Assembly: GCA_032260385.1 (NCBI GenBank)
Contig: JAVVEL010000008.1
Location: forward strand, 7,313 to 71,312
From: Bacteroidales bacterium
GTDB taxonomy: Bacteria > Bacteroidota > Bacteroidia > Bacteroidales > VadinHA17
Direction: 5' to 3'
DNA length: 64,000 bases
Part shown: positions 1 to 64,000 of the stretch, piece by piece
Position numbering within the stretch: position 1 is the first letter of the stretch
Layout of the letters: every line of letters begins with the position of its first letter
The notes under the pieces: generated by a model
The model's input: the letters and a program-made list of their open reading frames with translations, nothing else
Databases searched by the model: none
Told to the model about the DNA's origin: nothing
Position numbers and translations under genes: made by a program

Positions 1-126
1 CAATACATCCCCGTCAGAATGGGCCAGGCATCCTTTGCCTGATGGTATACTTATACCTCCCAGCCAGAGGAGCCTTCCTTCCACAAGTTTATGAAAATCT
101 ATGCCCTGTCCGGTACGTATATTCAT
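1..126 (-). CDS. ispF: 2-C-methyl-D-erythritol 2,4-cyclodiphosphate synthase, first 42 codons only (gene runs off the left edge)
   Basis: Not in the ORF track because it is short and truncated. The reverse complement of 1..126 translates to [42 protein letters not shown]. This matches the IspF N-terminus (G-x-G-x-D-x-H and AHSDGDV metal-binding blocks). ATG is at 126..124, 12 nt after the porV stop. Confidence 0.8.
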
Positions 127-138
127 TAAGGTGATTAT

Positions 139-1290
139 TTAATTTCTGAAAGCATCAAAGTCGAAAGAAAGCGAGAACCTCAGCGTACGGGCAAGTGGGT
201 GATTATTGACCAGTGGCATAAGATAGGAGAAATCAAGGGCAAAGACGCTCATCCTGAAACCTGCACCGGCCGTAAAATATTTCCTGTTGCCTTTGCTGGC
301 ATGCTCATGGAAATATCCCGCCCTTATGGCAAACTGTTTATTGTACCAGTATTCCGCACCAAAGGAGTAGCTTATCTCGTTCAGTTCTTCCTTAAAGCCT
401 CCCGGTGCATCTGCAAAAGACTGAAAAATCGCCAGGGGTACAGCCACATTAGGATCCTTGCCGGCAATTATCTCTCCCGTGTCAGGGTCATACTGTGGTG
501 GTGTCGGAACCAGGAGCTTGTTAAAATCAATAGCAAAGGCTAACTCATTGAACCTGTCGAGTTCAATATTCAGGGCAGGGCCCAGCCTGAAATTTATTGG
601 TATAAAATCAGGATCATTCTCATCGGTGTAGGATATCTTGGCACCAATGTTTGATATGTTTGTCCCGGCTGAAATAGTGGCATCTTTTGATCCTATTGAC
701 AGATCGTTAGTGTAATAGAATGATATATCGGAAGCAAAGGACATCCCCGGTTTGGTTTCTGTCCCACCTGCCGGGAAGCCCCCCGTAAGGTTGGAATATA
801 TGAACCTGAAAGCTATGCCTCCTGAAAAATGGTCCGTAAGCAACCTTGAATATGCTGCATCAAGTGCAAACTCATTGGGTCTGAAATTACGTTCAACATT
901 ACCCCAGTCGTCAGTAAAGGGTATGTCTCCCAGACTTGAATACAGGAGGCTTGAACTGACAACCTGTTTGTCATCGATACGGTAATACCCGGCAAGGTAG
1001 GCTATATTGATATCGGGTACCAGGGTACGTAACCAGGGTGAATATGAAATACCAACCCCTCCGTCTCCGTCAATGAAGGCATATTTTGCAGGGTTCCAGT
1101 GCATACTGTAAATATCGGGAGAGGTGGCTACACCTGCATCTCCCATTGCTCCTGCCCTTGAGTCAGGTGCAATCAGCAGGAAGGGTACAACGTACTGAAT
1201 GGCATTCAGTTCCTCAGTTTCCTGGGCCGACGCAAACCATGAAGATGAAAGGCTGAAAAATATACAGGCAATTACTAGTTTTGTTTTCAT
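139..1290 (-). CDS. porV: type IX secretion system outer-membrane protein PorV (LptO)
   Basis: 383 aa with a signal peptide ending FASAQ. It has the conserved PorV N-terminal block VPFLLIAPDSRAGAMGDAGVATSPD..WNPAKYAF and a beta-barrel-like remainder. It lies directly downstream of porU. Confidence 0.85.
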   Translation of the reverse strand: MKTKLVIACIFFSLSSSWFASAQETEELNAIQYVVPFLLIAPDSRAGAMGDAGVATSPDIYSMHWNPAKYAFIDGDGGVGISYSPWLRTLVPDINIAYLAGYYRIDDKQVVSSSLLYSSLGDIPFTDDWGNVERNFRPNEFALDAAYSRLLTDHFSGGIAFRFIYSNLTGGFPAGGTETKPGMSFASDISFYYTNDLSIGSKDATISAGTNISNIGAKISYTDENDPDFIPINFRLGPALNIELDRFNELAFAIDFNKLLVPTPPQYDPDTGEIIAGKDPNVAVPLAIFQSFADAPGGFKEELNEISYSFGAEYWYNKQFAIRAGYFHEHASKGNRKYFTAGAGFRMSVFALDFSYLMPLVNNHPLARTLRFSLSFDFDAFRN

Positions 1291-1353
1291 TAATTTTTAT
1301 GTTAACTGTGCAAATATATAAACAATTTTGTGTTCTCTTTATTGTGTGCCTTT

Positions 1354-4300
1354 TCACAAAATGATCATGCGTCCCGATACGCGAGCTGTTTCACCTGCCC
1401 CTGTCCTAAACAGAAGATTATAAACATAAATGCCTCCCGCAACTCTTCCCCCATTATTGTCTCTTCCATCCCATCTTACTGGACTGATCCTGTAGCCGCC
1501 CGGACTTTCAGCAGTCTTAATGGTCTTTACCAGTTCGCCGCTGAGAGAGTAGATATTTATTATTACTTCAATATTATTATCAGGCCTGTTATGCTCAACA
1601 CTGATACTTGTACTGCTGGTGAAAGGATTGGGATAGTTTATAAGCTTATTGAGGACCAGTCCGTCTTCATCTCTGACAAAAAGCATTAATGAGGCTGTGC
1701 TGGAGTTATTATAATTATCCCATGCTTTGAGAGTAAGTAAATGCTCACCCCTGTCAAGCCTGTGAAAGGGGTAAATGATTTTCCCGGATTTATATGTCCC
1801 CAGGTCATTTTCATAATAATTATTTAAAATTATTGGTTTATTGCTGTCGTTGTCAAGAAGAGCCACTATATCATGGCCCAGCCCGGTGCCTGCAGTATTT
1901 ATGCTTGACGGGTCACTGAGATGGGCCAGTAAGACAGGATCGGGGCCGCATATCCCACCATAAGTGAAAAGAGTGTCATTGAGGAAGAGTCTGATAGAGG
2001 GGCCGGTAGTGTCGCCTGTACTGAGCTTGCTGAGTCCGCCTATTAAAAAGTTTCCGTAAGACCCCGTATAGCTGGAATTCTCATCTGCTGCAAAATACCT
2101 GATCATGCCCCTGCCGTAAGTATAATCAATATCCCCGGGAACAAATATTGAAAAAGCGAAGCTGCCGTTTTTAATTTCTGTTTTACCCTTAAACAATACC
2201 CTGTTGTCTTCCATATAAACAAAGGGGCTGCCGCCGTCGTTTGCAAGGCTGCTCACCGTATGTTTCTTGTCATAGAGGGAGGGATACAGGATGCCGTTGA
2301 ATGATTGAAGGTGCTTACCTTCATTATCTTCTATATGGCCGCTTATACTTATTTCCGACAATCCCCTGATGGTATCGTTGAAGACGCTTATGCCGGTCTC
2401 GTTTATTGAATCAGTAAGCACTTTCCCGTGCCATGCCCATTCAAGCCTGAGTGCCGGATCGCCCAGCAGGGTAAAGTTTCTCTTGTTACTTCCGCTTGTG
2501 TTTATTTTCGCCCGCCTCATTATTTCACCCATGGTAAGTCCCTTTCCCTGTTCGTCCTTTTCAAAGGCCTGCTCATAAAGATTTGACGCAAGGGTGTAAT
2601 TGTGTGAGGCAAAAACTATACGTGTGGTCGAAAAAAGGGCAATGGCGCCTCCCTCTTCATTAAGTAATGCCATCTCACCGGCTGAAGTCTTCCGGCTTAT
2701 TTCACCCGTGCCCTGTTTTATTTCAATATCGTCAAAACGTGAAAACTCACATGTTGCAGTAACAAAGGCAGGGTACTTTCTTCTGTTTGCCCATGAATTA
2801 ATTGTTTCAGTTGTCACAACCCTCTCATGAGCCAGCCCTGTCTCGTTGCCGTGCCCGGAATAATTCAGGATGAGACATCCGTTATTGACCCTCTCATTTA
2901 TATCTTTCACTGCCTCAGGGTAGGATTGGCCGGCAATGGATGTTTCCTGTTTGTACGAATCAAGGTAGATCTTTTCTATATTGAATGCAGGCTCCTCTTC
3001 AGCGATAAGATCAGCAAGCCTGTCCGAATCATACATGTGAATATTATCATCTTCATCATCCGCAACCATGGCTATAATATTTCTCCACGGACCTGTGTTC
3101 TCCGGACTTATGTAATCCCTGATCTTTCTGATTATTGCTCCTGCCTCTGTGGTATCAGAAACGGGTAGCCTGCCAATTCCTATGTCAAGATAGCCGTGGT
3201 ATTCACCTTCGCCGGGATCGAGCAGGCCATAATAATCATCCGAAGTGAATGACTCTGTATTAATATTTGAATTCTGTGTCTGGTACGTGGGTATATAATT
3301 TGGATTGTCCGGCGGCAGGGTCTTATTCTCATGGGAACCGTCACCAAAAAGAAGGAGGTATCTAAGTGGCCTTTCACCTTCTTTATTCCTTGAATATATC
3401 ATCCTGATATAATTCCTTATGGCACTGATATCCGGGATGCCTCCCGAGAACTCGTTATAAATCTGCTCCGGGCTTACCAGGATGCATTGGTATGAATCAT
3501 TCAATGAATGCAGATCTGCCAGTTCAGATGCATAATCCATAAATAAGGGATGGCTTAGAATTATCATGTCATACTGTCCCGGCTTATGCAGGTCCTGGTT
3601 TGGAAGGGGCCTGCTTTCTACCTGTGCTTTCATGGCATCCTGGATCCTGAAGGCAATGAATTTTTTAAGGCTGTCTGTTGCGGCTGTAAACGAATATTCA
3701 TTGAATGAATAGGCTGCCTGCATCCTTTTAACATTCTGCTCATCGCTTATATCCCATATTAACAGGTTGTTAAATTCTGATTTTAATATGAATTCTGTAA
3801 TATTAGCCTCCAGTACAGTTGATTTGTCCCTTAATAAGAAGTGTTTCGTACCGGGATTGAAGAAGTCATTCTCAACACGGGTTTGCAGCATAAGGTAGTC
3901 CAGCCATGCCCGGGCCGTCAGATTGCCATTATTGTAATAAGTAATTGATAGTGCTGGCTTTCCCGATGAGAGATCTGTTTCTCCTTCTTCTTCTGCCAGG
4001 CTGGCATAAGTCCCGGCCTGATTATTTATGTTCACTGCCGGGAGTGAAACTGAACTGACAGGCTCGTCATGATTATGTAGCCTGATAATAGCCTGGTCAG
4101 GAGAACGCCCCAGTACCCTGAGCACATAGCGAAGACCGGCTCCCTCACGAATATTGAAATCTTCAAGGTCGGTAACTATATCGTAAGCGGTGCCGGCCGC
4201 AAGTGGTTCATACCATTCACGTCCTGATTTCATTATATTGCTTTTCTCCACTTCGTGGATAAAGAGATAATCGGAAGCTTCCGAGACATTATTTGACGGA

Positions 4301-4767
4301 CCGGGTACGGCCTGCTGGCTTGTTTCCAGGGGGGCTTCATTGAACTTTATAAAATAAACAGCAGTGTCAGAATAATGATGCCTCAGAAAATAATACTCCT
4401 GAGAGTTATGATTGTATTTAAACCTGTGTGTTGAATTTCCGTAAAACAGTATATAGTCACCGCTGTTGAAAATCCCGTCCTGTCCTCTTTCAATGTGGAT
4501 GGCTGTCTTTACAAGGTCATCAGGGCGGGGATCATCATTGTAGTATGAAAGCAAGCCGTAATTATTGCTGTACAGGGCCACCTCATCACCGGGATTTAAG
4601 CCCAGCAGGGAAAGATCCTCAAAATCGATGCGGTAAATACCCTCCCTGGCAGTCTTTATCCTGTGCCATTTCCCGGCTGATAGCACCGATGAATTGACAA
4701 ATTCCTGGGAGTATAAATTCATCAATATCAGCAGCGGAAGGGTCAGTATGATTACCAGCTTCTTCAA
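1354..4767 (-). CDS. porU: type IX secretion system sortase / C-terminal signal peptidase PorU (C25 gingipain-like)
   Basis: 1137 aa with a signal peptide (LLILMNLYSQ). It has gingipain-type catalytic contexts NYSGHGNETG (His) and FVTATCEFSRFDD (Cys) and a C-terminal Ig-like tail (NYPNPF...GIYVY). Size and porV adjacency fit PorU. Confidence 0.85.
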   Translation of the reverse strand: MKKLVIILTLPLLILMNLYSQEFVNSSVLSAGKWHRIKTAREGIYRIDFEDLSLLGLNPGDEVALYSNNYGLLSYYNDDPRPDDLVKTAIHIERGQDGIFNSGDYILFYGNSTHRFKYNHNSQEYYFLRHHYSDTAVYFIKFNEAPLETSQQAVPGPSNNVSEASDYLFIHEVEKSNIMKSGREWYEPLAAGTAYDIVTDLEDFNIREGAGLRYVLRVLGRSPDQAIIRLHNHDEPVSSVSLPAVNINNQAGTYASLAEEEGETDLSSGKPALSITYYNNGNLTARAWLDYLMLQTRVENDFFNPGTKHFLLRDKSTVLEANITEFILKSEFNNLLIWDISDEQNVKRMQAAYSFNEYSFTAATDSLKKFIAFRIQDAMKAQVESRPLPNQDLHKPGQYDMIILSHPLFMDYASELADLHSLNDSYQCILVSPEQIYNEFSGGIPDISAIRNYIRMIYSRNKEGERPLRYLLLFGDGSHENKTLPPDNPNYIPTYQTQNSNINTESFTSDDYYGLLDPGEGEYHGYLDIGIGRLPVSDTTEAGAIIRKIRDYISPENTGPWRNIIAMVADDEDDNIHMYDSDRLADLIAEEEPAFNIEKIYLDSYKQETSIAGQSYPEAVKDINERVNNGCLILNYSGHGNETGLAHERVVTTETINSWANRRKYPAFVTATCEFSRFDDIEIKQGTGEISRKTSAGEMALLNEEGGAIALFSTTRIVFASHNYTLASNLYEQAFEKDEQGKGLTMGEIMRRAKINTSGSNKRNFTLLGDPALRLEWAWHGKVLTDSINETGISVFNDTIRGLSEISISGHIEDNEGKHLQSFNGILYPSLYDKKHTVSSLANDGGSPFVYMEDNRVLFKGKTEIKNGSFAFSIFVPGDIDYTYGRGMIRYFAADENSSYTGSYGNFLIGGLSKLSTGDTTGPSIRLFLNDTLFTYGGICGPDPVLLAHLSDPSSINTAGTGLGHDIVALLDNDSNKPIILNNYYENDLGTYKSGKIIYPFHRLDRGEHLLTLKAWDNYNNSSTASLMLFVRDEDGLVLNKLINYPNPFTSSTSISVEHNRPDNNIEVIINIYSLSGELVKTIKTAESPGGYRISPVRWDGRDNNGGRVAGGIYVYNLLFRTGAGETARVSGRMIIL

Positions 4768-4872
4768 CTGTCGGGATTATTTTCTAAGTTTGTCATGTCA
4801 GCCACAATAATTAACGTGTCCTGGCTGTTCATATTGCGATAATATTGCTAATCCAATTACTATCTTTACCGG

Positions 4873-5847
4873 ATGAACAGGTGTGTAAAAATACTTAATC
4901 TGCTTTTATGTTTTACACTATCTGTAAATCATGTGCCTGCCCAGGATAGTGAGACTTTATCTTTTTATTATAATCCCGTCCAGTCAAACCCTGCACTGGC
5001 AGGTTCAGAAGGTCCGGGCATCCTGCGCCTTATCTACCGTGATTATTATCCCGGTAAGGGACTCAATCTTTATTCCATAAATTGCTCCTATGACTCTTTT
5101 ATTGAAAGTATTCACGGCGGAGTTGGATTATTTGTATCTGAAAATGTGCTGGGAGACCTTATAAATGACCTGAGGGCGGGCGCGGCATATTCATATCATT
5201 TGAGGGCAAGCCGTGATTTATACGTAAATGCCGGTTTTATGGCTTCACTTATTCACAGGTCCCTTGATGCAGGCAAGGTGGTGCTTCCTGATCAGATTGA
5301 TCCCTTGATGGGACCGGTCTTGCCTGCCGGTGAGATTATTGCCTCTGGCTCCCGCACAACATTCGATGCAGGAGTGGGTTTCCTCTTAAGCTACAGGGCT
5401 TATCACGCAGGGATTTCCGTAAATCATATTTTTAAGCCCGATATTACAGGTAAGGGTCAGGAAGGATCCCGGCTGGGTCGGCGCCTGTCGGTTCATGGTG
5501 CCTCAACCTTCCGCGGCGCTAACGATGAGGTCAATATCAGCCCCGGCTTTGTTATAAGCACCCAGTATGATAATCTTATTGGAGCCCTGGGAACCAGTAT
5601 AGGGTATAAAAACTTGTCATTCAATATATTACCCTTCTTTGATCTGAGAAGCGGCCTGAGCTATGTTCAATCCGGCTTCCAGATTAAAGCCGGTAAAATT
5701 GAACTGGCTTACAACTATAACTTTGCACCATTCAGAACAGACAGGCTGCTGCCATTCACACTTTCTAACCAGGTATATGTGTCAATAGGTTTATACAATG
5801 TTGAAAAAAGAGGTCTTATAAATACAATAAATTATCCTAAAATGTAG
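4873..5847 (+). CDS. PorP/SprF-family T9SS membrane protein (divergent member)
   Basis: 324 aa with a signal peptide ending VPAQ. The N-terminal motif YYNPVQSNPALAGSEG resembles the PorP/SprF signature (compare QYIMNGFLINPSYAGNDG in the 36311 gene). The rest has beta-barrel-like periodicity. It is divergently placed from porU and lies upstream of gldJ. Confidence 0.65.
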   Translation: MNRCVKILNLLLCFTLSVNHVPAQDSETLSFYYNPVQSNPALAGSEGPGILRLIYRDYYPGKGLNLYSINCSYDSFIESIHGGVGLFVSENVLGDLINDLRAGAAYSYHLRASRDLYVNAGFMASLIHRSLDAGKVVLPDQIDPLMGPVLPAGEIIASGSRTTFDAGVGFLLSYRAYHAGISVNHIFKPDITGKGQEGSRLGRRLSVHGASTFRGANDEVNISPGFVISTQYDNLIGALGTSIGYKNLSFNILPFFDLRSGLSYVQSGFQIKAGKIELAYNYNFAPFRTDRLLPFTLSNQVYVSIGLYNVEKRGLINTINYPKM

Positions 5848-5886
5848 TTATATTTGAGAAATAATCATGCGTTTATCAAAATTTGC

Positions 5887-5894
5887 TATATTTG
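5887..5894 (+). promoter_or_regulatory. candidate Bacteroidetes -7 promoter box TATATTTG for gldJ
   Basis: Exact match to the TAnnTTTG consensus, 13 nt upstream of the ATG at 5907. A second identical TATATTTG sits at 5849..5856. Confidence 0.4.
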
Positions 5895-5906
5895 AAATTG
5901 AATAAA

Positions 5907-7406
5907 ATGACCAAAATCTTTCGTGTTATGTATAAATTTGCATCCTCACTAATGGTCGCTATTGCAGTCTTACTCTTTGCCTCCTGCAACCGTGGTGAAA
6001 ATCCAAACGTTTCTCCTACAACAGGTTGGGACTACAATGATCCGGATAATGGCGGTTTTGAAGTTGTTATCGGGGCCGAACAGCAAACAGGTCCTGGACT
6101 GGTGCTCATCGAAGGGGGTACGTTTACCATGGGACGGATACAGGAAGATGTCATGTACGACTGGAATAACCCTATCCGCAGGGTAACAGTGTCATCTTTC
6201 TATATGGATGAGACAGAAATACGAAATGTTGATTATCGGATGTACCTGTGGTGGATAAAAAGGGTTTATGTTGATTACCCCGAAGTTTATGTAAGGGCTC
6301 TGCCTGACACCCTGGTTTGGCGTTCACCGCTTGGATACAATGAACCATATGTGCAGTATTATTTGCGTCACCCGGCATATAACAATTACCCGGTTGTCGG
6401 AGTTAACTGGTTGCAGGCAAATGACTATTGCCTGTGGCGTACCGACAGGGTCAATGAGCAGATACTTATCGATGAAGGCATACTGAACTATGATCCCAAC
6501 CAGGTAAATGAAAATAATTTCAATACCGATGCCTATCTTGCCGGACAGTACGATGGTGTGGTCAATCAAAACCTTCCAAGCCTCGACCCGAACCAGGAAG
6601 AAAGAAGAGTCAGGTTCGAAGATGGTTTGCTCTTACCCAAATACAGGCTCCCAACTGAAGCAGAATGGGAATTTGCTGCCTATGCCCTGAGAGGCAATAC
6701 TTTTGAGGAAAGAATATTCGAAAGAAGGGTATATCCCTGGGATGGCCATAATGTGCGCTACTCAGGAAAAAGAAACCGTGGCGAGTTTATGGCTAACTTC
6801 GTGAGGGGCAGGGGAGACCTGATGGGTGTGGCCGGAAGCCTGAACGATAACGGCTCAATTACGGTTGATGTAAAATCATACTGGCCCAATGACTACGGAC
6901 TTTACTGCATGGCAGGTAATGTAAACGAGTGGGTACAGGATGTATACAGGCCACTGAGCGCCCAGGATGTTGATGCATTTAACCCTTTCAGGGGTAATGT
7001 ATATACCGACTACAGCCGCGACGCAAACGGCAACCTTCTTACCAAGGATGAACTGGGCAAGCTGCAAATAGATACGGTGCAGGCTGCAGATGTGGCTGAC
7101 AGGTATAATTACCAGAAAGGCGATTACAGGAACTACCTCGATGGCGATAACCTTTCAAATATAAACGAAAGCGGTGAATGGACAGGTGAAGAAGAAATGG
7201 GAACAGAATCAATGTACCTCATGGATGCAGACCAGCCTGTTTCACTGATAAATGACAGGGCAAGGGTTATTAAAGGAGGTTCATGGAAAGACAGGGCCTA
7301 CTGGCTTAACCCTTCAACAAGACGCTTCCTGGACCAGGAAGCAGCACGCGACGACCTCGGTTTCCGTTGTGCAATGATAAGAGTGGGTAGCCCATCCGGT
7401 TTTTAA
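5907..7406 (+). CDS. gldJ: gliding motility lipoprotein GldJ (FGE/SUMF1-like fold)
   Basis: Lipoprotein signal LLFASC. It has FGE-sulfatase-like blocks (IEGGTFTMG, VNWLQANDYCLWR, GNVNEWVQD, KGGSW, LGFRCA). It is followed by murF rather than gldL/M/N, which argues for GldJ over GldK. The start is moved from the track TTG (5883) to the ATG at 5907. Confidence 0.8.
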   Translation: MTKIFRVMYKFASSLMVAIAVLLFASCNRGENPNVSPTTGWDYNDPDNGGFEVVIGAEQQTGPGLVLIEGGTFTMGRIQEDVMYDWNNPIRRVTVSSFYMDETEIRNVDYRMYLWWIKRVYVDYPEVYVRALPDTLVWRSPLGYNEPYVQYYLRHPAYNNYPVVGVNWLQANDYCLWRTDRVNEQILIDEGILNYDPNQVNENNFNTDAYLAGQYDGVVNQNLPSLDPNQEERRVRFEDGLLLPKYRLPTEAEWEFAAYALRGNTFEERIFERRVYPWDGHNVRYSGKRNRGEFMANFVRGRGDLMGVAGSLNDNGSITVDVKSYWPNDYGLYCMAGNVNEWVQDVYRPLSAQDVDAFNPFRGNVYTDYSRDANGNLLTKDELGKLQIDTVQAADVADRYNYQKGDYRNYLDGDNLSNINESGEWTGEEEMGTESMYLMDADQPVSLINDRARVIKGGSWKDRAYWLNPSTRRFLDQEAARDDLGFRCAMIRVGSPSGF

Positions 7407-7430
7407 AAGACACTGATAATCTTATATAAT

Positions 7431-7464
7431 ACCTCATTATGGGCAACCATAATGAGGTTTTTTT
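7431..7464 (+). terminator. rho-independent terminator after gldJ
   Basis: Perfect 12-bp stem ACCTCATTATGG / CCATAATGAGGT with a GCAA loop, followed by six T residues. It sits 25 nt after the gldJ stop. Confidence 0.85.
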
Positions 7465-7468
7465 ACGA

Positions 7469-8764
7469 ATGAAAACAGATACTATATATAAACTATTGGA
7501 GGCTAATGGCTTTGCCCTGTCTACCGATTCAAGGAATATTGCCGGTGGTGAACTTTTCTTTGCCCTGAAAGGAGATAAATTCAATGGAAATATATTTGCT
7601 GGTGATGCTATGAAGAGGGGAGCAATAACAGCTGTAATCGATGATCCCCGCTACGTAACAGACAATACGATCCTCGTTGACGATGTTACGGCAAGCCTGC
7701 AGGCTGTGGCCATGAAATACCGCAATAGTTTTGATATTCCTGTGCTGGCTCTTACAGGCAGTAACGGTAAAACAACCACAAAGGAAATGCTGGCACGTGT
7801 ACTGTCAAATAATTATAATGTTCATTACACCAGGGGCAACCTGAATAACCATATAGGAGTACCCCTTACACTGCTAGCCTGCCCTCAGGATGCTGAGTTT
7901 ATGATAATTGAAATGGGAGCAAACCATAAGGGTGAGATAAGGGACCTTTGCAGGATGGCACAACCCGGCTACGGACTTGTTACAAATATCGGCCGGGCAC
8001 ACCTTGAGGGCTTTAGCTCACTTAAAGGTGTGCTGGAGGCAAAATCTGAACTGTATGACTATATTGAAGCTTCCGGGGGATGGGTTTTTTATAATGAGAA
8101 TAATAATATACTTAAAAATGTACTTGAAAACCGCTCCATTAATAAAATACCTTATAATGAACCGGGTAAACATAGCCTGTCAGTAAGAGGGCTTAAGTAT
8201 GATCCCACGCTGGAGTTGCTTGCAGGGATAGACGGTGAGGAAGCTACTTTTAAAACAAAACTCTTCGGCAACTATAACCTCGAGAACCTGCTGGCATGCC
8301 TGGCAGTCGGACTTTATTTCGATATACCTGCCCTGTCAATGCAGGTGGCAATAGAAGCTTATGAACCCGACAATAACAGGTCCCAGGTATTAAAGACCGC
8401 CAGGAATACCCTGATTTGCGATTCATACAATGCCAACCCGGACAGCATGTCAAAAGCGATAGCATCATTTATCCAGGCCAGGGGTGATAAAAAAGTAATT
8501 ATACTAGGAGATATGCTTGAGCTTGGGGAATGCAGGGTGAAAGAACATAAAAAAATCCTGGAGCAACTTTCTTCCCGTGACGATCTTACAGTTATCCTGG
8601 TGGGTGAAATATTTAACTCCCTGGCATCAGCTTACAGCATGCTTTCTTTTGAAACACGTGAACAATTAATGGAACACCTTGCTGATAATGAAATTATTAA
8701 CAGCCTGGTGCTGGTAAAGGCTTCGAGAGCCCTGGGTCTGGAGAAAATTTACGGTCTGTTGTAG
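7469..8764 (+). CDS. murF: UDP-N-acetylmuramoyl-tripeptide--D-alanyl-D-alanine ligase
   Basis: Mur ligase P-loop LTGSNGKTTTKEM, a DSYNANP block and a MurF-like C-terminus LVKASRALGLEKI. The track start (7439) lies inside the gldJ terminator hairpin, so I use the ATG at 7469 (MKTDTIYKLL). Confidence 0.9.
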   Translation: MKTDTIYKLLEANGFALSTDSRNIAGGELFFALKGDKFNGNIFAGDAMKRGAITAVIDDPRYVTDNTILVDDVTASLQAVAMKYRNSFDIPVLALTGSNGKTTTKEMLARVLSNNYNVHYTRGNLNNHIGVPLTLLACPQDAEFMIIEMGANHKGEIRDLCRMAQPGYGLVTNIGRAHLEGFSSLKGVLEAKSELYDYIEASGGWVFYNENNNILKNVLENRSINKIPYNEPGKHSLSVRGLKYDPTLELLAGIDGEEATFKTKLFGNYNLENLLACLAVGLYFDIPALSMQVAIEAYEPDNNRSQVLKTARNTLICDSYNANPDSMSKAIASFIQARGDKKVIILGDMLELGECRVKEHKKILEQLSSRDDLTVILVGEIFNSLASAYSMLSFETREQLMEHLADNEIINSLVLVKASRALGLEKIYGLL

Positions 8765-8787
8765 ACTATTATATAAAAAGTGCAAGA

Positions 8788-9048
8788 ATGAAGACTGATA
8801 CACTTATTGCAGTCTTGTATAACGACGCCATGTTTTCAGGGTTCAAGGATATAAGCAACCTGCCTGAAGTAGTCGTAAACAGACTCAAACATTATTTCCT
8901 TACCTATAAGGATCTCCCGGGTAACGAGGCGGATGTAATAATTACACATATCTACGGTGCGGAGGAGGCTGCGGAAGTCATAAACAGGGCAATGGAAGAT
9001 TACCGCAGAAAGTCTGAACCGCTGAATGACGCTGTGTCCCCTGTTTAG
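8788..9048 (+). pseudogene. ppa: C-terminal remnant of a family I inorganic pyrophosphatase
   Basis: The 86-aa ORF aligns by eye only to the last half of a PPase (D-x-L-IAV...DISNLPEVVVNRLKHYFLTYKDL...GAEEAAEVI, compare E. coli DAKLVAV...DLPELLKAQIAHFFEHYKDL). The roughly 95 N-terminal residues carrying most catalytic Asp/Glu/Lys are absent. Only 23 nt separate this ORF from the murF stop, so there is no room for them. Confidence 0.6.
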
Positions 9049-10199
9049 CTGTTAAATATCAGTCTGATATCAAGCACCTCGGGTCTGTTGCCGATCCTTA
9101 CCCTGGGACCCCAGCTGCCAAAGCCGGATGATACTATGTAGTGGCAGCCTCCTATCAGCCTGTGTCCGTATGTTATTTTGTATATCCGCGAAGTAAGGTG
9201 ATTTAATGGCCACATCTGACCCTTATGGGTATGACCGGAGAGCATCAGGTCAAAACCCGATATTTCACTGTCTTTCTTCATTGGTGGCTGATGATCCATA
9301 ACGATTACCGGTTTATTCAGGTCCTGGCCATCCATGAGGTCAGATAATTCCTTCCTGCCTTCACCGGTATACCTGAAAGAATCCCTGTCCTTTCTGCCGA
9401 GCAGCAGTATCCCTTCCTCCAGGAAGACAGTCTCATCAGCAAGAACCCTCAGACCCTTTTCTTCAATATAGGGTATCGTTTTAGAGTAATTGCCTATATA
9501 TTCATGATTACCGCTAATTGCATAAACATGCCTTGCCGAATCTGGTAATCTGAGTGCTTCCAGCAGGTCATTTCTCAGGACGGGATTTATTTCGCCGTCA
9601 ACGGTATCACCCAGGAAAAGCACCATATCAGGAGAAATTGCATCCAGCTTTTTCGACAGCATTCTCATACTCCTTTTTCCTATTATACTGCCAAGGTGAA
9701 TATCTGATACTGCAGCAATCCTTAACTCCTTTACTTCTGCAGGTTTATCAATAACTATCTCATATTTCCTTATGGCGGGGAATAAGGTGTTCAGGAAGCC
9801 TCCTGCAACCAGAAGTGAAGCCAGACCTGAAGACACCAGGTAAGAGTATTGCCTGAATGCCCGGATATCCTGGTCCGGGAGGACCCCTGTGAGCATGAAG
9901 CTTAACCTTAACAGGTCGGTTGCGACAAGAATGATTATTGAATAAAATATGAATGAAAGCCAGAAGCCCCCGGTAATGTTAAGTATATCCGCCAGGAGTG
10001 ACGAATATCGGCGCTCGAGTATCTTTCCCGCGATAAAGGAAAGTGAAATTACAATAAACAGAATGTTGTACAGGCCGGTGCTTAATATACCCTTGTAAGC
10101 AACTGCACCTTTAAAATAAAGAAAGGTGTTGGCACCTGCATAGATTAAAAATACAATAGTTAAGAAAACAGCTATATCTCTTGATTTCATTTCCCGCAA
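9045..10199 (-). CDS. membrane-anchored metallophosphoesterase (YkuE/calcineurin-like)
   Basis: The N-terminal region has about four hydrophobic helices, followed by phosphoesterase motifs AAVSDIHLG, LGDTVDG, GNHE and GHTH. Confidence 0.8.
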   Translation of the reverse strand: MREMKSRDIAVFLTIVFLIYAGANTFLYFKGAVAYKGILSTGLYNILFIVISLSFIAGKILERRYSSLLADILNITGGFWLSFIFYSIIILVATDLLRLSFMLTGVLPDQDIRAFRQYSYLVSSGLASLLVAGGFLNTLFPAIRKYEIVIDKPAEVKELRIAAVSDIHLGSIIGKRSMRMLSKKLDAISPDMVLFLGDTVDGEINPVLRNDLLEALRLPDSARHVYAISGNHEYIGNYSKTIPYIEEKGLRVLADETVFLEEGILLLGRKDRDSFRYTGEGRKELSDLMDGQDLNKPVIVMDHQPPMKKDSEISGFDLMLSGHTHKGQMWPLNHLTSRIYKITYGHRLIGGCHYIVSSGFGSWGPRVRIGNRPEVLDIRLIFNS

Positions 10200-10206
10200 T
10201 GGTATT

Positions 10207-11232
10207 TCATTGACCTGTCAATTGTGAGTACGTCTTTACCCTTTTTATATAGAAGTTAAAAACCAGGGATTTGTTCAAAATCAGGTCCTGCGGGTATGAA
10301 ATTTTATCTTTAATGCCCTCTTCCCTCTTAAGCTTCAGTTCTTTCTTATGCCTGTAATAGTGGAGATGGGCTTTAATTACATTGACGAAGGCTGTAAAAT
10401 TTAAACTTAGCAAAAAACGCAGTGCGGCTATACCATCCAGGCACATCCTTATGAACAGGATTTTTTTTAGACGGTCCTGGGGCAGGTTTTTATAAAGCAT
10501 GAAGAGGTTATTCCGGAAATTGTAAAATATTTTAGAGGGTGACTTATAAGGAAGTGACCCTCCCCCGAAATGATAAACAGTGGATGAGGGCACACACATG
10601 ATTTTTTTCCCTCCGGCATTCAGGCGCCAGCAAAGGTCAATTTCCTCCATATGTGCAAAAAAATCAGGATCAAAGCCTCCAGCTTCCTTCCAGTCGGATG
10701 ATCTGATGAACAGGCATGCACCGCTGGCCCAGAATACTTGCCTTATGTCGTTATACTGCCCCTCGTCTTTTTCTGTTATATTCAATAGCCTGCCCCTGCA
10801 GAAGGGGTAACCGTATTTGTCAATAAATCCTCCTGCAGCACCGGCATATTCAAACCTGCTGCGATCATTATAGCTTAATATTTTAGGCTGGCATGCTGCA
10901 ACTTCAGGATGGGTGTCCATATATTCAATCACAGGGTTGATCCAGCCCGGGCTTACCTCAACGTCAGAATTGAGCAGGATAAAATATTCTGATTCAAGCC
11001 TGCTGAGGGCTTCATTATAACCCCCCGCAAAGCCGTAATTTTGGCCCAGCTCTATCAGGGTGACACCGGGGTGCTTCTTTCTAATATATTCGCATGAATC
11101 ATCTGTGCTGCCATTATCTGCAACAATTACAGTATAAGCTTCAGATGAAGAGTGTCTTATTGCCCTGTCAAGGAAGAGTTCAAGAAGATTTTTACCATTC
11201 CAGTTAAGGATAACTACTGATGCTTTGTTCAT
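10207..11232 (-). CDS. family 2 glycosyltransferase
   Basis: GT-A N-terminus SVVILNWNG, ADNGSTDDS, a DxD-like LLNSDVEV and a GACLFIRS block. Its start overlaps the stop of the upstream acyltransferase gene in an ATGA. Confidence 0.85.
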   Translation of the reverse strand: MNKASVVILNWNGKNLLELFLDRAIRHSSSEAYTVIVADNGSTDDSCEYIRKKHPGVTLIELGQNYGFAGGYNEALSRLESEYFILLNSDVEVSPGWINPVIEYMDTHPEVAACQPKILSYNDRSRFEYAGAAGGFIDKYGYPFCRGRLLNITEKDEGQYNDIRQVFWASGACLFIRSSDWKEAGGFDPDFFAHMEEIDLCWRLNAGGKKIMCVPSSTVYHFGGGSLPYKSPSKIFYNFRNNLFMLYKNLPQDRLKKILFIRMCLDGIAALRFLLSLNFTAFVNVIKAHLHYYRHKKELKLKREEGIKDKISYPQDLILNKSLVFNFYIKRVKTYSQLTGQ

Positions 11233-12110
11233 GCTTCCTCCGGCTTTTTATGCTTCCACCTCCTGTGCGACCACATCCATAACTCGGGTCTGCGTCTTAT
11301 CTGTTCTTCCAGCATGCTTACATGTTTTTCCGTTAATTCGTGAGGCTTCAGTTTCCCGGGTTCTTCAGTAATAATTTCAGGTCTTACCTCATAATATCCC
11401 CTCCTGATTTTGTCTATGTGAAAAAAGACTACCGCCATGTTGAATTTATGTGCCAGTTTTTCAATGCCCAGGTAAACCGGTGTGTCCTGCCTAAGAAATT
11501 TTGTCCAGTACCTTATCTCTTTTTTCGGGGGTGTCTGGTCTGACACCAGTCCTACCAGTGTGTTTATACCATCTTCCTCGTACTGGTATAAGATCCTTCC
11601 TATCCTTGACATCGGAGACAGTTCAATACCATATTGAGATCTGAATTTATAAAAATACCTGTCAAAAAATTTGTTTGTCAGGGGTTTATAAACCATGATG
11701 GTCCGGTACCTGATACTCAGCGGGAGGCTGATAATCCATTCCCAGTTGGCATAATGTCCAAAGACCGCAATAGTGCTTTTACCTTCGTCTTTAAGTTTAT
11801 CAAGCACTTCGGGATTTATTAGTTTATACCTTTCTTTGAGCTCGGGGGCCTTCATGTTTTGCAGCTTCAGGACTTCAATAAAAACATCGGAAAGGTGCCT
11901 GTAGAATTTTTTCGAAGTATCTTTTATTTCCCCTTCTGTTTTATCCGGTAAAGCATTTCGCAGGTTTTTTATGACTACTGCCTTTCTGTATTTAATAAGG
12001 TGGTAGAGTGTGAAATAGAATAAGGGCGAAAAAACATACAGGGCTTTAAGGGGTAATAGTGTTATCACCCGGTTGAAAGCAGAGAAGATGTAGAAAAGTA
12101 TGCCTTTCAT
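11229..12110 (-). CDS. LpxL/HtrB-family lysophospholipid or lipid A acyltransferase
   Basis: 293 aa with an N-terminal membrane helix and an HX4E acyltransferase motif (GHYANWE). Length and layout fit the lauroyl/myristoyl acyltransferase family. Confidence 0.7.
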   Translation of the reverse strand: MKGILFYIFSAFNRVITLLPLKALYVFSPLFYFTLYHLIKYRKAVVIKNLRNALPDKTEGEIKDTSKKFYRHLSDVFIEVLKLQNMKAPELKERYKLINPEVLDKLKDEGKSTIAVFGHYANWEWIISLPLSIRYRTIMVYKPLTNKFFDRYFYKFRSQYGIELSPMSRIGRILYQYEEDGINTLVGLVSDQTPPKKEIRYWTKFLRQDTPVYLGIEKLAHKFNMAVVFFHIDKIRRGYYEVRPEIITEEPGKLKPHELTEKHVSMLEEQIRRRPELWMWSHRRWKHKKPEEA

Positions 12111-12113
12111 CCC

Positions 12114-12911
12114 TTATGCCTGTTTCATGTATTTTTCAACTTCATGCCTTAACGTTTCGAAAATCTTATCATTTGCTGCCACTATTTCAGAACCATCGGT
12201 ATTCTTTATCTTACCTGAAAAATCACTTACCAGTCCTCCGGCTTCTTTAATAAGGATTATGCCTGCAGCCACATCCCACCTGTTAAGCCCGGCTTCGAAA
12301 AATCCGTCGTATCTCCCGCATGCCACCCAGGCAAGGTCAATGGCAGCCGATCCCATTCTTCTTACACCATGAGTCCTGCGGATGAAAAACTCGAGGCACG
12401 CCATGTACCTGTCAAGGTTTTCGTAATCCTTGTAGGGAAAACCTGTAGCTATAAGGCTGTCATCCAGGGTTTTTGCCCCGGATACCTCTATGCTTTTACC
12501 ATTTAGCCATGCCCCGCCTTCCCTGTAGGCATGAAAGAGTTCTCCCGAAGGCACATCAAGAATAACGCCCAGCAGGATCTCATCATTATCTGCCAGGGCT
12601 ATGCTTATTGAATATACCGGGGCACCATGCATAAAGTTAGTTGTTCCGTCCAGGGGATCAATTATCCAGATGAGTGTGCTTTCTCCCTTTATAGCTGTTC
12701 CTTCTTCTGCAATGAAGCCTGCCTGTGGAAGTAAAGCTGACAGTTCAGTGCTTAACCTTTTCTCGGCTTCTATATCCACGTATGACACAAAGTCGTGTTT
12801 ACCTTTCTGCCTGGCATCATCAATGTCAAAATTCGCCGATTCTTTGCTGATAAATTCACCTGTCCGCCTTGCGATCGCACTCACACCGGTGCAAATACTT
12901 TTCAGATCCAT
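12114..12911 (-). CDS. inositol monophosphatase family protein (SuhB-like)
   Basis: IMPase motifs WIIDPLDGTTNF, GFIAEE and WDVAAG. The start is set at ATG 12911 (MDLKSI...), which removes the overlap with mtaB. Confidence 0.85.
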   Translation of the reverse strand: MDLKSICTGVSAIARRTGEFISKESANFDIDDARQKGKHDFVSYVDIEAEKRLSTELSALLPQAGFIAEEGTAIKGESTLIWIIDPLDGTTNFMHGAPVYSISIALADNDEILLGVILDVPSGELFHAYREGGAWLNGKSIEVSGAKTLDDSLIATGFPYKDYENLDRYMACLEFFIRRTHGVRRMGSAAIDLAWVACGRYDGFFEAGLNRWDVAAGIILIKEAGGLVSDFSGKIKNTDGSEIVAANDKIFETLRHEVEKYMKQA

Positions 12912-12921
12912 CCTTTTATTT

Positions 12922-14214
12922 TTATACGGTAAAATTACCATTTTCATCAGTTTCTCTAAGGATGTGGGAGCTTATTTTTCCCTCAAGACTAATGTCCCAT
13001 GCTCTGTACACCCTGATATAATTACCCGTGAAGCCTGCAATGAACCCGGGTTTTTCTTCTGTCTCCCAGAGTATATCGGCATGCATTCCCCTGCATTTAT
13101 CATTGAATTCCTTTCTTTTTTTTTCGGAAAGTGACTGTAATTTCTTACTTCTGCGGTGTTTCGTGCCTTTATCGATCTGTCCATCCATAGAAGCAGCCGG
13201 GGTGCCTGCTCTGGATGAATAACTGAAAACGTGAAGGTAGGACAGGTCCAGAGAGCTCAGGAAGTTATAGGTATCCATGAAGTCTTCTTCTGTTTCACCC
13301 GGAAATCCTGCTATTACATCGGCACCTATGCCTGCAAGAGGTAGTTTTTCCCTTATCTTTTCGACCCTGGAGGCGAAAACATCCCGTGTGTACCTTCTCC
13401 TCATTTTAGCAAGTATCCTGTCAGAACCACTTTGCAGGGGTATATGGAGATGCGGCATTATTCTATTGTTTTCCGCCACAAGATTTATTATGTTATCAGT
13501 CAGCAGGTTAGGTTCAACAGATGATATCCTGTACCTTTCAATTCCTTTTACCCTGGTAAGCGCTTCCAGGAGATCATAGAAGGTTTCGCCTGTTGATCTG
13601 CCAAAATCACCTGTATTAACACCTGTCAGTACTATTTCTTTTATCCCCTTTACGGCTATCTTTCCGGCATCCTTTACACATTCACTTATGGGCTGGTTAC
13701 GGCTTCTGCCTCTTGCCATGGGGATTGTACAATATGAACAGGAATAATCGCAGCCGTCCTGTATTTTAAGAAAAGCCCGGGTGCGATCGCCCAGCGAATA
13801 GGCAGAATGAAAAAGTCTTAATTCATCTCTTTCACAATTATGGATCTCCGGCACTTCTCTTTTGTTTAAATCGGAAAGGAAGCGCTTAATCTCATATTTT
13901 TCATTTGTCCCCAGGATAAGATCCACTCCCGGTATCCTGGCAATTTCTGCATGCCTGATCTGGGCATAGCAGCCTGCAACAATAATAAAAGAACCGGGCG
14001 ACTTCCGGATGGTTTGCTTTATTACCTGCCTGCATTTTTTATCAGCAGCCTCTGTTACCGTACAGCCGTGAATGACATACACATCGGCTTTTTCATCGAA
14101 GGCCACCTTACGGAAACCTTCTCCTTCCATCATCCTGCCTATGGCTGAAGTCTCCGAAAAGTTAAGCTTGCATCCAAGGGTATGGAATGCCACTTTCAAT
14201 TGCCTGTCACTCAT
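12922..14214 (-). CDS. mtaB: radical-SAM tRNA methylthiotransferase, MtaB-like
   Basis: N-terminal MTTase domain KVAFHTLGCKLNFSE, a radical SAM CxxxCxxC (CDYSCSYC) and a C-terminal TRAM-like region. The start is set at ATG 14214 (MSDRQLKV). Confidence 0.75.
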   Translation of the reverse strand: MSDRQLKVAFHTLGCKLNFSETSAIGRMMEGEGFRKVAFDEKADVYVIHGCTVTEAADKKCRQVIKQTIRKSPGSFIIVAGCYAQIRHAEIARIPGVDLILGTNEKYEIKRFLSDLNKREVPEIHNCERDELRLFHSAYSLGDRTRAFLKIQDGCDYSCSYCTIPMARGRSRNQPISECVKDAGKIAVKGIKEIVLTGVNTGDFGRSTGETFYDLLEALTRVKGIERYRISSVEPNLLTDNIINLVAENNRIMPHLHIPLQSGSDRILAKMRRRYTRDVFASRVEKIREKLPLAGIGADVIAGFPGETEEDFMDTYNFLSSLDLSYLHVFSYSSRAGTPAASMDGQIDKGTKHRRSKKLQSLSEKKRKEFNDKCRGMHADILWETEEKPGFIAGFTGNYIRVYRAWDISLEGKISSHILRETDENGNFTV

Positions 14215-14273
14215 TTCTGCTGCTATTAAGACTGCAAAAATAAGTATTTTTAGCAAGACGGCTTTTTGTTGGC

Positions 14274-14771
14274 TTATTTAAGCTCCCTGGGAATAATAAG
14301 ACTATGATCAAGCGGCTCTGATGAATGTATATCCTGCCATTTTTCCAGGTCAAAATGAACCACTGTCGTTCCTGTAGTGGGAAGGAAGCCAACGGCTCCC
14401 CTTGTAAGCTGCCCGGCAATGTCTGATATACCAGGGTTATGTGCAAAAAGGGCAACGGTTCTCACTTCATCATCCAGAGATGCTATTGCATCCATCATTT
14501 TGGATCCCGAGCCCGGGTAAAATCCTTCAACAACCCTGATTTTGTCCGTAGCTGTCTTCATTGCACGGGCAAAGATGAAAGCGCTGTGACTGGCACGGCT
14601 TGCCGGACTTGTAAGGATCATGTCAGGCTTTGTGCCTGTTTTAAGTATTTTTTTGGCTACCTTATACCCGTCATTCACACCTCTTTTTATAAGAACCCGG
14701 TCGATATCCTTTTCGAATATGTCATGGGCACAGGCTTTTCCATGCCTGACAAGAATAATAGTACGTTTCAT
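14274..14771 (-). CDS. histidine phosphatase family protein (SixA-like)
   Basis: 165 aa with an N-terminal RHG motif (LVRHGKA) and a later FAHNPG block, typical of the SixA/PGM branch. Confidence 0.7.
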   Translation of the reverse strand: MKRTIILVRHGKACAHDIFEKDIDRVLIKRGVNDGYKVAKKILKTGTKPDMILTSPASRASHSAFIFARAMKTATDKIRVVEGFYPGSGSKMMDAIASLDDEVRTVALFAHNPGISDIAGQLTRGAVGFLPTTGTTVVHFDLEKWQDIHSSEPLDHSLIIPRELK

Positions 14772-14844
14772 TTTTGTCTTATTAATTTTTGAGCCGGAAA
14801 GTAATAAAAATTATTTATCCGGTGCAAGATGTTTTTTTTATAGG

Positions 14845-16179
14845 TCATAGTATGCGGCTTGCAAGTTCAGAAAGGTAACTCCTTTCTCCCCTGACCAGGT
14901 TTACGTGGGCAAATATTTCCTGGCCTTTCATTTTGTCAGTCAGGTAAGAGAGACCATTTGATCCTATGTCAAGGTAGGGTGAATCAATTTGCTCTATATC
15001 ACCCGTGAAAATCATTTTAGTGTCTTCACCGGCCCTGGTTATAATGGTCTTTACCTCATGAGGGGTGAGATTTTGTGCTTCATCCACAATAAAGAAGATG
15101 CTCGAAAGGCTCCTTCCCCTGATATAAGCAAGAGGAGTGATAACCAGCTTTTCTTCCTTTATCATGTCATTGATGCGTATGAACTCCGGGCTCTGGTGAC
15201 TGAATTTATGCTTTATGACCGTAAGATTATCAAAGAGTGGTTGCATATAAGGATCAATCTTTTCCTTAACATCGCCGGGCAGGAAGCCCATATCCCTGTT
15301 AGCCAGGGGGACAATGGGGCGTGCAAGGAAGATCTGTTTATACCTCTTATGCTGCTGTAGGGCTGAGGCAAGGGCAAGAAGTGTTTTCCCTGTTCCTGCC
15401 TTTCCGGTAAGGGCAACAAGCTGTATCTCCGGGTTGGTGAGTGCTTCAATGGCAAAGGTCTGTTCAGCATTGCGTGGATCAATGCCGTAGGTAGTCTGCT
15501 TAATGATCCTGTTTACTACCTTGCTTGAAGGGTTATAATGTGCCAGTGCACTCGATCCGTTATTCTTTAATATGTAAAACTGGTGACCTTCGGGATGTAT
15601 ATCCAGGCCCATATCATTAACCTGTATGCCGTCAGGTTCCTCGTACAGCCTGTCTATCATGCTGCTGGCAATATCCCCTATGGTCTCAACTCCTTTATAA
15701 AGATCATCGATATTGGCTACCTTGTCATTTTCATAATCCTGGGCTCTTATACCAAGGGATTTAGCCTTCATCCTTAAATTTATATCCTTGGTAATCAGGA
15801 TAACGCTTTCAGTCTTATGCTTGCTGCATACGTAGTCGGCTATTGCAAGTATGCGATGATCGCTTGTTTTCTCCGGGAAGGATGCATTAACCCTTTCCGA
15901 AAATTCCCTGCCTGTTTCTATGTATAAGGTGCCCAGCTTATCACCCAGGGGGATGCCATTGTCCAGGAGGCTGTCACCCGACAGCCTGTCCAGCTCCCTC
16001 GTAAATTCCCTTGCGTGGAAATTTATAAGATCATTGCCCTTCTTGAACCTGTCAAGCTCCTCGAGTACAACAATGGGGATTATTATGTCATTCTCCTCAA
16101 ATTTATATATTGAACTGTAATCATGTAATAATACATTGGTGTCAATAATAAAAATCTTCTTCTTTTTCATTTGGGTCAT
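14845..16179 (-). CDS. PhoH-family ATPase with N-terminal PIN domain (YlaK-like)
   Basis: PIN-like IFIIDTNVLLHD, Walker A GKAGTGKT, Walker B FIVDEAQN and a PhoH C-terminal block. The start is ambiguous between ATG 16179 and 16170. Confidence 0.85.
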   Translation of the reverse strand: MTQMKKKKIFIIDTNVLLHDYSSIYKFEENDIIIPIVVLEELDRFKKGNDLINFHAREFTRELDRLSGDSLLDNGIPLGDKLGTLYIETGREFSERVNASFPEKTSDHRILAIADYVCSKHKTESVILITKDINLRMKAKSLGIRAQDYENDKVANIDDLYKGVETIGDIASSMIDRLYEEPDGIQVNDMGLDIHPEGHQFYILKNNGSSALAHYNPSSKVVNRIIKQTTYGIDPRNAEQTFAIEALTNPEIQLVALTGKAGTGKTLLALASALQQHKRYKQIFLARPIVPLANRDMGFLPGDVKEKIDPYMQPLFDNLTVIKHKFSHQSPEFIRINDMIKEEKLVITPLAYIRGRSLSSIFFIVDEAQNLTPHEVKTIITRAGEDTKMIFTGDIEQIDSPYLDIGSNGLSYLTDKMKGQEIFAHVNLVRGERSYLSELASRIL

Positions 16180-16274
16180 TTTAGGTCCTTCCGCACAATT
16201 CCACAAAATTAAAGCCTGCCCGACTCATAAGGAACACTAAATTTATTTATTTTGCACAATTAACTAACAATTTG

Positions 16275-17582
16275 ATGAATTACAGCGATACTCTTGACTT
16301 CCTCTTTTCATCACTGCCAATGTACCAGCGTATAGGGAAGGCTGCATATAAATCTGATCTGACTGCCACTTTAAGCCTTGACAGGCACCTCGGTGAGCCA
16401 CACCGTTCATTTCAGACAATTCACATTGCCGGCACAAATGGCAAGGGTTCAGTTTCTCATATGCTTGCTGCGATAATGCAGGGCGCCGGTTATAAAACAG
16501 GACTGTATACATCACCTCATTATACTGATTTCAGGGAGAGGATAAGGATCAACGGAGAGATGATTGACGAGCAATACGTTGTTGATTTTGTAGAGGCCAA
16601 TAAGGATGTCCTGCTTGAACTGAAAGCTTCATTTTTTGAAATGACAGTGGCCATTGCCTTCACTTATTTCAAATATGAAAGGGTTGACATAGCCATCGTT
16701 GAAACCGGCATGGGGGGAAGGCTGGATTCTACAAATATTATTACTCCTTTGATCTCGGTGATTACAAATATCGGATATGACCATACACAGTACCTTGGAG
16801 ATACACTGGAAAAAATAGCCATTGAAAAGGCAGGGATAATAAAAAAAGAAGTACCTGTGGTAATAGGCAGTGCAAAGGACGAAGTGCGTGAAGTATTTGC
16901 AGCTAAAGCCCGCGAAATGGATTCTGCCATTTATTTCGCAGATGAAAATTTCACGGCCCGGCATTTAGATACTGCAGGGGATGCGAGTGTGCAGACATTC
17001 AATCTGTACAGGGATGGCATTCTTTTTATGAAAGAACTGCTTACAGACCTCCCCGGGGATTTCCAGTTATTGAATATTCCTGCAGTTCTGCAGACCCTTG
17101 AATTACTGGGGAAGCACTTTAAGGTAAATCCCGGGGTGATCCGTTCAGGATTGAGGGATGTGAAAGGGCTTACGGGCTTTAAAGGGAGATGGCAGGTGAT
17201 GAGACAAGCCCCCCTGGTTATTTGCGATTCGGGGCATAATGCTGATGGAATGAAAATATCAGTCAGTCAACTGAAGGGTATTGATAAGGAAAGGCTTCAT
17301 ATAGTGCTCGGGATGGTAAATGATAAAGATGCTGACAGCATACTGAGCCTTTTGCCTCGCAATGCAGATTACTATTTTACAAAGGCGGATATACCCAGGG
17401 CCCTCGACCAGGAGCTTCTAAGGGGAAAAGCTCTTGAATATTCCCTAAAAGGCAATTCTTACCCCTTTGTTATTGAGGCCTTTAATGCAGCTCTTGCTTG
17501 TGCGGATAAGGAGGATCTGATTTTTATTGGCGGAAGCAGCTTTGTTGTAGCCGATTTTCTGAGGGATTATAATAATGTATGA
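16275..17582 (+). CDS. folC: bifunctional folylpolyglutamate synthase / dihydrofolate synthase
   Basis: Mur-ligase P-loop HIAGTNGKGS plus ETGMGGRLD and DSGHN blocks. The ATG is one codon after the track TTG. Confidence 0.85.
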   Translation: MNYSDTLDFLFSSLPMYQRIGKAAYKSDLTATLSLDRHLGEPHRSFQTIHIAGTNGKGSVSHMLAAIMQGAGYKTGLYTSPHYTDFRERIRINGEMIDEQYVVDFVEANKDVLLELKASFFEMTVAIAFTYFKYERVDIAIVETGMGGRLDSTNIITPLISVITNIGYDHTQYLGDTLEKIAIEKAGIIKKEVPVVIGSAKDEVREVFAAKAREMDSAIYFADENFTARHLDTAGDASVQTFNLYRDGILFMKELLTDLPGDFQLLNIPAVLQTLELLGKHFKVNPGVIRSGLRDVKGLTGFKGRWQVMRQAPLVICDSGHNADGMKISVSQLKGIDKERLHIVLGMVNDKDADSILSLLPRNADYYFTKADIPRALDQELLRGKALEYSLKGNSYPFVIEAFNAALACADKEDLIFIGGSSFVVADFLRDYNNV

Positions 17583-17626
17583 CCTGAAAAGATGAAATGT
17601 GGTATCTTAGCCAAAAATGAAAACAT

Positions 17627-19441
17627 ATGAAAACTGATGGCCTTTATATAAAAACCGCCGTTCTGCTGGTCCTGCTTGTTTTAAGCCATAATCTCTTTTC
17701 CCGGGAAACGCGCAGGCTTGTAATTCTGCATACCAATGACCTTCATTCAAGGCTCGAAGGATATGCCCCTTCAGGGGAATACAGTCCCATGAGCACAGGT
17801 GATGATGCTACCAGGGGAGGATTCAGCAGGCTCGCAGCCATCATCGACAGGGAGAGGGCTGCCAATGGAGGAAGGGTCCTCCTGCTGGATGCCGGAGATT
17901 TTCTTATGGGGACCTTCTATCATTATATGGAGGAAGCGAATCCTTTCCAGCTTCCGCTGATGATGGAGATGGGCTATGACGCTGTCGCCATCGGTAACCA
18001 TGAGTTTGATTTTGGCCCCGGCCGGCTGGCAGACATAATAAATAATTCGCGTGCCGCCAATGAAATACCACAACTTTTACTGGGCAATGCAGAGTTTGAT
18101 GAAAAAGACAATGCCGATAACAGCCTGGAGGAATTGTTTGTTAAAGACATTATAAAAAGGTCGCTTATTATTGAAAAGAATGGTATTAAAATCGGTGTTT
18201 TTTCCCTTCTGGGGGAAGATGCCGATAATTCTGCTCCCTACGCTGTGCCGGTAAGCTTTGAGAAGATAAGAAAAGCGGCGAAAAAGCTTGTCAAAGAACT
18301 TCAGAACAGGGGCTGTGATTTAATTATATGCCTTTCCCATAGCGGTATTGAAAAGGATGATAATGGGGAATGGACCGGTGAGGATGTGGAACTGGCAAAA
18401 AAAGTTGCCGGTATAGATTTGATTATAAGCGGACATACCCATACAAAACTGGATGAGCCCCTGGTAATAAATAATATTCCCATTGTTCAGACCGACAGTT
18501 ACGGCAGGTCCGTCGGTCGCATCCAGCTTGAACTTATGCCTGGTGAGATTAACATGACCGCTTACAGCCTTATCCCGGTAGATGATGATATCATGGGTAA
18601 CAGGCATGTACATGAAATGATAAGGAGTCAGAAAGAATTAATATCTGAAAAATTGTATCATACAACAGGCTTCAGGATTGATGATAAGGTAGTTTCAACC
18701 GGCTTTATGCTTGAATGCAATGAAAATGGTGGCCTGGAGGAAAGCAACCTGGGACCTCTTGTGGCTGATGCAATTCATGATTATGTTAACTCCGGTACAG
18801 GAACAGGTTCTGACATAAGCATGGTTGCGGCAGGAGTGATAAGGGACAGGGTGGAGCCAGGCATACAGACCACCCAGGATATCTTCAGGGTGATGTCACT
18901 GGGTAACGGTGATGATGAGGTTCCGGGTTACCCGCTTGCAAGGGTATATGTCAATGCCAGAGAGCTTAAAAGAATACTTGAAATATTGCTTGTGGCTTAT
19001 AAATCAACACCTTCCAATTATTGCTTTTATTCAGGCCTTGAGGTAAAATATGATCCCGGCAGGGGCTTGCTGAGGAAGATAAACTCAATAAGCATTAAAA
19101 ATAAGGATGGAGGCCTTGTTCCTGTTGATATTTCCCGAAATAATACCTGCCTGTATTCAATAACTGCCAATGCCTACATGCTTGAATTTATTGGTATAAT
19201 ACAGCAAATGACCCTTGGACTGATAAAAGTGCAACCAAAAGATGCCCTCGGTAATGAAATTTCTGATATGAAGGAATCAATCATTGATTTCGATGACGAC
19301 AGGCCCGGCATACAGGAGGGGAAAGAGTGGATTGCCCTTGTCAGATACCTGTCGTCAATGGACGATGGCGATGGAGACGGTATACCTGATCTGCCTCTTT
19401 TCTACAAAGATCCCGGCTTATGCCTTATCCCTGAGTTGTAG
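17627..19441 (+). CDS. secreted bifunctional metallophosphatase / 5'-nucleotidase family protein
   Basis: Signal peptide, then ILHTNDLHS, DAGD, GNHEFD and GHTH motifs, with a C-terminal nucleotidase substrate-binding-like domain. Confidence 0.8.
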   Translation: MKTDGLYIKTAVLLVLLVLSHNLFSRETRRLVILHTNDLHSRLEGYAPSGEYSPMSTGDDATRGGFSRLAAIIDRERAANGGRVLLLDAGDFLMGTFYHYMEEANPFQLPLMMEMGYDAVAIGNHEFDFGPGRLADIINNSRAANEIPQLLLGNAEFDEKDNADNSLEELFVKDIIKRSLIIEKNGIKIGVFSLLGEDADNSAPYAVPVSFEKIRKAAKKLVKELQNRGCDLIICLSHSGIEKDDNGEWTGEDVELAKKVAGIDLIISGHTHTKLDEPLVINNIPIVQTDSYGRSVGRIQLELMPGEINMTAYSLIPVDDDIMGNRHVHEMIRSQKELISEKLYHTTGFRIDDKVVSTGFMLECNENGGLEESNLGPLVADAIHDYVNSGTGTGSDISMVAAGVIRDRVEPGIQTTQDIFRVMSLGNGDDEVPGYPLARVYVNARELKRILEILLVAYKSTPSNYCFYSGLEVKYDPGRGLLRKINSISIKNKDGGLVPVDISRNNTCLYSITANAYMLEFIGIIQQMTLGLIKVQPKDALGNEISDMKESIIDFDDDRPGIQEGKEWIALVRYLSSMDDGDGDGIPDLPLFYKDPGLCLIPEL

Positions 19442-19442
19442 T

Positions 19443-20336
19443 TCAGGAAATATAAGTCCTTACCTGCTCGTAATTAACCATGGCCACGGCAGCTGAGTGT
19501 ACAAAGGCTTTGCTTAAAACCCATTCAACGGCCTGCCTGTATGCTGGTTCATCATCACCATTGTGAGAATAAGGACCTGCCGAGCAGGTTTTCATTGCCA
19601 CTATGCCCGTCCCCATACCGGCAGCCTTCTCCAGTTCCTCAAGCAATACTTCCTGGTCCCACATGGCTGACCATCCTGAGAGTGAATGAGTGAATCCGCC
19701 CTTAAAATTGAAGGGGTGCATTATGATATCATAAAACTTGTCAGTGTTGTTCTTCTTCAACAGGCCCAGGCTGTAATCATGTGATGAAAAACCGTGTGCC
19801 CGGATTGTCCCATCCTTCTTTTGCTTCTCATAAAACTCGAGTACGGCATCATGGTAGGTAAGAGCTTCATGTTCGGCACTGTGAAAAAGCATAATGTCAA
19901 TATAGTCGGAAGCCAGTGCTTCAAGGCTTTCTGCAATTCGTTTTTCAAGGATTTCCTTTATTTCAGTATGACCTCTCCTGCCTTTCCCTTCATATTTTAG
20001 CTCATCGGACTCAAGATGCATCTTTGACTGTATCACAACTTCTTTCCTCCTGCCTTTGACAGCCCTTCCAACCAGTCTTTCATTATTTCCTCTAGCATAG
20101 GATCGACCGGTATCAAGGAAATTTATCCCATTGTCAAGCGCAAAACGTATAAGCCCTTCATCATTCGTTCTTGAAGCACCAAAGCAGAGAGGCGTTACGT
20201 GGATCCCTGTATTCCCCAGTTCGGTCGTTAGAGCTTTTTCCTCCTTACCATTGTATGACCTGCCCGACAATAAGCCCAGGCTCACAATCCCCGCTCCTGT
20301 TTTTGTGATAAACTCTTTCCTGGTGATCTTTCTCAT
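19443..20336 (-). CDS. aldo/keto reductase with Tat-like signal
   Basis: AKR blocks (GINFLDTGRSY, VIQSK, HSAEH). The start is moved to ATG 20336 (MRKITRKEFITKTGAGIVSLGLL, a Tat-like RK-x-F-I signal). The track's extra 69 N-terminal residues look non-coding. Confidence 0.8.
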   Translation of the reverse strand: MRKITRKEFITKTGAGIVSLGLLSGRSYNGKEEKALTTELGNTGIHVTPLCFGASRTNDEGLIRFALDNGINFLDTGRSYARGNNERLVGRAVKGRRKEVVIQSKMHLESDELKYEGKGRRGHTEIKEILEKRIAESLEALASDYIDIMLFHSAEHEALTYHDAVLEFYEKQKKDGTIRAHGFSSHDYSLGLLKKNNTDKFYDIIMHPFNFKGGFTHSLSGWSAMWDQEVLLEELEKAAGMGTGIVAMKTCSAGPYSHNGDDEPAYRQAVEWVLSKAFVHSAAVAMVNYEQVRTYIS

Positions 20337-20496
20337 ATTTTCCCATGATTTATGAGCTGATAAATATACAAATTCTATCATAAGGACTGTGACCGGTAAT
20401 AAGATTATTGAGACAATCCCGGATACTGCTTTGAAGTCAATTTTTATGTTTAATTTTATTCTATCTTGTGACAGGGAAAATTTTAAAAAAGAGCTT

Positions 20497-20913
20497 ATGA
20501 AAAATCTTGGTGTTTCAATAATTCTTCTGGGCGCTTTATTCATCTTATCCTGCGAAAAGGAGCCGGATGAGGTGTCTGATCGTTTTAAGTTTCTGACAGG
20601 TACTGTATGGTTATCGGATAGTTTGTTGGTTAATGGCCATGACGGGAGCTACCCCGGTGGCCCCCTGGAAAATTTCAAGGGCGAAGCAATTTTCAATGAA
20701 GATGGCACCGGGACCTTCGGGATTTATACCGGTACATGGAAATTTGAACAGAACGAGACTGTTCTTAAAATTACATCGCCAAGTCTTCTTACTGTTCTTA
20801 CAACACAGGTTGTGGAACTTACAGCCACGTCCCTGAAAATAACAACTCCATTCTATAACTCGGAAAACCCTGCAGAACCCTTGAATATACGGATGACATT
20901 CAAACCAAAATAA
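20497..20913 (+). CDS. small lipoprotein, lipocalin-like, function unknown
   Basis: Lipobox LFILSC after MKNLGVSIILLGA. About 120 mature residues are rich in beta-strand-like segments. It lies 6 nt upstream of the TonB-dependent receptor gene. Confidence 0.55.
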   Translation: MKNLGVSIILLGALFILSCEKEPDEVSDRFKFLTGTVWLSDSLLVNGHDGSYPGGPLENFKGEAIFNEDGTGTFGIYTGTWKFEQNETVLKITSPSLLTVLTTQVVELTATSLKITTPFYNSENPAEPLNIRMTFKPK

Positions 20914-20919
20914 TTTCCT

Positions 20920-23214
20920 TTGAAACTGGCGGTGACAGATCATGCGGCAGACCAGAAGCTTAAGGGCAGATTGATCGGTTCAATTTTTTTGATCATTATG
21001 CTTTTCCCGTTTATTGTGGCAACGGGGGCTGAAGGTAAGGGCTATATAAAAGGACGGGTGTCTGACAGCCTGACACTTGAACCTCTGTCATATGCCACAG
21101 TTATATACGGAAGGGACAGGGGCACTGCCACGGACAGGGATGGATTTTATTTTATTGCAGCTTCTCCCGGGAATATTAAGCTTACCTTTAAATATGTAGG
21201 TTATCTTAGCCTGACGCGTTCGGTGAATGTCATTGAGGGTGATACAGTTTTTCTGGATGTGCGACTTGAATATGATGTTGCGGATATTGACCAGGTTGTA
21301 ATAAGTGCCGGCAAGGTAGAACAAAGAGTTGCAGAGCTTACTGTTTCCATGCACATCATAAAACCTGAATTGCTCTCTTATTCACATATAGCAGATGCAG
21401 CCGAGCTCATTAAGATGACCCCGGGTATTGAGATTCTCGACGGGCAGGCATCAATTCGCGGGGGAAGTGGGTTCAGTTATGGTGCCGGGAGCAGGGTTCT
21501 GACACTGATTGACGGCCTGCCGGTCCTGTCAGCCGATGCAGGAAATATAAAGTGGCAGTTTCTGCCAATGGAAAATATTTCCCAGATAGAAATTATAAAG
21601 GGTGCTTCTTCTGTTTTATACGGCTCGTCAGCCCTTAACGGGATAGTGAATTTCCGCACCGCCGAAGCAGGCAGCGAGCCGCTTACAAAATTCTATGTTG
21701 AAACCGGCATGTTTGACAGCCCGCGTAAAGAAGAATGGAAGTGGTGGGACAGTCCGAGGATTTATGCCAGCACGTCCCTGTCACATTTGCAGAAGACTGG
21801 AAATACCGGGCTTGGTATGGGAATCTACATGCTGAATGACAGGGGCTACAGAAAACTGAACCATGAAAGGCTCGGAAGAATGAACCTGAAAATAAGACAT
21901 GATAACGCCGTGGTCAAAGGTCTTGCTTATGGCATCAATCTGACCGGCGGTAAAACCGGGAAGATTGATTTTGTCCTATGGGAAGATGCCTCGCAGGGTG
22001 CTCTTAAACAGCAGGAAGCAACTGCAAATGAACTCATTGGCAGCCTTTTTGCCCTTGATCCCTGGGTAAGTTATGAAAAAGGCGAAAAATACAGTCACAC
22101 ACTGAGAACAAGGTTTCAGTTATCCGATAACAAATTTCCTGAAGCCGGATTTAACAACAGCAGGGCTGCCTCTTTCCTGGCCGAATACCAGTCTGTTTAC
22201 AGCGTATTTACCTGGTTAAACATTAACCTGGGACTATCCCAAAACTACAGCAGCATTATTTCAGAATTTTATGGTGATCATAAGGCTCTTAACCTTGCAG
22301 CCTACAGTCAGCTGGATATTACTCCCGTTGACAGGTTGAAGCTTGTTGGCGGCCTGAGAATAGAGAATAATAACCTTGATGGTGAAAGGGATGAAATCAT
22401 TCCCCTTTTCAGGGCGGGAATTAATTACCGGGTAGCAGATTACACATTTCTGAGGGCTTCATTCGGACAGGGATACAGGTATCCTTCCATTGCAGAGAAG
22501 CATGCTGCTACCACACTGGGCTCTATAACCATAGTCCCCAACCCTGAGATTCTGCCCGAATCAGGATGGAGCACAGAAATTGGTGTCAGGCATGGGCTGC
22601 TTAAAGGAAGCCTTAACGGACAGGTTGACATGGCCCTGTTTTATTCACGTAACATTAATATGATAGAATATCTCTTCGGTATATACCAGGTTCCGGGGGG
22701 TCTTGGATTCAGAGCCGACAATGTTGAACAGTCAAGGGTCTACGGCTGCGAGGTCGAATTTTCCGTGACAGGCAGTGCCGGAGGATTTCAAAACTCATTT
22801 ACCGGGGGCTATACCTTTATTTACCCGGTGGAATTTGATCCCCTGACAGGAAGAAATAAAGATACTTTCCTTAAGTACAGGCGAAAACACTCTTTAAAGC
22901 TGAACCTTAACAGCACTTATCGTAATTACGATTTTGGCTTTCTGTTTCATGCTGCATCGCGGATGCTTAACATAGATAAGATTTTTCTTGACGAGGAGAT
23001 TAATATCCTGCCCGGATTTGCTGATTACTGGAGTGAATCAAACCGGGGATATTTTGTCGTTGATCCCCACCTGGGCTATACAATAAACCAGAGATTCAGA
23101 CTTTCACTGACAGTAAAGAATGTATTTAATACTGAATACATGGGTCGCCCCGGAGATATTTTGCCTCACAGGAACTTCAGCCTCCGCTTTTCCGGTAACC
23201 TTACAAAACAATAA
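20920..23214 (+). CDS. TonB-dependent outer-membrane receptor with N-terminal carboxypeptidase-regulatory-like domain
   Basis: CarbopepD_reg-like GYIKGRVSD...DGFYFI...KYVGY, plug motifs (IEIIKGASSVLYGSSALNGIVNF) and a C-terminal barrel ending ...NFSLRFSG. The start codon is uncertain. The track uses TTG 20920. Confidence 0.85.
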   Translation: MKLAVTDHAADQKLKGRLIGSIFLIIMLFPFIVATGAEGKGYIKGRVSDSLTLEPLSYATVIYGRDRGTATDRDGFYFIAASPGNIKLTFKYVGYLSLTRSVNVIEGDTVFLDVRLEYDVADIDQVVISAGKVEQRVAELTVSMHIIKPELLSYSHIADAAELIKMTPGIEILDGQASIRGGSGFSYGAGSRVLTLIDGLPVLSADAGNIKWQFLPMENISQIEIIKGASSVLYGSSALNGIVNFRTAEAGSEPLTKFYVETGMFDSPRKEEWKWWDSPRIYASTSLSHLQKTGNTGLGMGIYMLNDRGYRKLNHERLGRMNLKIRHDNAVVKGLAYGINLTGGKTGKIDFVLWEDASQGALKQQEATANELIGSLFALDPWVSYEKGEKYSHTLRTRFQLSDNKFPEAGFNNSRAASFLAEYQSVYSVFTWLNINLGLSQNYSSIISEFYGDHKALNLAAYSQLDITPVDRLKLVGGLRIENNNLDGERDEIIPLFRAGINYRVADYTFLRASFGQGYRYPSIAEKHAATTLGSITIVPNPEILPESGWSTEIGVRHGLLKGSLNGQVDMALFYSRNINMIEYLFGIYQVPGGLGFRADNVEQSRVYGCEVEFSVTGSAGGFQNSFTGGYTFIYPVEFDPLTGRNKDTFLKYRRKHSLKLNLNSTYRNYDFGFLFHAASRMLNIDKIFLDEEINILPGFADYWSESNRGYFVVDPHLGYTINQRFRLSLTVKNVFNTEYMGRPGDILPHRNFSLRFSGNLTKQ

Positions 23215-23290
23215 ACAACAGCGAAGAAGCTATCCTTATTCAGCTTCAGTTTAAGTCCCGGCCTTTTCCGCCCTCCGAAGCCTCCCTGAC

Positions 23291-23466
23291 CTTCACGCTT
23301 TGCGCTCTGCGCTCTGCGCTTCACGCTTTGCACATTGTGCATTGCACTTCCCGCTCCCCGCTCTGCGCTCCCCGCTCTGCGCTCTGCGCTTTGCGCTCTG
23401 CGCTCCGCGCTCTGCCCTTTTTGCTCCCGTGCTCCCAGCTCTGCCCTTTGCGCTTAGCGCTCTGCC
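23291..23466. repeat. degenerate heptanucleotide tandem array, consensus CTCTGCG, 25 units
   Basis: Read unit by unit: cttcacg ctttgcg ctctgcg ctctgcg cttcacg ctttgca cattgtg cattgca cttcccg ctccccg ctctgcg ctccccg ctctgcg ctctgcg ctttgcg ctctgcg ctccgcg ctctgcc ctttttg ctcccgtg ctcccag ctctgcc ctttgcg cttagcg ctctgcc. The array fills the convergent gap between the TonB receptor and the peptidase and ends 4 nt from the peptidase stop. Confidence 0.9.
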
Positions 23467-23470
23467 TCTA

Positions 23471-25645
23471 TCAATACCCCATTACCCTTATCCCCGAAGC
23501 ATGCTCCCTGTCATGATAAATCCTTATGGTAGCTTCCTGGAAATCATCCTCATCACATTCATAGATATTCACAAACTTTTGCGGGTTCCTGTCCACCAGC
23601 GGGAACCAGCTGCTCTGGACGTGAATCATCAGCTTATGTCCCTTCTTGAATGTATGAGCTATATCAGGTACGCTGAAACTGACCTTTGTTATTTCACCGG
23701 GGACGAAGGCTTCGGGATTTTCAAAGCTGTTCCTGTACCTGCCCCTCATCACTTCACCTCTTACCAGCATCTGGTAACCGCCGAGCGACACATCAATATC
23801 AGCATCGGCAGGAGGGATTACCTGGTCGGGGAAAACATCAATGATCTTCACTATAAAGTCAGCATCGGTGCCGGTGGTTGACACATAAAGGTCAGCGCTT
23901 ACAGGGCCTGTGAGTGTAATGTCCTCAGTAAGTGTCTCAGTTTCATATACGAGCACATCAGGTCGTCTTGATGCAAACCTCTGGTCATCGATCATATAGA
24001 CGGCATCCCTGCGGAGGTGGACATCTTCCATGTAGGGTACGGGTTTGTCCGGGTCGGAAACATATTCATCAAAACTGCCTGATACTTCCGGTGCGCTGAA
24101 GCTTATCACTCCGTCCGGTTGCAGGTATATGGTTTTTTCACTTGCATCCTCCGGCGGCCAGTCACTGTATTTTTTCCACTGGTTTTCTCCCGTCATATAA
24201 ATGTATGCTTCAGCAAAATCTTCTTCCCCTTCACCCTTAAGGTAATAATTGAAGAAATCCACTTCCAGGTCATGGTACATGTCATTGGTGGACATCCCCC
24301 AGTATACATTACCCAGGTTTTCTGCTTCACCGCTTGCCCACTGTCCGTGCGACCATGGGCCCATAACCAGGTAGTTTGGGTGTTTGGCCCTGTTTTGCTC
24401 TTCTATCGATTTATAGGTATTGAGGGCACCCCACAGATCCTCAGCATCGAACCAGCCCCCTACGGTCATTACAGCCGGTGAAACATTCTTAAGGTGGGGC
24501 AGGGGCACCGTGGCCTTCCACCAGTCATCGTAGTTGGGATGCTGAAATAATTCATGCCAGTACCTGATTGAATCCGGAAATATTTTCCTGGTGTTTTTTA
24601 TCGGTCCCATTTCAAGGAAAAAATCATAGCTGTCTTCTGATCCCCACCTGAAATTGAGGGGGTAATTCCTGCGTGATTCACCCGGGTGGGGATCACCAAA
24701 GCTGGTATAAAAGCTGAAACCGTCGATAAGGAAGAAAGCCCCGTTATGATGCCAGTCATCACCCAGGAACCAGTTGGATACCGGGGCCTGGGGCGATACC
24801 GCCTTTATTGCCGGATGATCTGCCAGTATGGCCATGGTAGCATAAAACCCGGGGTAGGAGATGCCCGTAACCCCGACACTACCGTTATTGTTATTTACAT
24901 TTTTTATCAACCAGTCAACGGTATCGTAGGTGTCAGAGGCTTCGTCAAATTGCTTACCCTTCTTATTGGGGATGAAGGGTCTTACATTTACGTACTCACC
25001 TTCACTCATGTATCTGCCCCTTACATCCTGGAAAGCAAGTATATAACCTTCTTCGATAAATCTGTTATAAATGCTTACAAAGTAATTAAATGCGTCTTTA
25101 CCCTGGCCTTCAGCATTATAGGGAGTCCTGAAAAGCAGTATGGGCGCTTCCTCCGATGGCTCCCTGGGAGAATATATTGAAGTGAATAGCCTGGTGCCAT
25201 CCCTCATCTCGATATAAACCTCTTCCTTGTTATAAATTTCTTTCAGGGCGATGGCACTTCCTTCCGGTGGCTCAATCGGTTCACGCTCAAACCTCGCGGT
25301 GATGTTTATATCACCCTGCTTAAAATATCCTATTATTTGTGAATAAGCCGGGCCTGTGATACCTTCAAAGGAAAAGCCGGCAGGCACAAATGTAAACTCA
25401 AAATTGTAGTCATCAAGACTTACTGAAGTCAGGGGTATGCCCATGGCACCCTGTTCGGGAACATCAAAAGTCCCGGTGAGACCCGACTCGTTTTCAGTGA
25501 TGTGAAGGTTCATCGACAGGTAGATGCCCTGTATGTTCATGATTGAGTACCAGTCGCCGCTGATGGACTGCGCTGTTAATCCCGGGGAGATTAAACAGAG
25601 GGTAATCAGGGTAAATAAAGTACCGGTAAAGATTTTTCTTTTCAT
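23471..25645 (-). CDS. secreted CocE/NonD-family serine hydrolase (S15 X-Pro dipeptidyl-peptidase-like)
   Basis: 724 aa with a signal peptide. It has an alpha/beta-hydrolase core with nucleophile context GVTGISYPG and a C-terminal jelly-roll block typical of the family (VFPD...GYQMLVRGEVMRGRYR, IHVQSSWFPL). Confidence 0.8.
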   Translation of the reverse strand: MKRKIFTGTLFTLITLCLISPGLTAQSISGDWYSIMNIQGIYLSMNLHITENESGLTGTFDVPEQGAMGIPLTSVSLDDYNFEFTFVPAGFSFEGITGPAYSQIIGYFKQGDINITARFEREPIEPPEGSAIALKEIYNKEEVYIEMRDGTRLFTSIYSPREPSEEAPILLFRTPYNAEGQGKDAFNYFVSIYNRFIEEGYILAFQDVRGRYMSEGEYVNVRPFIPNKKGKQFDEASDTYDTVDWLIKNVNNNNGSVGVTGISYPGFYATMAILADHPAIKAVSPQAPVSNWFLGDDWHHNGAFFLIDGFSFYTSFGDPHPGESRRNYPLNFRWGSEDSYDFFLEMGPIKNTRKIFPDSIRYWHELFQHPNYDDWWKATVPLPHLKNVSPAVMTVGGWFDAEDLWGALNTYKSIEEQNRAKHPNYLVMGPWSHGQWASGEAENLGNVYWGMSTNDMYHDLEVDFFNYYLKGEGEEDFAEAYIYMTGENQWKKYSDWPPEDASEKTIYLQPDGVISFSAPEVSGSFDEYVSDPDKPVPYMEDVHLRRDAVYMIDDQRFASRRPDVLVYETETLTEDITLTGPVSADLYVSTTGTDADFIVKIIDVFPDQVIPPADADIDVSLGGYQMLVRGEVMRGRYRNSFENPEAFVPGEITKVSFSVPDIAHTFKKGHKLMIHVQSSWFPLVDRNPQKFVNIYECDEDDFQEATIRIYHDREHASGIRVMGY

Positions 25646-25834
25646 GCTGCTCTGGTTTTTATAAATGAATACGCGGGTAAGCCACCCCCGTAAATTTAGA
25701 TTATTATTTTTAATAGACTGATGATTTATTTAATTGTTGCACTGACAACCCTTAGATACGCTGGCAGGTTGCCATGCAAGCGTAACCATTGCCTCCTTCC
25801 TGTAGGTATCTCCTTATATAATACTCTATAAACC

Positions 25835-25862
25835 CTTTGCGCTACGCGCTTAGCGCTCAGCC
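25835..25862. repeat. four further units of the same heptamer family (ctttgcg ctacgcg cttagcg ctcagcc)
   Basis: Same orientation and near-identical unit order to the 23446..23466 end of the large array (ctttgcg cttagcg ctctgcc). It lies about 190 nt upstream of the peptidase start. Confidence 0.75.
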
Positions 25863-25957
25863 CGTTTCAAACGCCTTCTTAACTTCTTTTCTGCCTTAAC
25901 CCACAAATTATGCAGAAAATAAAAACCTGTTTCACAGCATATCTTCCTAAAATTGCT

Positions 25958-25965
25958 TAGCTTTG
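25958..25965 (+). promoter_or_regulatory. candidate -7 box TAGCTTTG
   Basis: Matches TAnnTTTG and ends 28 nt upstream of the ATG at 25994. Confidence 0.4.
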
Positions 25966-25993
25966 TAGATAATAATCTAAAATAAAAAGAATT

Positions 25994-26404
25994 ATGAAAC
26001 CACTTGTTAAAATTTTTATTTCACTTCTGGTACTTGCTATGGTATCATGCGGACAGTCACAAACAAAAGACGAGACAACTGTTGAGGATGTTCAGCAGGA
26101 AGCTGAGGAACTTGTAGAAGAAACCCAGGAACTCGTTTCAGGAGAATCTAGCGATTTTCAGAATAATATGGAAACAAAATTCCAGGAATTAAAAGACAAA
26201 TCCGGGGACCTGGCCGATGATGCGAAGGCTGAATATGAAGCAGCACTCCAGGAACTTAAAAGCCAGCGCGAAGCGCTTAATGAAAAAATGGAAGAATTCA
26301 AGAATGCAGCTGAAGATCAGAAGGAAGAGATGGGCAAAGAAATTCAAAACCTCCAGGATGCACTGAAAAAAAGCATCGAAGCATTCGAAGAGGAATATAA
26401 ATAA
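25994..26404 (+). CDS. small acidic coiled-coil lipoprotein, function unknown
   Basis: Lipobox LAMVSC. The mature part is very rich in E/K/Q/A with heptad-like character. I recognise no family. Confidence 0.6.
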   Translation: MKPLVKIFISLLVLAMVSCGQSQTKDETTVEDVQQEAEELVEETQELVSGESSDFQNNMETKFQELKDKSGDLADDAKAEYEAALQELKSQREALNEKMEEFKNAAEDQKEEMGKEIQNLQDALKKSIEAFEEEYK

Positions 26405-26465
26405 CTCCGGATTTTTATTACTGCCATTCGGTCAGTTTTTTTATTAGAACGAATTTAATAATTTT

Positions 26466-26505
26466 ACCTTTACGCCAGGAGTTTCTTACCTGCTGGTGTA
26501 AAGGT
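26466..26505 (+). other. strong stem-loop (13 bp including one G-T pair, 14-nt loop)
   Basis: ACCTTTACGCCAG ... CTGGTGTAAAGGT. It lies 60 nt after the 25994 gene stop and 30 nt before the ATG at 26535. The trailing sequence TATTTAATT is only weakly T-rich. Confidence 0.5.
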
Positions 26506-26534
26506 TATTTAATTGTATTACTTAAATATTGACA

Positions 26535-27461
26535 ATGAAAAATTACAGATTACGAATCCTGCCACTGGCTATCATTTCAATCTCCCTCCTGTTCATCTCC
26601 TCATGTAAAACACAGCACCAGGAAGCTGCAGGGGGTGAGGATACATTCAGCTTTGCCTTCCTTACCGATACCCATCTGCAGCCCGGGAAAAATGCAGCAG
26701 AAGGCTTTAGGCAGGCCATAGACACCGTTAACATGCTGAAGCCTGATTTCGTTATCACCGGTGGCGACCAGATAATGGATGCCCTCGGTCAGACTGAATC
26801 CAGGACTGACTCTCTGTACGATATGTATGTTGAGATGGCTGAATTGTTTGATATGCCGGTCTATAATACCATGGGAAACCACGAAGTCTTTGGTATCTAT
26901 GAACAGAGCGGTGTGGATGAAACACACCCTCTTTACGGTGAGAAGATGTATGAAGAGAGGATAGGAGAGAGGTATTATGCCTTCAACCATAAAGGCTGGA
27001 GGTTTTATATACTCGATTCAGTTGATGAGAGGGAAGATGGTTCTGGATATTATGGCCATGTCGACAGCCTGCAGATAGCCTGGCTTAAGGAAGACCTGGC
27101 AAATGTTGATCCCTCAACACCTATAGCAATCAGTGTGCACATACCCTTCATAACAATACAGACCCAGCTGGTAAATGGATCAACGGCTCCCAACAGCGAG
27201 GGGCTGGTGATTACCAATGCACGTGATGTCCTGCTTCTTTTCCAGGAGCATAACCTCAGGCTGGTCCTCCAGGGGCACCTCCACTTCCTCGAAGACCTCT
27301 ATGCCGGCGGTGTACACTTTATTACCGGTGGAGCAGTGTCATCCAGCTGGTGGAACGGTCCTCGCGGCGATCTCCAGGAAGGCTTCCTTCTGGTCCATCT
27401 CAATGGCGAGGATCTCGACTGGGAATACGTCGATTACGGCTGGGATGTGGCGGTGAATTGA
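26535..27461 (+). CDS. lipoprotein metallophosphoesterase (calcineurin-like)
   Basis: Lipobox LFISSC, then FLTDTHL, TGGDQ, GNHE and QGHLH motifs. The ATG is two codons after the track TTG. Confidence 0.8.
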   Translation: MKNYRLRILPLAIISISLLFISSCKTQHQEAAGGEDTFSFAFLTDTHLQPGKNAAEGFRQAIDTVNMLKPDFVITGGDQIMDALGQTESRTDSLYDMYVEMAELFDMPVYNTMGNHEVFGIYEQSGVDETHPLYGEKMYEERIGERYYAFNHKGWRFYILDSVDEREDGSGYYGHVDSLQIAWLKEDLANVDPSTPIAISVHIPFITIQTQLVNGSTAPNSEGLVITNARDVLLLFQEHNLRLVLQGHLHFLEDLYAGGVHFITGGAVSSSWWNGPRGDLQEGFLLVHLNGEDLDWEYVDYGWDVAVN

Positions 27462-27501
27462 GAATGGCTTCATCGAGCTCGTATCATTCGCCCCCGAAGT
27501 C

Positions 27502-27626
27502 CCGGGCTCGCGATCCATGGTGGGGTTCATTCAGAAAGAAAAACCGACCCGCTGTGCGAATTTACCGGATTGCTAGCCCTGCCGGGCTCGCGATCCATGG
27601 TGGGGTTCATACAGAAAGAAGAACCG
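27502..27626 (+). repeat. two 45-nt direct repeats with an 80-nt period
   Basis: Copy 1 is 27502..27546 and copy 2 is 27582..27626, both ccgggctcgcgatccatggtggggttcat[t/a]cagaaagaa[a/g]aaccg. They share 43 of 45 positions. The region is GC-rich relative to its surroundings. Confidence 0.9.
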
Positions 27627-27708
27627 GGGCTGCGAAGAGAATTCATGGATTACCTCACTCGCTTCGCTCGCTCGGTGATCCAGATTTGGGGTTATTCAAA
27701 ACAAAAAG

Positions 27709-27737
27709 CCGCTCCGCTACGCGGAGTTCGGTTTTTT
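27709..27737 (+). terminator. intrinsic terminator-like hairpin plus T6
   Basis: Stem CTCCGC / GCGGAG with a TAC loop, extended by CCG/CGG across a 2-nt bulge, then TTTTTT. It lies about 250 nt downstream of the nearest plus-strand stop (27461). Confidence 0.55.
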
Positions 27738-27782
27738 ATTTCCACCCCCTTACAAAAGCAAGCTTTTGACGGGGATGAAAAC

Positions 27783-27810
27783 AAAAAAACCGATCACTTA
27801 CGTGACCGGC
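27783..27810 (-). terminator. rho-independent terminator of tRNA-Val
   Basis: On the minus strand the sequence reads CCGGUCAC GUAA GUGAUCGG (8 bp, one G-U) followed by seven U. It begins 12 nt after the tRNA 3' end. The plus-strand version would carry an A-C mismatch. Confidence 0.75.
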
Positions 27811-27821
27811 TTTTTGTTTTG

Positions 27822-27896
27822 TGGGTAGTACTGGATTCGAACCAGTGACCCCCTGCTTGTAAGGCAGGTGCTCTGAACCAGCTGAGCTAACCACCC
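27822..27896 (-). tRNA. tRNA-Val (anticodon TAC)
   Basis: The 75-nt cloverleaf was folded by hand: acceptor GGGTGGT/ACTACCC, D arm GCTC-AGCTGGTTCA-GAGC, anticodon arm CCTGC-CTTACAA-GCAGG, T arm ACTGG-TTCGAAT-CCAGT, discriminator A. No CCA is encoded. Confidence 0.92.
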
Positions 27897-27908
27897 AAAA
27901 TGAGAGTG

Positions 27909-27916
27909 CAAATATA
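27909..27916 (-). promoter_or_regulatory. candidate -7 box TATATTTG for tRNA-Val
   Basis: Exact TAnnTTTG on the minus strand, ending 12 nt upstream of the mature tRNA 5' end. Confidence 0.45.
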
Positions 27917-27952
27917 GACCATTTTTTTTATTCATGAAAAAATATTTTTGAT

Positions 27953-27970
27953 TAATTGAGGCCTCAATTA
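27953..27970. repeat. 18-bp perfect palindrome TAATTGAGGCCTCAATTA
   Basis: Read directly from the sequence. It is immediately followed by a second inverted repeat, TTATGCC(n9)GGCATAA, at 27971..27993. Confidence 0.7.
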
Positions 27971-28335
27971 TTATGCCTGCTTAAGTGGCATAAAATGAGA
28001 CAAATACGACTACGGGCAGGCGCCAGGCCTTTCTGGTTCAGCCTTCAGCACAACCATTTAATAATTACTTGACCTGTAATGCTTTTTAGCATAATTTTAT
28101 TAATTGTGTATAAATTGTTCGAAAGGCAGCATTTGTGATGATAATCAAATGCAACTTAATTCGTAATTTTCATGTCAATTGATAGAGTTATACTGTTGAC
28201 GTAAAATATTTTATGTTAATTGAACAAATTAACTGTTTTTATGATTGATAAACAAGCTGATAATCTGTTGTATAAGCTGAGAATCGCCTGTTTGTTAATC
28301 ATTTTGTGTAATATGATATTCTGTAAACGCTGACT

Positions 28336-31300
28336 TTGCAAAAAATGAAAAGCCATATCTTTAAACTGCTCCTGCTATTTACTGTCATTAACATGACTGT
28401 GCTTTCCCTGAACGGCCAGACAACCTTCAGGAGCATATCATCGGGAATATGGAGTGACGGTTCAACATGGACCGGTGGTGTAGCACCCGGCCCAAATGAT
28501 AATGCAATTATCTCTTCCGAAAATATTGTTACCATTTCCGGATCGGACGTGACAATAAATAATCTGACCATTGAAACAGGCGGATTGCTTGATGCCACCA
28601 GTAATACACTTACTGTCAATGGCAAACTCCTGGTAGATGGCGCCTTTACTTCCAGTGACCCCGGAGCACAGGATTTGCTTTTTAACGGCGATAGCCTGGG
28701 AGGAAGGGGCGTGATAAAAACTGACTTCGCCGACAGGGAAGTTGTAATGAGCACCAATGCCCTGGTGCTGCCGTCAAGCGATCTGAAAATTGAAGGTAAA
28801 GTCAGTGTTGGTAATTCCGTGACAATCACAAACAGAAGTAAAATTGAAATTACGGGAAACCTGAGGGGACTGAATGCAAGTACATCAGTATGGACAAATG
28901 ATGTGGATTCATACCTGGCAATTGGCGGAAACCTGATGGTTAACGGAATTATGAATACTTCATCAACGGGGAATACAATCGAATATAATAATTTTGGCGA
29001 CCAGGATGTAATCCTGCCTGCATCAGCCATATACCATAACCTGAAATTCAGGGGAGCCGGTAATAAAACACTGGCGGGATCAATCACAGTAAACGGAGAT
29101 CTGGAAATTTATAATTCTGCGAGCCTGGTAAGTAATAACCACAATATAACTATCTCGGGCAGCTGGAAAAACCTGTCCAACTTTGACCAGGGCTCCGGCC
29201 AGGTAAGCTTTACAGGATCTTCCGGCCAGACCATTGCCAATCCTGAAGGTGAAGCTTTCTATAATTTCTCACTTAATAAGGCTGCTGGTGAGCTCTTGCT
29301 TGATAATGACATTATCATTGAAAATACCCTCACCATGCTCGCGGGGATTATTAACACACAGTCCGCTAAGATGACCCTTGGAACCGGTACCGGTTCCGGC
29401 CAGCTGGGCAGTATGTCATATTTCGGGGGCTTCGTAAGGGGCAGGTTTGAACGCTGGATAAACAATACCGGCTCACACGAATTCCCTGTTGGTAATGCGA
29501 ATATCCAGCGCCTGGTGATAAACCTTAACGGGCTAAACTCCGGAGGAACCCTGATTGCTGAATTCAAGGGCCTTGACCCGGGTAATAACGGCCTGCCACT
29601 GGATGATGACGGGGTGACAGTATACAATACCTTCTCCGAAGGATACTGGTCCCTCGAGCCTGGTAATGGTTTCAGCCTTGGAAGCTTCAACAGCTACAGC
29701 CTCAGGCTGACAGGTACAGGATTTACCTCTTTCACCATTGATGAAGCCACGAGGATACTTGCACGCGGCAACGAGACAGCCGGATGGCTGGCCGAAGGAT
29801 CGCATGTTAATGCTTTCGGACTTATCGCCAGGAGAAGTAACCTCCAGACCCTGCCTGCACAGTATGCCTTTGGTGATGATACGGACTGTGAGAAACCTGC
29901 AACATCGACGATAAGCGGAACGGCTGACGTGTGTGCAGGTGAGACGGGTCTGGTATATTCAGTAACGGACAATCCACCCAATACCTATGAATGGAGTGTC
30001 ACCGGTGGTCTGATAGTATCAGGTAACAATACCAGCAGTATTACCGTCGACTGGGGTACAACAGCCATGGACGATGCCAGCGTTTCGGTCGTGGAGATAA
30101 ATACCTGTGCCAGGGGCGCTGCCGTGGTCCTGCCCGTCACAATGCATTCTGTCCCACCGTCATCCATTACGGGGTCTGCCAGTGTGGCAGAATACTCATC
30201 GGGTATCGCTTATTCAGTACCTGAGCGTACAGGCTATACCTATACCTGGACGGTTACCGGGGGAAGCCAGGCCTCCGGGGGAAATACCGGGACTATCACT
30301 GTTGACTGGGGTCCGGCCGGTAAAGCCAGCCTTTCAGTGGTAGCTCAATTACCGGGATGCCCTCCTGCCCAGGAAGTAGTTCTCAATGTCAGCTTGTATG
30401 ACGTTATTGAAAGTGTACAGACCGGTTTCTGGGATGATCCCTCTACCTGGGACTGTGCCTGCGTGCCCGTCTCAACCGATAATGTAAGGATAAACACCGG
30501 GCATACTGTTACTTTAAGGAGTGCAGGTGCCGTAGAAGCAAATAACCTGGTAATTGAACCGGGTGCCATAGTCGATTATAATAACCTGCCACTTACGGTC
30601 CAGGGTGATTTTATTGTTAAGGGAAGCTACCAGGGTGGAAGCGACAGTGATCTGTCCCTCGACGGAACGGATACCGAAATATCAGGTGGCGGGTCCATTG
30701 TGGGTGGTCTCCTTATCCCTGAGGGTAATAAAACAATACCTTCGACCGCTGCCCTGACCATTAGTGCGGGTGATATTAGCCTTGGAGCAAGTGTATTTGT
30801 TACCAATAATGGCGAAATTTCACTCGTTGGAGACCTGGCCGGGGGCAGCTCATCAAGTACGTGGATTAACAATGAAAATTCCACCCTCGAAATAAGCGGT
30901 GCACTGCTTACGACAGGATCACTCAGGGCTTTTGCTGACGGTAATACCGTCTATTACAATGGAGGTGCCCAGGCTGTAAAGACACCCCTCAATTCCATTT
31001 ATCATGACCTCCACGTGGGCAGTTCAGGGATTAAAACCCTGACTAATTCGCTGACTATAGAGGGAGACCTGGAAATATCCGGTACCAGCAGCCTGGATGT
31101 CAGCCCTTCCAATTACAATATAAGCATAGCGGGTAACTGGACCAATACCGGAAACGGCCTTAACCCGCGATCCTCCGTGGTGACTTTCAATGGTCTGACG
31201 GACCAGGCTATTAGTGGTTCGGAAACCTTTTATAACCTGGCATACCTGAATACAGGAGGAAACCTAATCCTCTCAGATGATGTGGTGGTAGAAAACAATC

Positions 31301-34300
31301 TCCAGATGGCCGGTGGTGATATAATTAGCGGTACCAATGTCATTACCATCGGTACCGGTGCAGCCGGCGTTGGCTCACTGACCCATGTGTCAGGGATAGT
31401 AAGGGGTAAGATGGAAAGGTGGATCAATACCTTCGGTAGTACTCTTTTCCCTGTAGGCATAACAGGCTCCTACCATCCCGCCAGCCTCTATGTTAACCTC
31501 CTGAACAGCCCTGGCTCGGTGATAGTGGAATTTATTCCTGCCGATCCGGGATCAGGCGGCCTTCCATTGCTCGACGGCACTACAGACATTCTCTACCATT
31601 TTACTGAAGGCTACTGGAATTTTACCGCGGCCAATGGTTTTGACGCTGCCAATTATAACCTTGACCTCCAGGCAACAGGCTTCTCAAGTTATCCTTTGAA
31701 CATCAATTCAAGGATACTTTCCAGGACAAATAATTTAGATTGGGTACTGGATGGCAATCATGTTACCGCCAGTGTGCCGAACATATACAGGGATTTTATG
31801 TCAAACGGGCTATCTGCACTCGGAACACAATTCGGTATAGCTTACGCATGTGCTCCCTATATAATTGATGCTGTTATAACACAGCCATCCTGTTTTGGCT
31901 ATGATGACGGCGCAATAACTGTTACTCCATCGGGTGGTGCAAGTCCATATACCTACCTATGGTCGCCAGGCGGTGAGACCACAGACAATATCAGCGGTCT
32001 TTCTGCAGGCAACTACAGCGTGGAGGTGACTGATGCACTGGGATGTGTAACGGTTGAAACATTCAACGTATCACAGCCCACTGAAATAATAATAGATTAT
32101 CTCGTAAGCAATGTTGAATGTAAGACGGATGATGATGGAGCCATCGACATCTCGGTCTCAGGTGGTACCGAGCCCTATACCTATGTCTGGAGCACTGCAG
32201 ACGGTAGTGGCCTGTCTTTCAATGATGAAGACCAGACGGGACTGACAGGTGGAACATATACGGTAACTGTTATTGATGAGAATTCCTGCACTTCAACAGA
32301 AGATATAGTGGTCATTGTGGAAGATAATACGGCTCCGGTGATAATATGCCCGCCAGCCCTTACCGCAATCTGTGATATTTCTGAGCAGCCGGCTTACAGT
32401 ACTTATGATGAGTTTACAGCCGCCGGTGGAACTGCAACGGATAATTGTGAAATCGACCCTGACAGTTTCATTATGTTATCGGAAACTACTGATGGGAGCA
32501 GCTGCCCCGAGATACTAACCCGGACTTACCAGATTTCAGATGACAATGGTAACAGCCAGACCTGCACCCAGCTGATCACTGTGGACGATGATATTCCGCC
32601 GGCGACCAGCAATCCTGCAACCATAAATGTGGAATGTGACAGCGAGGTACCTGCACCTGACATTTCAGTGGTAACAGATGCAACCGATAATTGCGGGGCT
32701 CCGGTGGTGGCCTTCGTGGGTGAGCTGAGTGATGGTAATAGCTGCCCTGAAACAATTACCAGGACATACTCGGTAACAGATGCCTGTGGTAACTCAATAA
32801 CAGTCCGGCAGCTGATTGTTGTAAATGATATCACACCACCCACCGCAAGCACCCCTGCATCCGTTTCAGTGGAGTGCCCTGCTGACGTGCCTCTCCCTGA
32901 TATTTCCGTAATAACTGACGCAACAGATAACTGTACGGCAAACCCCGTTGTGGCTTTTGTGGAGGATGTGAGCGATGGCAATACCTGTCCTGAGGTAATA
33001 ACAAGGAGATACTCAATTACCGATGATTGCGGAAATACATCAATTATTGAGCAGATAATAAGTATAGAGGATATAACTGATCCCTCAGCCAGCAACCCAC
33101 CGCCCATAAGCGTTGCGTGCCTAACGGATGTGCCGCTTCCTGACATATCAGTCGTTACTGATGCCGCTGATAATTGTACTGCAGCACCTCTTGTGGCATG
33201 GGAAGGTGATGCCAGCGACGGAAATACCTGCCCGGAGACAATCATGAGAACCTACTCGGTTACTGATGAATGCGGTAATTCAATTAATGTAAGCCAGACC
33301 ATTACGATTAATGATGGAACACCACCCACTGCCAGCAATCCTGCCCCGGTAACAGTAGAATGCCCGGCTGATATTCCACTACCGGATATATCTGTGGTGA
33401 CTGATGCAGCAGACAATTGTACATCTTCACCGGCAGTGGCCTTTGTCGGAGATGTCAGTGATGGGAATACCTGCCCCGAGGTAATTACAAGAACTTATTC
33501 AGTGACTGATGCCTGTGGTAATACCATAAATGTAAGCCAGGTAATAACAGTACAGGATCTGACACCCCCTACTGCAAGCAATCCTGCCGCGGTAAGTGTT
33601 GAGTGCCTGGCTGACGTACCCCCGCCTGATATTTCGGTAGTAAGTGATGCCGCAGATAATTGTGGTGCCCCGGTGGTGGCTTTTGTTGGCGAGATAAGTG
33701 ATGGTAATACATGCCCTGAGACAATAATACGGACATATTCTGTAAGTGATGCCTGTGGCAATTCGATAAATGTGCAGCAAACGATAACTGTTGATGATAT
33801 TACTGATCCTGTGATCAGTAATTGCCCCGCAGATATAACAGTACCGGCCGACCCTGTGTCCTGTGACGCAGCAGTAAGCTGGACAGAGCCAACGGCCTCG
33901 GATAACTGCAGCCTGGCCTCTTTTACCACCAGTCATGCCCCGGGTACTGTTTTCGCTATTGGTACAACAAGTGTCACCTACACTGCGGTCGATGATTGTG
34001 GCAATACGGCGACCTGCAGTTTTAATGTGAACGTTATAGATGATGAGGCACCTGTAATTACGACCTGCGCAGGAGATAAAATACTGAGTGCGGATGCTGA
34101 TTGCGAGGCACTGGTTCCTGACCTGACAGGAGAAGTTGTTGCCTCTGATAATTGCAGTCCGGCCATTACTGTGAGCCAGGATCCGGTTGCCGGAACAATA
34201 ATATCCTCCGGAACAACACAGGTCACACTGAGCGTTACAGATGGAAGCGGAAACTCTGCATTTTGTTATGCTAATATTAATGTTGTCGATGACGCAGAAC

Positions 34301-36288
34301 CGGTAGTGGTAACCATCGATACCACGGTATATATTGGTGCAGGAAATATTGTAAACATAGACAGCTCCTATGTTTTTGATGACATAGCCTCCTACGACAA
34401 TTGTGGAATTACCTCAGTTACAATAGATATAAATACCTTCGATTGCACCAGCCTGGGTCCGAATATTATAAATGTTACAGCCTATGATGGAGCAGGCAAC
34501 AGTAGCGCCGGAACGGCAACTGTTATGGTAAGAGATACCACAGCAGTGACTGCATATTCTGGCCCTGATGACTTTGTTTATATAGAAGATGGTTCATATA
34601 ACCTCGATGCCGCCGTAGTTGAAAATGGAACTGTATTATGGGGAAGTCTTGGCGACGGGACATTTAATGATCCCACACTTGTTAACCCTGTATATACACT
34701 CGGTCCATCTGATACTGAAAGTGTTATACTTTACATGGATGTGATCCCTATAATTGGCTGTACCCCGGTGAGTGATACCATTAAACTGACTGTTAGTGAA
34801 AGACCACAGGCCAATGCCGGGGCTGATGCTACAGTATGTGCTTCGGAAATTTCATATACTGTTACTGATGCTTCTTCCCAGGGAGGTACCATATTATGGA
34901 CCACCTCCGGCGACGGATCCTTTGATGATGCCACCCTTGAAAATCCTGTCTATACTTTCGGTGCGGGCGATATAAGTTCCGGCTCAGTGACTCTAACACT
35001 TACCGTAACAGGTTTATTCGAATCAGATTCTGATGATAAAATAATTGCAATAAACGAGTTGCCGGGTATTCTGGTTAATGAGCATTCAGACATAAGCTGT
35101 AACGGTTTGACAGATGGTGTAATAAGAATAAGCGGCACGGGAGGCCTGGCTCCATACAGTTACAGCCTTAACGGTGCTCCTTACCAGTCATCAGGCGAAT
35201 TCACGGCACTGTCTGCCGGTGATTATGATATTTCTGTAATTGACGACAATGGCTGCAGCAGGGATACCTTAATAACGATTATTGATCCGGGTGTGCTCTC
35301 GTACTCCCTGGATGATGTTACTCATTGCAGTTGCTTTGGAGCAAAAGACGGATCGATAAACATATCAATCAGTGGTGGCACACAACCCTACCTTGTCAAC
35401 TGGACGGGACCCGGTGGTTTTACGTCGTCTGAAGAAGACCTGGCTGGTATTTCAGCAGGCTTGTACACACTTAATCTGACCGATGCCAACTATTGTGATA
35501 ACTTTATTCTCGAGGTAATTATTACATCACCTCCCCAGATAGTAATCACCCCTGTAAGTATGTCAGATTATAATGGTTATGGCGTGAGTTGTTACGGGGA
35601 AACAGACGGATATATAAATGTCAGCGTCAGTGGGGGAACCGGCGCACTGAGTATCAGCTGGGAAGGGCCGGGTGGCTTTTCATCTTCAAGTGAGGATATC
35701 TCAGGCCTCGAAGCAGGCACCTACACTATTACGGTGACAGATGAGCTTGCCTGTTCCACATCCTATGAGTTTAACCTTAACGGGCCGGAGGAACTGCTTA
35801 TTGATTACACTGTTACTGACGCCTCCTGTCCGGATGAAGCCAACGGGGCAATAGATCTGGAAATATCCGGTGGTGTCCCGACATATACTTTTCTGTGGGA
35901 CGGTGCAACAACGGAAGATCGCTCTTCTGTTTTCAGCGGCTACTATCCGGTACAGGTAACGGATGCCAACGGGTGTTCTGCCCAGACCGGGATAACTGTT
36001 GATTTTGTAGGGGAAAACTGTCTTGAAGTGAGCGAGGTCATAACACCGGGTGTTGTGGACGGGAAGAACGATTACCTGGTAATAAGGAATATAGACCTTT
36101 ACCCCAATGCCGAAATAAAGATTTACAACAGGTGGGGGCAGCTTATCTTCAGTGCCGGGAACCTGGACGAGAACCGTTGGGACGGGACCTACAGGGGTAA
36201 AGCGCTGCCAGTAGATTCGTACCATTACATACTTGATCTTGGTGACGGATCGTCACCCAGGACAGGTACCATAACTATAATTAGATAA
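28336..36288 (+). CDS. giant T9SS-secreted cell-surface adhesin (SprB-like) with a type B C-terminal sorting domain
   Basis: 2650 aa with a signal peptide. It has two roughly 480-aa duplicated modules and two PKD-like Ig domains (SGTADVCAGETGLVYSV...YEWSVTGG). It has six SprB-type repeats (C-x-G-x3-G-x-I...GG-x2-PY-x-Y-x-W). It has five 80-aa Cys modules plus one divergent copy, and HYR-like domains. The C-terminal type B CTD reads GKNDYLVI...IYNRWGQLIF...WDGTYRGKALPVDSYHYIL. Confidence 0.9.
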   Translation: MQKMKSHIFKLLLLFTVINMTVLSLNGQTTFRSISSGIWSDGSTWTGGVAPGPNDNAIISSENIVTISGSDVTINNLTIETGGLLDATSNTLTVNGKLLVDGAFTSSDPGAQDLLFNGDSLGGRGVIKTDFADREVVMSTNALVLPSSDLKIEGKVSVGNSVTITNRSKIEITGNLRGLNASTSVWTNDVDSYLAIGGNLMVNGIMNTSSTGNTIEYNNFGDQDVILPASAIYHNLKFRGAGNKTLAGSITVNGDLEIYNSASLVSNNHNITISGSWKNLSNFDQGSGQVSFTGSSGQTIANPEGEAFYNFSLNKAAGELLLDNDIIIENTLTMLAGIINTQSAKMTLGTGTGSGQLGSMSYFGGFVRGRFERWINNTGSHEFPVGNANIQRLVINLNGLNSGGTLIAEFKGLDPGNNGLPLDDDGVTVYNTFSEGYWSLEPGNGFSLGSFNSYSLRLTGTGFTSFTIDEATRILARGNETAGWLAEGSHVNAFGLIARRSNLQTLPAQYAFGDDTDCEKPATSTISGTADVCAGETGLVYSVTDNPPNTYEWSVTGGLIVSGNNTSSITVDWGTTAMDDASVSVVEINTCARGAAVVLPVTMHSVPPSSITGSASVAEYSSGIAYSVPERTGYTYTWTVTGGSQASGGNTGTITVDWGPAGKASLSVVAQLPGCPPAQEVVLNVSLYDVIESVQTGFWDDPSTWDCACVPVSTDNVRINTGHTVTLRSAGAVEANNLVIEPGAIVDYNNLPLTVQGDFIVKGSYQGGSDSDLSLDGTDTEISGGGSIVGGLLIPEGNKTIPSTAALTISAGDISLGASVFVTNNGEISLVGDLAGGSSSSTWINNENSTLEISGALLTTGSLRAFADGNTVYYNGGAQAVKTPLNSIYHDLHVGSSGIKTLTNSLTIEGDLEISGTSSLDVSPSNYNISIAGNWTNTGNGLNPRSSVVTFNGLTDQAISGSETFYNLAYLNTGGNLILSDDVVVENNLQMAGGDIISGTNVITIGTGAAGVGSLTHVSGIVRGKMERWINTFGSTLFPVGITGSYHPASLYVNLLNSPGSVIVEFIPADPGSGGLPLLDGTTDILYHFTEGYWNFTAANGFDAANYNLDLQATGFSSYPLNINSRILSRTNNLDWVLDGNHVTASVPNIYRDFMSNGLSALGTQFGIAYACAPYIIDAVITQPSCFGYDDGAITVTPSGGASPYTYLWSPGGETTDNISGLSAGNYSVEVTDALGCVTVETFNVSQPTEIIIDYLVSNVECKTDDDGAIDISVSGGTEPYTYVWSTADGSGLSFNDEDQTGLTGGTYTVTVIDENSCTSTEDIVVIVEDNTAPVIICPPALTAICDISEQPAYSTYDEFTAAGGTATDNCEIDPDSFIMLSETTDGSSCPEILTRTYQISDDNGNSQTCTQLITVDDDIPPATSNPATINVECDSEVPAPDISVVTDATDNCGAPVVAFVGELSDGNSCPETITRTYSVTDACGNSITVRQLIVVNDITPPTASTPASVSVECPADVPLPDISVITDATDNCTANPVVAFVEDVSDGNTCPEVITRRYSITDDCGNTSIIEQIISIEDITDPSASNPPPISVACLTDVPLPDISVVTDAADNCTAAPLVAWEGDASDGNTCPETIMRTYSVTDECGNSINVSQTITINDGTPPTASNPAPVTVECPADIPLPDISVVTDAADNCTSSPAVAFVGDVSDGNTCPEVITRTYSVTDACGNTINVSQVITVQDLTPPTASNPAAVSVECLADVPPPDISVVSDAADNCGAPVVAFVGEISDGNTCPETIIRTYSVSDACGNSINVQQTITVDDITDPVISNCPADITVPADPVSCDAAVSWTEPTASDNCSLASFTTSHAPGTVFAIGTTSVTYTAVDDCGNTATCSFNVNVIDDEAPVITTCAGDKILSADADCEALVPDLTGEVVASDNCSPAITVSQDPVAGTIISSGTTQVTLSVTDGSGNSAFCYANINVVDDAEPVVVTIDTTVYIGAGNIVNIDSSYVFDDIASYDNCGITSVTIDINTFDCTSLGPNIINVTAYDGAGNSSAGTATVMVRDTTAVTAYSGPDDFVYIEDGSYNLDAAVVENGTVLWGSLGDGTFNDPTLVNPVYTLGPSDTESVILYMDVIPIIGCTPVSDTIKLTVSERPQANAGADATVCASEISYTVTDASSQGGTILWTTSGDGSFDDATLENPVYTFGAGDISSGSVTLTLTVTGLFESDSDDKIIAINELPGILVNEHSDISCNGLTDGVIRISGTGGLAPYSYSLNGAPYQSSGEFTALSAGDYDISVIDDNGCSRDTLITIIDPGVLSYSLDDVTHCSCFGAKDGSINISISGGTQPYLVNWTGPGGFTSSEEDLAGISAGLYTLNLTDANYCDNFILEVIITSPPQIVITPVSMSDYNGYGVSCYGETDGYINVSVSGGTGALSISWEGPGGFSSSSEDISGLEAGTYTITVTDELACSTSYEFNLNGPEELLIDYTVTDASCPDEANGAIDLEISGGVPTYTFLWDGATTEDRSSVFSGYYPVQVTDANGCSAQTGITVDFVGENCLEVSEVITPGVVDGKNDYLVIRNIDLYPNAEIKIYNRWGQLIFSAGNLDENRWDGTYRGKALPVDSYHYILDLGDGSSPRTGTITIIR
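32587..33796 (+). repeat. in-frame tandem array of five 240-243-nt (80-81-aa) units inside the adhesin gene
   Basis: The motif P-PDISV(V/I)(T/S)DA(T/A)DNC recurs at 32656, 32896, 33139, 33382 and 33625. Each unit reads D-I-T-P-P-T-A-S-N-P-A-x-V-x-V-E-C...DGN(T/S)CPE(V/T)I(T/I)R(T/R)YS(V/I)(T/S)D(A/D/E)CGN. A more divergent sixth copy precedes the array at about 32323..32586. Confidence 0.9.
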
Positions 36289-36310
36289 ATTGACTAATTC
36301 TTCTGTCAAT

Positions 36311-37306
36311 ATGAGAAAGACCAAACAAATACTGATCATTATATGCGGGATGCTGCTGGGATTATCAGTAAAGGCCCAGCAGGTTCCAATGTATAGCCAG
36401 TATATAATGAATGGATTTTTAATTAATCCTTCTTATGCAGGTAATGACGGTTACACTACTTTGAACCTGACTGCGCGTGAGCAGTGGCTGGGAATCCCTT
36501 CCTCACCGAGTACCTATGCTGTCAGTTTTCAGACCAGGTGGTTGAAAAACAGCTATATCGAGGAATCAACAAACGTCAGGAAAGATATTGTAAGGCCATC
36601 CAGGCCGAGCCGGGTTGGTTTGGGGGGCTATATATTCAATGACCGGAATGGCATCATCAGTAGGACAGGTTTTTCGGCAACCTACGCCTATCATATTGAA
36701 GTGGACAGCTACGGCTCACAACTATCCTTCGGCCTGGCTTCAACACTCTACCAGTTTGCCATTGACCTTGACGGTGCCATTGTTGCCGATATTGATGATG
36801 AATTCCTGAATAATTATGACAGGGTTGTTTTTATTCCTGATTTTAATTTCGGGGTCAGCTATACATCGAAAAACTATTACCTGGGATTTTCTGCCACCCA
36901 GCTGTTTAGAGGGACACTTACACTGGGCAACGCAGCAAAAAATCCGCGCACGGAACTGGGACACTTCTTCCTTACGGGAGGAGTGAAAATCCCTTTGTCA
37001 GGTAATGACTGGCTACTTGAACCGTCAGCACTTATTAAAACATCTGATATGGTACTTAAGGCAGCCCAGGTGGATCTTACAACGAGAATTTATTATCGCC
37101 AGGATTACTGGGCCGGTATATCATTCCGTACGCAGGATGCCGTGATTATGATGGTCGGATTTACCTGGGATAAATTTTATTTTGCCTATGCCTTTGACCT
37201 AGCAATTACAGATATAAGGCAACATAGCTATGGTTCTCACGAGTTGTCTTTTGCTGTTAAATTCGGAGAAAATGCCAGGAGATACCGCTGGTTAAACCAG
37301 TATTGA
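36311..37306 (+). CDS. PorP/SprF-family T9SS membrane protein, presumed cognate partner of the upstream type-B-CTD adhesin
   Basis: Signal peptide ending VKAQQ and the canonical PorP/SprF N-terminal signature VPMYSQYIMNGFLINPSYAG, followed by a beta-barrel-like remainder. It starts 23 nt after the adhesin stop. Confidence 0.85.
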   Translation: MRKTKQILIIICGMLLGLSVKAQQVPMYSQYIMNGFLINPSYAGNDGYTTLNLTAREQWLGIPSSPSTYAVSFQTRWLKNSYIEESTNVRKDIVRPSRPSRVGLGGYIFNDRNGIISRTGFSATYAYHIEVDSYGSQLSFGLASTLYQFAIDLDGAIVADIDDEFLNNYDRVVFIPDFNFGVSYTSKNYYLGFSATQLFRGTLTLGNAAKNPRTELGHFFLTGGVKIPLSGNDWLLEPSALIKTSDMVLKAAQVDLTTRIYYRQDYWAGISFRTQDAVIMMVGFTWDKFYFAYAFDLAITDIRQHSYGSHELSFAVKFGENARRYRWLNQY

Positions 37307-37332
37307 TGCTCAGGGCCAGCTGCATATAATTG

Positions 37333-38739
37333 ATGAATAAACTATTTTTATTCTTTCTGACAATAGTTTTATGCTTTTCATCATGTGAAAAAAAAAGATA
37401 TTTCACCGGTGAAATGCCGGGTCTTCAATTTTCGGATGACACCATACATTTTGATACCGTTTTTACCAGTACAGGCGCGGTAACAAGGGAACTGAGAATA
37501 AAAAATCCTTACCGGTCATGGTTGCTCATTGACAGGATAGAGCTTGCAGGGGGCGATGATTCACCGTTCAGGATGAATTTTGACGGAATACCAGGGACCG
37601 TTTTTACTGATATTGAGATAGCACCTGCAGACAGCCTCTTTATCTTTATTGACGCCTTTATTGACCCCAATGACAGTGATAATCCGGTTTTGATAAGCGA
37701 TTCAATTGAATTTGAAACAGGAAATAATATCCTGGATGTGAACCTTATTGCCTGGGGCCAGGATATTAACCTGGTCATTTCGGCAACAGTGGAAACGGCT
37801 ACATGGACAGAAGGGAAACCATATGTGGTTTATAATTCCATGCTGGTTGATACAGGGCAGGTACTTACAATAACTGAGGGTGCCAGGATACTCTTCCACA
37901 GGGGTTCAACCATGTATGTGGCCGGGACCCTTATTGTTGAAGGAACAGTTGATAAGCCCGTCTGTTTTGATTCTGACAGGATAGAACCAATGTATTCTGA
38001 CATACCGGGCCAGTGGCAGGGCTTATATTTTCTAAACGGAAGCACCGGTAATATTATCAGGAATGCAGGTATAAGGAATGCCGTTTCTGGTTTGCACGCG
38101 GGCAATCTTGAGTCAGAAGATCCTGCACCCGGACTTCAATTGCATAATCTGATTATTTCACATATGTCCGTCAGCGGCATATCTTCACTGGGAGCGGACA
38201 TTTATGCAGAGAATACGGTAATTTCCCATTGCGGAGCTTATTGTGCATTTCTTGCCATGGGAGGGAAGTATACCTTTATTCACTGCACAATGGCAAATCA
38301 ATGGGACTATTCAAACCGCCTTAGCCCTGCATTGTATATAAGTGACTTTTTTGATTATAACGAAGAACGGTATACAGGAGAGCTGGTTAAAGCAGGATTT
38401 TATAATTCCGTTATTACCGGGAATAAGGATACGGAAATATATACGGATAGCCATGATGAAGGGAACCTCGATGTTGAGTTTGTCAGTTGTCTTATTCAGA
38501 GTACTGACCTCCTGGATTATCCCTGTGATAATTGTATTTTAAACCAGGATCCCCGTTTTGTCAGCTGGAGTGATTATGATTTCAGGCCCGATACGCTTTC
38601 ACCACTGATTAATGCCGGATCATATTACTATGCTGATATGGTGCAATTTGACCTGAGAGGATTTGACAGGCTGGATGACGATGGACCGGACCTTGGCGCC
38701 TATGAGAGACAGACAGATGAAAAGGCTGAAAATAAATAG
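37333..38739 (+). CDS. lipoprotein with predicted right-handed beta-helix region, function unknown
   Basis: Lipobox CFSSC. Repetitive G/N/I-rich segments follow (NIIRNAGIRNA, HNLIISHMSVSGI, AENTVISHCGA). The C-terminal block is D-x-RG-x-R...DGPDLGAYE, which I associate with beta-helix and choice-of-anchor type proteins. Confidence 0.55.
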   Translation: MNKLFLFFLTIVLCFSSCEKKRYFTGEMPGLQFSDDTIHFDTVFTSTGAVTRELRIKNPYRSWLLIDRIELAGGDDSPFRMNFDGIPGTVFTDIEIAPADSLFIFIDAFIDPNDSDNPVLISDSIEFETGNNILDVNLIAWGQDINLVISATVETATWTEGKPYVVYNSMLVDTGQVLTITEGARILFHRGSTMYVAGTLIVEGTVDKPVCFDSDRIEPMYSDIPGQWQGLYFLNGSTGNIIRNAGIRNAVSGLHAGNLESEDPAPGLQLHNLIISHMSVSGISSLGADIYAENTVISHCGAYCAFLAMGGKYTFIHCTMANQWDYSNRLSPALYISDFFDYNEERYTGELVKAGFYNSVITGNKDTEIYTDSHDEGNLDVEFVSCLIQSTDLLDYPCDNCILNQDPRFVSWSDYDFRPDTLSPLINAGSYYYADMVQFDLRGFDRLDDDGPDLGAYERQTDEKAENK

Positions 38740-39769
38740 TTTGCTTCTTCTTCTCCCTGCGGCTGCACTTATTTTACTTTTGCCTTCAGGGAATAAAATT
38801 CCGGAGAAAATGCCGGACAGTCAGAGAGATGCACTGCAGGTTATGTTCTATAATGTTGAAAATTTATTTGATACCCTGGACAGTAGTCTTGATGATGATG
38901 AATTCCTGCCAGGGTCACCGCGTAAATGGGATTCCTATAAATATTACCGGAAGCTGAATAATATTTTCAAAGTAATCATGCTATGCAGCAATGATATGGA
39001 AGCACCTGACCTGGTAGGACTGTGTGAAGTTGAAAGTCCCGGTGTACTCGGGGACCTATGCGAGAAAACCTATCTTTCCCGCGAGGCTTACGGATATGTA
39101 ATATCAACAGGCAGGGATGAACGGGGAATAAATACAGCCCTCCTGTACAGGAAAGAAAAACTGGACCTGCTGTCTACCGAATCATGGTGCCCCGTTAGTG
39201 CAGACGAGACATTATTGAATACCAGGGCTTTCCTATATACCAGGTTTAAATATGATAATGATACAATTGATGTGATTGTATGTCACTGGCCTTCAAGAAG
39301 GGGAGGAACCATACCTTCAGAGATACGGCGAAAGGCAGTTGCATCATATCTGAGAGCTAAAATAGACAGTATCGGAAACGACAGGAAAATAATTATTATG
39401 GGTGACCTGAATGATGAACCCACCTCGGAATCGGTCTGCGAAGTCCTTGATGCCAAGTTAAAAATAAATAATAAACGAAGTGATTACCTGGTAAACACTG
39501 TCCTTGATGGCAATAGTTGGCCGGGTACTTATAAGTACCAGGGCACCTGGTATCATTTTGACCAGATAATAATATCCGGGGTATTATTGGAATCGGACAG
39601 CGGTCTGTATTATCGCAGGAACAGCTTCAGGGTTATTAACTCCGGAGTCTTACTGACAGATGATACATCGTACAGAGGATTAAGACCATTCAGTACCTGG
39701 TGGGGATATGATTATACAGGAGGATTCAGCGATCACCTCCCTGTAACTGCAGGTCTTTGTTCAAGGTAA
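38717..39769 (+). CDS. secreted endonuclease/exonuclease/phosphatase (EEP) family protein
   Basis: Signal-like MKRLKINSLLLLLPAAALILL, then EEP blocks (FYNVENLFD, GLCEVES, VCHWPSRRGG, IMGDLNDEP, SDHLPV). The start at ATG 38717 overlaps the upstream lipoprotein gene by 23 nt. Confidence 0.75.
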   Translation: MKRLKINSLLLLLPAAALILLLPSGNKIPEKMPDSQRDALQVMFYNVENLFDTLDSSLDDDEFLPGSPRKWDSYKYYRKLNNIFKVIMLCSNDMEAPDLVGLCEVESPGVLGDLCEKTYLSREAYGYVISTGRDERGINTALLYRKEKLDLLSTESWCPVSADETLLNTRAFLYTRFKYDNDTIDVIVCHWPSRRGGTIPSEIRRKAVASYLRAKIDSIGNDRKIIIMGDLNDEPTSESVCEVLDAKLKINNKRSDYLVNTVLDGNSWPGTYKYQGTWYHFDQIIISGVLLESDSGLYYRRNSFRVINSGVLLTDDTSYRGLRPFSTWWGYDYTGGFSDHLPVTAGLCSR

Positions 39770-39771
39770 AG

Positions 39772-41226
39772 TTATCCTGAAGCGGGCTTAATACCCATCC
39801 CGGCAGCTTTTTTAAGTATAAAATCTTTTGCCGCTTCGTACTCATTCGGTATGATGCCATCGAGAATGGCTTCCTTTATGCTGTCCTTTAAAAATCCTAC
39901 CTCCCTGCCGGGTTTAAGACCGAACATTTCTATTATTTCATTACCATCTAAGGGTGGCTGAAAATTCCTGATATGATCCTTCTGCTCAATCTCCCTGAGT
40001 TTTTGTCTTACCAGGCTGAAATTTCTCAGATGCTGCCGGACTTTCTTTTCGTTCTTTGAGGTAATATCGGCCTCACACAGAGTCATAAGATCATCAATAT
40101 CATCCCCGGCATCAAAAAGCAGCCTCCTGACGGCAGAGTCAGTTACTGAATCCTGAGAAAGAATAATGGGTCTTAAATGCAGTGCAACAAGCTTTTTGAC
40201 ATACTTCATGCTGTCCCCCATCGGCAGTTTCAACCTCTTAAATATGCCCGGAACCATTTTTGATCCGATAAATTCATGGCCGTGGAAGGTCCATCCCGTC
40301 CCTTCAACATATTTTTTTGTCACAGGTTTGGCTATATCATGCAGGAGGGCTGCCCAGCGTAACCACAATGAAGTCGATTTTTGACTAACATTATCCACGA
40401 CCTGCAAGGTATGTTCAAAATTATCTTTATGTCCATGTTTTTCTTTCTTATCAACTCCCTTGAGCATATATACTTCGGGGAGTATTATTTCAAGGAGCCT
40501 GCTATCACAGAGTAAGCTGAAGCCACGAGAGGGCTCGGGACTCATTAATATTTTGTTTATCTCTGTTGTAATCCTTTCGTATGAAACAATAGAGATTCTC
40601 CCGGAATTTTCTTTAATTGATTCTAATGTGCCGGGGTGAATTTTAAAGCCAAGCTGGGAAGCAAATCTTATTGCTCTCATCATCCTCAGCGGATCATCAG
40701 AAAATGTTCTGCCCGGTTCAAGCGGCGTTCTTATAATCTTGTTTTCAAGATCCTCAATACCCCTGAAAGGGTCTATCAATTTCCCGTAGCTCTGCCTGTT
40801 GAGACTGATTGCCATAGCGTTGATAGTGAAATCGCGCCGGTTCTGGTCGTCTTCCAGGTTGCCGTCTTCAACCACTGGCTTGCGTGAGTCACTGCTGTAT
40901 GATTCCTTCCTGGCTCCGACAAACTCAATTATGTGTCCACCGGTCCTGAACATGGCCGTGCCAAAATTCTTATATACTGTTACCTTTATTTTTGGTGATA
41001 TAGTGGCAGCAACCTTTTTTGCGAGGTCAATGCCGCTACCCTTGACAACGATATCAATATCCTTGTTGTCATATTCCCGCCCCATGAGACAGTCACGTAC
41101 ATAACCACCGATTACATATGCCTCTACGCCCGATCTGTATGCACAATCGGAAATAAGGGTAAAAATACTGTCAGATATACATCTGTTCATATCTAAATAT
41201 GACGAATTGTTCATAGTATATGACAA
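39772..41226 (-). CDS. CCA-adding tRNA nucleotidyltransferase / poly(A) polymerase family protein with HD domain
   Basis: Nucleotidyltransferase head GGYVRD...DIDIVV, RRDFTINAM, and a C-terminal HD region (LLHDIAKP). Confidence 0.8.
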   Translation of the reverse strand: MSYTMNNSSYLDMNRCISDSIFTLISDCAYRSGVEAYVIGGYVRDCLMGREYDNKDIDIVVKGSGIDLAKKVAATISPKIKVTVYKNFGTAMFRTGGHIIEFVGARKESYSSDSRKPVVEDGNLEDDQNRRDFTINAMAISLNRQSYGKLIDPFRGIEDLENKIIRTPLEPGRTFSDDPLRMMRAIRFASQLGFKIHPGTLESIKENSGRISIVSYERITTEINKILMSPEPSRGFSLLCDSRLLEIILPEVYMLKGVDKKEKHGHKDNFEHTLQVVDNVSQKSTSLWLRWAALLHDIAKPVTKKYVEGTGWTFHGHEFIGSKMVPGIFKRLKLPMGDSMKYVKKLVALHLRPIILSQDSVTDSAVRRLLFDAGDDIDDLMTLCEADITSKNEKKVRQHLRNFSLVRQKLREIEQKDHIRNFQPPLDGNEIIEMFGLKPGREVGFLKDSIKEAILDGIIPNEYEAAKDFILKKAAGMGIKPASG

Positions 41227-41324
41227 AATTACAATTAAATGCTCAAAAAGCCGTTATTATTTAAGTATTTGAACAAGGGTATAGTCTTTGATGTTATAGA
41301 AAAAAACAAATTAAGAAAAACATT

Positions 41325-41690
41325 ATGGTAGAGCATCTGACTAAAGAAACATTTCTGACTAAGGTATTTAATTACGAAGAAAACAAAGAGTGGAAATTTG
41401 AAGGCGAAAAGCCCTGCATGATTGATTTTTATGCAGACTGGTGTCAGCCATGCAAAATGGTTGCACCCATACTTGAAGAATTAGCGAAAGAGTATAACGG
41501 TTCGCTTGATATTTACAAGATCGATACTGAATCGGAGCAGGAACTGGCAGCCATTTTTGGAATCAGGAGTATTCCTTCTCTTTTATTTGTTCCGAAGGAA
41601 GGGCAGCCCCAGATGGCAATGGGCGCATTGCCAAAAGACACATTTGAAAAAGCAATAAAAGATGTATTAGGTGTTGAAAAGGCGAAGTAA
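41325..41690 (+). CDS. thioredoxin-family protein with a WCQPC active site
   Basis: 121 aa with a Trx fold layout: DFYADWCQPCKMVAP ... IRSIPSLLF (cis-Pro). Confidence 0.85.
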   Translation: MVEHLTKETFLTKVFNYEENKEWKFEGEKPCMIDFYADWCQPCKMVAPILEELAKEYNGSLDIYKIDTESEQELAAIFGIRSIPSLLFVPKEGQPQMAMGALPKDTFEKAIKDVLGVEKAK

Positions 41691-41834
41691 ATATTAAAAA
41701 AAAGTTAAATATTAATTTTTAATAGGCGATTAGTGTAACAATTAATACCTTTGTTACGTTAAAAGAACAGAAGGTAACACTTGAAAAACAGTAGTTTGTT
41801 TTCTGGGATTTAGGTTTAGGGACATTAGGGAAAA

Positions 41835-41866
41835 ATCAGGGCACACAATAGTCCTGATTTTTTTTT
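41835..41866. terminator. bidirectional intrinsic terminator between trx and xseB
   Basis: Stem ATCAGGGC / GTCCTGAT (8 bp, one G-T) with an 8-nt loop. It is flanked by A5 on the left and T9 on the right, and it abuts the xseB stop codon. Confidence 0.75.
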
Positions 41867-42062
41867 ATTCCATATCATTGATAATTTTACCTATTTCCTC
41901 TTCTGTGTCCCTTAGTTTAGCCTGGCATAGCCGTAATAATTCCGAAGCCCGCTTTACTTTTCCTGACAGTTCGTCAACGTCAAGTTCTCCCGATTCTATT
42001 TGCTCAAGGATATTTTCCAGTTCGGCAACAGCCTTATTAAAGGTAGGTTTGTTTTCAGTCAT
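41865..42062 (-). CDS. xseB: exodeoxyribonuclease VII small subunit
   Basis: 65-aa helical protein with FNKAVAELENILEQIESGELDVDEL...LCQAKL, typical of XseB. Confidence 0.8.
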   Translation of the reverse strand: MTENKPTFNKAVAELENILEQIESGELDVDELSGKVKRASELLRLCQAKLRDTEEEIGKIINDME

Positions 42063-43986
42063 GGGTATTATTGATATGAATAAATATTGTTGTTCCTGAA
42101 TTTTTTTTGCTTTCCAGGCTAAGGAGGCTATGATTCTTTTTTGTCATAAGCTTGACTATCAGCAGCCCAAGCCCCATTTTATGAGTGTCGGTTGTGGTAC
42201 TTTCATTTTTAACCCTGCTTAAATCAAATATTTTATCTTTAAGACTTTCCGGGATGCCGCTTCCGAAATCAGTTACAGAGAGTGTGCATCCTGATTTTGA
42301 TTTTTCAGCCCTTATTATTATGTCTGATCTTGGATGTGAGTGTTCTATACTGTTCTCCGTAAGAATTGTCAGTATTGTTCGCAGGCAAAACCTGTCATAC
42401 TTTATTTCTATCCCGGGGTCAACATCAAACCTTATTCTTATGTCTTTCTTAAGGGCTATACCAAGAAGGGCAGGCAATATTTCGTGTAAAAAGTCATTAA
42501 GGTTAAAGGTGACCTGTTCAATCATATATTTATTTCTCTGGAGCTTTGACCAGAGAAGTATTCTTTCGAGACCTTTTTCTATGCCCGAGGAATCCTTATA
42601 GAGTTGTTCCATCTGTGTTTTAAGCTTCAGGTCTTTACTGTGTGTCCCGAGATATTCACTTATATCTGATAATTTGGCAGTCAGGTTGCTGAAGGGTTTA
42701 CTTAGCTTGAGGGATATAATTGAAAAGAAGTCGCTTTTATTTTCACGAATGCTTAGTATTCTCTCTTTATACCTGGATGATCTTTCATAAGCCTCCTGCA
42801 GCCCGGCTCTTCTTTGTTCCAGCTTAATATTTGTTTTCCTTATGGCATTGAGATTGTATAAGAGATAAGCGAGTACAGCAATAGTTAAAAAGAGGGCGAG
42901 ATTTATTATAAATGAGATAATCTTTTCCAGTTTTATCCTTTTGACTATTAATTCGTTTTGTTGTTGTGACCATTCAATATTTTCTTCAGATGCCTTGATA
43001 CTCAGTCTGATGTTATAATTTGAGACCAGGTTCTGTACTTCCGTTCTTGTATGATAAGAACGATGCTGGCGATACAAGAGACGGTAGGTTAAGGCCTGAC
43101 TTTCATTTCCCTGATTTCTGTATTTTTCAGCCAGGGTAGATATAACATCCAACGGGTCAATAACTTCATAATTGTGTAAGAGCTCAAAATTAATACTGTC
43201 TATATAAGCTGCGCTCAATTCCAGCTCATTATTCTTAAGGTGGTATTTGCAGAGTCTGAGCTTGATCATATTTTTATGTGCCTCTGACCTCATTTTATTG
43301 TTTTCCAGTATCATCGAATCTATCCAGCTCCTGGCGCCTCTTTGACCTGACTCATAGTAATTATCAATCAGGAAGGCCCATGCATCCATTTTTCTTCCAT
43401 ATTCTTCTACGCCACGGTAATATTCCAGTGCTTCCAGAAGGTATTTTCTGCTGTTGTCGTAGTCTTTAAAAGCAAGATATGTTTCACCCAGGGTTGTGAG
43501 CTCGTCTCCTATTCTCCGTTCATCAAGGGCTTCCTTCCTTAAGTCGATTGATGTTTTATAAGCTTCGATGCTTTTTAAGGTATCATTCCTCTTAAAGGCT
43601 ACAAGTCCCAGGTTGTGCAATATTGAGGCCTTATCTTCAAAAAGCTTCAGGCTGTCGAAAAGTGTCAAAGCCTTCAGGTAATTTTCTTCTGCTTCCGGAA
43701 GTAAACCGGATGAAGTATAGAGGTTCCCGTAAATATGCCATGTTTCTGCTATTTTTTCCGCATCATTAAGCTTTTTTGCTATCTCCATTCGCCTGCCTGC
43801 GTATATCAGCCCGCTTCTCAAGGACCTGTATTGTTCATCAAGTGCATATTTCTTCAGTACTTCCATTTTTACTGAATCATGCATTTCGGGCAAAGTTTGG
43901 AGGACTGTATCGGTAATATTGCCCTGGCTTCTGGCGGTCATAGCCAGGAAAATAAAAACGGCAATATGTAATCCACGGCTAAGCAT
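42055..43986 (-). CDS. TPR-repeat membrane histidine-kinase-like protein lacking the canonical phospho-acceptor His
   Basis: Signal or TM segment, TPR-like repeats, one internal TM, a coiled coil, then a DHp-like segment FFSIISLKLSKPF. In the paralog the aligned segment is ISVFAHDLINPF, so His is replaced by Leu here. The HATPase_c motifs are intact (TENSIEHS, DFGSGI, GLGL). Confidence 0.75.
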   Translation of the reverse strand: MLSRGLHIAVFIFLAMTARSQGNITDTVLQTLPEMHDSVKMEVLKKYALDEQYRSLRSGLIYAGRRMEIAKKLNDAEKIAETWHIYGNLYTSSGLLPEAEENYLKALTLFDSLKLFEDKASILHNLGLVAFKRNDTLKSIEAYKTSIDLRKEALDERRIGDELTTLGETYLAFKDYDNSRKYLLEALEYYRGVEEYGRKMDAWAFLIDNYYESGQRGARSWIDSMILENNKMRSEAHKNMIKLRLCKYHLKNNELELSAAYIDSINFELLHNYEVIDPLDVISTLAEKYRNQGNESQALTYRLLYRQHRSYHTRTEVQNLVSNYNIRLSIKASEENIEWSQQQNELIVKRIKLEKIISFIINLALFLTIAVLAYLLYNLNAIRKTNIKLEQRRAGLQEAYERSSRYKERILSIRENKSDFFSIISLKLSKPFSNLTAKLSDISEYLGTHSKDLKLKTQMEQLYKDSSGIEKGLERILLWSKLQRNKYMIEQVTFNLNDFLHEILPALLGIALKKDIRIRFDVDPGIEIKYDRFCLRTILTILTENSIEHSHPRSDIIIRAEKSKSGCTLSVTDFGSGIPESLKDKIFDLSRVKNESTTTDTHKMGLGLLIVKLMTKKNHSLLSLESKKNSGTTIFIHINNTHD

Positions 43987-45913
43987 CAGCTTTCATTATT
44001 TTGAGGATTACGCCTGTACCCTGTTCGCTCCTGTTATCTATTTCCAGTTCGCCTTTGTTCATCCTAAGCAGGTCTATGCATATTGCCAGTCCCAGTCCAC
44101 TGCCTTTTTCACTACCTGTTCCTGGCTTTGACATAAGGTAATTACCCTTTAAAATATTTCTTCTTACTTCATTATCCATCCCTACACCATCATCTTCCAC
44201 CGATATATAGATAAGATTATCCTCCTCATAAACGTTGATTCGGACCTCCTCACCGGTATGGCTGTATTTAATGGCATTATTCAGGACATTTCGCATGACG
44301 GTTTTCAGTACATCGGGATTTATTCTGGCAGTAAGATCCTTGTCGCAGTTTGCAGTGATATTGATTTTCTTCCTTTCTGCCAGGGGTCTATAGAGTGCGA
44401 GCACATCATGAATCACAGGGATCACATTGATCTCAGACATCTCAAGTTTATCTTTTCCGGCCTGTATGGTGGCGATGCTCTGCAGATTTATCAGTAGCTG
44501 GTTTAGTTGAAATGATGTTTCACTGAGCATATTGCTGTATTCAATCATACTTTCCTTGTCGAGTGCTTCAAAGTCATCAACCATTAATTTACTGAAGCCA
44601 AGTATAGCCTGGAAAGGATTTATGAGATCATGGGCAAAGACTGATATGAGAGTGTCAAGCAATTTATTTTCTTTCTCAAGTTCTTTATTGGTTTTTTGCA
44701 GTTCCCTGTTTACTGCAGCAAACTTCTCCGTTTCGATGCTGAGTTCCTCCTTGGATCTATTCCTTAATTTTCTTATCCGTAGCAGTATAACAAAAAGTAT
44801 AACAAAGGCAAAAAGTATTATCAGTGAGGTTATCATAAGTTTATGCGCCACATTCTGCCTGGTAAGGTTAAGTTCCATTTCGCGGTTAATACTTGCCTGG
44901 AGTCTTTCGTTTCTCGTTTCTTCATACTCAATCATTAACAGGCTTATAATTTCTTCCCTGTCAACTATATTATCATCAGCATGAATTTCAGACAGTATAC
45001 TATCATATTTCCAGGCTTTGTCGTAATCACCTGTGGATGTATAAGCTCTGCAGAGGTATTCGAGGTGGTCATACTGGTCGGGCAGCCTGTATCTATCGTC
45101 AATATTAAATTGTTTGGAGGTACTTATTACCTTTTCATACTCACCCTCAATGAGGTGAAACTCCATTACTGATGTATAAAATACCAGTTGGTCCACATCG
45201 TTATGCCTGTTCTCATCCAGTGCCAGGTAGCCCCTGTTGATCCAGCTTTCAGCCTGATCACGCTCACCAAGCTTATTGTAAGCGCTGATAATTAATCCAA
45301 TGACAGAAACCGGGGATATATTATTTAAAGTAATACTTTCCTTTTTGAGTAATTTTTCCAGTATATCAATTGCTTCATGGTAATTAGCGAGTTCCACTTC
45401 CACTTCAGCGAGATTATAGCTGAAAATATCGTAATAATTCATACCCTTTTTTTCATTGATATCAATGGCACGCAAGAGGTATTTTTTTGATGACTGGTAA
45501 TCGCCAACCAGGGCAAATATTATGGCTATATTATTAAGAAGCACGTTAACACCCTGGTAGTATTCCTGTTCCGAATAAATTGCCAGAGCTGTAAGGAAAT
45601 GTTTCAGGGCCTTACTGTTGTCTCCTTTCAAATAGTTGATTACACCTTCCATATTTTCTGACAATCCATCATAGATGGGATAGTTATTGCATGAAAGGCT
45701 CTTCATCTGGCTGGCAATGAGTTCGAGGCTGTTTGCGTCAGCGTTGTTTAGATGCTCCGATGCTTTTACGTACAAGTCCTCTAAGAGCCTGAAATTTAAT
45801 TTTTCGCTCGCATGATATTTGTAACAATAAGGGAAGTATGTATTCTGGCCATATAAGCCTTGAAACAATACAATAACTAGCAGACTTATTAAAAATCTTT
45901 TCCCCTTTCTCAT
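43979..45913 (-). CDS. TPR-repeat membrane sensor histidine kinase
   Basis: Same architecture as the 42055 gene, but with H-box FAHDLINPF, N-box VLNNAIKYS, G1 DDGVGM and G2 GSGLGL. Its start overlaps the xseA stop (ATGA). Confidence 0.8.
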   Translation of the reverse strand: MRKGKRFLISLLVIVLFQGLYGQNTYFPYCYKYHASEKLNFRLLEDLYVKASEHLNNADANSLELIASQMKSLSCNNYPIYDGLSENMEGVINYLKGDNSKALKHFLTALAIYSEQEYYQGVNVLLNNIAIIFALVGDYQSSKKYLLRAIDINEKKGMNYYDIFSYNLAEVEVELANYHEAIDILEKLLKKESITLNNISPVSVIGLIISAYNKLGERDQAESWINRGYLALDENRHNDVDQLVFYTSVMEFHLIEGEYEKVISTSKQFNIDDRYRLPDQYDHLEYLCRAYTSTGDYDKAWKYDSILSEIHADDNIVDREEIISLLMIEYEETRNERLQASINREMELNLTRQNVAHKLMITSLIILFAFVILFVILLRIRKLRNRSKEELSIETEKFAAVNRELQKTNKELEKENKLLDTLISVFAHDLINPFQAILGFSKLMVDDFEALDKESMIEYSNMLSETSFQLNQLLINLQSIATIQAGKDKLEMSEINVIPVIHDVLALYRPLAERKKINITANCDKDLTARINPDVLKTVMRNVLNNAIKYSHTGEEVRINVYEEDNLIYISVEDDGVGMDNEVRRNILKGNYLMSKPGTGSEKGSGLGLAICIDLLRMNKGELEIDNRSEQGTGVILKIMKADA

Positions 45914-47307
45914 TTAGCAGGTTTCTTCAGGTCAAATACTTTACTCTCTATTCTGCCGAGACTTAAAATAGTGCTTATCTCGGAGCCAGGTTTCAATTCA
46001 TTCGACGATCTGACGGCTTTATCGTTATACAGAGTAATGGAATATCCACGTTTCAGTACTCTGGAAGGGCTAAGGTAATCAATTGATCTGGAAAAATTAT
46101 CCAAAATTGCCTGTTTTTGATTTATGTATCTTTTTAAAGCCGGTTTAAACCTGTTCTTAAGATCACCTGTCAGCCTGTATTTATCATGGATATGCTTCAA
46201 TGTAATTTTACTGACATTCGTCTCAATTGTGTTCAGCCTGGCATGCTTACCTGAAAGGTAGGAGCGTATATTGCCTGAGAGCCTTAAGCCTGACCTGTTA
46301 AGCAGGACCCGCTTATTCTGGAGTGATGATCTCACCCCGGGAGACATATTAACACTGATCCTGTTAATAACAGACCTTTTCGTTTTCACCAGTTCACGGC
46401 TGGAATGAATAATCGATTCTCTCAGTTCCAGGAGGTGCTCCTCGGTTTTTAGACTCTGGTTTATTATGAAATCTGCAACGGCAGTAGGCGTTTTAAATGA
46501 CCGGTAAGCTACCAGGTCGGTAACAGAGAGATCTTTTTCGTGTCCGATTCCCGTAAGTACCGGTATGGGCACCTGTGTAATCAGATAGGCAAGCTTGTAA
46601 TTATCAAACCAGCTCAGGTCTGCCTGCGATCCTCCGCCTCTTACTATTACCATAAGGTCATAGTTCTCTATGTCATTGTAAATACTGTTTATAGCTCCGA
46701 TAGTTGATGCTTCGGTTTCTTTGCCCTGCATTATTGCCCTGAAAAGACTGGTTTTGTACACATAGCCATAACTGTTATTTATAAGCTCATCCGTAAAATC
46801 GCCATAGCCGGCTGCCTGTTCTGATGAGATGACGGCTATCCTTACGGGCAGGAGGGGGAAAGGCAGTTCTTTATTAAGGTTTATCACTCCTTCAGATTCC
46901 AGGCGCTTTATTATCTGCCTTCTCCTGAGTTCCATCTCACCTATGGTATATGCAGGATCTATGTCATATATTACGAGGCTTAGGCCATATACTTCATGGT
47001 ATTCTATTTTTACCCTCAGCAGAACTTTAATGCTTTCTGACAGAGCCTGGCCTGTGGCACTCTCAAAGTAGGGCAGGAGGAGCCTTGCTTTCTGTGACCA
47101 GATAATGGCCCGTAGCCTCGACCTGATGTCTTCGTGGCTGTCTTTTTCTATAAGTTCAAGATAACAATGACCTGAATAATTGATTTTCAATTCCGATATT
47201 TCGGCACTCACCCAGTAAAAACCCGGCAAGCTTTCTTCAATTGATTTTTTTATTAGTTTCTGAAGTTCACTTAATGAATACCTGTCATTTTTATCATTCA
47301 TCATCAT
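45910..47307 (-). CDS. xseA: exodeoxyribonuclease VII large subunit
   Basis: N-terminal OB-fold block YWVSAEISELKINYSGHCYLELIEKD, a catalytic core (VIVRGGGSQADL) and a long C-terminal coiled region. Confidence 0.85.
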   Translation of the reverse strand: MMMNDKNDRYSLSELQKLIKKSIEESLPGFYWVSAEISELKINYSGHCYLELIEKDSHEDIRSRLRAIIWSQKARLLLPYFESATGQALSESIKVLLRVKIEYHEVYGLSLVIYDIDPAYTIGEMELRRRQIIKRLESEGVINLNKELPFPLLPVRIAVISSEQAAGYGDFTDELINNSYGYVYKTSLFRAIMQGKETEASTIGAINSIYNDIENYDLMVIVRGGGSQADLSWFDNYKLAYLITQVPIPVLTGIGHEKDLSVTDLVAYRSFKTPTAVADFIINQSLKTEEHLLELRESIIHSSRELVKTKRSVINRISVNMSPGVRSSLQNKRVLLNRSGLRLSGNIRSYLSGKHARLNTIETNVSKITLKHIHDKYRLTGDLKNRFKPALKRYINQKQAILDNFSRSIDYLSPSRVLKRGYSITLYNDKAVRSSNELKPGSEISTILSLGRIESKVFDLKKPAK

Positions 47308-47366
47308 TTTATTCTAAGGAACATATTAAGAAATTTTGAAGACTGTGACATACGGCATCGGGAGGG

Positions 47367-48155
47367 CTACCTTATTATACCTGTTATTTCAGGGTCATTT
47401 ATTTTTCCGCCTTCCTTTTCCAGTTTATCCAGGTATTCAGTTTCTTCCCTTATCAGTTCTGCCCTGTTTTCGGGAATCCCCATGTTATATTTTATTTCCT
47501 TTCGCACTGTTCCGTCCCGGTTGAAAAAAAGCCAGGGGCCCGTCCTTATATCTTTCCTGTACAGGCCTGTAATTTCCTTACTCCCGTTTGGATGCCATGT
47601 CCTGAATTCCCCGTTCAGTTTCCCATCCTGGTATGAAGCTTCAAGCGATGGTGTTCCGTCGGTGTAGTACTGTTTCCAGCTACCTGACTTTATGCCGTCC
47701 TTATATTCCAGTTTTTCAGCAATCTCACCATTCCAGTGGTATTTTACGCATATCCCTTCTGCCCGGTCGTCTTCATAGAGGCATTTCATAAGTAAATGAT
47801 CTTCAATATAATCGGAATAATAGAACCACTCACCTGTTTTTTTACGGTCAACATATTTACCCTTCCCGGCAATAAAACCATTTGGATGATAAAAGTGTGC
47901 ATAGGCAGTATCCCCGGTATAATTGAGTACTGAAGTCAGCTTTCCGTCCTCATCATATCTTTTAAATTCACCTTCAGGCCTGTCATCTGTAAAATAAGCC
48001 TCGTACATAATCTGCCCGTCAGGGTATTTTTTTATCCAGTGACCCTGTTTCATGCCGTTTTCATCGGTTCGGTTAAGTATTTCCTGCGGACTTAAAACTG
48101 AGAATGGTGTAAGTATAAGAATAAGGAACAGTATGGTCTTTGAAAAGCACATCAT
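47367..48155 (-). CDS. MORN-variant repeat protein (YwqK family)
   Basis: Repeated G-x-W-x-x-Y-Y-x-x-G units (GHWIKKYPDGQ, GEWFYYSDY, GSWKQYYTDGT, GEFRTWHPNGS, GPWLFFNRDGT) after a signal peptide. The start is set at 48155, because the track start lies inside the dnaK terminator hairpin. Confidence 0.7.
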   Translation of the reverse strand: MMCFSKTILFLILILTPFSVLSPQEILNRTDENGMKQGHWIKKYPDGQIMYEAYFTDDRPEGEFKRYDEDGKLTSVLNYTGDTAYAHFYHPNGFIAGKGKYVDRKKTGEWFYYSDYIEDHLLMKCLYEDDRAEGICVKYHWNGEIAEKLEYKDGIKSGSWKQYYTDGTPSLEASYQDGKLNGEFRTWHPNGSKEITGLYRKDIRTGPWLFFNRDGTVRKEIKYNMGIPENRAELIREETEYLDKLEKEGGKINDPEITGIIR

Positions 48156-48183
48156 GGTTTTTCTGTTATTAATGATGTAAAAA

Positions 48184-48213
48184 TAAAAAAACACTCTGAA
48201 AATTTCAGAGTGT
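48184..48213 (-). terminator. rho-independent terminator of dnaK
   Basis: On the minus strand there is a perfect 10-bp stem ACACTCTGAA / TTCAGAGTGT with a 3-nt loop, followed by seven T. It begins about 27 nt after the dnaK stop. Confidence 0.85.
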
Positions 48214-48239
48214 CTTTCAATTATATATTGAGACTTTGA

Positions 48240-50156
48240 TTATTTAACCTCTTCGAAATCAACATCAGTAACTTCATCGTCACCGCTGCCTTTGCCTGAC
48301 TGCCCTTCTTCCTGAGGCCCCTGTTGAGGTCCTGCCTGCTGCTGGGCATCTGCCTGAGCGGATTTATACATATCTTCAGAGGCAGCCTGCCACCTGGCAT
48401 TAAGGTCATTCAAAGCTTTATCGATAGCTTCCACGTCCTGGTTTTTATGTGCTTCCTTAAGATCTGCAAGAGCCTTTTCTATGGGTTCCTTCTTTTCTGC
48501 CGGCAGCTTATCTCCGTATTCCTTGAGTTGTTTTTCGGTCTGGAATATCATACTGTCGGCAGAGTTGATCTTATCAACTTTTTCCTTTGCCTTCCTGTCT
48601 TCCTCCTCATTGGCTTTTGCCTCGTCGCGCATTTTCTTGATCTCATCCTCGCTGAGTCCTGATGAAGCTTCAATCCTGATGCTCTGCTCTTTCCCGGTAC
48701 CCTTGTCCTTTGCTGACACATTGAGTATACCGTTTGCATCAATATCAAAAGTCACTTCAATCTGCGGTATTCCCCTTGGTGAAGGCGGAATGCCGTCAAG
48801 GTGGAAGCGTCCTATTGTCTTGTTACCAGCTGCCATTGGCCTTTCTCCCTGCAGTACATGTATTTCAACAGAGGGTTGATTGTCAGCAGCAGTAGTAAAT
48901 GTTTCATTCTTCTTGGTAGGAATGGTGGTATTGGCTTCTATTAGTTTTGTCATTACCCCACCCATTGTTTCAATACCAAGTGAAAGGGGTGTAACGTCAA
49001 GCAGGAGTACGTCTTTTACCTCACCTGTTAGAACCCCGCCCTGGATTGCTGCACCAACGGCCACTACCTCATCAGGGTTAACACCCTTTGAAGGAGCTTT
49101 GCCGAAAAATTTCTGCACCACTTCCTGTATTGCAGGTATACGGGTTGAACCACCAACCAGGAGCACTTCGTTGATATCTGAAGCTTTCAGTCCTGCATCT
49201 TTAAGTGCAATTTTACAGGGCTCAATAACAGCCTGTATCAGTGAATCGGTGAGTTTTTCAAAATGTGCCCTCGTGAGTGTTTTAACGAGGTGCTTGGGTA
49301 TCCCGTCAACGGGCATTATATAAGGCAGATTGATCTCTGTGCTTGATGAGCTCGACAGCTCTATCTTGGCTTTCTCTGCTGCTTCCTTGAGACGCTGCAG
49401 TGCCATTGGATCTCTTTTCAGGTCAACACCTTCATCTTTCTTAAACTCTTCTGCCAGCCAGTTAATTATTAGCTCATCAAAATCATCCCCGCCAAGGTGA
49501 GTGTCGCCATTTGTTGATTTAACTTCGAATACTCCGTCACCAAGTTCGAGTATGGATATATCAAAGGTTCCTCCTCCAAGGTCAAAAACAGCAACCTTGA
49601 GGTCTTCCGTCTTTTTATCAAGCCCGTAGGCCAGTGCGGCAGCAGTAGGCTCATTTATTATCCTTTTTACCTGTAATCCGGCAATCTCACCGGCTTCTTT
49701 GGTTGCCTGGCGCTGGGAGTCATTGAAGTAGGCAGGAACTGTTATAACAGCTTCCGTAACTTCCTGTCCAAGGTAATCCTCTGCCGTCTTCTTCATTTTC
49801 TGCAATATCATTGCGGATATTTCCTGTGGCGAATATTTGCGATCATCAATCTGGACCCTGGGGGTGTTGTTATCTCCTTTAACCACTTTGTAGGGCACAC
49901 GGGTAATTTCCCTGCTTACATTGTCGTAAGTCTCACCCATGAACCTTTTTATTGAATATACTGTCTTTTCAGCATTGGTGATGGCCTGACGCTTTGCAGG
50001 ATCACCTACCTTGCGTTCACCATTTTCAACAAAGGCAACAATTGACGGAGTGGTTCTCTTGCCTTCGCTGTTTGGTATCACTACAGGCTCGTTTCCTTCC
50101 ATCACAGCAACGCATGAATTAGTTGTTCCAAGGTCTATGCCAATTATTTTTCCCAT
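48240..50156 (-). CDS. dnaK: molecular chaperone DnaK (Hsp70)
   Basis: Hsp70 signatures [17 protein letters not shown] and [15 protein letters not shown]. 638 aa. Confidence 0.97.
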
Positions 50157-50387
50157 TTTATAACTTATTTTTAAATGTTTTCCAATTTTCCAATCCTTTC
50201 AGCAATGATTATGCCATGGGATTTTTATGTGGAATTTATGCTAATATGACATTCAATCGTATTTTTATGTGAATAAACTAAAGCCAGTAATGACAAAAAG
50301 GCAGTTATGTCATTTTCGTAGCGGTCAGATCACTTATTATTAAACAAATTTGTAGCTTTACCCTGTGTAATAATAAAATAAGAGGCT

Positions 50388-51203
50388 ATGTCAATCCATA
50401 ACACGGTTAAGCGGGTTACCACACATGTACTTTCAGAGATGAAGTTAAAAGGTGAGAAGATTACCATGCTCACTTCCTATGATTATTCCATGGCATCAAT
50501 TGTGGATAAGGCAGGGATTGATGTCATTCTTGTAGGCGATTCGGCATCGAATGTTATGGCCGGGTTTGAGACTACCCTGCCCATTACCCTTGATAATATG
50601 ATTTATCATGCTGCCTCTGTTGTGCGTGCGGCAAAAAGATCACTGGTAGTGGTGGATTTGCCTTTCGGGACTTACCAGGGAAATTCAAAGGAGGCTCTTT
50701 CCTCAGCAATCAGGATAATGAAAGAAACAGGTGCACATGCTGTTAAGCTTGAAGGAGGGGCTGAAATAGCAGAATCAATAGAAAGAATACTGTCTGCCGG
50801 CATCCCTGTTATGGGGCACCTGGGCTTAACACCTCAATCAATCCATAAGTTTGGCACCTACGTTGTGCGGGCAAAACAGGAAGAGGAGGCAAAGAGGCTG
50901 AAGAGTGACGCCAGGTTACTGGAAGAAAAGGGTGCTTTTGCCATTGTACTGGAAAAAATACCTGCCGTTCTTGCCGGCGAGGTGGCAGAAAGCCTTACTA
51001 TACCTGCAATTGGAATTGGTGCCGGCAATAAGGTTGATGGACAGGTGCTGGTAATTCATGACATGCTCGGGATTAACCAGGAATTTTCACCGCGCTTTCT
51101 CAGGAGATACCATAATCTTTACCAGGAAATAACCGGGGCGGTTCAGGCTTATATCAAAGATGTACGTTCACTGGATTTCCCCAACGAAAAGGAGCAGTAT
51201 TAA
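50388..51203 (+). CDS. panB: 3-methyl-2-oxobutanoate hydroxymethyltransferase
   Basis: PanB blocks [24 protein letters not shown] and GHLGLTPQS. Confidence 0.9.
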
Positions 51204-51213
51204 TTAAGCCGGT

Positions 51214-51888
51214 ATGGATATTCTATACGAGGACAACCACATAATCGCCGTAAATAAAAAGTGTTGTGAACTGGTGCAGGGAGACAGCACGGGTGATGAG
51301 ACTCTTTCTGACAGGGTGAAGAAATACCTGGCTGTGAAATACAAAAAGCCGGGTGACGTTTTTCTTGGGGTGGTTCACAGGCTTGACAGGCCGGTAAGCG
51401 GTGTTATACTATTTGCACGTACATCGAAAGCCCTGGCCAGATTGAACAGGATGTTCCAGGAAAAAGAGGTGGCCAAGAAATACCTTGCTGTGGTTAGGGA
51501 AAGGCCACCCGCAGAAGAAGGCAGTTTAGTGCATTACCTGAAGAAAAATGAGCAACAGAATAAATCCTATGCCTATGATAGCCAGGTGAAGGGTAGTAAA
51601 GAAGCTCATCTGAGCTACAGGCTGGTCAGCCGGACAGACCGGTATTATTTACTGGAAATCGACCTCCATACCGGGCGTCATCACCAGATAAGATGCCAGC
51701 TGGCCAGGGCAGCATGTGCCGTTAAGGGTGATCTTAAATATGGCTATCCCAGGTCAAATAATGACGGAAGCATATCCCTCCATGCATGGAAAATAAAGTT
51801 TATCCATCCCGTTCAAAAACAGGAAATTGAAATTACTGCACCCTTGCCTGATAGCGATATCTGGCCAAAAATAAAACAGCTTAAATAA
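51214..51888 (+). CDS. RluA-family pseudouridine synthase (no S4 domain)
   Basis: Catalytic HRLDRPVSGV motif and the GRHHQIR block. 224 aa, 10 nt downstream of panB. Confidence 0.85.
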   Translation: MDILYEDNHIIAVNKKCCELVQGDSTGDETLSDRVKKYLAVKYKKPGDVFLGVVHRLDRPVSGVILFARTSKALARLNRMFQEKEVAKKYLAVVRERPPAEEGSLVHYLKKNEQQNKSYAYDSQVKGSKEAHLSYRLVSRTDRYYLLEIDLHTGRHHQIRCQLARAACAVKGDLKYGYPRSNNDGSISLHAWKIKFIHPVQKQEIEITAPLPDSDIWPKIKQLK

Positions 51889-52146
51889 AAAAATGGCTGC
51901 TTCAAAATAAAACAGCCACTTCATTCAAACTGAAAATATCAGAGGTCAGGATGTCAAAATTACCCTCCGGCCCTGATCCCTATTCTGCCTTACATTCACC
52001 CTTTTACAGGGATTTTTAACCGTAGATTAGGTGATTATCACGAAATCCGTAGTAAATGTATAACATTATTATCCTGAGTAGGTTAAACTGAGGTTAAATC
52101 TAGTTAAGGAAAAGTTAAAAAGTGGATTGTTCTAATTTTATAATTA

Positions 52147-52154
52147 TATTTTTG
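52147..52154 (+). promoter_or_regulatory. candidate -7 box TATTTTTG immediately upstream of the kinase ATG
   Basis: Matches TAnnTTTG. The G lies 4 nt before the ATG at 52159, which would imply a leaderless or near-leaderless transcript. Confidence 0.3.
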
Positions 52155-52158
52155 CATT

Positions 52159-53754
52159 ATGAAGAGGTGGAAGTTCATAGGGCTTATATCTTTGATGCTG
52201 GTTTCATTAACAGGCATTATCTGGGTGCAGATAGTCTGGATAAATAATGCCGTAAGAGTGCGCAATGACCTGTTTAACCGATCTGTATTCAACAGCCTGC
52301 AGAGCACTGCAAGAAAAATAGAGTCATCAAGGCAACTGGCTTTCTACAGGCAAATGATGGTAGCCGATTCTTTATTACAGTCACAGGCTGATGAGATGCA
52401 GACAGTTCCCTTTGCCGGGAATGGGAAAGCGCCGGTGCAGGGATATGGAGGACTGAGCGGCGTAGGGGAGAGCTTTTCCTTCCAGCTGACAGATGATGGC
52501 AATAATGTGCAGGTGCTGGGAGATTACCAGCAGTACTTCATTACCGACAGCAATGAGAAGATAATCCCGAAGGCCAATATCGAAGTAAATGACCCGGGCC
52601 CTCTGAATATTAATAATGACAGGTTCAGATCATGGCTTATGAAAAAATCCAGCGACCTTCGCCGGATGGGCGACAAAATGATTTCTGAGCTGTATGAATG
52701 GGAACTTAACAGTCCGGCCGACAGAGACGAAATATTATCAGTTCTCTACAGTGAGCTCGCAAACTCCGGAATTACATTACCTTTTGAATTTGCTGTTATT
52801 GAGGATAACAGGGTAATTGGCGGGATGTATGAGAAAGTTAGCCCGGCCGACCTTTTAAGCAGCAATTATACAGTTAACCTGTTTAATGACAGGTTGATAC
52901 GTCGAAATACGAGACTTTCCGTAGTCTTCCCTGAACGCAGGAACTATATCCTCTCTTCGATGTCCTTACTGCTTGGTGGCTCTCTCCTTTTCAGCATGAT
53001 AATACTCATTACCTTTGCCCTGAGCATATTCTTTATCATAAGGCAAAAGAGAATATCTGAAATGAAATCGGACTTTATAAATAATATGACCCATGAGTTT
53101 AAAACACCCATTGCAACCATTTCACTTGCTGCTGATACAATAAGTAACACTAAAATCATAAATGACGAAAGCAGGGTAAAGCACTTTATAGGCATGATAA
53201 AGAAGGAAAATGCAAGAATGAACAAGCAGGTTGAGAATATACTCCAGATTTCATCTCTTGACAGGAAAGAAATGGAATTCAGTTTTTCCAGTGTGGATAT
53301 GCATTCAGTGATAGAGAGATCGATAGAAACCATTGAAATACAGGTGGAAGGACGAAACGGGAATATCTTTTTCTACCCCGAGGCCGGCGACCCTCTTGTC
53401 TATGGTGACAGGGAACACCTTACTAACCTGGTGCATAACCTTCTTGATAACGCAAATAAGTACAGTGTGAGCGAACCCGAGATAACACTGAGCACTCTTA
53501 ATAAGAATGGTAATTTTGTATTATCTGTATCTGACAAAGGGATAGGAATGTCCAAAACCGTTCAATCAAAGATATTCGACAGGTTTTACCGGCAGTCCGG
53601 TGGTAATATCCATAATGTTAAGGGTTTCGGGCTTGGCTTGAGTTATGTTAAAGCTATAGTCGACGCGCATAATGGTGATATTAATGTATTCAGTGAAGCA
53701 GGCAAGGGCACAACATTTGAAATATCCATACCACAAAACGAAGACATCCTATGA
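52159..53754 (+). CDS. two-component sensor histidine kinase
   Basis: Two TM segments bracket a roughly 250-aa periplasmic region. H-box MTHEFKTPI, N-box LLDNANKYS, G1 DKGIGM, G2 GFGLGL. Confidence 0.85.
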   Translation: MKRWKFIGLISLMLVSLTGIIWVQIVWINNAVRVRNDLFNRSVFNSLQSTARKIESSRQLAFYRQMMVADSLLQSQADEMQTVPFAGNGKAPVQGYGGLSGVGESFSFQLTDDGNNVQVLGDYQQYFITDSNEKIIPKANIEVNDPGPLNINNDRFRSWLMKKSSDLRRMGDKMISELYEWELNSPADRDEILSVLYSELANSGITLPFEFAVIEDNRVIGGMYEKVSPADLLSSNYTVNLFNDRLIRRNTRLSVVFPERRNYILSSMSLLLGGSLLFSMIILITFALSIFFIIRQKRISEMKSDFINNMTHEFKTPIATISLAADTISNTKIINDESRVKHFIGMIKKENARMNKQVENILQISSLDRKEMEFSFSSVDMHSVIERSIETIEIQVEGRNGNIFFYPEAGDPLVYGDREHLTNLVHNLLDNANKYSVSEPEITLSTLNKNGNFVLSVSDKGIGMSKTVQSKIFDRFYRQSGGNIHNVKGFGLGLSYVKAIVDAHNGDINVFSEAGKGTTFEISIPQNEDIL

Positions 53755-54446
53755 GTGATATATCAAAAATACTTCTTGTAGAAGATGATCTCAGCTTTGG
53801 TTCGGTTCTAAAATCATATCTTGAAATCAATGATTTTACTGTTGAATGGGTTGATGATGGCAAAAATGCCATCCCTGCTTTCAGGAAGGGACAATTCAAC
53901 CTGTGTATACTGGATGTTATGCTGCCCAATGTAGATGGCTTCACCATAGCTTCGGAAATAAGGGCTATCAACAGGACAATACCCTTGATTTTTCTGACAG
54001 CGAAGAAACTGAAAGATGATGTTCTGCACGGTTACGGTCTCGGTGCGGATGACTATATTACCAAGCCTTTCGACACTGATATACTCCTGGCCAAGATAAA
54101 AGCCATTACAAGTCGCAGGGAAGGGATGAAAAGAATCAGTGACGATATTAAAATAGGCAAATATACCTTCAACACAAAAATCAGGTCACTTAAGTCAGGG
54201 CAGGAGGAAAGAAAGCTCTCTCCCAAGGAAGCCCAGCTCCTTGAACTTCTTGCACAGTCGCCCAATAGCCTGGTTAGCCGGGAGACTGCATTAAAAACCA
54301 TATGGGGGTCCGATGATTATTTTACTGCAAGGAGCATGGATGTTTATGTTACGAAGCTGAGAAAATACCTGTCGGGCGACAGCAATATTTCAATAAAAAA
54401 CATTCATGGTGCGGGCTTCCAGATGCTTATTGACAGTGATGATTAA
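53751..54446 (+). CDS. OmpR-family response regulator
   Basis: Receiver domain (LLVEDD, LDVMLP phospho-Asp context, LTAK) and a winged-helix output domain (LSPKEAQLLELL, VYVTKLRKYL). There is a 4-nt overlap with the kinase gene. Confidence 0.9.
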   Translation: MSDISKILLVEDDLSFGSVLKSYLEINDFTVEWVDDGKNAIPAFRKGQFNLCILDVMLPNVDGFTIASEIRAINRTIPLIFLTAKKLKDDVLHGYGLGADDYITKPFDTDILLAKIKAITSRREGMKRISDDIKIGKYTFNTKIRSLKSGQEERKLSPKEAQLLELLAQSPNSLVSRETALKTIWGSDDYFTARSMDVYVTKLRKYLSGDSNISIKNIHGAGFQMLIDSDD

Positions 54447-54931
54447 GGCCGCAGTGCAGAGCTGCTGAAATGGAGGGGCAGCAGGTTTTCGATACCGTCA
54501 ATCACATAAATCCTTGATTTCCCGTAAAGGATTATCCTGATTTTACTTCCTGACCGGTCTTCCTCTTCCGATAATACCTGCCTGCATTTACCGCATGGAG
54601 ATACCGGCATATCGGTAAAATCTTTCCCCTTTCGTGCACATATTGCAATTGCCATAATTACAGATTCCGGATAATTTGCCCCTGCACAGGCAACAGCGGT
54701 ATGTTCAGCACAGATACTGACCGGGAAAGAAGCATTTTCCCTGTTGTTTCCCCTTACTATTTCCCCGGTGTCAAGCCTCAGTGCTGCACCTACCGAAAAA
54801 TCAGAGTACGGTGAATATGCATTTTTGGCTGCCTGCATCGCTTCACTGATGAGTTTCCGGTCATCACCACCGAGCTCTTCCGGACCGGCATATTCTTGAA
54901 GTATCAGTTTAATTATTTTTTCCCTTGCCAT
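54443..54931 (-). CDS. cdd: cytidine deaminase
   Basis: Zinc motifs CAEHTAV and PCGKCRQ. 162 aa. Confidence 0.85.
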   Translation of the reverse strand: MAREKIIKLILQEYAGPEELGGDDRKLISEAMQAAKNAYSPYSDFSVGAALRLDTGEIVRGNNRENASFPVSICAEHTAVACAGANYPESVIMAIAICARKGKDFTDMPVSPCGKCRQVLSEEEDRSGSKIRIILYGKSRIYVIDGIENLLPLHFSSSALRP

Positions 54932-55094
54932 AGCTTCAGTATGTCCTGCAAAATAATGAAAAATTTTTCAAGCCCTTGTTCTATTTGCGTGAGGAAGGCA
55001 AAAATTTGATAATTATGGACTATTATTTAATATCTTCACGTTTATACGGGTGTAAATACATTTAAGCTTATTATTTTTAAGGCAAATTATTCAG

Positions 55095-56126
55095 ATGAGA
55101 GCTCTTCCATATATACTATTAGCGACCCTGCTCTTCTCTTCGTGCCAGTCCGCAAGGTGGGCAAGGACTGAAAGCATTCCGGCGGATGAAAACCCCGACA
55201 TTGAAAAGTACATTAAAGAATATGCTGATCTGGCTATGAGCGAGATGCGCAGAACGGGGGTGCCGGCCAGCATTACTTTAGCCCAGGCTGTGATTGAAAG
55301 TGATTACGGGCGCAGCAGGCTTGCAAGCACAGCCAATAATCATTTTGGGATAAAATGCCATAAGGAATGGACTGGAAGAAGGATTTATCACAATGACGAC
55401 AGGCGCAGTGAATGCTTCAGGAGATACAGGGATGTGAGTGAATCGTTCAAAGACCATTCTGATTTCCTGGTTGATGGATCAAGATATAGTTTCCTCTTCT
55501 ACCTGGAACAGGACGATTACAGGGGTTGGGCCAGGGGGCTTAAGAGTGCCGGATATGCGACCAATCCGAGATATGCCGATATGCTTATTGATATGATAGA
55601 AAAAAATGATCTTCATGTTTATGATCAAATGGTACTGGGTGCTAAAAAGCCTGATCAGGGTAAAATTTATGCTTCCTTGAATACTGAAAAAGCAGACAGA
55701 ATAAAGAAAACCGGTGATGTCAATGATCGTAGCGATCTTGTTGCAGATGCCTATACAGTCGACAGGGGGAGCAGGGTTAAGGTCAGAAACATGGTTGAAT
55801 ATATCACCGTTAACGAGCATGATACCTTTGAAAGCCTGGCCGCCGAATTCGGATTGTTAAGCTGGGAATTATACAGGTTTAATGATCTTGAAGATGATAC
55901 CGAACTAAGGCCGGGCCAGATACTTTATCTCCACCCAAAAAGAAACATGGCAGAGCGGGGCAAGGAATATCATATTGTGAATGAGGGAGAGACAATGCAC
56001 AGTATATCACAACTGTATGGTATCAGGCTCAGGGTCCTGTACAGGAAGAACAGGATGAAACCGGGCTATGAACCACCCCCGGGAACCGAGCTGTGGCTGA
56101 GAAAAACTAAGCCTGAAGGCCTTTGA
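55095..56126 (+). CDS. lipoprotein peptidoglycan hydrolase: glucosaminidase domain plus two LysM domains
   Basis: Lipobox LFSSC. Glucosaminidase block ITLAQAVIESDYGRS...NNHFGIKC...YATNPRYADML. Two LysM-like repeats (YITVNEHDTFESLAAEFG..., YHIVNEGETMHSISQLYG...). Confidence 0.8.
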   Translation: MRALPYILLATLLFSSCQSARWARTESIPADENPDIEKYIKEYADLAMSEMRRTGVPASITLAQAVIESDYGRSRLASTANNHFGIKCHKEWTGRRIYHNDDRRSECFRRYRDVSESFKDHSDFLVDGSRYSFLFYLEQDDYRGWARGLKSAGYATNPRYADMLIDMIEKNDLHVYDQMVLGAKKPDQGKIYASLNTEKADRIKKTGDVNDRSDLVADAYTVDRGSRVKVRNMVEYITVNEHDTFESLAAEFGLLSWELYRFNDLEDDTELRPGQILYLHPKRNMAERGKEYHIVNEGETMHSISQLYGIRLRVLYRKNRMKPGYEPPPGTELWLRKTKPEGL

Positions 56127-57081
56127 TAATCAGTGTATCATTAATATCGAAACCCCTGAGGAATTCACTTACATGCATTAATTTTCGCCCTTCCATCTGC
56201 AGCCTTTCTATATCAATGGCACATCCTCCGGTTCCTATCCTCAGATAGGTTTTATCGTCACTGTCGATCTGTCCGGGTTTTAAATTTTCATATTGTTTAA
56301 GGCATTTGCATTTACCTATTTTTACGATATGGTCCTTACCGGCCTTCCTGAAGATTGTTCTTGCTCCCGGTTGCGGATATAAACCGCGAATGAAATTATA
56401 AACATCATTGTTTTTCATATTCCAGTCAATGTAACAATCCCTGGTGTGGATTTTCGGAGCTTTTTTTAGCATTTCATTATCACCCAGGAGGCTCGACTGG
56501 TCTATTGTTTTAACATTGCCCCTGGCAAGGGCTTTAACTGTTTTAACCACCAGTTTTGCTCCTTCCCTCATTAGCTTGTCATGCATGTTACCGGCACTGT
56601 CATCTGCAGCAATATTAACCTTCTTCCTGAAAAGTATTTTACCCGTATCTATATTGCCGTCAATAAGGAAGGTTGTCAGGCCTGTGGTTTTTTCTCCGTT
56701 AATGATAGCATGATGAATAGGTGCTGCCCCCCTGTACTGTGGAAGCAGGGAAGCGTGCAGGTTAAAGGTGCCTTTAGTGGGAATTTTCCATACTTCTTCA
56801 GGCAATTTCCTGAAGGCCACAACAACGATAATATCAGGCTTGAGGCCGGCAATCTCTTTGATGAAAGAAGGATCATCCAGGTTAAGGGGCTGGATGAGAT
56901 TAAGTAAGTTTTCTGTGGCATATTCAGCTACGGCTGACCTTTGGATTTTCAGTCCCCGGCCTGCAGGTTTGTCGGGAGCACTCACCACACCGACAATATT
57001 ATAATCATTTATGAGAAGCGACCCGAGGCTGGGTACTGCAAATTCAGGTGTTCCCATAAAAATGATTCGCGGTGGGGTCAT
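56107..57081 (-). CDS. fmt: methionyl-tRNA formyltransferase
   Basis: IIFMGTPEFAVPSL, the HASLLPQYRGAAPI SLLP motif, and a C-terminal domain. The start is moved to ATG 57081, because the track's 69-aa extension overlaps ribBA. Confidence 0.9.
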   Translation of the reverse strand: MTPPRIIFMGTPEFAVPSLGSLLINDYNIVGVVSAPDKPAGRGLKIQRSAVAEYATENLLNLIQPLNLDDPSFIKEIAGLKPDIIVVVAFRKLPEEVWKIPTKGTFNLHASLLPQYRGAAPIHHAIINGEKTTGLTTFLIDGNIDTGKILFRKKVNIAADDSAGNMHDKLMREGAKLVVKTVKALARGNVKTIDQSSLLGDNEMLKKAPKIHTRDCYIDWNMKNNDVYNFIRGLYPQPGARTIFRKAGKDHIVKIGKCKCLKQYENLKPGQIDSDDKTYLRIGTGGCAIDIERLQMEGRKLMHVSEFLRGFDINDTLIIKGLQA

Positions 57082-57091
57082 TGATTTTCCT

Positions 57092-58342
57092 TTAAAGTTT
57101 ACTCTTGGGATGTTTATAACAACTGATATAGTGACCCATTTTATCGGCCTTGGTCTGCAGGTAAAATTCGTTATGGGGGTTAGGAGTGATCTCCAGGGGA
57201 ATGGTTTCAACAATTTCAATGCCGTAGCCTTCGAGTCCGGCTCTTTTAACCGGGTTATTAGAGATAAGTTTAACCTTACCCAGGCCAAGGTCTCTCATTA
57301 TATTGGCACCAATTCCATAATCTCTTTCATCTTCTCCAAATCCAAGTTCCAGGTTTGCTTCAACCGTATCCAGTCCCTCTTCCTGCAATTTGTAAGTACG
57401 TATTTTATTGAATAAGCCTATTCCCCTCCCTTCCTGGCTAAGGTAAATAACTGCTCCCTTGCCTGCCTCCTCAACCATTTCCATTGCCTTATGCAGCTGT
57501 GGTCCGCAATCGCAGCGCAGTGAGCCAAAAATATCTCCGGTAAAGCAGGAGGAGTGTATTCTTACCATCACAGTTTCATCCTTTGTCCATGATCCTTTTA
57601 CCAGGGCTGCATGTTCAAGATGATTACTTAACTGCCTGAACGGGATAAAATCAAATTCTCCGTGCTCGGTGGGCAGATGGACTCTCAGTCCCCTTTCAAG
57701 GATACTCTCTTTTTCCAGCCTGTATTTTATAAGATCACTTATCGAGATTATTTTAATATTGAATTTTTCTGACAGTTTCAGCAGGTCGGGAAGACGGGCC
57801 ATTGATCCGTCTTCATTCATTATTTCAACAAGTGTTCCTCCGGGTCGGAGACCTGCCAGCCTTGTAAGATCAACGGCCGCTTCTGTATGTCCGGCACGCC
57901 TGAGCACACCTTTTGATTTGGCCTTTAGCGGAAAGATATGCCCCGGTCTGCCCAGGTTTTCGGGCCTGGTACGGGAGTCAACAAGGGCATTGATGGTAAG
58001 ACACCTGTCATGTGCTGATATGCCGGTGGTTGTGCTTTTACTGATAAGATCCACACTTACCGTAAATGGGGTATCATAGGCAGAGGTGTTTTTTCCGACC
58101 ATCAGCTCCAGTTCAAGCTCCTCACATCTTTCTTCAGGCAGGGGTACGCAGATAAGCCCTCTGCCGTGAGTGGCCATAAAATTCACAATTTCCGGGGTGG
58201 TAAGCTCAGCAGCGCAAATAAAATCACCTTCGTTTTCCCTGTCTTCATCATCTACCACAATAATCAGCCTTCCCCTTCGTATCTCTTCAATTGCTTCATC
58301 TATGGTATGAAATGGATTTTTTGGTATATTATTTTTTGTCAT
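57092..58342 (-). CDS. ribBA: bifunctional 3,4-dihydroxy-2-butanone-4-phosphate synthase / GTP cyclohydrolase II
   Basis: DHBP synthase block [12 protein letters not shown]...GHTEA and GCH-II block [21 protein letters not shown]. Confidence 0.92.
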
Positions 58343-58377
58343 TGGATTTTAATACTGTATCTGTCTCGATTATGGTG

Positions 58378-58385
58378 CAAAAGTA
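58378..58385 (-). promoter_or_regulatory. candidate -7 box TACTTTTG for ribBA
   Basis: Matches TAnnTTTG on the minus strand, ending 35 nt upstream of the ribBA ATG. Confidence 0.4.
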
Positions 58386-58523
58386 TGATTTGTAAGCCAA
58401 AATACATAGACAAAACACTAAAAATACCCCCGGGCTATTTATGACTTATGTCATGGGCCAGGTATTTTTTTTCGGACGGCTTATTCACCGGCCCATAAAT
58501 TCTTCAATTATAAGGGGAACTTT

Positions 58524-60014
58524 TTATTGCTTATCAGCAGACTCAGCCTTGTTCACGGATTGTGTTAAACCAAGTTTTTTTCCTATGTTTTTGAAGAAGG
58601 CTGTGTATGTTTCCTTATTCATTATGGCTGCATCTGAAGTGGCTTTATAGGTAAGAAAGATACCCACTCCCATTAATATAACCGTTGATTCCCACATCCC
58701 AAATGGTACCGGGGCAATCCCTTCCTTAGCGGCCTTTTCCCCGAAAAGGGTGAGGACATACCAGATAACAAAGAAGAGAACAGCAATAACTACGGGCGTA
58801 CCCAGTCCGCCTTTCCTTATTATGGCTCCCAGCGGGGCTCCTATGAAAAAGAAAATAATGCATGAAACGGCAAGGGTTAGCTTCCTGTGCCATTCGGCTT
58901 TGAATTTCAGTATATGCTTTAATTCGGCATACCTTATATTACTTTTTTCTTCTATATACTGCAGACCTGACCTGGCCTGGTTAAGGGAATGGGAGACCAC
59001 CATCTGTTGCTGTATAGGATCAAGCGAAGCATAAAGGCTGTCAACACTGAAAACCAGGTTTTCTATTTCCACCGTATCACTTTTTATATCTCTGGTGTAG
59101 TAATTTCTCCTGGAGTATATTTTTGATGTTTTATATTCACGCACGTAACTTTCCTCCCGTGTTTTCAGTCTTTCGCTTAGTGAATCAATGTAATATTCAA
59201 GCTGGGCCATATTCTGCATGGTCTGGTGCGACTTGAACAGGTTTAGGTCGGAACGTTCCAGGTCGAAGCCACTCAGTTCTATTATCATTACCTGTTCACT
59301 GAAACGGTCTGACCTGAAGGGATATTTCTTCTGGCTTGCCGATCTGCCTTTTTCTTCTATATCGTTATAGGCGTAGCCGTTATAGAGTGTGAATATCAGT
59401 CCTGACTCATCCGGTGTCATGTTCATATAGCCCGAGTCAGCCATTACCAGCGATTTATTTCCCTGTGTGTCCCTGTGATCATAAATAAGTATCTTTTCAA
59501 GCTTGTTGGTTTCAGGGTCTTTCTTACCTATTTTGATACTGAAACCATCTATCCCGTTATAAAAAGTACCAGCCTGGATATTCAGTTCAGGTCTCTTCTG
59601 TGTAATATCATACATCAGGGTTTTAGCCTTCCTGTTCGCATAGGGTACTACATTATTGGAAAAGAAAAAAGAGCCTATGCTTATCAGGACAATGAATATG
59701 ATAAGAGGCCGCATTATTCTCTGCAGTGATATGCCCGATGATTTTATTGCTGTTAGCTCAAAGTTCTCACCCATGTTGCCGAAAGTCATAAGCGCAGCCA
59801 GGAGAATGGCAAGGGGCAGGGCATTTGGTACAAAGACAAGGGTAAAGTGGAATAAAAGCTCAGCCAGCACATCCAGTTCAAGACCTTTGCCCGCCAGGTC
59901 GTCGATATACATCCACAGGAATTGAAGGACAAATACAAACAGGACGATAAAAAATGTAAGTATTTGCGGTCCAATGAAGGATTTTAAAACCAGCCAGTCT
60001 AATTTCTTCATCAT
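58524..60014 (-). CDS. LptF/LptG-family LPS export permease
   Basis: N-terminus MKKLDWLVLKSFIGPQ. Three TM segments, a large periplasmic insert and three more TM segments. 496 aa. Confidence 0.8.
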   Translation of the reverse strand: MMKKLDWLVLKSFIGPQILTFFIVLFVFVLQFLWMYIDDLAGKGLELDVLAELLFHFTLVFVPNALPLAILLAALMTFGNMGENFELTAIKSSGISLQRIMRPLIIFIVLISIGSFFFSNNVVPYANRKAKTLMYDITQKRPELNIQAGTFYNGIDGFSIKIGKKDPETNKLEKILIYDHRDTQGNKSLVMADSGYMNMTPDESGLIFTLYNGYAYNDIEEKGRSASQKKYPFRSDRFSEQVMIIELSGFDLERSDLNLFKSHQTMQNMAQLEYYIDSLSERLKTREESYVREYKTSKIYSRRNYYTRDIKSDTVEIENLVFSVDSLYASLDPIQQQMVVSHSLNQARSGLQYIEEKSNIRYAELKHILKFKAEWHRKLTLAVSCIIFFFIGAPLGAIIRKGGLGTPVVIAVLFFVIWYVLTLFGEKAAKEGIAPVPFGMWESTVILMGVGIFLTYKATSDAAIMNKETYTAFFKNIGKKLGLTQSVNKAESADKQ

Positions 60015-60117
60015 AGTGCTAAGCTAGGGGCTTCAAAGCTACTAAATAAAATTCTATTTATTTAAAAATGACATAAGGGGAAGGCCCTGGAGGACTTATG
60101 CATAAATCGTGCCCGTT

Positions 60118-60498
60118 TTACAATCCCAGTGCCCGCTTGAGCTCAGTTATCTGTGTATCCCAGAGATAAATGGCGTCTTCTCTCTCACTTTCTTCGGCAA
60201 AATCGGTAATAAAGAGAGCCACATCCCCGGTCAGTTCATCAATATCAAGTTTAAACTCAAAGTATCTGTCCTCATTTTCGGCTGTTTCAGCCCACTTGAA
60301 TCGCACATGTTTATTTTCCCTGAGTTGTACCAGTCTTGCCCTGTGTTCGGTATTATCCCAAATAAAAATAAAATCATCACCGTCGATGTGTACATCATCG
60401 GCGAACCATTCGGCCAGTCCTTCTGCGGTACTTAATCTTGGAAACAGTACTTTTGGTGAGCTGTTCAGATTGTATTCGAGTTCATATTTTGATTTCAT
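60118..60498 (-). CDS. START-like / SRPBCC-fold small protein
   Basis: 126 aa from ATG 60498 (MKSKYELEYNLNSSPKVLFPRLSTAEGLAEWFADD...), which I recognise as the Bacteroidetes START-like family. The track's longer ORF runs antisense through the tRNA gene and is rejected. Confidence 0.65.
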   Translation of the reverse strand: MKSKYELEYNLNSSPKVLFPRLSTAEGLAEWFADDVHIDGDDFIFIWDNTEHRARLVQLRENKHVRFKWAETAENEDRYFEFKLDIDELTGDVALFITDFAEESEREDAIYLWDTQITELKRALGL

Positions 60499-60591
60499 CA
60501 ATTCAATTTTTGACAAATATTTTACGATCTTACGCAATATAGAAAAAATAACATTAATAAAAAACCATATTGATATATTGGAAGGATGTAT

Positions 60592-60599
60592 TATATTTG
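60592..60599 (+). promoter_or_regulatory. candidate -7 box TATATTTG for the tRNA(CAT) gene
   Basis: Exact TAnnTTTG, 52 nt upstream of the mature 5' end. The predicted leader can fold (TGCACC(C)GC ... GCGGTGCA). Confidence 0.4.
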
Positions 60600-60651
60600 C
60601 ACCCGCAAAAGCAGGGGAGATGACAACGCGGTGCATGTACCCGCAAAACAT

Positions 60652-60725
60652 GGCGAGATAGCTCAGATGGTTAGAGCGCATGATTCATAATCATGAGGTC
60701 CCGGGTTCAATTCCCGGTCTCGCTA
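60652..60725 (+). tRNA. tRNA with anticodon CAT (elongator Met, or Ile2 if lysidine-modified)
   Basis: The 74-nt cloverleaf was folded by hand: acceptor GGCGAGA/TCTCGCT (G1-T72 wobble), D arm GCTC-AGATGGTTA-GAGC, anticodon arm CATGA-TTCATAA-TCATG, T arm CCGGG-TTCAATT-CCCGG. It lacks the three G-C pairs of an initiator anticodon stem. Confidence 0.88.
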
Positions 60726-60738
60726 CAAAACTATAAAG

Positions 60739-60764
60739 CTCCGGAGCAATGCTCCGGAGTTTTT
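60739..60764 (+). terminator. rho-independent terminator of the tRNA(CAT) gene
   Basis: Stem CTCCGGAG / CTCCGGAG with loop CAATG, followed by TTTTT. It starts 14 nt after the tRNA. Confidence 0.8.
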
Positions 60765-60766
60765 CA

Positions 60767-60808
60767 TTTTCTGGCAGTATCAAGCTTGCTTGGAATACTG
60801 CCAGAAAA
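60767..60808. repeat. long perfect inverted repeat (14-bp stem TTTTCTGGCAGTAT / ATACTGCCAGAAAA)
   Basis: Read directly from the sequence. The 14-nt interior can add 4 more pairs (CAAG/CTTG). No T-run follows on either strand. A further 8-bp hairpin TGATTTGC-GCA-GCAAATCA lies at 60821..60839. Confidence 0.8.
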
Positions 60809-60871
60809 TGAGAAACTCAATGATTTGCGCAGCAAATCAGAGCTTTATAGTCTTGTTAAGCACCCCCTCAG

Positions 60872-60998
60872 GGAATCACGAACCGACCACAAGGAGGTTC
60901 GTAATTCCCGCACTTTAGCGCGGCATCCTTGAATTTCCCTGTAAATCAACCCATTCGAGGAATCACGAACCGACCACAAGGAGGTTCGTAATTCCCGC
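60872..60998. repeat. two identical 40-nt direct repeats, each an imperfect hairpin, with an 87-nt period
   Basis: The sequence ggaatcacgaaccgaccacaaggaggttcgtaattcccgc occurs at 60872..60911 and 60959..60998 with a 47-nt spacer. Each unit contains GGAATCACGAACC / GGTTCGTAATTCC arms. The single mismatch becomes a G-U pair only in a minus-strand transcript. Confidence 0.9.
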
Positions 60999-61013
60999 GC
61001 AGCTGTAAGATTC

Positions 61014-61985
61014 TTACCACGAACCCGAGGCGCCGCCACCCCCTGAGGAGCCACCACCACCCGAGAAGCTGCTGTGCGACCCGCTGCTGCCTGAACTCCA
61101 TGAACCGCCCGAACTACCTGTGGAAAATGCAAAGCCACCGATTGATGCCCTCCCTTTCGTTCGCAGATCTTCCTTTGCCTTCTTATACCAGTCTTTGTTT
61201 CTTAAGAATAATTTGGCAACAGGAAAGCCGATGAGGTAGGTAAGGAAACAGATCAGGGCTCCTTTTGATCCGAGCACGACTATCGGGAACATAGCCCAGA
61301 AGGGTATAAGGAAAAAATAAAGGAATCGACCGGCACCAGGATTGATAATGCCCATGGCCGTAAATAATCCCAGTATACCAAAGATAAAGCCACCAAGGAG
61401 GATACGGGCGGTGAAGGGCAGCTCGGGATTCTCAAAGTCTGAAAAAAAAGCATCCCCCGGGGAAGCGGCTTCCTTTCCTGCCTCTTCAATTGCCGGTACA
61501 TCACCTCCTTCAAGAATGGTAATAACAGCACTTACCCCCCCGCTGATCCCACTATCGTAGTCACCTCCTCTGAAGGCCGGTGCCATAATCTTATCAATTA
61601 TGGCCGCTGCTTCCAGATCAGTAAGAATACCTTCCAGTCCATATCCTACCTCTATTCGCATACGCCTTTCACCAGGCACCACAATGATAAGAATACCGTT
61701 ATCCTTATCTTCCTGGCCCAGCTTCCACTCATTGAAAACCCTGTTGGCAAAATCTTCAATATTTTCACCTTCAAGTGAAGCCAGTGTCAGGATAACAATC
61801 TGGTTTGTTGTTCTGATCTCGTTTTCTTTAAGCGTTTCGCTAAGTGATTCCCGGGTATTATCAGAAAGGATCCGGGCATTGTCGTTCACGCGACCTGTCA
61901 GATAGGGGACTTCTGTACTACTTACAAGCTGGCTATGAGCTATAAGCACAGATACCAAAATAATTATGTATCTCTTATTAATCAT
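61014..61985 (-). CDS. TPM-domain protein (YgcG-like) with a Gly/Ser-rich C-terminal tail
   Basis: Signal peptide, a TPM/phosphatase-like domain (VILTLASLEG...GILIIVVPGERRMRIEVGYGLEG), TM segments, and the tail GGSWSSGSSGSHSSFSGGGGSSGGGGASGSW. Confidence 0.8.
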   Translation of the reverse strand: MINKRYIIILVSVLIAHSQLVSSTEVPYLTGRVNDNARILSDNTRESLSETLKENEIRTTNQIVILTLASLEGENIEDFANRVFNEWKLGQEDKDNGILIIVVPGERRMRIEVGYGLEGILTDLEAAAIIDKIMAPAFRGGDYDSGISGGVSAVITILEGGDVPAIEEAGKEAASPGDAFFSDFENPELPFTARILLGGFIFGILGLFTAMGIINPGAGRFLYFFLIPFWAMFPIVVLGSKGALICFLTYLIGFPVAKLFLRNKDWYKKAKEDLRTKGRASIGGFAFSTGSSGGSWSSGSSGSHSSFSGGGGSSGGGGASGSW

Positions 61986-61990
61986 TATTC

Positions 61991-62629
61991 TTATTCGATA
62001 ATTTCGTTGGCTAATTCTTTTTTATCAGGTCCTGTGTCCAGGGGTGGACATAGTGCTTCAACAAGTCCATTCAGACCTGTTTCCATGGCATCCTTCATAT
62101 TCTTTTGTTTAAGGGCTTTGGTCATTTTTGATATAATATTTTTAAGCACATCAGCAGTTAACCTGTCTCTCACTCCTTTATCAGGAAGTATGACAACCTG
62201 TCTCTCGAACTGGCTGACAAGGATCAGAATCCCTCTGCGACTTTCAGTATCGAATAATTCACGTGACAGGAAGAGGGCTTCAGCATACTGTAAAGATTCT
62301 GTTTCCCTGCGATTCCTGGAAAGAAAGAACCTTGCGAACCCTGGAAATAAAAGGGTGAGGGCTGCAAGCAGGGCCCCACATGCAAAAATTGTGAGTATTG
62401 AGAAAAGAATAACTGTATCATATATCCACCCTAACAAAACAAGATGAATCACAAAAACCGTCAGTCCGGCAAGGGATGCACCCATGGCGAAAGCCTTCCA
62501 GGGAAGTTCCGCATAAGAGTCACTCCTTTTGACTGTGGCCAGTACTATTTGTGCCTTTGTCTTCAATTCAGATTCGGATATCAGTTTGTCGAGCCGGGCC
62601 CGATCAAGATCAGAAAAAATGTGCTTCAT
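61991..62629 (-). CDS. membrane TPM-domain protein
   Basis: A TPM-like domain is interrupted by two TM helices (QIVLATVKRSD...GILILVSQFERQVVILPDKG). It lies 5 nt upstream of the YgcG-like gene. Confidence 0.7.
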   Translation of the reverse strand: MKHIFSDLDRARLDKLISESELKTKAQIVLATVKRSDSYAELPWKAFAMGASLAGLTVFVIHLVLLGWIYDTVILFSILTIFACGALLAALTLLFPGFARFFLSRNRRETESLQYAEALFLSRELFDTESRRGILILVSQFERQVVILPDKGVRDRLTADVLKNIISKMTKALKQKNMKDAMETGLNGLVEALCPPLDTGPDKKELANEIIE

Positions 62630-63040
62630 TATTTATTTATTAGTAATCCAAGAACGAGGCTTTCAATAATTTTTTTTACTCTTAAATAGCTTAATCAAAT
62701 TTAGTATTTACCATGAAATACGTATGTATACTGCAGGTATTATTTTAATAGAATTTTTAAGGGGTACTTATAATGCAAGACCTTGCCTGACAAATGAATT
62801 AACTATTACATGCCAGTATAGTACGACAGGACCTTAAAACATAAAACAATTCCGTCTTTGAAAAATAACTTTTGGCTGACAAATATCAATATTTCATACA
62901 TCCCTTTGTTTTAACATACTTTAACGAAAAATTTTGTTTTTTGATTGTTACCGGCGGATAAAATCACGTCATAATATATCCACCTGATTATTTCAGACGG
63001 AAAACAAAATGATTTTTTAATAATAAAAGTATTTATTCAA

Positions 63041-63478
63041 ATGAAGAGAAGAGTACCTTTCCTTGCTATGATTTTTATCCTGAGTATTTTCAGTTTCACA
63101 AATTGCAGTGAAGCAGAGAAGGAATATGATTGCAATATGTCCGGTACCATAAGAGTATTTGGCACAGATAAAATATTTTCAGGATTACCATATATTGTCT
63201 ATGTTGACGTTGATACTGATCCATACAACGGTAATCATGTAAAATCATTTGAGGGTATTTACGTCGAGGGTGAGCTTCATTATGCAATTAATATCCGGGA
63301 TGTAGAAGAGGGTTTTTATTATGTTTATATGATGATGGATATTTCAAAGGGACTAGTCAATGTAGGGTTCTACGGTGCCGACCCGATTTCAGGGGAAACC
63401 CCGCCTTCTCCAAATGTGTATTTAAAATGCAGAACCGTGCTGGACTGGGAGATTTATTATAAAAGCTTAGAAGGTTAA
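63041..63478 (+). CDS. small lipoprotein, function unknown
   Basis: Lipobox SFTNC after MKRRVPFLAMIFILSIF. 145 aa. I recognise no family. Confidence 0.5.
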   Translation: MKRRVPFLAMIFILSIFSFTNCSEAEKEYDCNMSGTIRVFGTDKIFSGLPYIVYVDVDTDPYNGNHVKSFEGIYVEGELHYAINIRDVEEGFYYVYMMMDISKGLVNVGFYGADPISGETPPSPNVYLKCRTVLDWEIYYKSLEG

Positions 63479-64000
63479 TATCCATTCGCCTCCCGCCTCT
63501 CTTGATAGCTCTCCACTGCCCGTTCCGCCAGTACCCTTGTGGCATTGACAACCGGAAGCTCTACGCGATCAGGATTATAGGCAAGTGGTATTTCCGTGCA
63601 ACCCAGTACTATCACTTCTGCCCCCCGGTCGGCCAGGTGTTGACCTGCAATGGCCAGCAGATCCTCGTTTAACTGTGGATCAGTCTTTGCTTTTATGCCG
63701 TAAACGGCTTTCATTACGATGTTAATCTCTATGGAATCGATGGGGGTAAGTACCTCAAAGCCTTTAGCTTCCAGTTCTGTATTATAAAGACCCGATTCAA
63801 TTGTACCAGTGGTTGCCAGCAAGCCGACTTTTTTTACGCCGGGATACCTGTCTGCTACTTCAGAAGCTGTTTCCCTGATCATGTGAATTATGGGAATATC
63901 GACGGTTTCCTGCATATAGTCATAAAAATAGTGAACTGTATTGCATGGTATTACAATGAATGATGCTCCGGCATCTTCAAGTTTCTTCAAACTGAACCTG
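63475..64000 (-). CDS. aspartate/glutamate racemase family protein, C-terminal roughly 175 codons (N-terminus beyond the right edge)
   Basis: It has the two catalytic Cys contexts of the Asp/Glu racemase family (VIPCNTVHYF and VLGCTEIPL). The reading frame stays open to position 64000, so the track Met at 63990 is internal. Confidence 0.8.
   Translation of the reverse strand, partial: RFSLKKLEDAGASFIVIPCNTVHYFYDYMQETVDIPIIHMIRETASEVADRYPGVKKVGLLATTGTIESGLYNTELEAKGFEVLTPIDSIEINIVMKAVYGIKAKTDPQLNEDLLAIAGQHLADRGAEVIVLGCTEIPLAYNPDRVELPVVNATRVLAERAVESYQERREANGY

What the first reader, a model, noticed from the sequence alone, without database searches (positions are those of the whole stretch)
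41865..47307. ExoVII subunit genes split by two TPR histidine-kinase genes in one translationally coupled operon
The genes xseA, TPR-HK, TPR-HK paralog and xseB lie head-to-tail on the minus strand. Their stop and start codons overlap: ATGA at 45910-45913, 8 nt at 43979-43986 and 8 nt at 42055-42062. A bidirectional terminator appears only after xseB. As far as I know, xseA and xseB are usually adjacent or unlinked. Signalling proteins embedded between them, with no response regulator nearby, is not an arrangement I know. It suggests either co-regulation of a DNA-repair nuclease with a sensory module, or a selfish insertion that preserved coupling.
Basis: partly seen in the sequence, partly recalled or inferred. 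Interest (0 to 1): 0.6.

Follow-up and report, generated by a model that had tools for sequence, protein, structure and literature searches.

The report
Sensor kinases embedded in ExoVII operon
In a group of uncultured Bacteroidales, two membrane sensor-kinase genes, one of them permanently kinase-dead, have sat for a very long time between the two genes of the DNA-repair nuclease ExoVII and are read with them as one tightly packed unit; the layout is unusual and undescribed, and nothing yet shows that it changes how the nuclease works.

Summary
xseA, two TPR sensor-kinase genes and xseB lie head-to-tail on the minus strand. The overlaps are ATGA, ATGCTTAG and ATGACTGA, and a single hairpin terminator follows xseB.

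This is not a recent or selfish insertion. Every relative of either kinase whose context I could read sits between xseA and xseB. The loci that carry the pair form one clade (100/100 bootstrap), the overlaps persist across it, and all four genes have dN/dS of 0.05-0.16.

HK1 is a complete kinase. HK2 lacks the phospho-acceptor His in all 17 orthologues but keeps its ATP-binding motifs, so it is a conserved pseudokinase.

A sister group of 62 species has xseA and xseB adjacent. More distant lineages carry related TPR sensors at the same spot: a single kinase, a 740+950 aa pair, or TPR-PP2C with REC-Hpt and a kinase. The association is therefore old or recurrent, with at least 6 gains or losses.

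The most likely mechanism is a co-transcribed, translationally coupled operon. An orphan kinase/pseudokinase receptor shares the expression of ExoVII, and a biochemical link is unproven.

In passing, I found an ultra-conserved candidate small RNA with an ECF-type promoter that shares the terminator.

The parts
45910..47307 (-). xseA, ExoVII large subunit (465 aa), first of the four tightly linked genes
   Evidence: TIGR00237 scores 305.7 bits (cut-off 180). Pfam finds tRNA_anti_2 and Exonuc_VII_L. The RGGGS and GHxxD motifs are invariant in alignments A1 and A2.
43979..45913 (-). HK1: sensor histidine kinase. Its parts are an N-terminal signal/anchor helix, an extracytoplasmic TPR-like helical repeat domain of about 300 aa, one transmembrane (TM) helix (359-377), DHp with an intact H-box, and a CA domain.
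   Evidence: Pfam finds TPR_12 and HATPase_c. The H-box SVFAHDLINPFQAI is invariant in 16 orthologues, and the N, G1 and G2 boxes are present. It aligns to HK853. The AlphaFold model has mean pLDDT 75: 14 helices across residues 36-312, a long TM-spanning helix, and DHp plus CA matching HK853 with target-normalised TM-score 0.74.
42055..43986 (-). HK2: same architecture as HK1 but without the phospho-acceptor histidine. It is a conserved pseudokinase that keeps its ATP-binding motifs.
   Evidence: Leu aligns with His260 of HK853. The position is L, I, D, N or G in all 17 orthologues, with no acidic residue following. The N-box Asn, G1 (DxGxG) and xGLGL are retained. HATPase_c scores 56.5 bits and there is no HisKA hit. 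dN/dS is 0.10-0.16.
41865..42062 (-). xseB, ExoVII small subunit (65 aa), last gene of the unit
   Evidence: TIGR01280 scores 55 bits (cut-off 35) and Pfam finds Exonuc_VII_S. dN/dS is 0.05-0.11.
45910..45913 (-). xseA stop / HK1 start overlap (ATGA)
   Evidence: Read directly from the sequence. The overlap is -4 nt in the shallow part of the clade. In its deep branches there is a gap of +30 to +38 nt instead.
43979..43986 (-). HK1 stop / HK2 start overlap (ATGCTTAG)
   Evidence: Read directly from the sequence. An 8-nt overlap is found in 20 of 24 loci, and all 24 overlap.
42055..42062 (-). HK2 stop / xseB start overlap (ATGACTGA)
   Evidence: Read directly from the sequence. There is an overlap of 8-26 nt in 21 of 24 loci.
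41831..41864 (.). Hairpin terminator directly after the xseB stop, flanked by an A-run and a T-run. It is shared with a convergent candidate sRNA gene.
   Evidence: Energy -12.5 kcal/mol, z = -3.3. A hairpin is present at this place in all 17 clade members examined. In the sister group the stem sequences are entirely different but still pair. The T-run is longer on the + strand (T7-T10) than on the xseB strand (T4-T5).
47367..48155 (-). MORN-repeat protein gene, 59 nt upstream of xseA. It is possibly the first gene of the same transcription unit.
   Evidence: Pfam MORN_2. A strong dnaK terminator at 48186-48218 lies just upstream. No promoter-like motif is found in the 59-nt spacer. In relatives the upstream gene overlaps xseA. 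Inference only.

Best explanation
This is an old, vertically inherited operon layout. Genes for inner-membrane sensor kinases with an extracytoplasmic TPR domain are embedded between the two subunit genes of an otherwise ordinary exonuclease VII.

In the window's clade the module has two parts. HK1 is a complete kinase/phosphatase. HK2 is a conserved partner that cannot be phosphorylated on the canonical histidine but keeps its ATP-binding motifs.

Proposed mechanism, with the status of each step:
1. One transcript starts upstream of xseA, possibly at the MORN gene, and ends at the hairpin after xseB. This is inferred from the anatomy.
2. Ribosomes finishing one gene re-initiate at the overlapping start of the next. 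This fixes the HK1:HK2 ratio and makes xseB translation depend on read-through of the kinase genes. This is inferred. It is plausible because Bacteroidota make little use of Shine-Dalgarno sequences, which is my own knowledge.
3. HK1 and HK2 act together as one receptor, with HK2 modulating or trans-activating HK1. They signal to a receiver protein encoded elsewhere. This is inferred from strict co-occurrence, the conserved 8-nt coupling and the precedent of kinase/pseudokinase pairs.
4. The tie to ExoVII is one of shared expression, not shared biochemistry. Once the kinase genes lacked their own promoter and xseB depended on read-through, the layout was hard to undo ('lock-in'). It was nevertheless lost or gained several times in related lineages.
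For: **Anatomy.** The overlaps and the single terminator are confirmed.

**Strict association.**
- The HK1 family has only 49 clusters and the HK2 family only 37, in a database of 5.8 billion clusters. After these, scores drop sharply.
- An exhaustive search with the HK1 sensor domain found only 6 representatives that match the whole domain.
- All seven context look-ups and 18 genome loci show xseA-HK1-HK2-xseB.

**Age and vertical descent.**
- A neighbour-joining (NJ) tree of DnaK+CCA+XseA (1560 columns, 53 taxa) puts all HK-bearing loci in one split with 100/100 bootstrap.
- Divergence inside that group (up to 0.46) is as deep as its distance to the sister group.

**Constraint.**
- dN/dS is 0.05-0.16 for all four genes.
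- The junction overlaps are retained.
- The HK1 H-box is invariant, and the His is absent from HK2 in every orthologue.

**No evidence of separate expression or mobility.**
- There is no conserved TAnnTTTG motif upstream of HK1, HK2 or xseB.
- There are no flanking repeats or mobility genes.

**Stoichiometry.** ExoVII is XseA4.XseB24 (PMC10835039). xseB output therefore matters, which gives selection a reason to keep coupling after the insertion.

**Tolerance of the slot.** Other contents occur between xseA and xseB: four opposite-strand genes in L099, and gaps of 384-834 nt in L153, L159 and L174. This argues that the nuclease does not need a particular neighbour.
Against: - No transcript data exist, so internal promoters cannot be excluded. 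The promoter test used one consensus only, and it did not find a promoter upstream of xseA either.
- Related TPR sensors occupy the same slot in several distant lineages. That persistence is more than simple lock-in would predict and could mean a functional link.
- In some of those lineages the genes are not overlapping. L098 has gaps of about 144 nt on both sides of its kinase, so coupling is not universal.
- An HK1-HK2 interaction is untested. The two are each more similar to other xse-embedded kinases (109-178 bits) than to one another (52 bits), so they are not a simple recent duplicate pair.
- No cognate receiver was identified.
Confidence: 0.5

Rival explanations
1. Functional unit. The TPR sensors and ExoVII work together. 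An extracytoplasmic signal, for example an envelope-damaging or genotoxic compound, is sensed by the kinases. This is linked to production or activity of the nuclease, with xseB (needed at 6 copies per XseA) gated through the kinase genes.
For: - Related TPR sensor genes sit directly after xseA in at least five architectures across distant lineages:
  - a single kinase of about 643-851 aa (L093, L096, L098);
  - A+B pairs of about 740 and 950 aa (L089, L145, L149, L176);
  - TPR-PP2C with REC-Hpt and a kinase (L095, L111);
  - a sensor-less kinase core (L123);
  - the 644/643 aa pair of the window.
- For each embedded kinase, the top BLASTP hits within the 21 sequences compared are other embedded kinases.
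- Overlaps are conserved.
- The abstract of PMC12004951 reports that a Vibrio cholerae ExoVII mutant fails to grow on bile-salt medium. Envelope-active compounds and ExoVII are therefore linked in at least one organism.
Against: - The sensor domains face the periplasm and ExoVII is cytoplasmic. The cytoplasmic parts of the kinases are only DHp and CA.
- 62 sister species and most other Bacteroidota sampled (46 of the metagenome loci) do without any sensor here.
- The slot also accepts unrelated genes (L099).
- XseA and XseB show no clade-specific change that I noticed.
- Nothing in the papers library links the two.
Confidence: 0.2
2. Positional accident with independent expression. The kinases and xseB each have their own promoters inside upstream coding sequence, and the overlaps are only a by-product of genome compaction.
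For: - Gaps rather than overlaps occur at xseA/HK1 in the deep branches (+30 to +38 nt) and around the single kinase of L098 (about 144 nt).
- In L099, xseB is separated from xseA by opposite-strand genes and must have its own promoter.
- Short overlaps are common in compact bacterial genomes (my own knowledge).
Against: - HK1/HK2 overlap in 24 of 24 loci and HK2/xseB in 21 of 24, across lineages whose synonymous sites are saturated.
- There is no conserved TAnnTTTG motif at any internal position.
- There is no terminator-like hairpin on the coding strand between the genes.
Confidence: 0.15
3. History rival. TPR-kinase genes entered the xseA-xseB gap several times independently, making it a hot spot, rather than once with later diversification and losses.
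For: - On the xseA tree the sensor-bearing loci fall into at least 4 blocks interleaved with adjacent-gene blocks. Fitch parsimony needs 6-9 state changes.
- TPR kinases are abundant in Bacteroidota, and the margins separating embedded from non-embedded kinases are small for HK1 and HK2 (137 versus 138-178 bits).
- The slot accepts other genes too.
Against: - The embedded kinases rank each other first.
- A-type and B-type orthologues recur as pairs in several lineages.
- The upstream synteny (dnaK, MORN, S8 peptidase, xseA) is shared by L093 and L176, and the S8 peptidase-xseA part also by L095.
- A single-gene neighbour-joining tree at this depth overestimates the number of changes.
Confidence: 0.25
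4. Selfish or mobile insertion that preserved coupling.
For: - The state is derived relative to the sister group with adjacent xseA-xseB.
- The kinase genes have slightly lower G+C (0.36-0.43) than dnaK and xseA (0.41-0.47).
Against: - No transposase, integrase or toxin-like gene is present, and no flanking direct or inverted repeats.
- The position is strictly single-copy and fixed.
- Inheritance is vertical with 100/100 monophyly.
- dN/dS is about 0.1.
Confidence: 0.03

Closest known systems
FimS of Porphyromonas gingivalis (TPR sensor histidine kinase of the FimS-FimR system)
   Same: - The architecture is the same: an N-terminal membrane helix, a periplasmic domain of about 350 aa made of TPR motifs, a second membrane helix, and a C-terminal histidine-kinase core (PMC11053733).
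- FimS is the best NCBIfam hit of HK1.
- The signal is unknown in both.
   Different: - The score is far below the family cut-off (131 versus 600 bits) and the match covers only the kinase core.
- There is no adjacent FimR-like regulator.
- There are two genes, one without the phospho-acceptor His.
- The genes are embedded in the xseA-xseB operon.
Kinase/pseudokinase and kinase-kinase signalling pairs: DivL (Caulobacter; the His is replaced) and RetS-GacS (Pseudomonas)
   Same: - HK2, like DivL, keeps the DHp-CA fold and ATP-binding motifs but lacks the phospho-acceptor His. DivL and RetS are among the PDB matches.
- The idea that one HK-like protein modulates another through DHp contacts is established for RetS-GacS (my own knowledge).
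   Different: - No interaction between HK1 and HK2 has been tested.
- HK2 carries Leu rather than Tyr at the site.
- Both proteins have their own periplasmic TPR sensor.
- The two genes are translationally coupled.
Ordinary xseA-xseB arrangements: adjacent genes in the sister Bacteroidales group and, from my own knowledge, in Firmicutes; unlinked genes in E. coli
   Same: The enzyme is the same. The family scores, OB fold, and the RGGGS and GHxxD motifs are as expected. The XseA4.XseB24 stoichiometry is known from E. coli (PMC10835039).
   Different: Here 3.9 kb of signalling genes separate the two subunit genes while stop/start overlaps keep them in one unit. In 62 sister species with the same flanking genes the gap is only about 20-170 nt.
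Other xse-embedded TPR sensor modules found here (L089, L093, L095, L096, L098, L108, L111, L113, L123, L145, L149, L176)
   Same: - They occupy the same slot directly after xseA.
- The TPR-TM-kinase architecture is the same, with the same H-box type (SIIAHDL[KR]NPF).
- L093 and L176 share the upstream synteny dnaK, MORN, S8 peptidase; L095 shares the S8 peptidase-xseA part.
   Different: - Their sizes are 640-975 aa and all keep the His.
- Some are single genes. Some carry a receiver in the cluster: a 160-aa REC with a C-terminal membrane helix after xseB in L093, and REC-Hpt plus TPR-PP2C in L095.
- They are only 22-28% identical to HK1 and HK2.
- Overlaps are not always present.

Membership tests
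Exonuclease VII large subunit (XseA, TIGR00237 / PF02601 + PF13742) | Whole-protein score above the curated cut-off; N-terminal OB fold plus catalytic domain | tested here: met
   305.7 bits against a cut-off of 180. PF13742 covers residues 10-116 and PF02601 covers 143-455.
Exonuclease VII large subunit (XseA, TIGR00237 / PF02601 + PF13742) | Catalytic-domain motifs RGGGS and GHxxD. That these are the catalytic motifs is my own knowledge of E. coli XseA. | tested here: met
   R223-G-G-G-S227 and G255-H256-x-x-D259 are invariant in alignment A1. All but S227 are also invariant in the wider alignment A2.
Exonuclease VII small subunit (XseB, TIGR01280 / PF02609) | Whole-protein score above the curated cut-off | tested here: met
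   55 bits against a cut-off of 35; PF02609 scores 55.2 against 24.
HisKA-type sensor histidine kinase (HK1) | Phospho-acceptor His in the H-box of the DHp domain | tested here: met
   FAHDLINP aligns with SHELRTP of HK853 and is invariant in 16 orthologues. Pfam HisKA itself is below threshold (16.9 against 26.9 bits).
HisKA-type sensor histidine kinase (HK1) | ATP-binding CA domain with N, G1 and G2 boxes | tested here: met
   HATPase_c scores 64.9 bits. NNAIK, DDGxGM and GSGLGL are conserved. The model matches HK853 with target-normalised TM-score 0.74.
HisKA-type sensor histidine kinase (HK2) | Phospho-acceptor His in the H-box | tested here: not met
   Leu aligns with His260 of HK853. The position is L, I, D, N or G in all 17 orthologues, and no conserved His lies nearby. 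HK2 should therefore be filed as a pseudokinase.
HisKA-type sensor histidine kinase (HK2) | ATP-binding CA domain | tested here: met
   HATPase_c scores 56.5 bits. The N-box Asn, DFGxGI and xGLGL are retained, although the first Gly of G2 is lost. ATP binding itself was not tested.
FimS equivalog (NF053520) | Whole-protein score of at least 600 bits | tested here: not met
   HK1 scores 131 bits and HK2 70 bits. For HK1 the match is restricted to the kinase core.
Classical two-component system (kinase plus adjacent cognate response regulator) | Receiver-domain gene in the same operon or next to it | tested here: not met
   The window has only one receiver-domain protein, at 53751-54446. It is paired with its own kinase, and that pair is also present in relatives without HK1/HK2. 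phmmer sensitivity is limited. Some variant loci do carry a receiver (L093, L095).
Translationally coupled operon | Same strand, stop/start overlaps or minimal gaps, no internal terminator | tested here: met
Translationally coupled operon | Single transcript; downstream translation depends on upstream translation | not testable with these tools
   This needs RNA-seq or RT-PCR and reporter fusions.
Mobile or selfish genetic element | Mobility genes, terminal repeats or target duplications, and variable location or patchy distribution | tested here: not met
   No such genes or repeats were found. The location is fixed and the distribution monophyletic.

The most novel reading that the evidence does not exclude
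The TPR sensors and ExoVII form one stress-response unit that is conserved, in changing forms, across several Bacteroidia lineages. A periplasmic signal read by the kinase/pseudokinase receptor is tied to nuclease output. Specifically, the supply of XseB, the subunit needed in six-fold excess, is gated by translation through the kinase genes. This would link the state of the cell envelope to a DNA-repair nuclease in a way not described before.
Probability: 0.15. Interest if true: 0.7.

Novelty: new variant of a known kind. Interest (0 to 1): 0.45.

Why it matters
All the components are known kinds: ExoVII, FimS-like TPR kinases, and pseudokinase partners. The combination is new. Signalling genes are wedged between the two subunit genes of a multi-subunit enzyme that needs a 1:6 subunit ratio. 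They are kept there with stop/start overlaps over a long evolutionary span, and related lineages show varied forms of the same thing.

If the link is only one of expression, this is a clean natural example of operon 'lock-in'. It would also show an orphan kinase/pseudokinase receptor produced at a fixed ratio.

If the link is functional, it would connect extracytoplasmic sensing to a DNA-repair nuclease.

Either way it yields concrete, testable predictions. It also defines a small, sharply bounded kinase family with a conserved His-less member.

Tried and rejected
- **Selfish or mobile insertion: rejected.** There are no repeats or mobility genes, the clade is monophyletic, and selection is purifying.
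- **'The adjacent layout is simply ancestral and the insertion happened once in this clade': abandoned.** I held this. I dropped it as the whole story when the nearest non-family relatives of HK1 and HK2 also turned out to lie between xseA and xseB and the metagenome survey showed further variants.
- **HK1 and HK2 as recent tandem duplicates: rejected.** They are 19% identical, and each is closer to other embedded kinases than to the other.
- **Internal Bacteroidota-type promoters: inconclusive.** No conserved TAnnTTTG was found, but none was found upstream of xseA either. The sigma-70 scan did not exceed its shuffled controls.
- **Cognate regulator: not found.** Only one receiver protein is detectable in the window. 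Whole genomes could not be scanned.
- **Sensor-domain search for hints about the ligand: uninformative.** It returned only the family itself plus generic TPR proteins.
- **Fold search: nothing new.** It returned only generic kinase cores.
- **Literature: nothing.** No paper links xseA/xseB with a histidine kinase.
- **RNAalifold on the conserved spacer element: no consensus.** The hairpin loops misalign, so the covariation there is judged by eye from alignment A4.
- **Rfam: no family for that element**.
- **Limits of the trees.** The xseA-only trees are single-gene neighbour-joining trees. The count of 6-9 gains or losses is a rough figure.

Full report
**1.

Four ORFs lie head-to-tail on the minus strand: xseA (45910-47307), HK1 (43979-45913, 644 aa), HK2 (42055-43986, 643 aa) and xseB (41865-42062).
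- xseA and xseB pass the curated NCBIfam cut-offs: 305.7 bits against 180, and 55 against 35.
- Both middle proteins have TPR repeats and an HATPase_c domain.
- The junctions read ATGA, ATGCTTAG and ATGACTGA, as claimed.
- Directly after the xseB stop there is a hairpin flanked by an A-run and a T-run (-12.5 kcal/mol, z = -3.3).
- The terminator scan shows nothing comparable on the coding strand inside the four genes.
- Upstream, 59 nt away, lies a MORN-repeat gene that follows the strong dnaK terminator. Downstream lie a convergent thioredoxin gene and a CCA-adding enzyme gene.

**2. What the two kinases are**

Both proteins share one layout: an N-terminal hydrophobic signal or anchor, about 300 aa of helical repeats, one strong membrane helix near residue 360, and then DHp and CA domains.
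- The AlphaFold model of HK1 (mean pLDDT 75) shows 14 helices across residues 36-312, a long helix through the membrane, and a kinase core. That core matches HK853 with target-normalised TM-score 0.74.
- This is the architecture described for FimS of P. gingivalis (PMC11053733). Neither protein reaches the FimS family cut-off (131 and 70 bits against 600).
- HK1 has a complete H-box, FAHDLINP, which is invariant in 16 orthologues, together with N, G1 and G2 boxes.
- HK2 has Leu where HK853 has His260 and Lys where HK853 has the following Glu. Across 17 orthologues the position is L, I, D, N or G and never His. The N-box Asn, the DxGxG motif and xGLGL persist.
- HK2 is not decaying. Its dN/dS is 0.10-0.16, the same range as HK1 (0.10-0.13) and xseA (0.10-0.14).
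- HK1 and HK2 are only 19% identical.

I therefore read HK2 as a conserved pseudokinase partner of HK1.

**3. The arrangement is conserved, not accidental**

- HK1 has only 49 full-length relatives (33-100% identity, all 637-648 aa, all from Bacteroidales metagenome-assembled genomes). After these the scores collapse.
- HK2 has 37 such relatives, on the same contigs.
- An exhaustive HMMER search of 1.84 billion representatives with the HK1 sensor domain found six that match the whole domain. The rest are generic TPR proteins.
- Every context I could read is xseA-HK1-HK2-xseB, inside the larger block dnaK, MORN, xseA ... xseB, trx, cca. These are five look-ups on HK1-family proteins giving eight loci and 18 of the 80 genome loci retrieved with xseA.
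- In 24 loci (duplicates included), HK1/HK2 always overlap, by 8 nt in 20 of them. HK2/xseB overlap in 21.
- xseA/HK1 overlap by 4 nt in the shallow part of the clade and are 30-38 nt apart in the deep branches.
- No Bacteroidota-type -7 motif is conserved in front of HK1, HK2 or xseB.
- No repeats flank the pair.

**4. Evolutionary setting**

The other 62 genome loci have the same flanking genes, but xseA and xseB are directly adjacent and no HK1 or HK2 homologue lies within 8 kb.
- In a neighbour-joining tree of DnaK+CCA+XseA (1560 columns, 53 taxa), the HK-bearing loci form one split in 100 of 100 bootstraps. The divergence within them (up to 0.46) is as deep as their distance to the sister group.

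Taken alone, this would mean a single old insertion. The nearest relatives outside the two families changed that picture.
- P0050 (764 aa) lies in xseA, kinase (764 aa), kinase (974 aa), xseB (L089).
- P0158 (851 aa) is a single kinase between xseA and xseB, followed by a 160-aa receiver protein with a C-terminal membrane helix (L093).
- P0406 (972 aa) lies in dnaK, a 275-aa gene at the MORN position (no Pfam hit on record), mnmA, S8 peptidase, xseA, kinase (735 aa), kinase (972 aa), xseB (L176).
- In the cultured Salinivirga cyanobacteriivorans, xseA is followed by a TPR-PP2C phosphatase, a REC-Hpt protein, a TPR kinase and a TPR protein. No xseB is detected in that locus (L095).

Of these:
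- 8 have a TPR kinase directly after xseA;
- 2 have probable TPR genes that are cut off by the contig end;
- 1 has a TPR-PP2C;
- 1 has a sensor-less kinase core;
- 46 have adjacent xseA-xseB;
- 1 has four opposite-strand genes in between;
- 3 have gaps of 384-834 nt.

Within the 21 kinase sequences compared, every embedded kinase ranks other embedded kinases first. The margins are small for HK1 and HK2. Three further TPR kinases that scored well (P0053, P0054, P0440) are not xse-linked.

On an xseA tree of 162 taxa, the sensor-bearing loci fall into at least four blocks, and Fitch parsimony needs 6-9 changes.

So sensor genes in this slot are either old with repeated loss, or repeatedly gained. 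I favour the first, because of the shared upstream synteny and the recurring A-type/B-type pairs. The trees are too weak to settle it. All embedded kinases except HK2 keep the His, so the pseudokinase is specific to the window's clade.

**5. How it most likely works**

*Shown.*
- The gene order, overlaps and single terminator.
- Their conservation, and purifying selection on all four genes.
- The intact H-box in HK1 and its absence in HK2.
- The lack of a nearby dedicated receiver.

*Inferred.*
- One transcript runs from upstream of xseA to the hairpin.
- Termination-reinitiation at the overlaps fixes the HK1:HK2 ratio and makes xseB translation depend on passage through the kinase genes.
- HK1 and HK2 act as one receptor that reads a periplasmic ligand or protein through the TPR domains.
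- The output goes to a receiver encoded elsewhere. The REC-TM protein of L093 and the REC-Hpt protein of L095 suggest a phosphorelay rather than a DNA-binding partner.

ExoVII needs six XseB per XseA (XseA4.XseB24; PMC10835039). After sensor genes came to lie between the subunit genes, selection to keep xseB expressed would therefore favour tight coupling.

I put about 0.5 on this 'shared expression, separate biochemistry, locked-in layout' reading and about 0.2 on a true functional unit. The persistence of TPR sensors in this slot across architectures argues for the functional unit. Three things argue against it: the many lineages without any sensor, the acceptance of unrelated genes in the slot, and the periplasmic location of the sensor domains.

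**6. Comparison and novelty**

The closest known protein is FimS. It has the same architecture, but HK1 and HK2 fail the family test. The closest concepts are kinase/pseudokinase pairs such as DivL, and kinase-kinase modulation as in RetS-GacS. The ExoVII genes themselves are ordinary.

I found no paper that links xseA/xseB with a histidine kinase. I rate the finding as a new variant of known kinds, with moderate interest (0.45). It is a solid, conserved and odd operon architecture with a clear pseudokinase. It has no demonstrated consequence for ExoVII.

**7. Side finding**

The spacer between xseB and trx is far more conserved than the coding sequence around it.
- The 15-mer CCCTAAACCTAAATC (41806-41821, minus strand) occurs exactly once per locus, just after xseB, in 76 loci. 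It occurs in no other locus fetched.
- Read on the + strand, alignment A4 shows an invariant TGnAAC-N17-CGT motif with fixed spacing (window 41734-41759). This looks like an ECF-sigma promoter.
- About 95 nt follow, containing the invariant GGATTTAGGTTTAGGG.
- Next comes a hairpin whose stem differs completely between lineages yet always pairs, followed by T5-T10.
- The element persists where trx is missing (L075, L083).
- There is no Rfam match.

I did not follow it further.

Noticed in passing
window 41734-41866 (+ strand); same place in 76 loci, e.g. L026:9588-9753: This is a candidate small-RNA gene of about 100 nt, convergent with xseB. It has an invariant ECF-sigma-like motif TGnAAC-N17-CGT (41734-41759). 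It also has an invariant block GGATTTAGGTTTAGGG (41806-41821), whose minus-strand form is the once-per-locus 15-mer CCCTAAACCTAAATC. A hairpin with fully covarying stems follows, then a T-run. It is much more conserved than the neighbouring coding sequence. It persists where trx is absent (L075, L083) and has no Rfam match.
   Followed up: partly
L017:9386-11315: HK1 is split by a single frameshift near position 10237 (tblastn frames 2 then 3) in a long-read, polished MAG. It is either a homopolymer sequencing error or a real loss of HK1 while HK2 stays intact.
   Followed up: no
L011 and L015 (both from MAG JBNJHQ01, isolate Y22_0dBSd3.bin.43): One MAG holds two different copies of the locus, with xseA 79% and 76% identical to the window. 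This suggests that the bin mixes two related populations.
   Followed up: no
L099:5509-11259; L153, L159, L174: The xseA-xseB gap can hold other content. L099 has four opposite-strand genes, including an M28 peptidase. The other three loci have unexplained gaps of 384-834 nt.
   Followed up: partly
L095 (Salinivirga cyanobacteriivorans, JBUDPM010000035.1): In this cultured species xseA is followed by a TPR-SpoIIE/PP2C phosphatase, a REC-Hpt protein, a TPR kinase and a TPR protein. No xseB is detectable in the 18.7-kb locus, either by tblastn or by an xseB profile.
   Followed up: partly
L094:8001-10307 (Marinifilum sp., protein P0440): This is a TPR 'kinase' outside any xse locus whose H-box reads IISRDLRDPF, with Arg in place of His. 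His-less TPR kinases therefore also exist elsewhere in Bacteroidia.
   Followed up: no
L093:10842-11324: This stand-alone receiver domain has a C-terminal hydrophobic helix, making it a membrane-anchored single-domain response regulator. It is encoded 82 nt after xseB in the single-kinase variant.
   Followed up: no
window 47367-48194 (- strand); sister loci such as L026-L088 and L007: The listed GTG start of the MORN gene (48194) overlaps the dnaK terminator hairpin, so the ATG near 48154 is the likelier start. In many sister loci, and in L007, an S8 peptidase gene with a T9SS sorting tail is inserted between MORN and xseA. It is absent from the window.
   Followed up: no
window 52159-54446 (+ strand): This ordinary HisKA kinase plus OmpR-type regulator pair lies about 6 kb from xseA. 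It is conserved in relatives both with and without the embedded kinases, so it is not the missing partner by position.
   Followed up: partly
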